Source: Sphyrna mokarran
Taxonomy: Eukaryota
Assembly: GCA_024679065.1 (NCBI GenBank)
Contig: JAGIQG010000006.1
Location: forward strand, 95,604,001 to 95,668,000
DNA length: 64,000 bases
Direction: 5' to 3'
The translations under genes and the position numbers were made by a program. The first letter of the stretch is position 1. The number at the start of each line of letters is the position of its first letter. This document shows, piece after piece, positions 1 to 64,000 of this stretch. The notes beneath the pieces were generated by a model, which worked only from the letters and a program-made list of their open reading frames with translations, was not told the origin of the DNA and did not search any database.

Positions 1-1502
1 TTTTTGAAATTTGTTTCAAATGATATGCTAACAAGTGCTGAATAAAACACAGATCAGCCCCAAATGTACACTACTTTGCTTGCCATGTTCAGTCTACAAT
101 AGATTATCAGTATCTGTTGATTTATTTCTTTGAAGACAAAATGGTGCAGCTTCTGTCTAATTAAGTCTATTACATTAAAGTAACGAGAAAAATACGGTGT
201 TAGATTTCCGATCCAACATTAGAATCAATGATAGTAATATTTGTGAAAGCAATTGTGAACAGCAGAAGACTTACACTGAATATTAGGCACAAATTGGAAG
301 TATGCACCATTGTGTGAAGGCTCAGATGATACTAATATTGAAGGTCTTTAGCTTAAATGTCTCTGTGACATATTTTTTGTTGCATGCTTGGATGGAATTG
401 CCACACATGACATGGAGTTTAAGAAGACATCCCCTCATATGAGCAATTCCACAATATACTTTTAAAGCTTATAGTGGAATAGACTGTTCAGCTCCCTGAC
501 ATCTCAGGAACAGAAGTGCGCGCTTTAGTAAAATAATCTGTGAAGTGTGGCATCCTGCCATTACTACACTGTCTCTAGAGTGGAGTTATTGGCTGCCGAC
601 CACAGTGCCAATTCAGATGGAGCTGAATGCAGTGCCAATTACTTTTTTTAATTTGCTGCCACTTGACATAACCCATTAATGGAACTGGTCCTGTCCCACC
701 ACACCTCAGTGTTATAGCGCAGCGTGCCAGAGTTGTGATTCCAGATCTGCAACTTTCTACACACTCTTATTGTATTGTCAATGTGGAGATAATGTGTCTA
801 AAAAATAATGCCTGAAATACTTGCATTAGTTTATAATATCTGACGTGTTTAGCCCCATTTCATTGAAGGGCCAGTAGTCTCACAAACAGAACTATCACTG
901 ACAACATCGAGAAAAGGAGACTGCAGCGCATTCAAGACTTTTCGTTTGTTCCTGATGCCGACCATCAGAAAGAGGGAGTGGCTCAACAAGAGGCTTAGCT
1001 GCTATAAGAGGTGATCATTTTATCCAATCACATCTGAAGCACAGCACTCCCTACAAACCCAGAAAACCAGTAGTAGGTTAGGCCCTCTCAAATCTGTTGC
1101 CAAAGGTGTTTGTACAAATGGTGCTACTTACAGGGAAAAGGTGGGGTGGGAGAATTGGGACTCTAAGAGCCAGCAAAAGAGTGAAGGGTGAAATGGCTTT
1201 CTTTCGTGATGTATGACTACAGCCCATTTCCTTACCTAACTTGTCACCTTATCCCAATCTCTTATTTCTCCAGAAATGTATCCAATTGTGAATTGAACCT
1301 GCATATACTGTTTAATGGTCATCCCTACAACCTAGAGTGAAAATTTACCCCTGAATTCCAAATGCCACATTCTTAACTCTCATATCTCATTATTAGTATT
1401 CAACAAAGTTAGTGAGAATTTGTTTTGTTTGTTCCTTTCATAATCTTGAAGTCTCTTCATTTCTAAACAGAGACGGTTCGATTTTCTTCACATTCCTTGC
1501 CT

Positions 1503-1870
1503 CTGTAGTAGCTCTCCCCTCTGGGTCAGAAGGATGTGGGTTCTTCCAGAAGGTCTGAATCCAGTCTTTCACTGGGGGAATGTAGTATTGTGGTGTGTGC
1601 TGCTTTTCAGATCAGAAGTTAAAACCAGGGCCTGCTCTCCCAGGACAGTGTAAAGATTCTAATGAGAGCTGAGGAATTCGCTTTGGTGTCAGAGCCAATA
1701 TATATTCCTTCACCACCATCACTATCTGGCCTTTATCTCATTTGCTGTTTGTGGGGCATTCCTTTGCACAAATTGTTTATGGCCGTTACTTACATTATTA
1801 ACAGTAATTCCGCTTCAATTAAGTGATTAATAAGAAATAAAGCACTTTTACGATGTGTGAGGTTATGATA
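1503..1870 (+). mobile_element. DeuSINE-type (SacSINE1-like) tRNA-derived SINE, decayed
   Basis: tRNA-like head (gtcagaaggatgtgggttc), Deu-like core (ttatctcatttgctgtttgtggg...gcacaaattg), tail aagcacttt. Confidence 0.7.
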
Positions 1871-3820
1871 ATCTTTCCTAATGATCTTTGTCACCCGCCT
1901 TCATACCTTTAATGAGCAATTCCTATCAATCCGTCCTTCTTATCAATAAATGGCCAAAATAACACTCGAGTTTTTTTAAAGAGACTTACAATTCATTCAA
2001 TAACAAAGCAGGAATTGTGTCTGCAACTCTGGCAGAGTGGGGTTCTCGGATCAAGCACAGGGAGGCTCTCTGCGGTTAAATATTTCAAATGTTAGTTCAT
2101 AATAGATTTGGCCTCAAACATACGCTTTTGCCAATTCCTCAGGGTAGAGGCTTCAATTGGCCTCCCAGGAAAATATTCACAGGACGGTTTGTCATTGTCT
2201 AGCCCGGCAGGGTCAGTGAGCGGAAACACTCGGGGAGATCAAAGCAACAGCAGCGAACTCTCTGGGAGGGATTGGTTCACCAGGCGGTTCTTCATGCAAC
2301 CAAGCTCCTTTAATAATGAATGAATCTCCAACAATGTTCATAGCACCGAAATTTCATTAAGCGATTAACGACAAATAAAAGCTTCCACCTCGAGCCATCT
2401 GGTGACTGCAACCTAAGAATGATAAAAGGCGGACGCGATAAGGTGTGGAGCTGTGACAGCTTCGCCTGTGCCGCGGAGAGATCCCACACTAAGTCAAAGG
2501 CACTTTGCCTCAGTTTTGCAAAAATAAACTCTCGATCGGGTGTGCAGGCTCCGTTGATGGACTGTTGCAACTGAGGCTGCTTTATTGAAGCAAAGCGTTT
2601 CTAGTCCTGCTGCTACATTAATTACAGCGAAATGTAGAAGAGAGAACTCCTATGGTCACTTAGATTGTCAGGGGTAAATGGCCTGCATTAATCAGCAGAT
2701 AACTCCTTTATAAAGGCCCTCCTCCCTTTAAACTTAGATGAGGAATGAAGGCCCCCTCTTTTGTATAGCAATCCACGACAGATGTCCTTGTGCTGAGACA
2801 CAGCAACAGATCTCCCACCAAGGCACAACATCTGCTCCAAGTCCATTTACTCCAGGAAACAGAGAAGGGAAAATTGCTCTTTAATTCATGCAAAAGCCCT
2901 ACAGACATTGCCTTCCGTTTATCCCTGTCAACCAATGTTCTGTGACCCACTGGGTTAAGCGCGAAGCTAATCTGAGAACAATCAAGTGCAAGTAAATACA
3001 GAAAGAGTAACAATGGTTTTTTTTTAATCAGTCCAGTTCCTCCAGGTCAATTGTCTCATGGGGCAAAAACAAAGTGAGATTGTACAGGTCAGATGGAACT
3101 GGTGGATATGAATATTCTAGGAATACAGGACCAGCACCACGGCAGGTGACTGGAAAAGAGCAGCACTATTACAAGGGTCACAAGTACAAAGACCAGAATC
3201 AAAACAACTGCTGTCCTGCTGTAAGACATATTAATTCCTACACTATATTCCAGGTCTGAAATAGAAAGACTTCCCATTTACACTATTCATAGTCGCAAGT
3301 CCTTCACAGCTACCGAATTGCTTGTTTTTTTAAGTGTTTTGTAGACAAATGTATCAGTCAAGTACACATAGTAAGATGTGACAAACAGCAAACAGATAAA
3401 TGACCAGCTAGTGGTCCAAGTTGCCATGGATTGTTTGTCCACCTGAAAGAGCGGGTGCGACTTCAGTTTTATATCTAATTGGAAAAGGGGCCTTGCAGTC
3501 ATATATTTCCTTTCACAAACTTAGGATTTCCAAAATGGTTTATAGTCATTTTCATTGGATGGAATCTTGTGCGCCTGACCTGCTGCCTGGGGAAGCTGTG
3601 AGACACCCAAACTGACTCTGAGGCAGTAGGCAAAGGCTTGCCATCTCTTCCACCCACCAGGACAGCAGCGAGTCATCTTCCAGTCCCCGGGAGACAACTG
3701 CTCACCAAGAGCTACCAACAACTGAGAAGCTAACAGCTCCTGCACCCGGCAGCATCCCAGAGGAGAGCAAGGCTGCTGCCAGAATATCCAGCAGAGTGGA
3801 GAGTCCTAGGAGAAAGATAA

Positions 3821-3976
3821 ATGCTGCTGGCCTTTTGGCCAAGATCAAGAGTCGGATCAAACCCTAGATGGGGTGCAATGCCTTTTCTTGTTAGCTTGGA
3901 TCATGTTTTTCTCTTGAGTGGGGACAGTGAATTGGGTCCAATTTGAGTTTGTCTTTTGGAGCAAGCAAAGAGATGG
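3821..3976 (+). pseudogene. U2 snRNA-derived, diverged and interrupted copy
   Basis: GGCCTTTTGGCCAAGATCAAG matches the U2 5' end. After ~23 extra nt, TGCAATGCCTTTTCTTGTTAGCTT aligns to U2 TGTAGTATCTGTTCTTATCAGTTT. TTTTGGAGCA...GAGATGG matches the Sm-site region. The 3' stem-loops are absent. Confidence 0.75.
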
Positions 3977-4429
3977 CTTTGTAACTTCAAGAATTTTTTT
4001 AAAGAAGTTGGGAATGGGGAGGGAGGATGTGTGGAGTAATTGCAGCTAGGGAAGGGTCATCAGTGGCCACCCCCGTGCCCCATCTCCATACCCTCAATCA
4101 TGCACAGATTAGTGAAGATCAAGGGGCCATCCCCTTTAAGCTGGCATGTAGCCCCCACAGTTTACCAAGCACACAGGCCACATGTCAGCAGGGCCCCTTG
4201 GAGCTGTGGAGATTGCAGCAAAAAGAAGCCCTTAAAAAACCATTAATTGGCCACTTAAGTGATTCAAGTAGAAGTAGGAGCAGAAAAATCGAGCACTAAA
4301 TCTTCTCACCCAAAATATCCCAGAAGGAAAAAAAGCAGTAACATGGGGAAATAAGAATACTGGTTTAGATTGCTTTTTGCTTCCAAAGGAGGCAGAAAGA
4401 CATCGGGTATCAGTCCTGGTGCCAATCCA

Positions 4430-4690
4430 CCAAAGTTTCAGTTAATTTGATTTAGTGATGCAATATTGGGTGAGGGGAAAATATTGTCCAGAATACAAAA
4501 AAGAAATGGTCTGTCCTTCTTCAAATACTACTATGGGACTTTTTACTTCTAATCAAAGGGAACATCTCATTAAAATGCCGCACTTCTGGCACTGTAGCAT
4601 TCCCTCAGTATCAGCCTTGATTGTGTGCTCAAATCCTGGAGTGGAATTTGAATCCACAGTCTTCTGACTCAGAGGTGAACACTGCTAACT
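4430..4690 (-). mobile_element. DeuSINE-type SINE fragment
   Basis: Reverse complement of the tRNA-like head (tttgaatccacagtcttctgactcagagg) and adjoining body. Confidence 0.55.
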
Positions 4691-5859
4691 ATAATTGTTA
4701 TAGGACTAAGACTATTCTGCACTATGCAAAATCAAACACTTACAAGTATCCCACTACAAAATGTTCACTTCCTTTTGCATTCAAGCAAATAATCAGGATT
4801 CAGAAGTTTGGGTTCTGCATTTTTGTTTTTTTGCAATATAGAGCAAATGAACATCTACAAGGGATGTTGAATTTCTTTGCAGTCAGCTGCAGATTATTCC
4901 TTGATAAATCTACAGTACTGGCATCACAAGACATTATTAACCTTTTGTGAATGTCACTACACATCAAGGATATGGCGTGCACACTGACAGCTGCTGCAAG
5001 CACACAGGGAAAGCAGGGCTAATATTAAACAATAAATGTACATATGCTGGATGTCCAAGAAAGAATGAAAAACCAAGGAGTTTTAAGCAATAATCTAAGA
5101 GCTCAGATGCATCAACCTCTAAACTAAAACCTCCTCACTCACAGATATCCATTCACTCGCCTACTGCCTTTCTCTCTTCTGCTGAGCTACCCCACCAGCA
5201 TTCTTCAGGGCAGCTATTCCTCAAACAGGTGCTGGCAGCTTATTTTGACCACGAACACATCACAGCCCCACCAAAACCTGGTCCTCGTATGATATCTGCA
5301 AGTGTGCATTTTCCAGGAGAAAGTGACTGGAAAGAGAACTGTGAATGAAAATGAAGTGAGTGCTTCCCATTCCGAGTCAGGTTAAAATATATTAGCTTTT
5401 TTCATTACCTTGACTGAAATCAACTAACTCAGAGCACTTAATTCTATTTAGTGTCCAACTGTGTCACTTTTTCTACATTACAATGTGACTATAGTTCAAA
5501 AATGTTTAATTGTCTGAAATATTTTGGGAAATCCAAAGTTTACACCACGCATTACATAAACACAAGTCTTCCAAATTTTTCTACCTTAACCGTTTGTATT
5601 TATAAATAAACTTTTATTTTGTACATTCATTCATTTCTATAATATGTCCATTATACTGGCTTGTATAAGTCATTACACAGTTCATACCTATTTGGAATAA
5701 ATGAAAGAGCATAAATGAAGGTGGCCTTTTTACTAAATTGAAAATTATTTGGAAGGTTGGTGATAGAGAGTCGGGATAAAGAGCAAGTATTCTAAGTGTC
5801 AGGCTGTGATAAGTATTCTGAAGCTTCTTCACCATATTTATTAATTGCTCAGTTAAAGA

Positions 5860-6848
5860 ATGGAGAGATGAATATCCAATTTACTTCTGATATAAGTTTG
5901 GAGGCCATTGTGAAGTGCAGATGGGAGCAGGAAATTGCAAAACAACATAGGCCGATTAAATAAGTTGGCAAAACAATGACAGATAGAGTTTAATATTGGA
6001 CCTGAGAAAGAAAATTCTCTATGAAAACACTCTCTGTGAGAGACTGGGGACTTCAGAAGAGCAATGAGATTTGGAAGTTCAAGTACTCAAATCATTTAAA
6101 GCTAGACAACAAGTACAAAACGGCAGTCAAACAAGCTAATGGAATGTTGGTCTCTATCTCAAGCCAGCTGCAATACAAAAGGATGAAAGTTATGCTTCAG
6201 GGGCATAAAGCTTTCATCAGACTCCATCTGGAATTCAGTTCAGTTTTGAACATCATACCTAAGAATGTATCTATTAGCTTCACAATAGGTGCTGCACAAA
6301 CTCAGAATGGTACCAGAACTTAGTCATAGTCATTTTACAGCATAGAAAGAGACCCTTCAGCCCATCATGTCTACACCAGCCATCAAGTAAGTACCCATTT
6401 ATTCTATTCCCTTTTCCAACACTTGGTCCATAACCCTGTATGCTACGGTGTTTCATGTGCCCATCTAAATGCTTCCTAAAGACATGTATTCCTTTAAGAA
6501 TATTGAGGTGTTTAAAATATTAAAAGGAACTGTAAGGGAGATAAAGGGAAATCATTTCCTCTGATGAAGGAGTCAATAACGAACAGATATAACTTAAAAA
6601 TGAGAGCCAGGCAATTTAAGAAGGAAATGTGGAAGCACTTTTTTAACACAGTAGAGACAGTAGATATCTGGAATTCTCTGTGCTAAAAGGTTTTGGACAC
6701 TAAGAATTGGAACTTATAAAACTGAGATTGATAGATTTTTGTTGGGTAAAGGTTATCAAGGGACCTGGAATGAGGTACATATCAGCAATGATCTAATTGA
6801 ATGAAGAAACGGGCCCAAGGGGCTGAATGGCCTACTCCTGTCCCTGTG
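5860..6848 (+). mobile_element. CR1 LINE 3' fragment, decayed
   Basis: RT C-terminal remnants (AVKQANGML...RLHLEF) and CR1-type 3' end (ggggctgaatggcctactcctg). Confidence 0.8.
6322..6480 (-). mobile_element. Short CR1 3' end nested antisense in the older CR1
   Basis: tagtcatagtcattttacagcatagaaagagacccttcagccc is the reverse of a CR1 tail and interrupts the + strand element. Confidence 0.65.
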
Positions 6849-7289
6849 CATCTTCTTTCGAAAATAGGCACTTGGAGTCCACATTTAACAAATTTAAGAG
6901 AAGATTTTATATGTGGTGGTTAATGAGCTATGAGCTCATTAGATTGTACGGGAGTTTCAGAGTCCCTGAGGTTATTTAGATTACAGCCTGCTTTTACAAT
7001 ACCCTGGACTCAAAACGCCTGCACTGTTTGTAAATGTTACTTACTGATACTGTAAAGCTGTCTCAGCCAGTGATAACAAAGTTCATTAAAATCTTATGCT
7101 TTTTCTGATAATGTCAAGTGCGTATGAGGAAAGTTGGCAGTAAGAAATTCTAATATGAAAAGCAGAGTTGGGATAAATCAAGACCGTCTCGTTTGGTCAA
7201 ACATAAGTTTTAATTCTCACTGCTCATCAACCAGAGGCCATTCAAATTTCCAACCAGCAAGCCAGTTATTCTATGTCAACATCTGATTT

Positions 7290-8180
7290 TTCTCTCTTTC
7301 CTCTCTTGAAGATGCTGAATTTCTCTCTCCTCCTCAGAGGACATTGACTCTCTAGCCTTCATGTAAGCTACTTACTTAGAATACTCCTCTGAAGGTGCAG
7401 ACACCTTGTCCCCTCCCTATGGCTGCTGATTCTTCCTCCCCTCACTCAAGGTGCTGACTCTCTCTCTCTCTCTCTCTCCTAATGCTGCAGACTCTCTCTC
7501 TCTCCTGCAGGTACTGACTTTTTCTCTCTCTTTCCAAGCTGTTGATTCTCTCTCTCTCTCTCTCTCTCTCTCCTGAAGCTGCTGACTCTCTCTCTCTTTC
7601 CTGAAGTTTGCAACTCACTCTTTCTCTCTCTCCTGAAGCTGCAGACTCTCTCTCTCCTGAAGGTATTGACTTTCTCTCTCTCTCTCTCTCCTGAAGCTGC
7701 CAACACTCTCTCTCTGTTTCTCTTGAAGCTGCTAACTCTCTCTCTCTCCTGAAGTTTTCAACTCTCTCTCTTTCTCTCTCTCCTGAATCTGCAGACTCTC
7801 TTTCTCTTGAAGGTATTGATTTTTCTCTCTCTCTCCTGAAGCTGCCGACACTCTCTCTCTCTGTTTCTCCTGAAACTGCAGGATCTCTCTCTCCCGAAGG
7901 TACTGACTTTTTCTCTCTCTCCTGAAGCTGCTGATTTTCTTTCTCTCTCCTGAAACTCCTGACTCTCTCTGTCTCTCCTGAAGGTATTGACTCTCTCTCT
8001 TTCTCTATCTCTCTCTCTCCTGAAGTTGCAGGCTCTTTCTGTTTCTCCTGAAGTTGCTGACTTTCTCTCTCTAACTCTCCTGAAAATACTGGCTCTCGCC
8101 CATGTTCTCTGAAGATGCAGACCTTTTCCCACACTTCTGAAAGTACTAATTCTCTTTCCCCTTTCCTGAAGGTGCAGACA
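7290..8180. repeat. Compound minisatellite: (CT)n tracts punctuated by CCTGAAG-(CTGC/GTAT)-TGA, unit ~28-40 bp
   Basis: More than 20 visible units, degrading at both ends. Source of the spurious RE-rich ORFs at 7442-8225. Confidence 0.95.
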
Positions 8181-10927
8181 CCTTTTATGGGTGAAACTCC
8201 AAAGGTGACCACAAATCTCTGACATAATGCTGTTTACCGTACTTCAACCATCAGTAAGTGTTTTCATACAATTTGTTGTTTGCGTATAGAATCACAACTC
8301 AGCCCTATTTCAACCTCTTCCAGTCACCACGTGCACATGTGCACACATAGATACACATTTTATTTACCAAACCAAGCTCAATCAAAGAACATAACTCAAT
8401 CACAAACTCTGTTTTATTATAAAGCATGTCTTGCATTTTTATAGCACTTAGATTACCTTATTAAATCCCAAAGCATTTTGCAGTCAATAATCACTGTTAT
8501 AATGTAGGGAGAGTTTATACTCTCAATTTGTGTGCCATTACTTTCTCAGGGAAATAGTCGTCCGACTGCATATGTACAGACACCAGAATGTTGTCACTTT
8601 TAGTTGTCGTTAGTTGCGGTGACAGTGAACACTGACAGTTTTGCCATCATTACAACCTTAAAATCCAGACCATAGTAACTTCCCTCTTGATCAAAAGATG
8701 TAGGTTTGAACCCCACAAAAGAACTTATGCAGTTAGGCTGACATCCTGAACAAAGCCGAGGACGTGCTGGATTGCTAGATATGTTCCTTTTTAGACAGAA
8801 CACAGCTAAAGAATTGGATATCTAAGTTTACAGATGGCACTAAGTTAGAAGGACATTAGGGTATGTTTAGGAATGCAAGAAGATACATAGGTATTTAAAC
8901 AAGTAAGGAGAACTATTGTAGATGGAGTTCACTGTGAGAAACTTTGGATGTAAGAAAACCAATTCAGAGTGTATCCTCTATAGCTTAGAATCTCTATAAA
9001 AATGTGCATGTTTACATGCATAATAAACAAAGTTCAGCTAGTAAATATGGGTTGTAACTGAATTTTAGAGATGGTTATATTATTAAGCCTAAATGGGCTT
9101 ATCAGCTTGAATGAGATATCACATGCCTCTAACATCCCTGGCAAAGTAGGCAGAATATATCTAGTTGGCAAGTATTGCTGCAAAGTCCACAGGCAAGGGG
9201 AAGGCAGAGTCAGCCACTGTCTGGGGGCATATTGAGCAAAGAATAGCCACTTTAGTGAGCTGCAAGATAGTAAACAGCAGCTGGGGAAGTCTTCTCTCAC
9301 AGCGGTCAATATTTTGAGACAAGGGGTGCGTGACAAATTGGAAAAATAACTTGGATTTGTAGCAAGAAAATAAATTATATCCATTCTTCACATTGATTCC
9401 CACACTCTAGCTGGAATTCCTGATCTAACCAATACCAATCAAACATCCACTGACCTGAAAGAGGATGCAGCGCGTGTGAGATGCCAAAAGGTCAGAGAAA
9501 AAGCAATTAAGAAGTAAAACCTTCTGTGAATGCTTAGTACTATTTCCAGCAATGTAGAAAAACATTTTGTATGGTATTGTGTGCAAATAAAGTTACAGCT
9601 AACAGATTGGTTAGAATCCTAATCACTAGTGAAAATAGAAAGGATACAGGGGATGGAGCTAAGCTCCTTGCCCACACAGCAACATATTGTCAACTAAATG
9701 TTAGCGAAGGATTATAGGCTGCTTAATCACACAAAAACGAATGTTTTCAATATTCCTACAAAGTCACTGGGAAGCTGCATTCTTAAACAATGAGCTTGTG
9801 ATATGCTGTAATTTTAATGTTATGAAAACTATTGCATTTTTTAAACAACAAATTAAAGTTAGCTAAATCATTTGGGAGAGGATACGTTGGCAAGCAGGCT
9901 CTTGGGTTATATTTTGAATGTTATTGGAAATAATCTACCAAATTTTGTTACAGATCATGAGCTGGACAATACTTCATATTCATTAGGGTCTTCATGAAGG
10001 GTACAGGGCACATCACACAACAACCCAAATAAGATTCCACAGCAGAAAAAGTGCAAAAGCTGCACTTCAGAAATACACCATGCACAACAAGCACGTACAA
10101 AGTAAGCAGCCTGCCAATATTGTTCAGAATTGAACTGTGTATCATCTTCCCTTTCCCAGTATTCACATTTCAGTAAATAGGATCAGAGCTGGAGTTCGCT
10201 GTCCTCTGATCACTGTCCCCCTATTAACTCCTGCCTACAGCAGTCTTTCAATTAACTGGCAGCGCGAACAACGTTTTGCTGAACGTGGACACACACATCT
10301 TTGTTCTGGCGAAATACTTTTAAAACTTTACACACTATAAAAGTTTGCACAGCACAACCACAGACGGTAAAAGAGAGGATCTGGTAAAGTGTTTGATTTC
10401 ATACATAGGTAATGAAACAAGACAATGAAAAACATTTACATTTCATCCTTCCTTCTATGTACAACTAAATATAGAATTATCAAGAATATCAACAACCTTT
10501 CACTCAGAGTAATTTGTGCAACACATTGTCTGCTTCAACACAATGCAAATAAATCACTAAAATAGAGACAATTTAATTAAATTGCAAAATATTGATTAGC
10601 AGAAGATACTTTACACTTCAAAACAGCTATTACTTTCCGCAAAAGTAACATAACAGCCTAACCCTTTTCCTGCAATTGAAAAACACTCCCTTACACAAAA
10701 TGTGCTTATCTTATATAAATTATAATAAATTTGAATTTATTTAGTTCCACTTGAAGACATGTTTTTGTAATATCACACAGATCATGTTCCATCATTCACA
10801 GCGCTAACCAATCCCAGAAATTATTATTCCAATTCTTGAGTATTCCCTTCACTTCATACAAGTGAAGACTTTGAATTTAATGGCAAAAGCATATCTTACT
10901 GTACATGCAAGGTGTTTTTGCACTTAC

Positions 10928-11059
10928 CTTCATCACGTTTTCTCTTATTATTCTCAGCGCTGGAAGGTGTAATCCCCAGAATGCCACTGATGGAATAGGA
11001 AGATCCTGCAGGGTCCGTGGCAGCTGAAGGAACTGGAGTTACTGCCACTGTGCTTGGTG
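10928..11059 (-). CDS. PAX5: PAX5 exon 5 (octapeptide and NLS)
   Basis: cacag|CACCAAGC...GATGAAG|gtaag, 132 nt; encodes [44 protein letters not shown](G). Confidence 0.95.
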
Positions 11060-11789
11060 CTGTGCAGAAATGACAACAAGTTTTAGTCAGTAAAGAAAAA
11101 TAGCACACCAAGATCTGCAACATCCTCGTACGTGTATTCAATTCAGCACACACAATGCTTACTTTTCAACCAAGGTTGAGTTTCAAGAATGATCACCAAA
11201 CATAGCCACCAGTTACACTTAGAGTGAAAGTAATTAATTCTTGATTAGGAGAGAAGTGAACCCAACTTGCAGGCACGGAGGCAATTTTAGCTCAAACAAA
11301 AATTTGTTTTGGTTCAGCAAAGTCTTTCAACTTTATGTATTTGCTTTTCCTTACACATTAAGTAGACAATAATGAGTAATGTTTTCTCTAATCATCACCA
11401 AAGAGCACAGGTAGATCCCAACACTAATAACAGGAATGATGGCGCATGGATTTTCAGAGTCCATTTTTCTTATATCAATGAAAGTTCAACCATACCACTC
11501 AGGAAAACACCTAAAAGTCAAATGTTCAACATTATTGACTCTATAGCCCCTGCACAATTGATTTTGGAGCCAAAGCCTGAAATAGTCTTACAGTAGTCCC
11601 ACAGGTTTTGCTTGGTACAGCAATCTCCGTTATATTGCCTCATTTAGTTGAACACTTAACTCCAATTTCAAGGTCTTGATTTGAAGACATACATACTTTG
11701 GTCCATTCAGCTCATTAGAAACCTATAAATATTCGTCTGTTGAACCTATTAAAAGCTTATGAATATAAGCTTGTTAAATTTATCAGAAG

Positions 11790-11925
11790 CCAGTAAATTA
11801 TTGGGTTATGGGGAAAGAGCAGAAGTATGGTACTTGGATGGAGGATCAACTTTAAATGTATTGAATAGTGGAGCAGGTTCAAAAGGCCAATTTGCTTACA
11901 TCTGTTCCTAGTTTCTATGTTTCTG
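11790..11925 (+). mobile_element. CR1 3'-end fragment
   Basis: gggttatggggaaagagcag...gtggagcaggttcaaaaggcc...ttctatgtttct. Confidence 0.6.
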
Positions 11926-13244
11926 CATTGACCAATTGAACCCATTTGATGCCTGCGGATATTGGTCCATAGAACTCACTAGAAGTTGATGGATACTAGT
12001 TAATTGAACCAGCCTCTTTGCTCGGCTTGGTCACCAGATAGGTCACTAGGTAAGTAGTGGATAGAAGAAAGTCATTTTACTGAAAGAAATTAACTACACT
12101 TAATAATTTACATCAGTTAATAATATAGCGTGATACTACTAATAGGCAAATTGTCTGGCTAAGCTCACTGCCCAATCTGACACATGAACTTCAGTTAGAG
12201 ATCTAATCACCCATGGAACTGTACCGCCACATGAGGCACTGTCTTCAGGAAAGGCAGTGAGAATGGAGCAATCGGGTGGGTTGGGGGAGGTTGGTTAAAC
12301 ACAATTGAGGGGTGCAAGAAGGACAGGAAATAATGCATTTCCTCATGTCTTTACCAAAGAGGCTACAAATCCAATTATTTTGTGTTGTGTTTTGTTAACC
12401 ACCCAATTACAAAGAAAAAAATTCAATGAAAACATCATTGCATTCAATCTTGAAACACACAATAGTGCTGTAAAAGTGGGAATCAGTTCAGAGCCTGGCA
12501 ATCGATAATCCACCAATGCTGTAAATCACAAACATACAGAAGCTCAGAGAATATTGCTTGAAAATTACAAATTCCGAAAAAAGCTCAATTTTAATAGAAA
12601 ACTGAATCTAATGCTGCAAACTGCAAAGACACAATCAACACAGGAGTTATCGAAGAACGGGAATTAAAAGAAAAGAAAAAAAACTTTCACAACTCCTTAG
12701 TACCTAATGATGCAGAAAATGTAATGAATAGTCCCCTTTGTGGATTTATTACTTTAATTACATCACATTCAATGGCCATTCTATTGCCACTTTAAATTTT
12801 AGATTTCAATTTTGTATTACAATGTGAAATCTTTTTATCATAATAATCGTCAGACTTCAGAACCCAAGTTATATTGGTGAATTTCATCAAGTATTAAGTT
12901 GCTTAGAAATACAGATGCAGTGAAGAATTTGAGCATTCTGATTGTTAAACAGAAAAACCCAACCATAATAACAATCAGGTTACATTTCAGTTATTACCCA
13001 AACGAGTAGTAACTAATTAGTGGTTAATCTTCCTATCATGTTTTGAGATCAACTGCAATCTGATCAAGGATGAATACAATAGTGGTCTAATGTATATTCA
13101 TATAAAGGCTAGGCATGGCCAGATGCAGGAGATGAGTTTTCCATGAGCTACTGTGGATTAGCAATAGTCCGAATGGTATTCCATCACAATCAGTAAACAG
13201 CATATTTCTCACCCTACCATTACTACCAAACCAGAGATATTCCC

Positions 13245-13720
13245 AGAGGCACATATAAAGATCAGTATCAACTGCTACTGGAGAATAATCAACTCAATGG
13301 AAGACATTCTTTTGTCTGTCAGAAACGTATTGATCTTCCAGTGCAAAGAGCTGTGACAACCAAATATTGCAAACTGGCATATTCCAAGATAAAGGACCAC
13401 ATGCTGATGGACACACCAAAAGTTTGGGGCTACTGCAAAGGCTAAATGGGAAAAAGTCAAAAAGCCTTCCCTTCATAACATACCAAGGGGTTGGAACCTG
13501 TGTAAAATCCATCAGGCTATACACACCAGTGAAAGTTTGACATTAAATGTAAAGGTACATTGTAAATATAATCTTTAATGGCAAGAGTAGTGAGGCACCT
13601 CATGCACAGTGCTGAAAGAAATTTAACTGTACTGCACTTCACATAACGTCAAAGTTGAACAGTTAAATAATGCACTTTTAAAAATTTTATGAATAAAGCA
13701 TTATTTTGGAAAATAAAATT
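13245..13720 (+). mobile_element. Tx1/L1-clade LINE 3' fragment
   Basis: Remnant frame CYWRIINSMEDILLSVRNVLIFQCKEL resembles a Tx1-type ORF2 C-terminus; ends with AATAAA and an A-rich tail. Confidence 0.55.
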
Positions 13721-13721
13721 A

Positions 13722-15030
13722 ATTTTAAGCCAGGGAACCAAGTGTGGTTTAATCATCAGTGTAGAAGAGCATGCCAGGAACAGTATTAGACATGCCTAAA
13801 AATGAAACACAAACTTAACAAAATTACAGCACAGTTAGCAGAAATAGCATTCTATAGTCAGTTAGGGGATTTCACTACTAATGGAACAGATCAAAGCTCT
13901 AAAATCCTTCCACTTCCAATTGTGAATGGTGTGGACAATTAGCTAACAAGAGGAGGAGGCTGAAGGAAAGTTCACATCCTCCGAGTTGGAAGAGCCCAGC
14001 ACTGAGTGCAAAAGACAATACTGAGGCATTTGTAACAATCTTCAGCCAGAAGTGTCATAGATGATCCACCTCAGACTCTCCCTGAGGACCCTACCATTTA
14101 CCAAAGCCAGTCTTCAGACAAATCGATTCCCTCCATATGGTACCGAGAATCAGCTTAGCACAGTGGCTATAGCAAAGTCTATGCACCCCAACAACATAAC
14201 GGCTGTATTACTAAAAACATGTGCTCCAAAATTAGCGATGCTTCTAGGCAAGATGTTCTGGTAGTTACAATATTAGTGTTTTGTCTACCTGGCAATATGG
14301 AAAATTGCTAAAGTACGTCCACAGAAAGAACAAATCCAAACCACCCAATTATTGGTGCATTAGTCCACTTTCAATCATTAATGAAATGATAGAGGATTTT
14401 ATCAATAGTGCTATCAAGAGACATTTACTTAGCAATAATCTTCTCACTTATGCTGTGTTTGGATCTGCCAGGACCACTTAGTCCAATCATGGACAGAAGA
14501 GCTAAGTTCCAGATATGAGAATGACTGCCCTTGTCAACAATACAGTATTTGATGGAGTATGGCATCAAGGAGCCCCTGTAAAATTAAAGCCCATGGGAAT
14601 CAGGCAAAAGATTCTGCACTAACTGAATCATACCTAGTACAAAGTCGGATGATTTTGTTGTTAGAGGCCAGTGGCTGAAGCATATACCATCTATAAGATA
14701 TACTGGAGCAACTCACCAAAGCTTTTTCAACAGCATCACCCAAGCCACTGGCCCCTACCACCTAGCAAATCCTGAATAAAGGGACTATAGGCACTACCTG
14801 TAAGTTCTCTCTAAGTCACACAACATTCTGACTTGAAAATATATCATCATTCCTTTCTTCCCTGTTACTGGATCAAAATGGACTCTCCCCTACATCATTA
14901 TAGATAAATCTTCACCAAATGGACTGCAGCAGTTCAAGAAGGAAGTTTATTATCACCTTCTCAAGGACAATTAGGGATGAGGTATAAATTGTGACAGTGA
15001 CAGTAACATTCCATGAATGAATGAAAGAAA
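13722..15030 (+). mobile_element. CR1/L2-group LINE, decayed and internally deleted
   Basis: RT remnants (KSKPPNYWCISPLSII...SAIKRHLLSNNLL) and 3' end ggactgcagcagttcaagaagg...tcaaggacaattagggatg...atgaatgaatgaa. Same family as 53946-55495. Confidence 0.8.
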
Positions 15031-15665
15031 CAATTTAACCAAATTAATTCTTACTCTTTTTGTTCAATACATAAAAGATATGATCCTTTGACACATGGAC
15101 ATACAAAATTACTAAACTTAAGAAAGGCGTCAGCATAATGTTTAAACACAGTGAAATAATGACATTAGTCCACCTGAAGTCTTGGATTGTACACAAGGAG
15201 AATCAGGCACCAAGATCAATTCAGTAAAAACCAATCATATTCAGTATACTCTTCATCCAATTGAAAGAAGGACACAATGTCTGTGAGATGCGCAACTAAT
15301 GTCAGTGGTTTTGGAAGTACTTGTAAATTCTAAGTGCCTGCAAAATTGTTATCGGTGCTCCCTGAACAGCTCCTAATCCTGAAGCACTGGCCTAGTTCAT
15401 ATGTCAAGGATAGACATTCTCTGTGGAACCTTTACTCCAGCATGACTTGCTGTCATCAAGAAAGCAGGGAGAATTTGGGGATGGGTGGGAATAGTCACAA
15501 AAGAACAATACAGGAAGAGATTGGACAGAGAGCAGTAATGAATTCCAACAGAGTTAAGGAGTTGTTCTACATATAATTTAGTTTGCAGACAGAAAATCAG
15601 ATATTTTTCAAGATCCAAAGCAATATCTAACAGAAGTTAAATGACACAGTAGCAATGACTCTCAC

Positions 15666-15730
15666 CTATAGTATGGGATGTGACCGGCGATTGCTGGTTT
15701 GGAGGCTGTTGCACCTTTGTTCGAATAATT
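15666..15730 (-). CDS. PAX5: PAX5 exon 4
   Basis: ttcag|AATTATTCGA...ACTATAG|gtgag, 65 nt; encodes IIRTKVQQPPNQQSPVTSHTI. Confidence 0.96.
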
Positions 15731-16034
15731 CTGAATAAAAATAAAATTAATGAAAGAAAATCAATTTTTAGAACACATAGAAGAAAAATTATTGATCCAT
15801 AATTAGACATTTCTACTAACTTTCTCAAAATCATATTTTTACTATTAATGGTGTGTGTAAAACTACATCATACTGGTGAGATAGCCAGATCTCTGCTCTC
15901 TGAATCTAATCTTTCAAGAGGTTTTGGGGGTATTCTGTTCAAAATACAGGATTACAAAAGGTACACTTTGCCTTTAACATAGAGATGCTTTCTGGTGTTA
16001 TTTTTCTTTAATATTAAGGTGTTTAGTTGTAAAA

Positions 16035-16442
16035 AGAGTTGCATTTATAATGTGTATGTCAAATACATCACAAAGCACTTTAAAAGCAATGAAAAACTTC
16101 TGAAATGTATTCCCCATTGTAATGTAGGAAATGTGTTTGCCAATGTATGCACAGCAAGGTCCCACAAAGAGCAATGAAACAATGACCAGATAATCTGTTT
16201 CAGCAATGTTAATTGTGCGATGAATATTGGCCAGTACCCTTGGGATAATCTCTTCAAAATAGTGCTATGAGATCTTTCATTTCTACCTTAGAGAGCAGAC
16301 AGGGCTTAATGTCCTATAAGTCTCCTCAGCATTACACTGCAGTGTCAGTCTAGATTTCTGTGCTCAAGTACAGGAGTGAGGCTTGAATCCACAGCCTCGC
16401 AATGCAGTGAGCAACAGTGCTACAAACTGAGACATGGCTGAC
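16035..16442 (-). mobile_element. DeuSINE-type (SacSINE1-like) SINE, near full length
   Basis: Reverse complement gives tRNA head, Deu-like core (tgcacagcaaggtcccacaaagagcaatg on +) and tail. Confidence 0.75.
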
Positions 16443-16929
16443 ATCATAATTTGAAGCAGATATAAATAATCAAGTTTTAAAATCAATGCAACACAAGGCT
16501 TGCGATGCAATATTGCTCCTGCTCTGTTTCTGGAAGTTAGTACACAGCCAGTTTTATACAACTATTATTGCACGTGTTGATAGTTTTTAAACTCTTAAAG
16601 GAGAATTACAATCCTATCCTTGTCTTCATCAATGGTCCAAGTATGAGGCTCACATTTAATGTGTATTTACTTCTTTAAATACAACTGCTTTAATTTTTTT
16701 TCAACTGATATAAATTTGCTTTAAGCTTTTAATCTTTTCCACCTTTCCTCAAGTTCTTCTTGGTCACTAAAATGTGTCTAATCTGGTAAGTTTTTAGTGG
16801 CTGAGATTTCTATATCAAGTGTCATAATAATACAACTTCTAAAATCTCAGTAACATCAAGAAGCTCCATATTAGTGCAAATTGTTACTTTATTAAAAGTG
16901 CACGAAGAACTTGCTGTATCTGTTTCTTG

Positions 16930-17470
16930 GGAATGAAGTGAATCAAATGGAGCAAATGTCAATGGAGGAATACCTATAAAAAAGTGATCATAAGATTTAA
17001 ATATAAAAAACTGGTTCAGCAACAACTGAAGTATTGCGTCCAATTCTTTAATGCAATGTGTGACTTGAGAGAGAGAGCAGTAATGATTGATGATTTTGGC
17101 CGAAGGACCACTGAGAAGCAACGTTTGTTCTCCTTGGAGCAGAGGAGATTGAAAGAAGCTCTGATAAAGGTATTCAAAATCATGAGAATGCAGAATTAAG
17201 ATTACCATCAAAAGAACCAAACATGAGGAAATTTTTTTTATACAGTGAATAACTATGATCTAAAATGCACTGGCAACAAGGTTGGTGCAGGCTGATTCAA
17301 TCATGGTGTTTAAAAGAAAATTAAATTCAAAGAAAAAGCTTTTGGAAGTATATAGGAAAAGGATGAAGGTTTTGAAGTACTGGATTTTTGCTCTTGTAAA
17401 GTTTTGCATCTCAATGTGCTTAATAGCCTCCTTCCAAATTATAACCATTCTAAGATTCTATTTCACAGCT
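16930..17470 (+). mobile_element. CR1 LINE fragment, decayed
   Basis: QLKYCVQF and RLFSLEQRRLKEALIKVFKIM are CR1 ORF2 C-terminal motifs. Confidence 0.75.
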
Positions 17471-18512
17471 TTGAGGACCCCAAAAAGTTCATTTAAAGTA
17501 GACTCCATAGAACCAATTGTAGAAGTAAGATATTCAATATCTATTTAATTGTAATGCAGTGCAGATGTAAACAGGTAGAAGAGCTTTTTGGATGGTCTAT
17601 TTGTGACATGGAAAAAAATGTGCAGAGAAAAGCTCACAGGAGAATGGGCAAGATTATTATGGATAAACAGAAAAGTTGAAGGCTAAAGGCAAATGAGGGA
17701 TAGTATCCTATCAAGGAATGCAAGAAAGAGGCTTTGCAGCAGTATTCAAGTCTTTGAACAAACTTGAGTAGCTGAGAGTAAAAAATTGTTGATGAATGGC
17801 TTTTTGTTGTATAAGGAAAAACAAGGTTCTGGAAGGCAACATCAACCATGAAGAAGCGAGGCTATCGCAAATAATTTGGCCATTAACGTGAAGAACTAAG
17901 AAAAGAATCAAAAATTGGAACTGCTGATAAATTTTGTGTAAATATGAAGAACCTTTTGTGGAAGAATTAAAAGAAACTATATTTTAAGGACTCATAGAAA
18001 GACAGGACAAACATTAAGCTATGATGATCCAGATGTTATTCAATGAAGGGAAAACAGCTGTTAATGATAAGAGTGATCAATCAAAAGGAGGCAGATTAAT
18101 ATAGAAAGAAAGGAGCTAACAAGATTGCAAGCTGAGAGAAAGAAGTTACTAATATGAAGAATGAACAGAGTAGAAGAGAACAGTGCCATAGAAAACCATT
18201 GCATTGCAGGATAAGGAATAACCACATGGGGTAAGTTATCAGACTGGCCCAGTACCATACAGCTGTGTCTCAGTTAGAATCTAATTCTTTAGAAGAGATG
18301 GGAATCTGTGAAAATTAAATATAACTTTTAAAATTATATATGTATATATTTCATCGACCAAATCTCTCAAAATGTTAGTACAATGAGCCTTTTTGCTGGT
18401 TCTCTTGTCAATCTAAATACTAGTTACAGACTGCAAAGACAGAATGAAACTGCTGTACAGAGTTAGGATCATAATGTAGGTTAATGTTGGACAGTGCACC
18501 CCCTATGGGTCA

Positions 18513-18716
<204 letters not shown>

Positions 18717-21700
18717 TTAAGAAGAAAAGCAGAAGAACATTTCAGGCCATTACTTAAGATTGGACACAATCCTGATAAAACAAAATAATCTGCAAACAGA
18801 ATTCACTTAAATGGTTAATGCCAATCATTCTTGCATGGTACATGTGGCTGACGCATGTCACATCAATGATGAAGCAGTATAATAACTTCTCTAATTATAA
18901 ATGTAATAAAACATTTTGTTATCTTGAAAGGGGATGTTTAGATGAACAGAACTGATTTATATTATGTGTGGAGTATACATGTTACTGAATATTTAAACAT
19001 CTATGCTTATATGTACATAAGTGTGGATACATATGTGTGTGCATATTGTGTCTGTAAATATAGGCTTATACACACATGAATTTATGCATCCGTGTTGTAT
19101 GACAGAGAAACTGTTTGATCTAATGGTTTCCTTACTAATGAAATTATAAATTAATCATTTACAAAATGCCCTCTTACAGTATGCAGTAGGTTTCTTCAGG
19201 GTGAAAAAAAGACTATTATTTAACACATTGCCAGACAGCAATGTCATGACTCATGAGTATACAGGATGGTCTATGATCCTAACTTTAACACACCATTTTT
19301 CCCTCTGAATCTTCACCACAAATGTTCAAGGGCAACAAAATGCAATTTTACTTTGATAGCTTTTTTTGTGCCTTATGAAATTATGGAGGCAGTTAGTCAA
19401 AGGAATGAACATTCAGATTCAGCTCATCATGAAGTGTTTTGCCTGGAGTGCCTTAAATAAATTACAAGCAGTACAATAATCTTTATGCTGCAATTTGACT
19501 TAGCTTCTACTTTTCATCAGGCATCAATTATTTCCAGTTGCTTTTCCATTGACAGTTATTTTTATTTTGTAATCATTCTGGACTTCGTATTTTACATGAA
19601 GTATTTCTTTTAAGATGCCTAATGCATTTATTTATTTTGTTTGTAGCCAATCTTTCCAAATATTTCAATCTTTTCTTGCACATCTCTAATGCAACAAGTA
19701 TCAGAGACCAAAAAGAATTAGAAAAAGGGATACAGAATTCTGTGCTGTCAGGAGAAACTAAGCTGCATGTGCAACAAAGGGAAAGGAAAAGAGAAAGAAA
19801 GCAGCTCGGACAGAAGTCAGGGGAGATGAAGGAAGAAGATACAATAAAGCCTGAAGGAAAAGGGAAAGCAGCTTATACTAAGATTGAATGGAGAGGGAGA
19901 ATGAGGCCACGAAAGAGGGACAAGGCACAAATATGTTCCAGGGAAGAATGTGGGAAGAAATCAGAATAGTGTAAAGTGGCAGGCAGCAAAGTTCTAATAA
20001 ATGTCTTGTGTCAGTACACCAAAAAAGTAATAGATGGACAGACTCAAGAGATGTTCATTTTTCTAACATAAAGTTAACTTGGGTGCATTAAAATTATCTC
20101 TATAACAATAGTAAATAAACTTCAAAGTCATTTATTGTCTGTGAAACATTTTGGAATATTTTTGAGATATACGATGCTTTATAAATGCAGGTATTCATCT
20201 CTTTTTTTTGTAGATTTGTCGAAGACACTGTGCCAATTGACTCTCAGGAGGTTGTGCGCTTGGCCTCAATTTCAGTGAATGTAATGCAGTTTTTGTCTGT
20301 CAGTTTATTTTTAAAAAATTGAGAATATCAAAAATAATATTGCTACAATCCCTTGTCAATATACATAGGCTAATTCTGACAATTAACCCCTGTAGTATCA
20401 GTGTGTTCCTTTCTAAATTCCAACTTAATCTTAAAATGGAAACGTCTACATAGACCTTTAACTGTTCAAATTTGTTTTGTATATTTAATTTATTTGCTTA
20501 ATTAAAATTGTGAAAATGAATCTCCCAATTGCAGGTATTCTTTACAGACTGTTACATCCGTCAAATGCATGGAGTACTGTGCCTTTGGAAAGACATGGCC
20601 AAATGCAACGTTTATTCTTGTACAGTTTCTGTTTTAACTTCTTGGGTCAAACAGAAAACGACCTAAATCCTGAAGAGAGGCAGAAGGAGAAGAACTTTAT
20701 TCTAATTTTTAAAATTCTATAACCGAAATATGCAGTGGATCCATTCACATTAATTACTGTTTCAGCTTCAAATCATCGGAGAAATGTATCTCATGTAATT
20801 GGTGGCAAGTATGAAAACAAGGCACATATGAAGGTTCACCCCCTGGTGCCACTGGTCGACTGACCATCCAGCCTCAAATGGGCAGACCTCAGTTCGAGAG
20901 TTCCTGCAAACGCAGCTCTCCATTGTCGGGATGAATAAGGAAAAGCGAGGCCGGTTTTTTCTGCGATTTAGTTTTACACCCTGATATTTTTCATGGCAGT
21001 TAAAGTGGGCGAGGGAAGAGGAGGCAGAAACAAAGAGTATAGAGAACACGAAAGGAGACAAAGAATGGAAGAGACATCTTGCTGTTCTGACCCAAGGATC
21101 CAAAATTGGGACAGGAGCTGCATTTTAAAAATGTTGTTCTTCTGGAATCAATAGGGGTTGGAGACTTTTCTAGCAGACTCTAAAAATATTCCATATCTAA
21201 GAAGGTAACGTCACTCTTACTCGCATTAAAAAGCAAATAAAGTTATTGACTTCCCACTGATCTTCTAGTTTGCTCTTGGCTCCCTTGACTCATTGCGTAG
21301 ATGCGCTAAGGGTTTTGTTTTCTTGAAAGAATTTATTAATGAAGTTTTAGAGTTGTCTTATACTTGCGATCTATATAAATGTAAGTTGTTATTACAGATT
21401 TTCTCTCCTGTCACATCTCATCCCTGTTTTGCTGTCCCATCCCGAAATTTCAGAGTCAAAGGTAAAAGGACTGAAATCAAATGGAAAATCTGGTGAATTA
21501 GAAAGTGAGCAATATTTCCTTGAAGATCGTAAATGGGTGGAAAAAAAACAAAGAAAGAAACGAAAAATGAGAAACAAACACCACCAGTAAAGTATCTACA
21601 AATTCTTTCTCTGCAGTATTTACTGCGAGAGCAAAAATTATTATAATCAGTGCCAATCTTTTTGGCTTTTTCCCCTCATTTTTCTTTTCTGGGTCTTTCC

Positions 21701-22914
21701 CTCCAGTTTTGTTCCTCTCTCTTTCAGCCCTCACTATCATCAGACTTGCACCCGCGCAGGACCCGGTCAGCTCTGATCAGTTTCGTCTCTGATTTAATTT
21801 TAAATTTACTCTCTTTGGATTCTGCATGTTGTGGAGATTTGGAGGCGCTGTGGACAGGGATATGGCGCTAATTTCACTGGCTGCCCGGAAAATCCTGTTG
21901 ATCTGGCCCCCTTTTGCCCATTGGTGCGCACCCGACAGTCTCGCAGCTTTAGGACAAGTTGCCCAAGTCCGAGAAACCAGGAAAAGCGGCCAAAAAAAGA
22001 GTCTCTGTCCGTGGTGCTGAATGAGGTGAGGTAGCTAGAGAGGCAGAATGGCGCAGAAAGAAAAACTTCAAAGAGATGCAGACATAGAAAAAGAGAGCGA
22101 GAAGAATAAAAGAGATCGACAGATCAAGAGGGAGAGAAAGGAACAGAAATGGAGAGTGAAACACACAAATTGAGCAAAAAGACAGAGACGGAGACAAAGA
22201 AAGACAGACAGGGAGGGGAGAGGTAAAGGTAAAAATGAATCAATGAAAACTGCCATTTACACTTTCCCATATTAGCACTGGAGATTAAACATTGGGGGTA
22301 TGTGTGGGAAATACATTGTTTGATATCGTTTAGTACGAAATACAAAACGTAGAGTTACCTACATCATTGTACTTAAAAGTGCATGGCAGTTACTTTGATG
22401 CCCAGAAAACCTGTGTATTTTCCCTGGGTTTTTGTTAATTCCTGACGGTGGAAGCAGCTGTGAACTTCCACAAGGGGCTAAATCTCCAGACGAGGCTGCT
22501 TGAAGAGACAACCCACCAAACAGAGACACCTTCAGGATGCTCTTATTACTGACTATGCTGTGCGATTTGCTTCTCAAAACCAAACCAGGTGTCTTTTGGA
22601 AACACGGGTCTTGGCTTGCCGACCCGTACAAGGAAGGGCTGGGTCTGTCCTGTAGGACAGCGCAGGACATCGATCCAGTCACTTCCGGCAAAAAAAAACC
22701 CTTTCCTTCCAAACACACTTTTCAAACCGGGATGAGAAAAGTTGCTTCAATGTTTGCTCGCCATATTTTGCTCATTCTCTCACTCCGACTCTTCTCCCGT
22801 CTCTCTGCCTCTTATCTCTCTGCCTTTTTTTCCCAAATTTCGTTCTGTCTCCTTCTTTCTCTCTTACTTCAAGATTAGGCTAATTCCCTGTGAAGCTGTG
22901 TTACAAGGATGATA

Positions 22915-23128
22915 GTAAAACAGAAAATGCTGGAAAAACTCAGCAGCTTTGGCAGCATCTTTGGAGAGAGGAACAGAGTTTAATCTTTCAGGATCTGTGA
23001 CCTTTCTCCATAGCCTGATCTGGCTGCAGTATGTTTTCGCAAAAGCTGCAAGCCTTGCTGAAAATTTCCAGAACTTTCCTATTTTTATTTCAGATTTCCA
23101 GCATCAGTAGCATTTTATTTTTTTGCAG
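22915..23128. mobile_element. Short palindromic non-autonomous repeat (Penelope-terminus/MITE-like)
   Basis: aaaacagaaaatgctggaaaaactcagcag...ggcagcatct...gagagaggaacagag with an inverted partner tttatttcagatttccagcatc. Same family at 34960-35525. Confidence 0.65.
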
Positions 23129-26100
23129 GAGTTTCTGCATTACTGGTTGCAATAGGTCGATAGTGGGTGGGTGGGAGGCTAGTGGGGGCTTATCTTAAAC
23201 CGAAAGCCCTGCTGTGTAATGGGAGGAGGTGGGGACAGATACCCTTTGAAACTCCCAAGCCCCGCTGGCAGAGTCCAACATGAAACAAATTAGTTCTGAA
23301 TGAGTGACCTATAGATGGTAAGCAAGATAATTCGGAATAAATTTATCTTTAAGGAGCCCTCTCCTGGAAACGTCAGCAATATAAATTAAAAAAGGAAAGA
23401 CGTTAGAGACTGAAAGACGTGGCGAGGCGAGCGCCAAAACCGCTGGGTGACTCCAAACGAAGTGAAAACTTCCTGAGGCCAGGCTTTCAACAGCGAGAGC
23501 GTTTGAAAAAGAGTTTGTGTTACTAAACCGGTTACCTACAGTGCCCTTCGCATGGGATAATGCACCTACACTGGAAACAGATCAATAAATCACCAGAGAT
23601 TTCAGATCAAAGAACAATTACGGTTTAATTCCAACTGATGTATCCCGCCTAAACAGACACCAGCACTTACATGTAAAACTGCTCTTGTTTCTGTAAGGTA
23701 CCATTGGAATGCCTCTTCCCATTGGTTTTAAGTGGAGTGGAACTGAGTGCAGTGGCATCATGAATCTCCCTATTAATTAAGTCTTGCGGGGAATAAATGC
23801 GAGTGTTGCGGGCGGTGGAGAGGGGGGAACTGGTGGAGACCGTGGACTGGCTGCTGGATGTGTGAGAGAGGTCGGTCAGTGGGGAGCTGAATGTTAATCC
23901 CTGCTTCACTGCGCTCTGACCGCCTTTCCCTCCTTCACACTCTTTTCCCTTCACATTCCCTCTCTTTAACCACCACCATCCGCCCCCCTCCCCCGTCCCC
24001 CAGACCGTCCCACCACCCTGAATGTGCGACTGGGCGTGGACACGGAACCGAACCCAACATTATTGCTCACAGTCCGGTTGGAAAAAGTTAGTGGCGGCGA
24101 CGGGCCGGAAAAATAAGTGAATTGGCCAAGGTTTTGTCCAAACGGATTATTTTTGCTTGCAGATGAACCGTGAAATTTGGCTATGAATGATGTCAGGTTT
24201 TTATTACCACGGAAGGCAATCGGTGACTCTTAGTTAATTATTAAATTAATTAGCAAATGACAGCCTTTCTAAAGTCGTGTCAGATTCATTGAAATTAATA
24301 ACTTAAATGAAGCCGATAGGAAAGGCAAGGGAAGTCAGAGCTATTGCGATGTTGTAATGATTTGTCAGTGTAATTGGAGTTCATTCTAGCGTATGTGTGG
24401 TTAAAGGCTTTCCGGCACCATACCTACAAACCAGCACTGCTCTGCCCTGACTTTGTAATCTTGTTTGGAAGCTGTTTCGTTATTCGTTTGTCCAACTTTC
24501 AAGTTGGCACAGGATTCAAATGAAGCATCTGCAATCTAGCTAGCGACTGACCTGTTGTAAATGAGACAAGAAAGAAAATATACAAAAGAAAAAGGCTGCT
24601 CGGCACAATGGACACTTCGACCTGGTCTGATGGCGCAGAAGCTGTCGCATTCGCCAACTGTGATCAACTGGCCAGGGTCTGAGCAGCAATCAGAGTTTGG
24701 ACCCACCGTCATTCATCAACTCTCACCACTTCCAATAACGACTGGAACAGATTTCGCCAATATTTCGTTTACTTTGTTACAAATTTGGCCATTCTATCGC
24801 CAGAAAAAATGTGTTTTTAACCCCCAAAGTCTTCGATTGTCGAATCTCCAGCACTTCCCATTAATTTTAAAACTAAATGTTTCTCCTTCATGGGACTGAG
24901 ATGGCTGGTTCCGTCTTGTGTTTATTTTTGGGACGGGCTGAGGTGGACTGGGGCTGAGAGGGTTGGGGAGGCAACTTCCCTTCCAGTGCTATTTTACAGA
25001 TTTGAAATGTAGTGCATGGCTGTTTGAATAGGCTTTATTCTCGTGGAGCAGACGCGTTAGGTCTGGTGAAGCAAATCCAAAGGCAGCTCGGGACACCTCA
25101 TTATTTAGTACAGAGGCCTTATCTGCAGAATAGGTATATGGAGAATTCTCTAAAATAACGTCGATGCACTAGAGAAATAGGAATTCACTTAACCAAATAA
25201 ATTTTTTTTGGATCTTTAGTGGACCGACGGCTGGCCAAGTATCAATAAAGTTGATTCCCTGCCTGTGTTTTGACAAATATATCTGACGCGGGTAATAGTA
25301 CCCCTCTACCCAGCCCCAATTTTCATGCACATGTAATTGCTATAATAAATATTGCTGCTATAATCTAATAGAAGGGTTTAATCTATCCAAATCTCACCGT
25401 TTCACGCAACTCCTGCAGCTAAACTCCACCTCCCATCCCAGGAGGAGGAACTATAAATTCTGCCAATTTGATTTCCCAACATTAATAGTCAGGCAATTTA
25501 ATTTCCGAAACACCTTAATGTAGACGATTTTCGGTCACAAAATGCAACATCACAAAAATATATGAAATATGGATATAAATATGTCTAATCAAACCGAGTA
25601 CCAAGGCTGTAAGGGAAATGAAAGCGCCGTAATTAGCTAGATTCCTTTTAGTTGTGAACTATGCAAGTTTCCTTTATACCTGTGTAAATATACAGCGTTT
25701 AGCTTGCTGATGTTCACGTGGAGTTGGTACGGCCTGTAACAGTCATGTATGTGCAGATATTCACATTTCGGAATAGTTTAGTTTGAATGTAGTTGGGAAG
25801 GCATTGAGCCCAGTTAAAAATGCCTATGCGTTTGTGTAATGTTATATGTTCGTGTGCCCTTGTGCGCCACGGTTCTAAACGCTCGGACACCTGTATTCTT
25901 TACCCTGTCCGTGTGAGCAGACTGACGATGTCGGTCTATGTAAAGGCAAAACAACGGTCAAGGCTGACGCCAAGAATAAAAATGTCCCAAGTGCCCAGGC
26001 TGCCTCGCTCTGCCCCTAAGTAGAACACTGTTTTAAAAAACTGAGGGTGACACTGAAATAACAGCCGTGCCTACAGTCACCGCCTTTCTGGCTGTTTATC

Positions 26101-26713
26101 TGTATACCCACCAGGTGTTTACTGGCTATGCCGGGAGGGTTCACATATATTAAAGGATTATTTTACTTTCTTATAACCTAGGGATGTTTTCTGTATTATG
26201 CGTGGCTTTTATTAGCTAGGGTTGTGGTGAATCCTTTTCTGCTATTCTCTGATATCTGATTCTCTTAATTTAAGGATTACCCTGTTGTCATATCCTTTCT
26301 GATGGATTACCTGCAGGAAAGGCTTTGTCTGGGATATGTCGGTCTTGGATTATTTCTGCTCCTCATATCTGTAATGTTAGGTTTGAATTACTTCCGATTC
26401 TCTTGCCTCTAACACTATTTCCCATTATTGCCTTCTTGCTCTAGAATATGGTTTCTATTATCACTATTCCGCTGAAGCACACGGCCCCGCCATCAAAGTT
26501 GCTGATTACAATGTAATTTCTTATTTATTTCGACTTTTTGATACCTGCTTGGGATTTGGTTTTGCAAATCAGTTTCTAATTCTTACTTTCCATTATTCTA
26601 TTAATGCCTTTCATCCGAGGTTGACGATTAACTAAAAAATGATCTGGAAAGTGTCAGTTTGGACTCGGGTTGGTTCCACATAGTTATCCTGTGTGATGTT
26701 TCACGCTTCTTAC

Positions 26714-26879
26714 CTGCCCAGAATCTTGCTGACGCAGCCGTGGCTCACCCTGAGCTGCCTGGAGATGTCACAGGGTCGCACCCCTTGGTGGGCCAGCTCC
26801 ACGATCCGCTGTCGGACAACATCGGGGAGGGGGCGACCATTCACAAAGACCCCTCCGAGCTGATTCACCCCGCCATGCC
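26714..26879 (-). CDS. PAX5: PAX5 exon 2, paired domain N-terminal part
   Basis: tacag|GGCATGGC...GGCAG|gtaag, 166 nt; encodes [54 protein letters not shown](R). Confidence 0.98.
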
Positions 26880-27330
26880 CTGTATACAACATACAAAACA
26901 GAGAGAGAGAAAAGAAACACTGCAGCTAGCCAGTAGAATTCCAACACTAAGTCTGTATCTCCGAGCTAGGATTTATTGACAACACACAGGGGCCAGCAGA
27001 AACATGGGGAAGTGGAGGACAGACAACACCCCCCCTCCTTCCTCCTCCCCCCCCCCCCCCCTTTGCAATAAGTGGCTGTCCACAGGCATGGGAAGACGGG
27101 GGTGGGGGGACAAGGGGGTGGGAATATGCTGCAGCACATTGGACAATGAAGAGACAACCAGGAGAATGAGGGGCAATGTGTTAAAGAGGGAAACACTTTT
27201 TCTAACATGGGCTCTCGTATTAGCATGTAGAGGAACACAGGAGCACAGTAGCTTCTCTTTTCAGGCGATCACAGCCACACGCTCTCCGCCAGCAACTGGA
27301 CCTCCGGCTAGGAACAAGGATATCTACACC

Positions 27331-27378
27331 TATATGTATATATATATATATAATATATAGATAGATGGATAGATATAC
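27331..27378. repeat. (TA)n/(TAGA)n microsatellite
   Basis: tatatgtatatatatatatataatatatagatagatggatagatatac. Confidence 0.85.
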
Positions 27379-29504
27379 ACCACAGTGCATTATAACATTG
27401 ATATAAAATGGACCAACACTAGCTTCGGTTAGCAGCTTTTTAAAAAATGAATGTTTATTGTTCTGCGGTACAGACACACATATGAGTCATTCACTGAAAG
27501 CGAAAGTGATTCACTGAATTCGGAACAGAAAATTGGTCCCTTTCGGTGAAACTTTAGCTTCCTGTGTTTTAAAAAAAGTGGTCGCTCGGAGATTTGAGGA
27601 CAGTTTTTAGTCGCATTCACAACCTCTGGGACCACGACGTGTTTCTTTTGAGTAATAGGCTGCAGAATTGCAAACAGCTCCATTCTCACACCGAATGGAA
27701 CAGGATTTTGAGATGTTTCCCAGACTTTACGATACAGTTCGCGGTTCATCTTAGTATCTTTTTTTGTCCTAATGCGTTGGTCAACCTCTACAACATCTTT
27801 CAAGAATTGCAATGGGAAAGTGAATGCAAAATCCTAATTCAAAACGATAGTCAGACGCTTTTTCCCTAACATCATTTAAATTCGGAATCAAAGGAATCTA
27901 TCTGCAGATCCATTTTCAAAAATAAAATAAAGCCCCTCAGCAGGACAAGTGTTTAATGAATGCAGGTCGGTTACTAAATGCTAATACTGCAAAACCTGGG
28001 AGTGTTTGAGATAAATCGACCTGTTTAAATCTCCGTGTTTTGTTTATTAGGCTACTCTCAGCCAGAGGGAAAAAAAGTTAAAACGGCAATGGATTAACAC
28101 CTGCACAGAGGGGTAATCGGCGCCGCGAGGTACTTGGTCTCCTTCGATGCTACTTCTATTGGTTTTGGCGTGAAATTGACGTTTTGTAAGTGAGTCAAAA
28201 ATGATGCATTACTTCCTCTTTTTTTTTGCAGTGAATTGATATCAGTAATTGGTATCTCATTTCAGTCTATGGAGCAGAAAATTGATAACTGAAAGAGTAT
28301 TTGCCCGCCTCACCCCCACCCCCCCCCCCCCCCATACATGTCGTTAGCTTTCACTCTGGATCCGTTTAAATTCTTTTTCATTTCCAAGTATGATTTTGAG
28401 ATTTTGATACACTTCATTTTTTAAAAAAAGCCGCGATTGTTTAATGCGAATGAGCACTGATAAGCATAGGTACAATTCAAAGCGGGAATGGGTAAATACG
28501 GAGTGGAATTAAAAAAATGTACGACTTCGATAACAAGAACAGCTTTCTTTTTAAAAATCGATGATGTTTGTTTCGATCTGGAAGTTTGTATGAGCGCCTT
28601 TACTCCACATCACTGTGCGGTAACAATCTTTAATCGATACATGTTTTTGAAGGAGGAAGAGAGACTCCAGCCTGATTTATTCTTAGTAAACCTGTTCAAC
28701 GAGGTGCGATTCTTAAAGTGTGTTTAGTCCCCACTACAATATGATTAGTTCGAGTTGATAAAGCATCTGTTTACAAGCTGTAGGTATAATAACTCTTAAC
28801 ACACCGTGATAGGATGTGTCATTTCATATAACACCGACCAAATGGACAAGCCCCAGCCAACGCTGTCAAGCAAAACTAACGTGCTGGAGATTTCTGCATA
28901 GTCCATGCTATCAGAGCGGACTTCCACTGCTTTACATCAACTTAATCCTCGCCGTTTACATTCAAAAGTCAATGCAGTCGGAGAAAGTAAAATTAAACAG
29001 TTACACGTCGGCCTTATTCAATCTGCCGGTTAAGCTCGCTTGCAATTTTACAGATATATTATCTTTGTTTTGTTTACGAATTTTAATAATTCCTCTATTA
29101 ATGCAACTGACTTTTACCAACGGTGTTCATTACAGAAACCAGGAATATCGCATTTCATTTCGTAGTAAAATCTATTAGTAATTAACGCAATATTGCAACT
29201 GTGTCCGCCAATATTGTCGCTTTCTGTTTAATTGTGGGAATTAAGAAACATTTGCAATAACTTGTTTTTTTTTAATTGGGGGGAAATCGGGGACGATATT
29301 AAAATTAGCTGTGCACGTGTGACTCCATCGTGCTTCTCTGCAAAAAGAGACTTGCTCCGGGTCCGGGGGTGGGGGGGTGGGGGGGGGGAGGGAGGGGGGG
29401 GAGAGTCCTGGTCAGCTTCTGGATCCGGGTGCCCCAAGCACTCCTTACACGCTATCACTCACTAGGAACCGCCAGACAAGCCAGGGAAGGAGCTGCCTAC
29501 TTAC

Positions 29505-29547
29505 TATGCATTGCTGCAAACGGGTCGTGCTTACAGTGGATTTCCAT
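29505..29547 (-). CDS. PAX5: PAX5 alternative first exon 1B, coding part (MEIHCKHDPFAAMH-R)
   Basis: ATGGAAATCCACTGTAAGCACGACCCGTTTGCAGCAATGCATA|gtaagt; 43 nt, phase 1, consensus donor. Matches the known Pax5 1B N-terminus. Confidence 0.95.
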
Positions 29548-30089
29548 GAAAAGGCGCAGCCGGTCTTCAACTCGGAGAAAACCTCGATTTCCTGGTCTGG
29601 ATTTAACCCCTTCACCTATACTCCCAAAAAAAACAAGAGAGGGGTGAGCAGCACCCCACGCAAACCCAGAAGAAGATCTCGATGCCAGCCACTAATTGCA
29701 GCTCCTACGTCTTTGTGATCCACAAGGTTTCGGACGGATTGCACAAGGAACGTAAAAGTTAAGTTTGACAAATGCAATGCATTGCCCCCCAAAAAAGATC
29801 CAATTGCTACCTAGTGACAGCAGGGGATTTTAACTTCGAAATCGTTCGAAACCAGAAAAAAATCCTTTTATGAATTCCAGCTTCTTTTTTTGGCGTTTTC
29901 CTATGCAATTTGTCCGCTGTGTGTGTGTGAAGGCGGGTTCCCGTTTCCCCGGAGTGCGCTGGCCCCCTGCTCTGTATTCAGTCGCGCTCACTCTCCTCCA
30001 TAGTGTTTAAATGTGGCTGAGCCCGCGGTGATTCGGCGCTGATTCGCCCGAGGCTCAGCCCTGCTGGGACGGCGCTCGGCCCCAGTCTC

Positions 30090-30345
30090 TGTCAATCACA
30101 GCACCGTCAGCCAATCGAGGAGCAGTCTTCTTTCCTGCCGACCAATCGCACACAGCAGCCCAGCTTTTTGACCAATCCCCGGGCGAGCTGCTGACTTATT
30201 CACCAATGACACGCCTGTCTGAAACAAGTGACCAATCCCAAGGTCTGCATTCCCCAAAACATTCACCAATAAGCTGCAGCTTTTATAGAGAGCAGAGGTG
30301 GTCTCGCTGCTAATTGGCTATTTAATACAGTATCCTGATTGGTTC
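30090..30345 (-). promoter_or_regulatory. Exon 1B promoter with CCAAT (NF-Y-type) box array
   Basis: CCAAT on + at 30111, 30142, 30172, 30203, 30232, 30266; ATTGG at 30313 and 30338. CpG-rich context 0.55-0.8 kb upstream of the 1B ATG. Confidence 0.75.
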
Positions 30346-33300
30346 ATACTGCTAAATTCTCGAGGCGGGCCTCTTTATTAAAGGGAATTCATTCACATGT
30401 TCAAAATGAATTTAATTTTTCATTTGAATAATTTTAAACAATAATTTTCATCCACAGAAAATCCTTTGGTTTTTTGAATATATAAATAAATCCTTCACTT
30501 TTGCGCTAACTTAAAGGAGCTGTATAACATCCTAGTGTCCGACTTTAGTGTAAATATATTTTTAAATGCAGATGAATTAACCACTGAATGATATCAGTTT
30601 GTTCGAAAGTGCATTACAATACAGCAAAATTAAGACATTGTTCGAATTTTATTTCTAAACAGCTGCCGGGAAGGACTAAATACAAAGCTGTTATAGGGAC
30701 GGGTCGATTTGTATATCAGTGCAAATTAACTATACATAAAGGATCGAGGAGTTTTTTTTAGAAAAACATGATTTTAGGAGCGGTCAGCTGCAATATTAAA
30801 TAATCATGAAATCAAGGACCTTTTACACAACTAACAGGTGTCAAATGTTCACAACTTGCTAACCATTAAATTTGATTTTATATTTTATTTAGCTTTATTG
30901 TGGAGGAAAATTGTGGATTAAATAATATGATAAATGTTTGATAATAATTGAGATTAAATACTTAGCGTGTGAAGGAAAACGTTAACATTTCAACTCAGTC
31001 GATACACTAATTATGAAAGACAAAATCAACCCACTACGATTTCATCCTTCAACTAACGTATTGGTAATGTGAAAGAATCTCAGTGATCATTTACATAGGT
31101 TGAAATGTAATCGTGGCCAAACCTACTGTAAAGGGTAAGTCTCATTTCGTCCCATTTACATTGCTAAATCTCCACCTGCTATTGTGGACCATCCTGGTGT
31201 TGAAAACTAATTTTTCTATACAACTTCAAAGCGCTTGCACGCATATATACAAAAGGGCATTTGCGCGCGTTTAGGGGGTTGACTTCATACTGTATTTGCA
31301 AAGGAACTACCTATAAATTTCCACGAACAATCGTGTTTTAATCAACAACACAATAAACCTCCATGACTATTTATTAAACACTGGGTAAGAATATGTATTA
31401 AATTCAACAATTAAAATAGACAATCATAATAACACAACAGAGATAGCATACTATTCAATTACGTAACTTGAGAATAGCTCCCTTCTCACAATCATGGAAA
31501 CAAATCGACCCGCTGTTTTACCCCGACAATTAGTAAAGAGTTGGAAATAAGTTTTAAAAGTTAAATTTGCCAAAAATAACAAATCAAAAACGCAATCGAA
31601 AACCCAAGTCAAAATTTCATTTGAATTCCAAATGCTACGAAAACAATGGTATATTTTTGACACTCAATATGTCTGTCTGTACTGAAATATCCACAGATAT
31701 TGTCTGAATTGTATAAGAATATGACAATATTAATGTAACAGAAATAAAATGTCACTATCAATTTCCATGGATAATCGTGTTTTAATCAATAACACAAAAA
31801 ACTTCCACTTTTTAGTCCTTGTTTTTGTTGATCTGTGACCTGTTTGATCAATTACTTTTTACCTCATTGCAAAAAAACTTGGGATAATATTTCAATAAAA
31901 GAGAATCCAAATCCAAATTGTATTATTCCAACGGAAGGCTGTGGTTATAAGAAATATTAACGAGAGAGGGGTTTGGTCAAAAAGCTGATTTTCATGGATG
32001 TTTGAAAATGTCTAATTGGAATTGTTAGGGATGGGGATTTTTGAAGCTGCGTGTTGCTGAATTGAGAACAAGTGATAGCTGGGTGCACTTTTAAAATGTG
32101 AATAAAATGCCTTTACTGAGACATTGACAACAAGAACCCAGTAACTGCAAACCTGCTGGCACAATTCAGCGTCTTTCCCTTGATCTGGCCCAGCGTTTCC
32201 GAGCCTACGTTTTGAAGAAATTTCAATCTTCTGATACCGCCCTCCCCCAATTTCAGAGCTTTCTCGGAACCCGCTGTTTACAGTTATCACCTGCGGATGT
32301 GCCTAAATGATTTCTAAGTTTCGAATTTGTTTTCACATCAGCAAGCTCGCCGTTTCCTGTCTAGGAGTTTTCTGACGAGATAACGCGTTACCTCTTGGGG
32401 TGAAATACTGCGACAGTCGATAATAGTTTGAACTTCTCTAAAGTTATACTTTAGAAGGATTAAATCATCTTTCTCTATCTGTGGATATAAACTTGTCAAA
32501 TGAAATAATTATTTCTAGAGAGAAGTGAAATGCAGTTTTCAAATTCTTCCAACTCGTCCACAATGGAATTTGGAATTAGATGAGATTTAAATTTGCCCGC
32601 TAAGCCAGTGCTCTAATTGGCGCTATAAAAAGCATCTTTTCATTTTTTGACATTTAAACTCTGGAGGTGTTTACTGTCATACTTTTCATGTAAGGATACT
32701 GCAGAGATCTGCTCACAGCGGCCCACACCTCTCCACATCTGTGGTGTCCTCATACTGCAAGCTAGTAATGGCGACATATCTCTCTCCAAGTATAGTGGGG
32801 AATATTATCTGCAAAACTCTACACGTAGAAAAACAAGTAACCAAGCCTTGCCTTTCCTGTCACAATGCCCTTGGTGATGGCCTCGAGCAAAGAAAGAGGC
32901 AGCTCTTCACTTTAAGATTCTTATTCATGTTTTTTGGCCAACCTGTGCAGAGTGGGGAGGGGGCAGGAAAGAGGATCATCTCACAGGACTAACCTTGGGT
33001 CAGGCCCAAGCCTCTATCCACAGGATCAGAATGCGCCAGATCCACTGGGAGGGTCTCCCTGCTTCCTACCGTCTTGTCCATCCCCCTCCCCCCCCCCGCC
33101 CCCCACGCCCTCGCCCCGCCCCGCCCTGCAGTATATTGATGTTTCTGTGGTGCAGCGCGGTACCAATAGGTAACATAAGTGCCCCGCGATCTGTGGGTAA
33201 CTTTGTAATAGATGGAGCAGCAATTGCATGATTTAGTCTTACTTTTTATTTGTATCTTTCAATTGAAATAGATTGTGTGAGAGCATTATTGGAGACCTCT

Positions 33301-34224
33301 TTCCCAAGACACATTGCAATGATACAGGTTTAGAATACTCTAGAAATTCCTTGTCATTCTACTGGTCCATTTTACAATGTTTCTGAACAGATTACCTCGT
33401 CGTAAAAGGCAAGGTCAAATTTTTCCTTTGAACGTTATTGACTTATTCACGTGTTGGAAAATATTTAACCATTAAAGAATGTTTAAAAATGCCGTTTAGT
33501 TCATCGAACTAATTCCCATTTGCATGCTGTGTTCAAACAATCTGCTTAAAGTGAACCTGTTAAATGTGATGAACACGTTTGAATCCAAGCTACAATAATC
33601 ATCAATTGGGAACGTTAATTAACTGAATTCTAATCTATACTTTCCGATGTGTAAACATATCGAACAATAACCTCAAATGTTGGATCATTGTGGGGAGTCG
33701 TGCTAACAGACGAAGGATTATTCCGCCTCTTCATTGCCAATCACAGCCTCAACAGAAGAGAAAGTTACTCTCTGACCCCAATCTGCCTTTTTTTAAAAAA
33801 AATTATCCGCTCTAATACAATATCTAATTCATACCAAAGACGATCAGAGAACTTTCACAAAACTTAATTTAACGAAAAATGCCTAATCTCAATTGAAACC
33901 CTGGCGAACAAGTTTGGAATATTGATTCTGAAGACGCTCCAGAGGGGGCTGGCAAAAAGGGGGAGCCGCACTAAATCCAGGTGTACACAGAAATCTGTGA
34001 GGGGCGGCGTTTAACCCGGATTACGGTCCGAGTTTTGCGGGAAGATGGTGGCGGCGAATACTCACTGCGAAGGATAGAAGGAGTAGGCAGAAAGCATAGC
34101 CTGGACACTACTGTAGAAACATTCTAGTCTATAAATATATGAGCTTGGGGTTTGGGATTAGATTTGTTCCTGAAAGGTCAGCGCAGAAATCACGTGTTAA
34201 GATATCAACTTTTGGGAAGTTAGG

Positions 34225-34540
34225 TTTGTATTCATTCTCATGATGTGGGTGTTGCTGACGAGGCTTGTCCATAACAACAGAGTGACTTGTTCGACCACTT
34301 CACACCGCAGTTAAGAATCAGCCATTTTGGTGTGGAACTGGAGTCATACGTAAGGATGTTAGCTTTCCCCCTTTCAACAATATTAGCAACCAGTTGGGGT
34401 TTTACGACAATCCAACAACTTTTTGACTAACTTTTACTGATACTTTCTTTTTTAGATTTTATTTAAAGCTGGGCTGAAACGTGTTGGATTATTACTACAG
34501 ACCTCTGTCATTAGTTTAGCCACTACACTATCTACTGTCC
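34225..34540 (-). mobile_element. CR1/L2-group LINE 3'-end-derived fragment
   Basis: ttcattctcatgatgtgggtgttgctgacgaggc is the reverse of the 3' end seen near 15010. Confidence 0.5.
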
Positions 34541-34959
34541 GCCAATGAACACATGGTAATTCTTAAAGCTCACAATTAAAGGCTATAGGTTTACTGCGTC
34601 TAAAGCGGAAAATGTTTCGTTATGGTTTGGGTCGACAAAAGGTATAACTGAGAGCACAGACCCATTTTTGTTTCTAAAGGTATAATATAAAACCAAACAA
34701 ACCTGAGTTCGGTAGAGAGAACTGTCTTGCTTTAACGAATAGATAAAACAATTTCAGTCTCCTTGCACCTTAACTTTTTTCCAACGACAGCTTGGTGCAA
34801 CCGCATTGCCAGTTTAGCAATGAAATCAAAAGAATTCTAGGCCGCAGTAGGGCTATCACATGAAGGAGTAGAGTCAGTTGGACATAGTGCCAAAGAATAG
34901 CAGAATTCAGGAGCCAGATTGACTATCCGACTCCCAAAAAAGTGCTAAAGCGATTCAAA

Positions 34960-35525
34960 AAGCAAAATACTTTAAAAGTTGCAAAGAAAGCAGAAAATGA
35001 TGGAAATGCTTAGCCAGTCTGGCAGCATCTGTGGAGAAAGAAAGAGAATTTATGTTTCACGTCGATAACCGATACTCACAACAACAGAAAATGCTGTAAA
35101 ATCTCAGCAGGTCTGACAGCATCTGTGGAGAGAGAATAGAGTCAACACTCAAAACATTGGCTCTATTCTCTCTCTATCGATGCTATCAGACCTGTTGTGA
35201 TTGTCTAGGATTTTCAGTTTCAGATTCCCAGTATTTCGCTTTGACTTTCCTTAGAAAGGGCAAACGCAAACCGTTTTCAGCAAGTGAAAATGGCGGAGCT
35301 GAGGACGGGGTGGGATCGTTAAGAAAAAGGACCAAAGGAAAAGTCTGCGATAGTGTGGACAGCAGGAGAGGTTAAACGGCAAAAGGATAATGTGGCAAGG
35401 TCGAAGGGAGCGAAGACTGAAGAAATAAAAGGTGTGTCTAACTAGCACAATCATAAAGAGCTGAAAGGTCAACTTCGTTTCTTTCTCCACAGATGCTGCC
35501 CGACCTGCTGAACATTTCCTGCACT
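34960..35525. mobile_element. Nested/duplicated palindromic Penelope-terminus-like repeats
   Basis: Two direct copies of cagaaaatg...cagcatctgtggaga, and inverted copies at 35160-35240 and 35480-35520 (tctccacagatgctgcc). Confidence 0.65.
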
Positions 35526-35627
35526 ATATATGTGAGGTGCACTGCACAAAAACAGGCCATACGTCCCTACAGGTGAATAGGCTCCACTCGAGTCTCCTCT
35601 TACCGAAATCTACCATGGAAACCATGG

Positions 35628-36085
35628 TAGGTAGCGTGGCGGCACAGTGGTTAGCACTGCTGCCTCACAGCCCCAGGTTCGAGTCCTCAGTCGTGTCCTG
35701 GTCATTGTTTGTACAGAGTCTGCACGTCCTCCCCATGTCTGCCTGGGTTTCCTCTGGTGAACATAGAACACTACAGCACAAACAGACCCTTCGGCCCACA
35801 AGTTGTGCCGATCATATCTATACTTACCAAGCCACAGACCTATCTGTAACTCCCAATCCCATTACATCCCATCCAGAAGTCATCCAGAAGTCTCTTAACA
35901 GAACATAGACTCCGGTTTCATCCCAGTGTCTAAAAGATGTGTTGGCTAGGTGCATTGACCATGTTAAATTGTCCCCCAATGTAGACGAACAGGCGCCTGA
36001 GTGTGACAACTAGGGGATTTTCAGAGTAATTTCATTGTAGTGTTAATCTAAGACTATTTGTGACTAATAAATGAACTTTAAAAAA
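35628..36085 (+). mobile_element. HE1/V-SINE-like tRNA SINE interrupted by a CR1 3' fragment (35759-35908, minus)
   Basis: Head ggcggcacagtggttagcactgctgcctcacag and V-domain-like gggtttcctctggtg|ctccggtttc split by the insert; tail gtgactaataaa. Confidence 0.85.
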
Positions 36086-39000
36086 AACTTTAAAGCTTTC
36101 TTTTTCCTTTTCTCTCACAGGTTTCTTCTCACAGTGTTTCCCTGAAATGCATCTATGCTATTTGCCCCATCCATTTTCTGCCAGCAAGTTCCGCCTTCTC
36201 ACCATTGTTTCGTAAAGAGTTTTTTTTTCTGAATTCCCATTGGATTTCTTGGTGACTACCTTATATCAATGTCCTCTAGTTATGCTGTTCCACACAGTGG
36301 AAATATTCTCTCTGTATCCACCCCACTAAACCTTTCAGCATTTTAAGTACCGTTCTATTCGACCACTCCTTAGCCTGTTTTTTTCTTGGGAGCAGAGGTC
36401 TGCCATTTTCTTGATGTGTTAAACACATGCATTTCTACTGAGGAGCTGTGAGACCCACTCAAGATTAGGCACAGAGGAAGTATTGCCCCAGCTCAATGGC
36501 AAGCCACATTTTCAAAGTGCTTGCGGCCACTTGAAGTCAGTGATAACTTCGCAAACGTATCATTGGTTTTAAAGTAGTCATTCTCTCATGGGTTCACATG
36601 GTAATAAGATGAGCTCTCTGTGAAACTCATGTATGTGTCCAAAAAGCCCTTACACCACCTTTGTCCCTAAATTCATCACCAGCTGCAATGTAACTGCGGT
36701 CGATAATATGGAAATTGTATTCTTAAACACGCTGGTCTAACAACATCCATGTAATCCTCAAATTATAATACAAGCTGTATAAACAAAATTTCTCTGCAGT
36801 GCTCTAGAAACTTATTTAAATGCACTCTGCTCACACAAGGAAACTACAGGCCCTCTCTTCTCTGAACCTGTTTCAGTGCAAGTGCACCCTTAGCAGTGAC
36901 TATCCCGCAGAATGTGAGAGCTGGTTCTTGCGCCACTTCCGTTTCCAGTTTGGATACGTGGATCGAACGCATCCTCTCGAATTTTCCTTGAAAATCTCAG
37001 GCGATAGCCCACAATAGAGGGAGGGAACCGCAGACCAAGATCATTGTGAAGATTACAGCTTTTGTGTGGAGCTGTACATTGGAAGCTTCGACAGAGGGCA
37101 CTAACTCTCGCGAACTTTCTCCTGATCCAGCTCCACTTCCTACTTTTTTATTTCTTTGGGCGCTTCCCGCTATTCTTCAAGTTCATTTTTCGGGCGTTTT
37201 TCTCAAATTTCCATTCACCTATTGCCTCCGTGATTTCGTATTTCTCAACATATTGCTGTCCGTATCTCTGATAGTTGAATTTATTATATTTGTTTTTTTT
37301 TAACTTTTTAATGGATTGCTCGGCCGCATTAGTGCCCTGGGGTGCATTTTAAACCCCTAATGAAGCAAATTAATCCCTTCTTGCACCTCTATTAATCTGT
37401 TCAAAGATTAGTGATGGCAACATTCAGATTAAACAGTTATACTTTACTGTCGACTAACTAGAGTCACAATAATTTTGAAATAATTTACGTCTACGAAAAG
37501 TTTGAAATCAAATGAATGGGGCAAGTAATAGTCAAATATAAGTTCTGTGCAGAAGCAAAATGTTAAATTTTAGTTATTAGCATTGCCAAATGCATTATTC
37601 ACAGAAGCGACCACAAACGCAAACTACGAGGTTTTAACTGTGATGTCTATTGACAGCACCTAACTGAAACGGTGCTGGAACCAAATTAAAAGCACGGAGT
37701 ATTTCAGCAGTGCAATTCCCAATGAGGTTTTGAGTCTCACTGTGCAATATAACTAATACTGTCCAATCAGCATGTTCTTTTCCTTCGTGATTCTCTTTAA
37801 CTGAAACATAGTCTGTAAAATTAATCGAGAGACTTTATTCTCATTGAAAGCATCCCAGCGTCAAAGGATGTGTATATGTATGGGGGGGGGGGTATGGGGG
37901 GAGAGGATGCTGCCGGTAAAATGCCCCCAGAAATAAAAAGCAGTGGTAATCAGATATGGCTGGCAATCCTAGAACTCGGGTCCCAGTTTGGAATGTGCCC
38001 GTGAACAATGATTTCATTTGTTACTTTGTAACATTGAGTTGCAACGGAATCAGCATTAAACAGCAATTCTCCCAGCTTTTCCCGTGTAACGACAAAAGTC
38101 GTTTTGCAAGTGGCTGGTTGTTCTGGTCTGGCAGTACGATTTGGCCCTGGTAGTCCTGTAATTCACTCAGATCTACACGGGAAACACGATGAGAAGAATA
38201 GGTTGTATCAATCACCAATGTGTAACTTTGCACGCCGCTGTAATCACCGCACTGTATGGCTCTGATGTCAGATCTCTGATCTACTGTGGTGTCAGTCACC
38301 TACTAGTTACAATATTTCAAATTGGGCTTCAGTGGAACAGATACAGAGGATGAATTATGGAAAGAATTGTGACGGAAGATAATACATCTATCGATTCTCC
38401 TTGTATAATACACAGCGCACTTCTAAAGGTCTGGCTTACTCTTGTGTTTTCCTGTAGCCTGACAGGTGACTGACACTTGTGACCTGGCAAATCTAATCTT
38501 TCTACATCATGAAACATATAAGGCCATTGATTTAAGTGTGACATTTCAGAAATTATCCGTGAATGTGAAGGTGGGGGAAATGCGATCGTCGTCGTCGGGA
38601 AGACCGCGAGAGGCTGTGCCCTGCTGGAATGTCCAACTCTAAACATAACAGTGTCTTCCACTTTCTTCTCTCACTTCCCTTCACCACAGTTTACACTGTC
38701 TTAATCTAAAAAAGATACAGAACAATTTCTGATTTGCACCATAATTTCCACTTGAAGGAAAGTGCTCTTCTTCCTGCGCTCCTACTTGGCTGCTTTAAGT
38801 CTTGCAGGTGCAGAAAGTAAAATCGCACTCTTCGATGGGGTGAGGGCAAGGTCAGGACGTTCCCATCTTCAGTAATTGCTGAAGTTTCTTTTCTAGCGTT
38901 TAGGTAGCCTCTTGTGCTTAAAATGACTTTTCTCCTCACGGCCTCTGGAGAATATTCCTGCTGCAAGTTTTTTGAACCGGAAACGTGGCAGTCGGCATCC

Positions 39001-42000
39001 CAGTGAATCTAGTCTGACAGAGATGTGAGCTCTGTGTCTCCCCACCCGCCCACTATCCTTCTAATAGGAATTGATCTCCAATGGGTCTTGTGGGGCTCTC
39101 AATCACACAGCAACATGTATTTAAAATATATCATTATAAAAGTAGACATTCAGTGAAAAGGCATTTTGCCCTGTTAAGTGAAGCTTTCAAAAGTTGCTCC
39201 TTAGGCTTAGATTTTGGGCTTTATTTTTCAAAAATGTCCTGAAAGTTTTAAGTAAAGACCAGAATGCACCAACGGAATGCAGTAAATGTGGATTTTAACT
39301 GTGCTAAATTGCTTTCGAGTGTTTTTTTTGACCCAGGAAGCGTAGTTCCCTTGAAAGCCTGCACTGTTCAAACTGTGCGTGTATAAATAGTGCGTGGCAC
39401 AGAGTGTGGAAGGTTTATTTAACATGAATATACAGGCAGACAATGTAAAGTTCATCACCAGAAGGCCAGCTAATTAACAAAGAGGCAGCACTTTAAAACA
39501 GGTCCCACCATACCCAACAAGCGTGGCTCGCACGTGCTGATACAAAGGATTTCGACACTGTCATCTGTCAGCTCGGAAGCTGAAAGTAAACAATGATATA
39601 GATTATTTCACGGGTCACAGACAGGAAAAGCAGTTAATGTCCCAGAATGGCACAAATTCATTCTAGTGTCAAGCTCGGCAACTGGAGCCCTTTATGATCA
39701 ATAACTGGGCAGGATCCTTTCGCAAGCTGAACTGGGGAAGGGTGGAGGGGTCAGTTAATCTGTCAGGGACTGAAGGGCACAGGAACCCACTCTTTGTTTC
39801 CAGTGATTCCACGTGAATTATGTGACGGATTTCAAATTAATACGCTGAAGAATACTTGAGGCCAAATGCGGCCTGTTTTTTTTTAACTAAACCTATTCGA
39901 GATCCTATTCGTTTTCTTGTTTCTTTCATTTTTAACACGCTGCCATTGAAAGGAAGAGCAAAGGGCCTTGGTTAAAGAGAGCGTGGTGAATGGAACCGGA
40001 TTGCAGACGGCTCTGTGTTATTCTAAATAGCAGAAGAGGTAATGGGCAAAACCTGAATCCACAAAATACATTCTCTTGCCGAGTCGTGTGGTTATTAAGC
40101 GCTCTGCTTTTGGAAGCTGGGAGTTGTGTTTCATTGAATGACTTATGTCTTGCGATGTGAACCATTACCCATAACCGGGTTTGATTTGTTATTTTAACAG
40201 AGCCGTGCGGAAGTGGTGGAGATCCTGAGTACAGAACTGGACATGTTAAACATAGTCCGGCGACCTGAACCATCACTGTCTGTCCAACTGGTATTGGCGA
40301 ACAGGCTGCTGGGCAAACCTGTTGAATTAATTTCAGATAAGAAAATAGCGATGTCTTACAATCCCTAGAAAATCAGATGGCATTTCGCACGGCGAGACAT
40401 CCCCGATATTCACCGTTCACCCTGTAACACCCCCCACCCCCCAATCTTTGCTCTCAAAAGCAAGGTCTCAGTGTCTGGTTCCACCATGTTGGGTGAATCA
40501 CAGCGATTGAGATCCTACAGTTTGACAAATGAGCAAAAATGGTGTTGTTTATAATCAGCGGATACGCACGTATTGTGAAATGCAGGAAGGTACAAGACAA
40601 CACGGAGCCACATTTCACACTGTAAAGCACAGGAGGAAGATACTTCTCAGTCCCTACACCATATCGAGATACCAGAGATCAAAAAGAACTTTGAAACCAC
40701 TCTTTTCAAATCAGTGGTTTGCCACCTTTGCCTTCCTAATCTGGAATATGGCAAAATCGAACAAAGTCGTGCGGATTCATTGGGAGGATTGCCTGAGTTT
40801 TGAGTTGACGTACTGAGTGCAGAAGAGTTAAGGACCGTGCCTTGCCGCTGAGGGTTCAGTACGTGTGGCCATTATCACCGGCAAATCCAATCGGAGACAT
40901 TTTATTTGCAGTTATAAAGTACATGCCCTCAGCCTTCGATTGAAATTCACTGGGTATTCACAAGTAAATGTGTAAAAATTATTTTAATGTGATGAAATGC
41001 ATGGTTCAATTATTTTTGTCAGAATTAGTCAAACAGCGGATGTTCGAGAATAGGGACAAAAATCCAAAAGAGATTTTAACTTCATTCCATTTGACTATAG
41101 CGGCACCTGTCCCGCACTAAAAGACAGTAAAACAGTCAAAGGTTCAGAAGAGCTGCTGCCGCAGGTCCCCAAAGCCGATGTCGGTAGGGCCATTTTACTG
41201 TTTCGCTTTTTTTTTTACTTTTTGAAGTTTGAAATCAATGTTTATCAACAAAGTGATCAGGTTAATTTATGTTTATTATTGAGGCCTCCATACGCTCGTT
41301 TCACCTTTGGCATTCATGTTAAAGCAGTTACTGGAGAGAGTTATTTGGAAACAGTTCGGGTGGTGGGAGAGGGGGAGATTTTCATCAACAAGTCAATCAC
41401 AAACATTTTGTATTAATCTCCGAACCAGAAACCAAAATATGGAGTGCCCGGCATCGCCCACGACTGCAGCGCGTCTATCGAACCATCTAGACACTTAAAA
41501 ACAAACGATATGCAAAAAGCAAAGCAAACACTTAGGTGACACCGAATCCAGCCTCTGTACATATTTTAATTCTGCAAAACTGCAAACAAAAACCCTGGAA
41601 GCAATCCCGATCAACTAACACACACCCAACAGGCAAGCAGGAGCGATGACCAACCTCACCCCCTCGCACATGAAAGCAGAGGTTTGCGGCCAACTGTCTT
41701 TTTCGTCACCCCCTCCCCCAGCTTCAGATCTCACTTCAGCAGTTTCGCCTTGTGCAGATTGATGACAACCATCAGCTTGTAAATATTAAGTGGAAACCAA
41801 ACGACTTTGAACTTAAACATGAACTAAACGTGTGTTTTAAATTATTTAAACTGTTGAACCTCGGGAACGACCATTGATTATCTTATCGATCTTAAGTGAT
41901 CGCTGGAGGGGGCTTTGCTACAATCCGAATTTGCCGCAACGCGTGAAAAAGTTATCACGCTCAGTTTTGACGGAGAAACAACTCTAAAAATCAGCACCAA

Positions 42001-42347
42001 GATGTCTTCCCTTAACCTGCTCATTTCAGACAAACAGCGCAAGTGCCCATATTCACGCCCGGATATACATCTATCCTTTGTTTACGCTTAGCGTTTATTT
42101 TAAGTTTTCAAAGTTCACTAAATTCGCTTCAAATATTCCCCAGGACTTGAACGGTCATTGAACCCCGCTTGATCATTTAAAATTCCTTTGTTTTTTAAAG
42201 CAAGTGTCTGAACATTTCCGATGCATTTTTATAGAATGAATGATGTTTCTGTACTGTCAAGTATGAGGCTGTCACCAAATGCAGTCGCTTCATGCTTTCT
42301 AATTTTTTATATATTTTTCTTCTTTACAGAAACGTTTTTAAACCTAC

Positions 42348-42387
42348 CTGATCGGACACTCCTGAGCGCGCTGCCGTTTTTTTCCAT
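42348..42387 (-). CDS. PAX5: PAX5 alternative first exon 1A, coding part (MEKNGSALRSVRS-G)
   Basis: Minus strand reads agtATGG (strong Kozak), 13 codons + 1 nt, then donor CAG|GTAGGT. Phase 1 joins exon 2 to give G-HGGVNQ. The pattern EKN-x4-R-x2-R-x-G has the same spacing as mammalian exon 1A (MDLEKNYPTPRTSRTG, recalled). Confidence 0.85.
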
Positions 42388-42750
42388 ACTAGTTCTGGGA
42401 TTTCGAGTCCTTTGTGAAGAGATTGGAAGAAAAGTTTCCCCCTTTTCGGTGTGTATGCGTGTTTTGTCGGCTTCGAATAATTTGACTCTTCCGCTATCCC
42501 GCCGCGTCTTTGGTGCTGCCCATTGATCCGAAACTAAACGTTTTAGGTGGAGAAAAGGCTCTGAACAAACCGTGAAATGATTAAGGAACTAAAAGAGCTC
42601 GCTACATGTGAGATCATGTCCTGTTCGCCTTTAGAGAGAGAGAAAAAAATCGCCAAGTCCCCGTGCGACACAGCGAAAAGAAAGTGAAACTCTTACAGCT
42701 GCCGGACCAACCACCCCCATCTATGAGTCTTGGTAACTTTGGCGTTATGT
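42388..42750 (-). promoter_or_regulatory. Exon 1A 5'UTR and proximal promoter (TSS not determined)
   Basis: CpG-rich sequence directly upstream of the 1A ATG. Minus-strand blocks AGCGGAAGAGTCAAATTATTC and AAAAGGGGGAAACTTTTC resemble recalled mammalian 1A 5'UTR blocks. Confidence 0.6.
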
Positions 42751-45700
42751 TTCTCGCCTCCAAGCCCCCCGATTTTAACTTGAGAATCTGTCCGATTACA
42801 ATGCTTGGCCATCTGCAAATAATTTACACAGTGCGAGGAGGGGGGATTCGGAAACACTGCATCACATGCCGACCAAAGCATTACTCTCTAACATTCTGAA
42901 TAATTAAAGCCTTTTCCCATCGCTTCACCCTCTGTTTACCCCTCCCTCCTCAGTCTGCCTCCAGAAATGTACCAAATAGTTTTAATTACAGCTCAGGAGC
43001 AGTAATGAAACAAAAACCAAGTCAGTACCCCCACCCCCTGAAATGAGTAAGTTCAGTGCTCTTCGTTGCTTGCTCTCTGTTTATTCCTCAAATGCAGCGG
43101 CCAAGGATGTTTACAAATTGTATCGAATTGATTCTCTTTTCATTGGAGGGGAGTTATGTTATAAACGGGATGCCCCTCCCCCTTCCCTTTTCTCACACAA
43201 GTAGTGAAATGTGCAAATAAGATACGTTCTTAATGTTAAACAAACGCTTTTCTGGGTATGACCACATTCTATGAGGAAACTCCTAACTGATTACTGTCCT
43301 TACAAATAGAAAGAGAAACAAATTCGCCGCTTGTCTCTCTCCAGCCTTTTTATTCTGTAACTGTGCCAATGCTGGGGTGCGGGGGTGAGACGGTTGCAGT
43401 ACTTGCTTCCAGACAGGTAATCACCACATTGGTACCACAGATACACAGCTCCCATCGCACTTCACCGTTAATCCGATGACCCCAGCATAACTTTATCACA
43501 GTCCCGTCTCTTATATAACAAATGTGGGTTTATATTTGTTTGAATGGCAGTGATTTGAATTAAATACAAACTCAAATGACTGGCACCTGGGTCAGACTGG
43601 CATTGCTTGCAACTGTTCCGTGTTCGTTATATTTTACCTACAACACTACCCAAAGCAAACTCGCTACATATTGCACATTTCACTACTTTAGCTGGATATA
43701 GTTTCATAGAAAGCGGAAAACGATTTTATAGGCTAAATCAACCAATGTTCTTCAAGTCTCTGACAGTTAATATGTTCATTTGGAAAGGGCCAGGTAGTCC
43801 GCCAGGAATGTTTATGTACAAAAATGGCACTTTTAAAAATAGTTGCACAAGTCTAAAGATCTGTAGTTCAGAACATGTCTGCTCTGTTTTATGCAAAGGT
43901 TTGCCGATAGGCTCTATTCCTCGATTCTAGCGCGCGTTCTATTAAGTCAAATCGTTTTTTTTGGGTGAAATCCAGGGGATTGAAGACAGAGTACAGTGTA
44001 CCCTATATGTCTGCGTTTATATCTATTATTATTCCACTTAAAACACTTCAGGTGACGTGTCTCAATTGTGAATTTAAATATTGATATTTATCAATAAACT
44101 GAAACAGGTGAGGCTCGGCAGGATCGCCGCTTAAATCTGGGTTATCTAAAACAATTTGTTTCATTTAGATAAAATTATTATACTCTTCATCGAATAATCG
44201 AAAACAATTATTAGACAATTGCCACAAAAGATGGTGTTTACAAGTTTCAGAACCGATCAGATATTAATTGTAACACATTAAATCGAATTCTCAGATGCTG
44301 GCCGCTGCTTGTTTGAAATGATCTGATCAGGCAAATGGGAAGGTGCGGCTAAACTTTATAAAGTTAATACTGTTAAAAAGTTGAAAATAATTCTTTCTGA
44401 AAAATTTGAAGGGACATACCTGCCCTTTATCTTGCGGTCATTCACGTTTAACAATGCTATTAATAACATAAAACCAACATAATTGCTGAAGACGGCCGGG
44501 AGTTTGCTCCCTGACAAGTGAAAGAGCAATTTAATGGAGGGTAAAAACATACAAGTTGCATTGTAACCTTCCAAGCTAACTCCCAACACAAGAAAGAAGT
44601 GACTAGGTCTGCTGTCATTTTATTTGTGAATCACTTTCATTTTTCCCACTCTTTGACATTCTCACAAATAATCCTAGCTCCGAACGGCTCCTAGATTTTC
44701 GGTTGTGCCCAAGGTCACAAAACATGGAAATTACCTCGACATAGTGAACATATGGGGAATATTTTATGTGCACAATTCATACGAAAATGGTTAAAACTAG
44801 GGTTTTACGAAGTTAGTCAACCCCAAAATCCTTGCAATCCATTTGTATTTTGATACAATGTGCGAGGACAAATGTCTCCCGCTATAAACTGTGAAATACT
44901 GTTTTAAACGAGTATTCAAAATATATGAATGGGTTATAAATATCTGGAACGTGCTTTATAATGAGTTGTGCATCATTAGTACACTCCACATTAAAATGTA
45001 TTATGTTTATTTTCTTACTGAAATCAGCCCACGATAATTACATTAAATCACTACCCTCACTGTTTCTTTTCATTCCTTAACAAGCAATTGTTATGAAGCG
45101 GGACAAAACGGTTGGCATACTTAACTGTGCCCAGAATTAACTTTTAAAATCAACATTTATTAGCTCAATGACACTGAAGTGAAACTCGTGCTGTTTCTGT
45201 TTCGCGTATCAATTGTTCGGCTATCAATATAAAAAATAACCTTTTTTTCCTGTTTTTAGCTGACCAGCGTTTTTACACTGCACCTCACCGTTTACAGCGT
45301 TCATAGTCTTAACTGTTTGTTCAAAACTTTAATCGGGTATCGCTAAAAAAAACAACGACCCGACTCACAATTTGGCTAGGTTAGAATTTTCATAAGCAGT
45401 CATTCGAAGAATTATAATTTTCAACAAGCTGTTTAAATTTGTGAAGAATTTGGAGCCAGTCAGGCCGTTGGTTTTAATCAGCTGTCCAGACACTCTCTCA
45501 GCCGTGAGAGCTTGGCCACCAGTTCCTCTAGAATTGCCCAGTTAGCGCAGGGATATAAAAATGCACTTATCTCTTATTCCTTTCCAAAATGTGTGTGCAT
45601 TCATGTTTTGCCATTTTGTGGTTGATGAAACCAAAAACTTAAGTGGCAGCAAATTTTACATTTATCTGATGGAGCTCGTTAGTTCAAATGTTGATGATTC

Positions 45701-46589
45701 AATGACCTTGATGGGAGGTTTGTGAAAGGTAACTGAAAATGTCAGGGCAGTTAATTTGGAGCCTGAGAGGTAATGTGTGAAGTCCTAAATGCAAGGGTTG
45801 ACAATCGTTATCGTTCACTTGGAATTTGCCCCGAATGCCCAAGTATCACACAAACCTACCACTGCTTCTACAAGATTGCACTAACCTCTACTCCGCTAGC
45901 TTTAGTGAAACTTTCAGGAGAAAATTCAATTTAAAAAAAAACTGGACCAATAATTTAGGCGCTAATATGACTTTTGGTCTGCTGCAGTGTTTCCACTGGG
46001 AATTTTCTTGACGGGAGACTAGGAACAGTACCAGAGGTGATGATTGTAACTGAAATATATGGATTTACATCGCCCTGGAAAAGAAGAATAATGAACCCGA
46101 GTCACCTGGAGAGCATAGTTGGGATAACCTTTTATACCTAGTCAATAAATTGCAAGATAAACATGATAGTCACATTCTTAGTAGTAATTTCTAGTAGCGT
46201 GAAGACAAAACTGGCGGGACACCGTGCTCAGTGTGTTTTAATTTCACGTCTTGTATGTGTCGATATTGGAATGTCTTCATGTCGCTGTAAGCAATTTGTG
46301 CTAGATAGTTACAGTTGTTATAGTTCCATTATCTCAGATTCACCATAATATATATAAACATCGAACATTAATAAAACATCGAACATTAATAACTACCGAC
46401 GGTTTAAATGCTTTACTTTGACCAGATTAAGATGCTGTGGAAAATGTTAAAATTCATTTTTTTACATATATCTGCAACCCGACCATCCCACAATACCTTC
46501 GTCCATAATATTTCAGTACAGTTGCACCTATAGTGTGCTATGTTTCATTATCCTTAATTTGCTTCATTTTAAAATGTATTTCCTATATT

Positions 46590-46985
46590 GCTGATCTACC
46601 CCAACCGTGACTCTGACAGTACCTTAGTTATCCTCAAAGTTGTTTTCAAATTCCTCCATGGCATCCCTCTTTGCAACCTCTTCTAGTCCTACAAGCCTTT
46701 GGGCTCCTCCATTGCTGGCCTCCTGTGCACCCTCAATTTTTATTGCTTCAATATTGATAACTATGCTTTGACCCTATGTCCTGAATTCCCTTTCTAACCC
46801 ACCCTGCCTTTCTACCCTTTTCTTTTAACTACTTTGGCCAATTCCTGGTCATCCTGATAATTTCAAAAATATAACTTGTCTATGGCTGGTGAAAAAAAAC
46901 TTCATATGTATTAATATTAATCTTATTGTGTAACTGGATGTTTGCTATGTTAAACATACTATATAAATGTAAATTGTTGTTTCAT
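46590..46985 (+). mobile_element. L2-type LINE 3' remnant, highly decayed
   Basis: atcctcaaagttgttttcaaattcctccatggc...ctatataaatgtaaattgttg; a similar copy lies at 61270-61730. Confidence 0.5.
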
Positions 46986-49900
46986 TATGATCAAGATATT
47001 GCACCAAGCAGTCTTTGGGGCCAGAACTTGTTTGGAATTCCAAAAACTAACAATTCAGCTCAGAACATCTCTGTTATTTCCAATTAGTAGCAGATCCAAG
47101 ATAAATTATCTCTATTTATGATTTCATTAACAGAAGAATATATTTTCAAACATAAAATCACATTTTAAAATCTTTGGTCCTGATACACATATTATTGGTT
47201 ATGTTCTCTCCACATTAAAAACTAGGCCATTTAGATATCCTATTCATGGCCTTTGCTGATGCAAAACTGAAGTTGGCTTTCAGGAATTATGCATCCCTTA
47301 GCCTAACTGGAGCTAATAACTCATTATGTAGGAATCAATGGAGAAGAGCCAAATCATATGTTTTTGTTTGAATTTCTTGCTTTTCCATGGTAACACAAAT
47401 TAACATGCATACAGTGGCTAATCACTGACTTCTTTGACGTGTCATGATGTAACAGTATGAAAGAATGGACTGACCTTCTATAAATGATTCTGAAAACATT
47501 GCATTCTATAGTAAGACAACAAATGGGACTAATTTGTTCTCTGACAAAAACTATTAATTCAGATTCAAATACAATGTTTAAAAAAAAATTTGCCTGTCCG
47601 TCACAGTTAAAAAAAAGCTATCTGACAAGAGATTAAATATGCAACAAACATAATTCTAGTGTAAAATGTTGAGTAAGTGTCATTCGCTTTTAAATTACAT
47701 TTCTGCAAAATATTAAAGGAAATTACATAGAAATAAAGCAGATGGACAAATAATAAGATTGAACATAAATATACTAGCACAAGAATATTCAAATTAAGAT
47801 TATGGGCTTGGAAATATCTAGCAGTCATTAAACGGCATAATGCCATAGACTAGAAAAAAACATGATGTTAAATAAATAGATATGATGATGGAAGAGGAGT
47901 TTTAATTTTGTAATGTAAATTTTCAGATAGGAAAATTAACCATCTATCCAAAATGTAATAAAAAAATGAACATTTTCAACACAAAAATTTGAATCACATT
48001 CACTGTGGAATGTAAGCCCATACTAAGGAGTTACCTGAAACTGTCCCATATGCCTATTTCTTTCATTTACTCCTGTCTAGTGCATAATCGCATGAACTCT
48101 GCTCAGTACCTCCTTGTAGTCACGGGCTAAAATTTATTGTGAGAACAAGCATGGAGTTTTCTCCTTTTTCTTGGAGCAGTGCAATGGTTACACCATAAAA
48201 AATACCCTAAATAAGTCATAATACATTTCCTACTTTGTTTTATAATATGAGTCCCCAAAGCTATTCCTCATAGGATGATCACTTCCCTGTTGAATTTCTG
48301 ATCAATATCTATTGGATGTTCAAGCACATTTGACACCACAGAAAAATGTCCATGATCTGGAAAGTTGAAACAAGCAAAGTACCAAAGATATTTTTTACTT
48401 GAACATTGAATACAGAACAATTTGTTAGTCTTTCTTAGACTTAGTCTAAATTATATCTAATTAGCCATTTGTTGGAATGATGATCAGTACAGCAGTCAGT
48501 GTTTTATATCTATAGCAGTAGCAAATAAATCTTTACTATTGCACATGTGATTTAATGGTATGTATGCAGAATGAGGTTTATTCTATTTACGTCAAGTGAC
48601 AATAACTCTTATTTTCTCAGTTATTTCGCTTCTTCATGATTTCCCCATCTATCCCATCGCTAAGGCCAAAACACAAAGACAATTGTTTTCCAGGCAAATC
48701 CCAAAGCCATCCTAAATCGGCTTATAGGAGTTGGTTGAAACTCAAGATGCCCCAAAGCTAGCCTCCCTCTGATTTTTCTCTCCTTTCATGCATGAAGTAG
48801 CCTACCATCACTGTTGAATTATGGTGAGTCAGTACATTGGGGATGGTGGGTTCAAACTAACAGACCACCACTTCAATGCATTGGTATTGGTGCTCCACTG
48901 TCGGTAGTTTCAACATGATAACATCTTAATAAAAAAGAAGTAACGAGAAATGAACAAAGCTAACATTTTTTGAGTTCAGCAGTAAAGTCATTAATATTCG
49001 CACATGTACGCATAAGATCATCCTGTATGACCAGTGTCTCTGCCCTATACAAAAAGTCCAATAAATAAACATTTTGAAATCTTACCGACCAAGGAATTTC
49101 AGTGGAGTGTGCTATGAATTCATCCCAAGCCTATAAGCTTCAATGAGCACAGAAAGTATATTCCACAAATATTTATTATGTAATCGATTTGAATTTATTT
49201 TGGGAAAAGTATTTTGTTAACTTCCCACCATATTCTGTACACGATTTGGTTTATGTCACAATTGGCTGGGAAACTAAATCAAAATAGTTCCAGTGGTTGA
49301 CTTTTGACCTGTGAGTGAAACACAGTATTTTTTGCTCAATACAGGCAGCCATTTATAAACCTAATGCTACTATTGACTGTTGAACAAATTGCCAACCTAA
49401 GCTGATCATCCCTGTTTTGCACATTGGAAGACAAAGAACAATTCATACTGGATGTGATAACAATGTCATAACTTTATTAAAGGGGTTATGTTATTGTTTT
49501 CATTTTCTACCATTCTTAACTTGGAGAATAACAACGTGGCAGAAGGATTCACAGGATGATTAACAGTCTGACAGGCTTCGACATGAATGCACCTCCCATC
49601 ACTATAATCATCTTTATACCAGTTAATAGGATGCTTAGCCCTACATAGTAGGAGGTTTTTATGCGCACTCACAACTTATACAATGACGTGTGTGTTGGTG
49701 GGGGTGGGTACCAACACTACCAAATGCAATGCCATACAGAACTCAGAGCAAGAGCTCCAGTGTGTATCTTCTACTCCAGATGAAAAGGGTTTGAAACTAA
49801 AGGCTCACTCCAAGTTAGTTGATGCCATTAATCACAGCAGCTAAACATGAGCAGTTCTCAAATCTGACATCTAATGAGAGTTTAGGTTCTTGTAATCATT

Positions 49901-51025
49901 TTTGAAATCATTTTTTAAACATCTATATATTGTGCAGTTAGTGGGAGAAGCTTTGTTTTTGTTCCTTCTTTATTGCTAATGAAGAAACATATGAGATGTT
50001 GATGACTGAAAGTTTCCATACAGTTCCATGAAGGCATATTCAATGAATATTGAGCAAAAATAAGAATATGAAGTTTGTCAAGGTAGATGTCAGCTTATAA
50101 GCCTGATGAAATTTATTTATAGAAATTAAAACCAAACTTGAATATTTGATATTAACTTTATTATTTGTATTAAGTCCAATTCACCTATTTCAGATATAAT
50201 TTGGTAAAAGCAGAATGAAAACAGCTAGCTGTAGATAAATCTATGTCAGAGCAGTAGGAGATATCTTAGAAAGAGTTAAAGAGGGTTCAATACAAATTTG
50301 TTCCCTCAAAGCTATACATTTTGCTTCCAAATGATTTGGTTTAGACCCATCATCTAATGGAAGTAAATAAGGCATCTAGTACCTCAAATGGAATTCATGC
50401 GTCATATGTTGAAGGTTTTCAGGAACAAAATACAATCAATCAAGGGCTGTAAAGCGGTAATTTGACATGCAGGGAGAGTTATCACATCCATAGGCCAACT
50501 GCCCAGAGGTGGAACTCAGGTGACTTATTTGCAGAGTGATCTAGTGAATAACAGTATGCAACAGTTAGGGACATGCAGGAAAATACACTGGTAAGATCAA
50601 ATATCTATTGAATGCTTAGGATAATAGCTAAGAAGCAAGGTTCATAGACTGGCAGAATGGGATGGAAGATGGAAGTAAGAGAATTGAGTACAACTGGTGA
50701 CTGAGTCCAGAAATGGCACTTGCATCATAAAGTGATCATAAACTCCTCTATTCAAGAGGGACATCTCTCAGACATAATCTGACAGAAATAAAAATGGAAG
50801 TAGAGACCATAGCTTGAATAGAATTGGCAATGTGTTAAAGGGCACAGCTAATGGCAAATCCCAAAAGGAAAACTTGAAGCAACTGCCCTTATGTTTATAT
50901 TTGCAATTTGTATTGTATGAGGAGAGGTTTTTAAATTCTAAAATGATGAATCTGACTCCTTATAATCATTCTATAGTAAACCCCCACTCACACTTACCCT
51001 TTGCTAACCTCCACATACACTCAGT

Positions 51026-52512
51026 TGGGCACCATGATGGCATAGCAAAAGCATTTGATAAGGTGCCTCACAAAAGATTGCTGCAGAAGGTTAAGGCACA
51101 GGGAGTTAGGGATAGGGTGTTAGACTGGATAGAGGATTGGTTATCTAATAGGAAGCAGAGGGTAGGTATTAATGGGTGCTATTCTGATTGGCAGCTGGTG
51201 ACTAATGGAGTGCCCCACGGTGCCCCACGTCGTGCTGGGGCCTCAACTATTTACCATTTACATAGATGATCTGGAGGAAGGGGCAGAATGCAGGGTGACG
51301 AAATTTGCTGATGACACGAAGATGAGTGGAAAAGCAAATTGCATGGAGGGTGTGGAAAGCCTACAGAGGGATCTGGATAGGTTGAGTGAGTGGGCGAGGA
51401 TCTAGCTGATGGAGTATAATGTTAGCAAGTGTGAGGTTATCCACTTTGGTAAGAAAAATGGTACAAAGGATTACTATTTAAATGGAGATAAGCTGCAGCA
51501 TGCGAAGGTGCAGAGGGACCTGGGGGTCCTTGTGCACGAATCTCAAAAACACAGTATGCAGGTGCAGCGGGTGATTAAGAAGGCGAATGCAACGTTGGCC
51601 TTTATAGCTAGGGGGATAGAATTTAAAAGTAGGGAGGTACTTTTGCAGATGTATAGGGTGCTGTGAGGCTGCAGCTGGAGTACTGTGTGCAGTTTTGGTT
51701 GCCGCATTTGAGGAAGGATATATTGGCCTTGGAAGGGGTGCAGAGAAGGTTTACTAGGCTGATACCAGAGATGAGGGCATTGGATTATAAGGAGAGACTG
51801 AATAGGCTAGGTTTGTACTCTTTGGAGTTTAGAAGGCTGAGAGGGGATCTTATAGAGACGTATAAGATAATGAAGGGGATTGATAGGGTAGAGGTTGAGA
51901 GACTCTTCCCGCTTTGCAAAGATAGCAGGACTAGAGGGCACAGCCTCAAGATTAGGGGGGGTGGTTCAGATTGGAGTTGCGGAGGGGTTTCTTCATGCAA
52001 AGGGTGGTGAAGCTTTGGAATTCTCTGCCTGATGAGGCAGTGGAGGCTTCCTCACTGAATATGTTCAAGCCAAGATGGATAGGTTTTTAATTTACAAGGG
52101 AATTAAGGGTTACGGGGAGAAAGCGGGAAAGTGGTACTGAACCACTGCAAATCAGTCATGATCTTATTGAATGGCGGGGCAGGCTCAAGGGGCTGTATGG
52201 CCTATCCCTACTCCTATTTCTTATGGTTTTATGTTCTTATAGTGTTTCGCACTGCTGCCTCACAATACCAGGGACCTGAGTTCGATTCCCGGCTTTGGTA
52301 TCTGTGTGGATTCTGTACATTCCCTTGAGTCCACATGAATTTCCTCTGGGCCATCCAGTTTCCTTCCACAATCCAAAAAATATGCTGATTAGGTGCATTG
52401 GCCATGCTAGTGTATCCAAACAGGCACAGGAGGGTGGTGGCTATGGGTTTTCACCATAACTTAATTGCGGTGTTCATATAAGCCTACCTGGGACATAGAT
52501 AAATAAACTTTA
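51026..52512 (+). mobile_element. HE1/V-SINE-like SINE split by the CR1 insertion
   Basis: Head gggcaccatgatggcatag (51026-51045) resumes at ~52241 as tgtttcgcactgctgcctcac...gttcgattccc and ends aaataaacttt. Confidence 0.75.
51046..52240 (+). mobile_element. CR1 LINE, 5'-truncated, relatively young (RT C-terminal half and 3'UTR)
   Basis: KAFDKVPHKRLL, GPQLFTIYIDDL, KFADDTK, QRDLGVLV, LEYCVQFW, LRGDLIETYKIM. A few stops and frameshifts, including a 10-bp duplication of gtgccccacg at ~51210. Tail ttatggttttatgttcttat. Confidence 0.95.
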
Positions 52513-52529
52513 TGTAACACTCTTAGCCA

Positions 52530-53050
52530 ACCCTACATACGCACACTTGCTGTCACCTACCCACATATGTACATTCTCTGACACTCCCAACACACATACT
52601 CAAAATCTCTGATGCTACCCTTCACACACGCTCTCTATCATTGTACTTCCACACATACTGTCCGCCGCACCCCACATACACACTCCACTGACCCCCCACA
52701 TACATTTTCCGTGCAACCCCCCCATATACACACACATTCCACCGCCCCCCCACACACACAAACACACTCCGCCGACGTCTCCCCAGACACACTGCCACCA
52801 TCCCCCCACAAACACAGTCCATCACTCTCACCCCACACGCTCTCTGCCACCTTGTAAACACACACTCTCTGCTGCCCCACACACACACTGTTGTTTCCCC
52901 CCTCCCCCCACATGCTCTCTGCTGGCTCCCTCACACGCACTCTCTGCCAGCCCTCACAGATACACACACTCCACCACCTCCCCCACACACTTGCTGTCGC
53001 CCATGCCCCCACACACACACTCTCTGCCATTTCTCCCCTTACCCCAACCA
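52530..53050. repeat. CA/C-rich degenerate minisatellite (cacacactctctgcc-like units)
   Basis: Low-complexity tandem units; source of the spurious CV/HT-rich ORFs. Confidence 0.85.
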
Positions 53051-53945
53051 ACAGTCTTTCAGAGAGAAGTTGAAGAAAGACTTCCTGACTCTCAGAGTGG
53101 ATGATCTGGAACTTGTTCTTTGTAAGGATTACAAAGGTAGAAATACACAAAGAAAACTTGCATATGCACTTGTGGTGCAGTAACCTGCAGGGCGACAGAC
53201 CAAGAACTAAAAGATTGGATTAAACAATAGCCATTTATTGGTTAGCACAGACATGACGTACTGAATGACTACCTCCTGTGCTGCACATCTTTTGATGCTT
53301 CTATCACCCTGTGCATAGTCACTAAACAACTTTGGTTCAGGATCCAGCAGCTATACTGGTAAAAACAAATTGTATCTGTTAAATTTATTGAAGTAAAAAC
53401 TGCAAATGCTGCAAACGATCTAGCAGGAAAGATTGCATTTGTGAAGAGCGAAATAAAATTACTGTTCGAGACCATTGACCTTTTACCAAAACCCAAACTT
53501 ATTTCAGTTGATAAAGGAAACACAATTGAGATTGTGCATGTGGATTTTCAAAAGATATTTGATAAAATCCCTCGTGTGGGTCTTGCTGATAACGATAAGG
53601 CACATGTTATTTAAGGGAATGAGATATCCTAATTTTGAAAGTCAGCTAAAGGTCAGAAAATAGACAGTCATCATTAATTAATGCTTTATGAATTGGAATG
53701 ATGCAAGAATTAGGTCTTTTATAAATAATGAAAGGAACAATCTAGTTAATGTTAAATCTAGTGTAGATGAAAGTTTAGGCCCCAAATTTTAAAACAAGTT
53801 CTCAGGTCATGGGCATTGCTAACAAGACTAGTAATTATTGTCCTTTGGTATTCCCCCTAAGCTGTGTTGCTTTCTCAGAAGATCAAATGAAAGCTAAGAG
53901 TTAACCATATTGATCTGAGGCTAGAATTGCAAAGAAACCTGATCA

Positions 53946-55495
53946 GAACCTCCTCAGACATCCCCAGCATCACAACCAAACTTCAGTCCGCATTATATCA
54001 AGAAACAGCTGAAGGCACTGGATAGTGTAAATGGCCCTGACAATATTCCAGGAATAATCCTGTTCTAGAACTTGCCACACCATTAGCCTAGTTGTTCCAG
54101 TATAGCTACTAGACTGGCATTTAGCCAGCAATGTGGAAAGTTGCCCACATATGTCCTGTACACAAAAGCAAAAAAAATCCAACCCAGCCAATTACTGCCG
54201 CATCAGTCCATATTCACAATCACCAGTAAAGTGCGGGAAAAGGATCATTAACAGTGCTATCAAGTGGCACATGCTTAGGAATGACTGCTCACTGATGCTC
54301 AGTTTGGGTTCTGCCAGGGTCACATAGCTCCTGACCTCATTACAGCTTTTGTTCAAACGCAAACAAAAGAGCTAAATTCTAGAGATGAGAGTGACTGCCC
54401 TTGACATCAAGGCAGTGTTTTACTGAGTGTGGTGGCCCTAGCAAACCCTAGTTACCCTAGCAAAACTGGAGTCAGTGGGAATAAGGGGGAAGCTCTCCAC
54501 TGTTTGGAGTTGTATCTAGCATAAAGGAAGATGGTTGTAGTTGTAGTAAGCCAATCATCTCAGTTGCAGGACAACACTGCAGGAGTCCCTCAGGGTAGAG
54601 TCCTAGACCCAACCATCTTCAACTGCTTCATCAATGACCTTCCTTCCAACATAAGATCAGAAATTGGGATGTTCGCTGATGACTGCTCAATATTCAGCAC
54701 AGTTTGTAATACTGAAATAGTCCATGTCCAAATGCAGCAAGAACTGGATAATATCCAGGTGTGGGCTGGTAAGTGGTAAGTAACACAAGGCATGATGATC
54801 TCTAACAACAGAGAATCTAACCTTGACATTCAATGGCATTAATATCAATTAATTCCTCATTATCAACATCCTGCATGTCACCAATGACCAGAAACTGAAC
54901 TGGATTAATTAACTGTACAAATACTGTGACTACAAGAGCAGATCAGAAGCCAGGAATCCTGTGGTGAGTGATTCACCCCTTAACTCCCCCAAAGTCTGTC
55001 CACCCTGTACCAGATACATGTCAGAAATATGCTGGAATATTCTCCATTTGCCTGGATAAGTGCAATTCCAACAACATTCAAGATGATTGACTCCATCCAG
55101 GGCAAAGCAGCCCATTTTATTGGCGACCCTTCCACAAACTTTCATTCCCTTTTCACTATCACACAGTGGCAGAATTTTGTATCATCTATAAGAAGCACTG
55201 CAGAAACTCATCAAGGCTTCTTAGGCAGTACCTTCCAAACCCTTGACTGCTACCATCTAGAAGGATAAAGGAAGAAATACATGGGAACACCACCACATGG
55301 AAGTCTGTCTGCATCCTGGCTTGGAAATATGTCACTGTTCCTTTAATGCAGCTGGGTCAAAACCCTATCTGTACCTACACTACAGGGACAGCAGCAGTTC
55401 AAGAAGACAGCTCAGAAACACCTTCTCAAGGCAATTCGGGAATTGTAATAAATGATGGCTTGGTTAGCAATATCAACATTTGTAAATGTATTTTA
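53946..55495 (+). mobile_element. CR1/L2-group LINE with RT remnant
   Basis: KSNPANYCRIS, GVPQGRVLDPTIFNCFINDLP, GMFADD, LEYSPFAW; 3' end cagcagttcaagaag...tctcaagggcaatt. Confidence 0.9.
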
Positions 55496-55549
55496 AAGAA
55501 AGTAAGAATAGTGGGCTTCCTTTCCTAAAGAATGTTCACCAACTAATTT

Positions 55550-56600
55550 TTTTTACAAGAATCTGACACTTTTCAATAAAATTCCAAATAAGAAACTGTT
55601 AATAAAAAAGAACTTGGAATTGGAACAATCTATTGACATAAGTGGGAATCTATTCAGAAATAGAAGCAGAGAGTATGGATCATGGGTATGTACATAAATT
55701 GGTGGATTGTGACTGGTGGTTTCTCCAGAGTTCTGTACTGAGGTCACAGCTTTATACTAGATTTACAAATCACTTAAAAGAATAGAGTCATATGTGTAAG
55801 TTTGCTTCAGACACAAAGTTGGACAGATGGGAACTAATGGCTGTAAGAGGCATTGATCAGATTAAGTAAGAGGACAAAACTGTAGTAAATGGATATTATT
55901 AAGGAAAAGCATAAATCATCATATTTGGATACAAGAAAGATCAAAGTATTTTCTAAATAGTGAAAAGCTAGGATCCAAGTGCTGGAATCACTAAAAGCAT
56001 ATACAGAAAGTAATCTAAAAGGTTAGTGGAATGTTGTCCTTTAAATCAAGGAGGCTGAATATAAAACAAAAAAATTATGTTACAGCAATATACAGCTTTA
56101 GTTAAACCACATTTAGACTACTATATTAAGTCCTGCACACCATACCTGAGAAAAACTATGTTGGCTGTGGAGAGCATGCAGTGCAGATTTACCAGAATGA
56201 TATCAAAGGAATTAAAGTGTGAGGTCAGGTTGCAACTCAAGGCTTGTATGCTCTTGAATACAAAAGATTCAGAAATTATCTACTTGAACTAGTTAGGAAT
56301 TGATAGGGTAAATAGAGAGGAATGATTTCCTCTGGTGGGGGTACTCAGAACAAAAGGGTATTATTTTAAAATTAGAGCGAGGCTGTTCAGTGGTGATGTT
56401 AGACAGCATTTCTTCAAGTTAAGGACAGTGGAATTGTGGAGTTCCCTCCCCCCAAAACTGTTGAGGCTAAGTCAATTGTAAATTTCTAAACCAATAGATA
56501 TTTGTTAGGTAAGGGTATTAAGGAGTAGGGCACAGATCAGCCATGATCAAATTGATTGGCAGAACAAGCTTCAGGGCTGAATGGCCTCTTTCTATGTTAA
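55550..56600 (+). mobile_element. CR1 LINE, heavily decayed
   Basis: MLQQYTALVKPHLDY...QCRFTRMI; 3' end cagggctgaatggcct. Confidence 0.8.
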
Positions 56601-56726
56601 TGTTCATTTTTATTAATACCATAAATTTAAAAATGTAAAATTGCCATTGGTGGGGTTAAATTCACATTCACTGGAAAACCAGTAATATAGCCACTACATT
56701 ATACTCATTGTAGCTGGAATATAAAA

Positions 56727-57775
56727 GATAGAACATTACAGCATAGTACAAGCTCTTCGGCCCTCAATGTTGTGCCGTGCTACGTCCAATCCCAAGATCA
56801 AGCTATCCCATCCCCTATCATTCTGGTGTGTTCCATGTGCCTATCCAATAACTGCTTGAAAGTCCCTAAAATGTCCGACTCCACTATCACAGCAGGCAAT
56901 CTATTCCACACCCCTGCCACTCTTTGAGTGAAGAATCTACCTCAGACATTCCTCCCATATCTCCCACCATGAACCTTATAATTACGCCCCCTAGTAACAG
57001 CTACATCCACCCGAGAAATAGCCTCTGCACGTCCACTCTATTAATCCGTTTCATCATCTTATAAACTTCTATTATGTCACCTCTCATCCTCCTCCACTTC
57101 AGAGAGAAAAGCTCCAGTTTCCTCAACCTTTCCCCATAAGACCTACCCTCCAAACCAAACAGCATCCTGGTAAATCTCCTCTGCACTCTCTCCAGTGCTT
57201 CCACATCCTTCTTATAGTGAGGTGACCAGAACTGAACACAATATTCCAAATATGGTCTCACCCAAGTCTGGTATAGTTGCAGCATAACCCCATGGCTCTT
57301 AAACTCAAACCCCTGTTAATAAACACTAGCACGCTATAAGCCTTCTTCATGGCTCTATCCACTTGAGTGGCAACCTCAGAGATCTGTGGATATGAACCCC
57401 AAGATCTCTCTGTTCCTCCACATTCCTTAGTACTCTGCCGTTGACCCAGTAATCTGCATTCAAGTTTGTCCTACCAAAATGAATCAACTTGTCGGGGTTG
57501 AACTCCATCTGCCATTTTTTGGCCCAGCTCTGCATCCTGTTAATGTCTCTTTACAGCCTCCACCTCATCCGCTACTCCACCAATCTTGGTGTCATCAGCA
57601 AATTTAATAATCCACCCTTCAATGCCCTCTTCCAAGTCATTGATAAAAATCACAAATAGCCGATGACCCCGCACTGACCCCTGTCATACACTGCTGGTAA
57701 CTGGTCACCATTTTGAAAATTTTCCCTCCACCACCACCCTCTGTCTTCTATGAGATAGCCAATTACTTATCCAAT
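56727..57775 (-). mobile_element. CR1 LINE 3' portion
   Basis: MLQLYQTWVRPYLEYCVQFWSPHYKKDVEALERVQRRFTRM and KWQMEFNPDK...QRDLGV; reversed tail gatagaacattacagc at ~56727. Confidence 0.92.
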
Positions 57776-58290
57776 GGTGCCTAGCTTTGGGTATTCTACT
57801 TCATAAAGAATGTCAAAGAGCTAGCAGGATTCAGGAAAGATTTACTTAGACCTCAGCTGGAATATTATGTCCAATTTTGGGCAAAATGTTTCAGAAAGAA
57901 CGTCAATACCTCAGACAGGATGCAGAGGGGGACTTACTGTAAGGTCTTTGGTTACATGGATAGACTTGAGAAGCTGAACTTATTTTCTATGGAGTTGAGA
58001 CGGTTAAGAGGATACTTAATAGATCCAAACTCATGAATGCTCTTATTATGGTAAATAAAGAGAAACGGTTTCCAATGGCAGAAAGATTGATAACCACAGG
58101 ACACAGATTTAAGATAATTGGAAAAAGAACCAATAGTGAAGAGAAAAGAAGCTTTCAAAAGGAATTGAGTAAATATTTTGAAGGGAAAAGCTTGCAGAGT
58201 TAGGAGGAATAGGACAAAATAGATAGCTCTTTGAAAGCATTGGCATGATGGGGCAACTAGCCTTCTTCTTTGTGAAATTTTCCATGATTG
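57776..58290 (+). mobile_element. CR1 fragments, decayed
   Basis: agacctcagctggaatattatgtccaattttgg (RPQLEYxVQFW) and accacaggacacagatttaagataattgg. Confidence 0.7.
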
Positions 58291-59514
58291 CAGGGGTGAA
58301 AATCCCCACTTATGGACTGAAGGAAACAGGGTTTCTTTTTAATGAGAATAGATAAAGTTACAAGGAGATCTGATAATATTGTTCGAAAGTGTAAGTAGCA
58401 CTCATAAAATAAAATATTAAAAAACTATTTCAAAAGTTGGTGAGGCAGTAACTGGAATTATTACCAAAAGGAAGCAGCAGGAAAATGTAATTTTTATAGA
58501 GAATTGTTAGGGCACGGAATTTCTTATCAGAAACATGGTGGAATCAGAATCCATGACATTACATTAAAGTCTATAACATTTATAAAGGAAGTAAGTATAT
58601 GTTTTGTTTTGGAAGAGTTTAAAAAAAGAGCAGAGAGATGAGACGAAAATGAGAGTTTATTTAGACAGGCAGCATACATGGGCTTGATGGGCAATATGGC
58701 CTCATTCTGCCATGTAAAATTCTATGATTCCACACTATACAACTCATGGACATACTCTGATACCACAATGCTTTCCTGCTGTTGGTAATTGGGGCAAAGA
58801 TTTCTTAAGTTAGTTTTGCTCATTTTTGTAATTCCATTTAATAGCATCTAAGTGGCATCACCAACCACCTTATTGGGGATGATCAGAGTTTAATATGAAT
58901 TATTTGAACTTTTATTTGTTGTTTCCATGGTTATGGAAAGAAATTGATTGATACCAAAGGAGAAAATACAAAGTCATTACAATTCCTACAGTTAAAAAAA
59001 TGTTTCCAAGTGTTCAGGAAGTATATTTTCCAATATATTTCATCAATTATAATAGTTTCTACACTTTTTATAAGGCTGGCACTCTTTTCATGCTCACTAA
59101 ATTTATCAGAAGGTAAGAGAAGTGGATCATCTGATTTTTTACTGGGTAAATCTGTGCTATATATACATACATATACATGTACTTGTGGGTGTATGTTATG
59201 AATGAGTGTATTATGTCTGAAAATTGATTGCATCTTTCATCTATAAAGACTTTAAATAGTGCTTAACTTTACATGGGTAAAAACATTTTAATAGGGGTCA
59301 AATCCAAATTTCTAGCATAGAAAAGGCAGTAGGAATGTGCGACGTGTTACCCTGGCACATATTATTCAGTCCACAGCCTGAGACTAAGCAAACTAAAAAT
59401 TTTACTCTTGCAGAAAACTTTTTTTTTACTCATTCAAGAAATGTGACTATGCTGGCTAGGCCAACATTGTTGCCTTACTCTGCCATATAAAGTTCTATGA
59501 TTCAACGCCATTAA

Positions 59515-59945
59515 GCATGGTGAGAAAGGATATATTAAGGCATTTAATATTGTTGACAGCAGATAAGTCACCAGGCCTGGGTGAAATATATCCCAAGCTG
59601 ATCAGAAAAGCAAATAGAGCAGATCTGACCATTATTTTCCAATTCTCTCTGGCTACAGGAATGACATTGGAGGAATGTTAATGTTGCACTGTTGCTTTCT
59701 AAGAGAGAAAGGAATAGACTGAGTAATTGTAGGTCAGGCAACCTAACCTCAGAAATAAATTCTGAGTGATAGTATTAATTTTCATTTAACCAGACGCAGA
59801 TTAATCAAGGGCAGTCACTGTGGATTTATTGAGAAAAAGTCTTGTTTAACCAACTTAATTGAATTTTTTGAGGTGGTAATATGATGGTTGATGCGCGTAG
59901 CCAGTTTGAGTTAATCTTAGTGGATTTTAGCGAGGTTTTTGACAC
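59515..59945 (+). mobile_element. CR1 ORF2 internal fragment
   Basis: gataagtcaccaggcctg (DKSPG) and tcttgtttaaccaacttaattgaatttttt (SCLTNLIEFF). Confidence 0.7.
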
Positions 59946-60030
59946 GGCAGACAGGCCAAAAACTTAACCATCCATCCAACTGCAGGTGACCGCAAGGGCT
60001 GGGGTGCATTATTGACTCTAATAATCACAT

Positions 60031-60560
60031 TGTAATTTGACGTTTTTAAGTTTCCTTTGTAAGATGTTTTTGTTCAGGCTGTTCCCCTTCCTTTTGGGGA
60101 ACTGCCCCTTTTACTTTGTCTTAATTTAATTTGAGCTTATTTATTTGGTTTGACCTTGAAAGAGGCCAACTGAAGGTGGCCAACAAACTCTTAACAAGAG
60201 AAATCCCATCCTACTGCTCTGATTGGTTGGGATCTGGGTCTGTGACAAGAACCCACCCAGCATTCCTAATTGGCCTAATTTATCCAGTGTCTTTGGATAA
60301 GGCCCAGAAGTCTGAATGTTCAACATGTTTAATGTTAATTGTGCATTAATCATGTTTAAATGCAAGTAAGTGGAGCATATTGATTAGACATTCATTTGAG
60401 CCCTATAAGTAATCACAGGCTTAAATTGTGGTGTTTGTGTTGAGAGGTGAATGCTTGCAATGTGTAATTCTATAAATGAAAATACAGGTTTCTAAAGATT
60501 GGATCCTGTTCTTTCCTTCTCACATTGGTTTTCTGATATAGAACATGGTAGCTGAGAATC
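60031..60560 (+). mobile_element. LTR (TG...CA, 60031-60545) followed by a tRNA-iMet-like PBS remnant
   Basis: Starts TGTAA and ends GAACA. Internal ATTGG boxes and TATAAG at ~60404. Directly followed by TGGTAGCTGAGAAT, similar to the iMet PBS TGGTAGCAGAGGAT. Confidence 0.55.
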
Positions 60561-61269
60561 TTGCCGACAAGTGAAGTTGGAAGTTAAGAAAATAAAAATT
60601 CAGACAGAAAATTATAATCCTAGTAACAATTATGAAAAATTACAGAAATTAAATGTAAATTAACCCCATTCTCCAGGAATGCCCATGGAACAGTTAGTAT
60701 GACCTTTAGCTGTGACTTGACATATCATTATGTGACAACTTGCTCAAAGCAGAGAGGCAGGATCCCTGAAATGATACATGACGAAGTAAATTCTGAGTAA
60801 GAGGGTGAGGATAATAATGAATCTGAACAAATTATATTGCTCACAAGGAGTTTTAGTCCTATGATGTATGAGTGAGTTGAGGACTTATTAAACTGTGCAT
60901 TGCTAAGCAGTTCTTGTACTTTGACAGTACATAGAACAGATTGGCTAAAATTTTATCTTAATTCATTAACACATGAGGATCGATTAAAAAAAATCAAAGA
61001 ATATAAACATATTACTTTCTGTGGGTTGAGGGATGATGACAACACATTGAGGTCATGAAATATAATTACAATTCAATGTAGAAAAGCTGTGCTAGACTAT
61101 TTTCTATCATTGACATAGTCCTTAATAAGATATCTATGCTGCTGAACTAATTTTCTATGAAAAAGGCACAGGATTGCTTTGTTGGCTATAAATTAGTTCA
61201 ACTCACTCCTGGAAGCTTCCCATCCTCATCTTCCTTTAAATCTATGGTCATCTAAAACTCTGTCTTCAT

Positions 61270-61730
61270 GTTCCAACTTGCACACTTCTCCATTCACCTG
61301 TCATCCTTATGCTCGTGAACATAAATTGGCTCCCGGCTAAGCAATATCTCAAGTGTTAAAAATTCAGATCTTTGAGGTCCAGTCCTTCTATGGTCTCCCT
61401 GGCTTGATAATTTCATCCAGTTCTACAGCACTCTCAGATATCTGCAGTCCTCCAATTCTGGACTCTTGCATACCCCAATTTTAATTACTCAATTACTGAC
61501 AGCAGTATCTTCAGCTGCTGTGCCCTAAGTACTGGAATCTCTCCTTAAGCCTTCTCATGACTCTTTCTTCCTTTAAGACACCCCTTACAACCTATCTCTT
61601 TGATTAAACTTTTGGTGGGCTGTCCCAATATCCTTCTGTAACTCAATGGCAAAAAGTTAGTTTAATAACATTTTGGTGAAGTATTTTGAAACGTTTTTCA
61701 ACATTACAGCAAATAGGCAAATGCAAGTTG
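61270..61730 (+). mobile_element. L2-type LINE 3' remnant
   Basis: ccattcacctgtcatccttatgctcg...ttcagctgctgtgccctaagtactggaatctctcc...aaatgcaagttg. Confidence 0.6.
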
Positions 61731-61984
61731 ATTTTCTTGTTTCTGTTGGGTTTGGGGGTCAGAGCTATGGGCTCATCAGGAGCAGAGGAGATTTTACTCT
61801 TCTAGGCGCCACTCCCTCCCTTATCCCATTATATTACATACCAATCCCACCCTGGTGACATCAAGCCCACTTCAAGTGACATTAAGCCCCACCTTAAATT
61901 ATATGCTCACCCTGAGTTCACACAATACAAGCCAAAAAAATACAGAAAAGTATACAAATCATTACTTTGATGCTTTTTAATTTA

Positions 61985-62245
61985 TGAAAACAAGCCTATA
62001 ATTGATGAATTCAAATCCATAATGCAAGCCACAGGAACCCAAAAAAGTTCAAGTAAACAAATCACTGCTCGTTGCTTAAGTGCTTTGTAACTGGTGAAAA
62101 CAAGCATTAATTGATGAATTCAAATTCAAATCCACAGTGCAAGCTGCAAAAATATGAAAAAACACAAATAATGAGTCACTGCTTTCCTGCTTTAGTGCTT
62201 AATAACATTTGAAAACAAGCCTGTAATTGATGATTTCAAATCTAA
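61985..62245. repeat. Tandem repeat, ~110-115 bp unit, about 2.3 copies
   Basis: tgaaaacaagc...aattgatgaattcaaatc begins at ~61985, ~62095 and ~62210. Confidence 0.85.
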
Positions 62246-62709
62246 GCCTACCTGTTATCAGCTTAACGGTAGAGATGGTCAATATTGCGATCTATTTGGC
62301 TTGAAGCGAGCAAACATGGAACTGGCCAATGAGAATGCGATGGAGAAATCCGCCAATCATGTGATTGCAGCACAGCACTGGCCAGTGCAGGACAGAATGA
62401 GCCAGAAAAAGTATAGAGCAGGATCAAATGCCCTATTCAAGTGAAACCCAGTGAGTCCAAGTCCAATATCAGTGGCTTTGCTAACAATGTCTGTCTGGAT
62501 TGCATTCTTTGTTTGAAAGAGATTTTCTGAAAGCCAATGTTGAGAATGATGGGGGATGTGGTTATTCACTAGTTACCAGTGTCTGCATGTGATATCAGAT
62601 AAACAAATGTTGATCCCATTTGATGAACAGAACTTAAACAAGAGATATGGAAAAGAGACATTTTTAAGATATTTTTCCTTCATTAGTTGTTTGCAATTCA
62701 TGGCAATTT

Positions 62710-64000
62710 AGCTTTTTTCCGCACTTTTTCCTTCACAAAATCATCAATAAGTTCATCATAGGTAAAATCTCGAAAGGATGCATTTTCAATCATCAGTATT
62801 GCCGAACTTGTCAAATGTTTCTGATGCATCATCTTTGCAAATAATTTTTAACTCTTTCAAATGAGAGAAACAATGTTCACTGGAAGCATTTGTGACAGGT
62901 ATTATTAAAAATATTTTCAGAATTGTTTCCACATACGAAAAGGTTGCCTGCAAATTATCACATATAAAGTTTATTTATTAGTCACAAATAGGCTTACATT
63001 AACAGTGCAATTAAGTTACCGCAAAAAGAGATTCACTTTTACACTGCATATGCACTTACAATGTGTCAGAAATAATATTGACAGTCTCAATAATGATTTT
63101 TCACTTTCCCTTTTAGTGATTTCATTGCCTCTAGTTTCATTTAAAAAAAAACTTCCTGCATCATTTTTGCTTCTCATCATCAGTAGAACCTATATTCTTT
63201 GTTAAGGTTTGTGCCTCTGTTTCAACTGAGACATAGTCATTTTGAGTCCCCATGACAAAACATTCGATAAAGCTATAATCAACATTTTGAATGATTTGCT
63301 GATAGCATTGATTCTTTGAAGTAAATGCTTCCACGAAACAGCAAAACTGCAATATTGTACATTTCAAACTTCTCTGTTAGGGAATTTGCTTCAGCTTTCA
63401 CATGTGATTTCTTTGAATTTGATGTGGCTATGTCTGATAAGCATTTTTTTTATATTGACAAAGTTCAGTTCCAAAGCAATGTCTGCATGAGCTGACTATT
63501 TTGTATCAAAATTATTTTGACCGTCAAATGTTTTGCATGTGCCTGTTCCAAGCATGATTGCAGCGTATTCCACTAATGCGTGGAAACTGAACAAAATGCA
63601 TACAACTTTTGAACAAAGTCAAAAAATGTATAGCTGTTTCACACAATTGAGCTGCAGCATTGCAGATTAAATTCAAGAGTGACTGGAACATGAGATGAAT
63701 AATGCACAGGGGGTTGCATCCTTCAGTTTACTTGTAGTCCTGAATATTTTTCTGTCATATTTGCAGCATTATAAAATGACAAACAGCTGTCTTTTTGCCG
63801 AGCTTCACTTTCTTGCCTCACCTTCAATTTTCTGCACTTTGACTGCCAGGTAAAAGTTCATACTGATTGATTTTAACAAATTAATTTTCTGAAAGAGCAA
63901 GCTTATTTTGCTCTCTTCAATCCTAGGTATTTACATCTGGTACTTTCCTGATATTCCTGAAATCATGAGAACAAATTGCTCCTGCTCATGTGATATCTTG
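62710..64000 (-). mobile_element. hAT-superfamily (ZMYM1-like) transposase fossil, runs off the window end
   Basis: Minus-strand remnants DNAANMT..YSGLQ (~63760), CSSHS-NL (~63680), VTNASSEHCFSHL..VKNYL (~62880), ILMIEN...YDELIDDF..EKVRKK (~62750; dimerisation domain). Many stops and frameshifts. Confidence 0.85.
62966..63028 (-). mobile_element. SINE/LINE 3' tail inserted in the hAT fossil
   Basis: aaagtttatttattagtcacaaataggcttacattaacagtgcaat is the reverse of the SINE tail at 36030-36080. Confidence 0.7.

What the first reader, a model, noticed from the sequence alone, without database searches (positions are those of the whole stretch)
30090..30345. Helically phased array of six CCAAT boxes at ~31 bp period upstream of PAX5 exon 1B
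Seen: CCAAT at 30111, 30142, 30172, 30203, 30232 and 30266 (gaps 31, 30, 31, 29, 34), mostly with NF-Y-type flanks (GCCAATC, GACCAATC, CACCAAT). The spacers are unrelated to each other, so this is not a simple tandem duplication. Two opposite-orientation boxes (30313, 30338) and a minus-strand TATAAAA (~30281-30287) close the array. Known: two or three NF-Y sites ~32 bp apart occur in cell-cycle promoters. Inference: six sites about three helical turns apart on one DNA face could form an NF-Y lattice that excludes nucleosomes or keeps the region unmethylated. That is unusual for a developmental transcription factor promoter.
Basis: partly seen in the sequence, partly recalled or inferred. Interest (0 to 1): 0.7.

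Follow-up and report, generated by a model that had tools for sequence, protein, structure and literature searches.

The report
Ordinary multi-CCAAT promoter of PAX5 1B
Six evenly spaced CCAAT boxes sit upstream of the second first exon of the PAX5 gene and likely form an ordinary docking row for the promoter-opening factor NF-Y; similar or longer rows occur elsewhere in the same genome, and a related animal keeps only four of the six.

Summary
The six boxes and their gaps are real and not chance (0 of 300 shuffles; gap regularity P 0.0008-0.007). PAX5 runs on the minus strand, so the six are inverted, 564-719 bp upstream of the exon 1B ATG. The 'six-unit lattice on one DNA face' is not supported: at 10.5 bp/turn box 5 faces away from box 1; a relative (one contig) keeps boxes 3-6 unchanged amid 27% spacer change, but has lost boxes 1-2 and shortened the box 5-6 gap to about 22. 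The better-conserved part is next door (29901-30106) and holds a perfect PBX-PREP (DECA) site, flipped relative to the known DECA-CCAAT pair. The architecture is not rare: other CpG-rich sites in this genome carry 7 to over 20 boxes, 30-32 is the commonest of three spacings tested, mouse Sp2 has five boxes, and this scan has noted such arrays in other shark genomes. The CpG-rich domain spans about 28 kb and needs no special array. Verdict: a new member of the known multi-CCAAT NF-Y promoter class; binding and start site unshown.

The parts
30111..30270 (+). Six co-oriented CCAAT boxes (30111, 30142, 30172, 30203, 30232, 30266), inverted relative to PAX5
   Evidence: boxes 3-6 unchanged and boxes 1-2 lost in organism G
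30089..30098 (-). Perfect PBX-PREP DECA motif TGATTGACAG, 12 bp from box 1, flipped relative to the canonical DECA-CCAAT composite
   Evidence: only TGAnTGACAG match in the window; no listed change in organism G; geometry
29791..30106 (-). Strongly conserved block downstream of the array in the PAX5 sense: likely core promoter and 5' leader of exon 1B (start site not mapped)
   Evidence: 2 listed differences over 29901-30106 in organism G; 10 other letters and 5 gaps over 29791-30035 in organism I
30006..30013 (-). TATA-like CATTTAAA inside the conserved block; candidate core element
   Evidence: function inferred only
30025..30046 (.). 11-bp tandem duplication; on the minus strand each copy reads as a one-mismatch CCAAT-like word
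   Evidence: organism I aligns to the first copy and its loose end resembles what follows the second
30280..30287 (-). Consensus TATA box TATAAAAG, upstream of the six boxes in the PAX5 sense
   Evidence: 30281-30287 without listed change in organism G, 30280 changed
30313..30342 (-). Two CCAAT boxes in PAX5 sense, 30 and 55 bp upstream of the minus-strand TATA; a plus-strand TATTTAAT (30319-30326) lies between them
   Evidence: state in relatives not visible (rows cut)
29505..29547 (-). Coding part of PAX5 exon 1B, followed by a GT donor
   Evidence: peptide equals the Xenopus, zebrafish and Fugu exon 1B peptide in Table 1 of PMC6132355
26671..26880 (-). PAX5 exon 2 (start of the paired box; limits approximate)

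Best explanation
The stretch is a row of six inverted CCAAT boxes upstream of PAX5 exon 1B that likely works as the redundant NF-Y-binding upstream part of an ordinary CCAAT promoter. Shown: the boxes, their NF-Y-type flanks, even spacing, position, and better conservation of cores 3-6 than of their spacers. Inferred from NF-Y biology: each trimer covers about 30 bp and bends DNA by about 80 degrees, so about 31 bp is close packing of neighbours; several bound trimers would hold the upstream border of the nucleosome-free region and fix the start site, which likely lies in or just beyond the conserved 29790-30106 block. A PBX-PREP dimer on the DECA site would bind beside the row, probably without the Sp2 bridge because the site is flipped. 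Box number and exact gaps drift between lineages, so activity is predicted to be additive, not dependent on a six-unit phase-locked lattice. Tissue specificity would come from enhancers elsewhere.
For: Cluster and regularity beyond chance. In organism G, 0 changes in the 20 core bases of boxes 3-6 against 23 substitutions in 84 aligned non-core bases, P about 0.002. Boxes 1-2 lost and gap 5-6 about 22-24 there, still above the 19-bp minimum given in PMC4889920. In 11 of the 12 other loci fetched the selected row has 4 or more boxes within 45 bp of each other in at least one chain or two nearby chains, e.g. L036 12+3+7, L047 11, L039 8, L046 7+5, L042 5+3, most at local CpG peaks. Strong-box pairs genome-wide: 363 at period 30-32, 183 at 25-27, 210 at 35-37; reversed-pattern controls 105, 46, 48. 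Papers: almost half of K562 NF-Y sites hold two boxes; mouse Sp2 promoter has five boxes in 150 bp; NF-Y footprint, bend and role at the promoter border; NF-Y/TALE sites at developmental control genes in zebrafish. Human 1B is described as TATA-less.
Against: No binding, start site or expression data for this species. The conservation test rests on one contig from one unnamed organism aligned at under 90% identity with uncertain gap placement and anchoring bias; 69 difference rows were hidden and I infer from their order that the list is complete up to 30294. The two deletion blocks in organism G are each near one turn, as a phase rule would predict. Best-period phasing is significant under some nulls (P 0.005-0.055). 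The comparison loci were picked for having three boxes at 30-35 bp, their genes are mostly unidentified (1 of 9 scanned gave a clear gene, a methyltransferase), and the genome-wide counts include tandem repeats, so rarity among developmental genes specifically was not measured. A consensus TATA on the far side of the row is kept in organism G and is not explained by this model.
Confidence: 0.7

Rival explanations
1. Phase-locked NF-Y lattice: six trimers three turns apart bind cooperatively on one face and build a structure that excludes nucleosomes or methylation.
For: Very even gaps (P 0.0008-0.007) and R 0.84 near 10.2-10.3 bp/turn (P 0.005-0.055); deletions in organism G total about 10 and about 12 bp, near whole turns; 30-32 is the most frequent of three pair spacings in the genome.
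Against: At 10.5 bp/turn R is 0.61 (P 0.04-0.16) and box 5 is 189 degrees from box 1; organism G has four boxes with gaps about 31, 29, 22-24; other arrays in the genome mix gaps of 16-44; the CpG-rich domain is about 28 kb wide.
Confidence: 0.12
2. Divergent TATA core: the two minus-strand boxes plus TATAAAAG start a long PAX5 leader near 30257, and the six plus-strand boxes plus TATTTAAT (53 bp after box 6) start an antisense RNA near 30349.
For: Both TATA words lie about 50-55 bp from a same-sense CCAAT box, a textbook distance (recalled); the minus-strand TATA has no listed change in organism G; runs guessed to be RNA give contigs over 29901-30693 and beyond (X15) and about 155 letters past 30035 (X18).
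Against: Contigs show no strand or start and the RNA label is a guess; a start at 30257 puts three short upstream ATG frames in a 710-nt leader; the DNA right of 30300 is AT-rich (GC 0.30), so TATA-like words are common; human 1B is called TATA-less.
Confidence: 0.1
3. Worn tandem amplification of a CCAAT-bearing unit of about 30 or 60 bp, now largely neutral.
For: Boxes 3/5 and 4/6 share flanks in register (14 of 24; P 0.006 with free shuffling); mean spacer identity 0.31 vs 0.26 expected; arrays with visible repeat units are common here (L039 0.52, L044 0.57).
Against: TRF finds no such repeat; P rises to 0.03-0.10 once NF-Y flank bases are held fixed; one shared flank base (30231) differs in two relatives, so part of the match is recent; cores 3-6 are conserved over spacers, so not neutral. 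Duplication may still be how the row arose.
Confidence: 0.08

Closest known systems
Multi-CCAAT NF-Y promoters (double-CCAAT modules in PMC4889920; mouse Sp2 promoter with five boxes in -150/+1, bioRxiv 10.64898/2026.02.16.706105; passages read)
   Same: Several co-oriented boxes with NF-Y flanks, gaps above the 19-bp minimum and within the reported 24-37 range, GC- and CpG-rich promoter setting, TALE site beside them.
   Different: Six boxes plus two opposed ones; host gene is a tissue-restricted transcription factor; binding not shown.
DECA-CCAAT composite bound by PBX/PREP, NF-Y and Sp2 (10.64898/2026.02.16.706105; PMC6023610; 10.1101/720102; passages read)
   Same: A perfect TGATTGACAG about 20 bp centre to centre from a CCAAT box; zebrafish pax5 has a Prep-bound DECA element 4,400 bp from the gene (supplement rows).
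   Different: DECA and CCAAT are on opposite strands, not GAnnGAC-11-CCAAT; the nearest box is lost in organism G; the zebrafish element was not shown to be the same place.
G2/M cell-cycle promoters with two or three boxes about 32 bp apart (class mentioned in PMC4889920; cyclin B2 and CDE/CHR details recalled)
   Same: Box-to-box spacing near three turns.
   Different: More boxes; no TTTGAA CHR word in 29900-30350 on either strand; not a cell-cycle gene.
Human and mouse PAX5 promoter 1B (PMC2504290, PMC6132355; passages read)
   Same: Same exon, same position between exon 1A and exon 2.
   Different: Its CCAAT content could not be read: the papers that sequenced it were not held, and no mammalian sequence was compared.

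Membership tests
Multi-CCAAT NF-Y promoter | Two or more co-oriented CCAAT boxes with NF-Y-type flanks | tested here: met
   six boxes; R-CCAAT-S in 6 of 8 vs 39 of 172 elsewhere; RR-CCAAT-S 5 of 8 vs 18 of 172
Multi-CCAAT NF-Y promoter | Spacing that allows co-occupancy (19 bp or more; commonly 24-37) | tested here: met
   gaps 29-34; about 22-24 for one gap in organism G; ranges
Multi-CCAAT NF-Y promoter | Cores conserved over spacers | tested here: met
   boxes 3-6: 0 of 20 vs 23 of 84; boxes 1-2 not conserved; one relative only
Multi-CCAAT NF-Y promoter | Lies just upstream of a start site | tested here: inconclusive
   564-719 bp upstream of the 1B ATG, GC 0.57, CpG o/e 0.73 over 29900-30300; contigs cannot show a start
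Multi-CCAAT NF-Y promoter | NF-Y occupancy and box-dependent activity | not testable with these tools
   needs ChIP/CUT&RUN, EMSA, reporters
DECA-CCAAT composite (TALE/NF-Y/Sp2) | DECA motif next to a CCAAT box | tested here: met
   30089-30098, 12 bp from box 1
DECA-CCAAT composite (TALE/NF-Y/Sp2) | Same-strand geometry GAnnGAC-11 bp-CCAAT (10-12 tolerated) | tested here: not met
   no such composite at any of the eight boxes; genome counts 443 canonical, 130 flipped at 11-13, 84 flipped at 17-19
G2/M CCAAT plus CDE/CHR promoter | CHR element (motif recalled) near the start site | tested here: inconclusive
   no TTTGAA in 29900-30350; a TTTAAA at 30006-30011 without a clear CDE (read)
Tandem-repeat-derived CCAAT array | Residual unit-to-unit similarity outside the motif | tested here: inconclusive
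   TRF negative; spacer identity 0.31 vs 0.26; dimer test P 0.006-0.10
Duplicated PAX2/5/8 promoter element | Same array or alignable DNA upstream of the PAX2 first exon | tested here: not met
   no array in the 7 kb upstream of the PAX2-like ATG; best local score reached by 41 of 300 shuffles; first exon of the PAX8-like gene not reached

The most novel reading that the evidence does not exclude
Rows of CCAAT boxes at about 31 bp are sequence-programmed scaffolds on which head-to-tail NF-Y trimers, each with a histone-fold dimer bending DNA about 80 degrees, wind the DNA into a nucleosome-like superhelix (about 480 degrees for six) in place of the -1 nucleosome. The best-fit 10.2-10.3 bp/turn and 31-bp step resemble histone-fold dimer spacing in nucleosomes (recalled), and indels would be tolerated only in whole turns, as in organism G. 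PAX5 1B would be a developmental example, with a flipped PBX-PREP site marking the direction.
Probability: 0.06. Interest if true: 0.75.

Novelty: new member of a known kind. Interest (0 to 1): 0.24.

Why it matters
Modestly. It points to NF-Y and PBX-PREP as likely inputs to the older, brain- and B-cell-active PAX5 promoter 1B, and marks a short strongly conserved block worth testing. I found no paper on CCAAT boxes or NF-Y at this promoter, but the classic promoter papers were not readable. As an architecture it is ordinary; only proof of phase-dependent cooperative NF-Y wrapping would make it important.

Tried and rejected
Simple tandem repeat: TRF finds only an unrelated 11-bp duplication. 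Paralogue conservation: PAX2-like promoter has no array and no significant alignment; the PAX8-like first exon was not within the 20 kb fetched. Canonical DECA-CCAAT composite: rejected on geometry. Structured RNA: no Rfam match at E up to 0.1 over 29600-31800. Distant orthologues in metagenome contigs: 3 of 3 hits match only the 19-base pattern and are chance. Zebrafish pax5 Prep element as the orthologue: its forward ChIP primer has no match within 3 mismatches, six core words found no orthologue among the held Prep peak sequences (file cut; 1 unrelated hit), by eye it shares only the DECA word and a 10-mer in the wrong order; a formal alignment was not made, so this stays open. Expression: no RNA holder listed on record; no evidence either way. 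Run X8 covered only 5 of 30 bins and X13's private differences were hidden, so neither tests the boxes. Look-alike findings by place: none. Paper searches for five or six CCAAT boxes and for cyclin B2 spacing gave nothing relevant.

Full report
Observation. CCAAT is not enriched in the window overall (180 vs 191.6), but six co-oriented boxes in 160 bp were not reached by any of 300 shuffles done in 1-kb blocks (largest cluster 5, in 6 shuffles), and the rest of the window has at most 3. Gap sd is 1.9; for six boxes in 155 bp that evenness has P 0.00007, 0.0008 or 0.007 for minimum gaps of 5, 19 or 24. Flanks are NF-Y-like (R-CCAAT-S 6 of 8 vs 39 of 172).

Context. PAX5 is on the minus strand: exon 1B ATG at 29547, exon 2 from 26880, exon 3 from about 18713. 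The exon 1B peptide equals the frog and fish one in Table 1 of PMC6132355 (passages). The six boxes are thus inverted and 564-719 bp upstream of the ATG; the two minus-strand boxes and TATAAAAG lie further upstream. The stretch is single-copy in the 2.77-Gb genome.

Phase. At 10.5 bp/turn the phases are 0, 343, 291, 274, 189 and 274 degrees (R 0.61; P 0.04-0.16 by null). The best period between 10.0 and 10.8 gives R 0.84 (P 0.005-0.055). Neighbours are roughly in phase, but the row is on one face only if the DNA is slightly overwound. NF-Y contacts about 30 bp and bends DNA about 80 degrees (10.64898/2026.02.16.706105, first of seven parts and passages read), so close packing alone predicts about 31 bp (inference).

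Conservation. Of 24 runs listed, 20 hold part of the stretch; I laid 4 of them on 29620-30800. Organism F (X13) spans it all with 31 other letters and 5 gaps; its private differences were hidden. Organism D (X8) gave only scraps. Organism G (X15, one contig, 29901-30693, under 90% alike) is the informative one. 40 of 109 difference rows are shown; from their order I infer that G's list is complete up to 30294. It has 2 differences in 29901-30106; box 1 is changed (30114), box 2 is removed by about 10 bp of deletions, boxes 3-6 are unchanged while 23 of 84 aligned neighbouring bases differ (P about 0.002), and 12 bp are missing between boxes 5 and 6 (gap 22, or up to 24 if two unlisted insertions fall there). 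The TATA word is kept; boxes 7-8 are not visible. Organism I (X18) aligns over 29791-30035 with 10 other letters and 5 gaps and then falls below the threshold. So four cores look selected, the number six and the period do not, and the most conserved DNA is beside the array.

A perfect DECA motif (PBX-PREP site as given in PMC6023610, passages) lies at 30089-30098, the only one in the window, 12 bp from box 1. The known composite is GAnnGAC-11 bp-CCAAT on one strand; here the DECA is on the other strand, and no box has the canonical partner. Genome-wide the canonical form occurs 443 times, the flipped form 130 times at 11-13 bp and 84 times at 17-19 bp, so the flipped form is only slightly above a spacing control. 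Zebrafish pax5 has a Prep-bound DECA element 4,400 bp from the gene (supplement rows); it was among three of eight elements not listed with transgenic lines in 10.1101/720102 (passages), and I could not show that it is the same place.

How unusual. A three-box pattern at 30-35 bp matches 4,472 times in the genome against 2,194 for the reversed control, many in tandem repeats. I picked 12 places from the first 100 listed, favouring unrelated spacers. Several exceed the PAX5 row: L036 has chains of 12, 3 and 7 boxes, L047 11, L039 8, L046 7 and 5, L042 5 and 3 before a TATA word. L046, upstream of a methyltransferase gene, repeats the PAX5 layout: inverted boxes, then a sense-strand DECA, then the gene. 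Strong-box pairs number 363 at period 30-32, 183 at 25-27 and 210 at 35-37 (controls 105, 46, 48; repeats not removed). In print, almost half of K562 NF-Y regions hold two boxes and none closer than 19 bp (PMC4889920, passages), the mouse Sp2 promoter has five boxes in 150 bp, and NF-Y sites are linked to developmental control genes in zebrafish. Earlier unchecked notes of this scan describe longer arrays in other shark genomes. I did not measure how often developmental genes in particular carry such rows. The PAX2-like paralogue has no array and no alignable promoter.

Methylation idea. CpG o/e is 0.52-0.85 in all seven 4-kb blocks from 20001 to 48000 and 0.16-0.34 in the other nine: a broad CpG-retaining domain of the kind known around developmental genes (recalled), far wider than the array.

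Origin. No tandem repeat is detected; spacer identity is 0.31 against 0.26 expected. Boxes 3/5 and 4/6 share flanks in register, a weak hint of an old 60-bp duplication (P 0.006 falling to 0.10 when NF-Y flank bases are fixed).

Mechanism. Shown: motif row, spacing, position, partial conservation. Inferred: NF-Y binds several boxes side by side, keeps the upstream edge of the promoter open and positions the start in or near the conserved block, with PBX-PREP beside it; the effect is additive and tolerant of box turnover (0.70). Rivals: phase-locked lattice (0.12), divergent TATA core (0.10), neutral repeat remnant (0.08).

Literature limits. Searches found no paper on CCAAT boxes or NF-Y at PAX5 promoter 1B; PMC2504290, PMC4301804, PMC9456430, PMC6132355 and PMC11802806 (passages) had no such statement, and the first calls 1B TATA-less. 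Busslinger 1996, Liu 2002 and the journal version of Stanney 2020 were not held and may already describe these boxes.

Verdict. A real, partly conserved multi-CCAAT promoter segment: new member of a known kind, interest 0.24.

Noticed in passing
window 42345-42387, minus strand: Candidate PAX5 exon 1A: an ATG opens a 13-residue frame plus one base before a GT donor, beginning MEKN, like the mammalian exon 1A peptide in Table 1 of PMC6132355, which found exon 1A in mammals only (chicken has one, PMC4301804). If real, the B-cell exon 1A is older than bony vertebrates. No RNA support checked.
   Followed up: partly
window 29791-30035: Block conserved at about 94% in organism I, whose flanking DNA has diverged; five further runs of organisms H-K hold small shares of the stretch (only X18 laid). 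A better target than the array.
   Followed up: partly
window 30280-30342: Mirror-like core: minus-strand CCAAT, CCAAT, TATAAAAG and plus-strand CCAAT, TATTTAAT would give divergent starts about 90 bp apart.
   Followed up: partly
L004 860-10000 and L005 1-10000 (G000:C894): The intron upstream of exon 2 of the PAX8-like gene holds over 19 kb of a 47-bp tandem repeat with a CCAAT word (gene sense) in most units.
   Followed up: no
L036 4460-5290 (G000:C2, about 94.078 Mb): More than 20 co-oriented CCAAT boxes with mostly unrelated spacers beside a CpG island; gene not identified.
   Followed up: partly
L046 4650-5055 (G000:C2, about 5.30 Mb): Promoter of an intronless METTL18-like methyltransferase gene (name recalled; Pfam PF10294) with 12 or more inverted boxes and a sense-strand DECA: same layout as at PAX5.
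   Followed up: partly
window 36562-36583, minus strand: A degenerate GAnnGAC-10 bp-CCAAT composite between exon 1B and the candidate exon 1A, the only one in the window; may be chance.
   Followed up: no
window 20001-48000: CpG-retaining domain of about 28 kb over the PAX5 5' region.
   Followed up: partly
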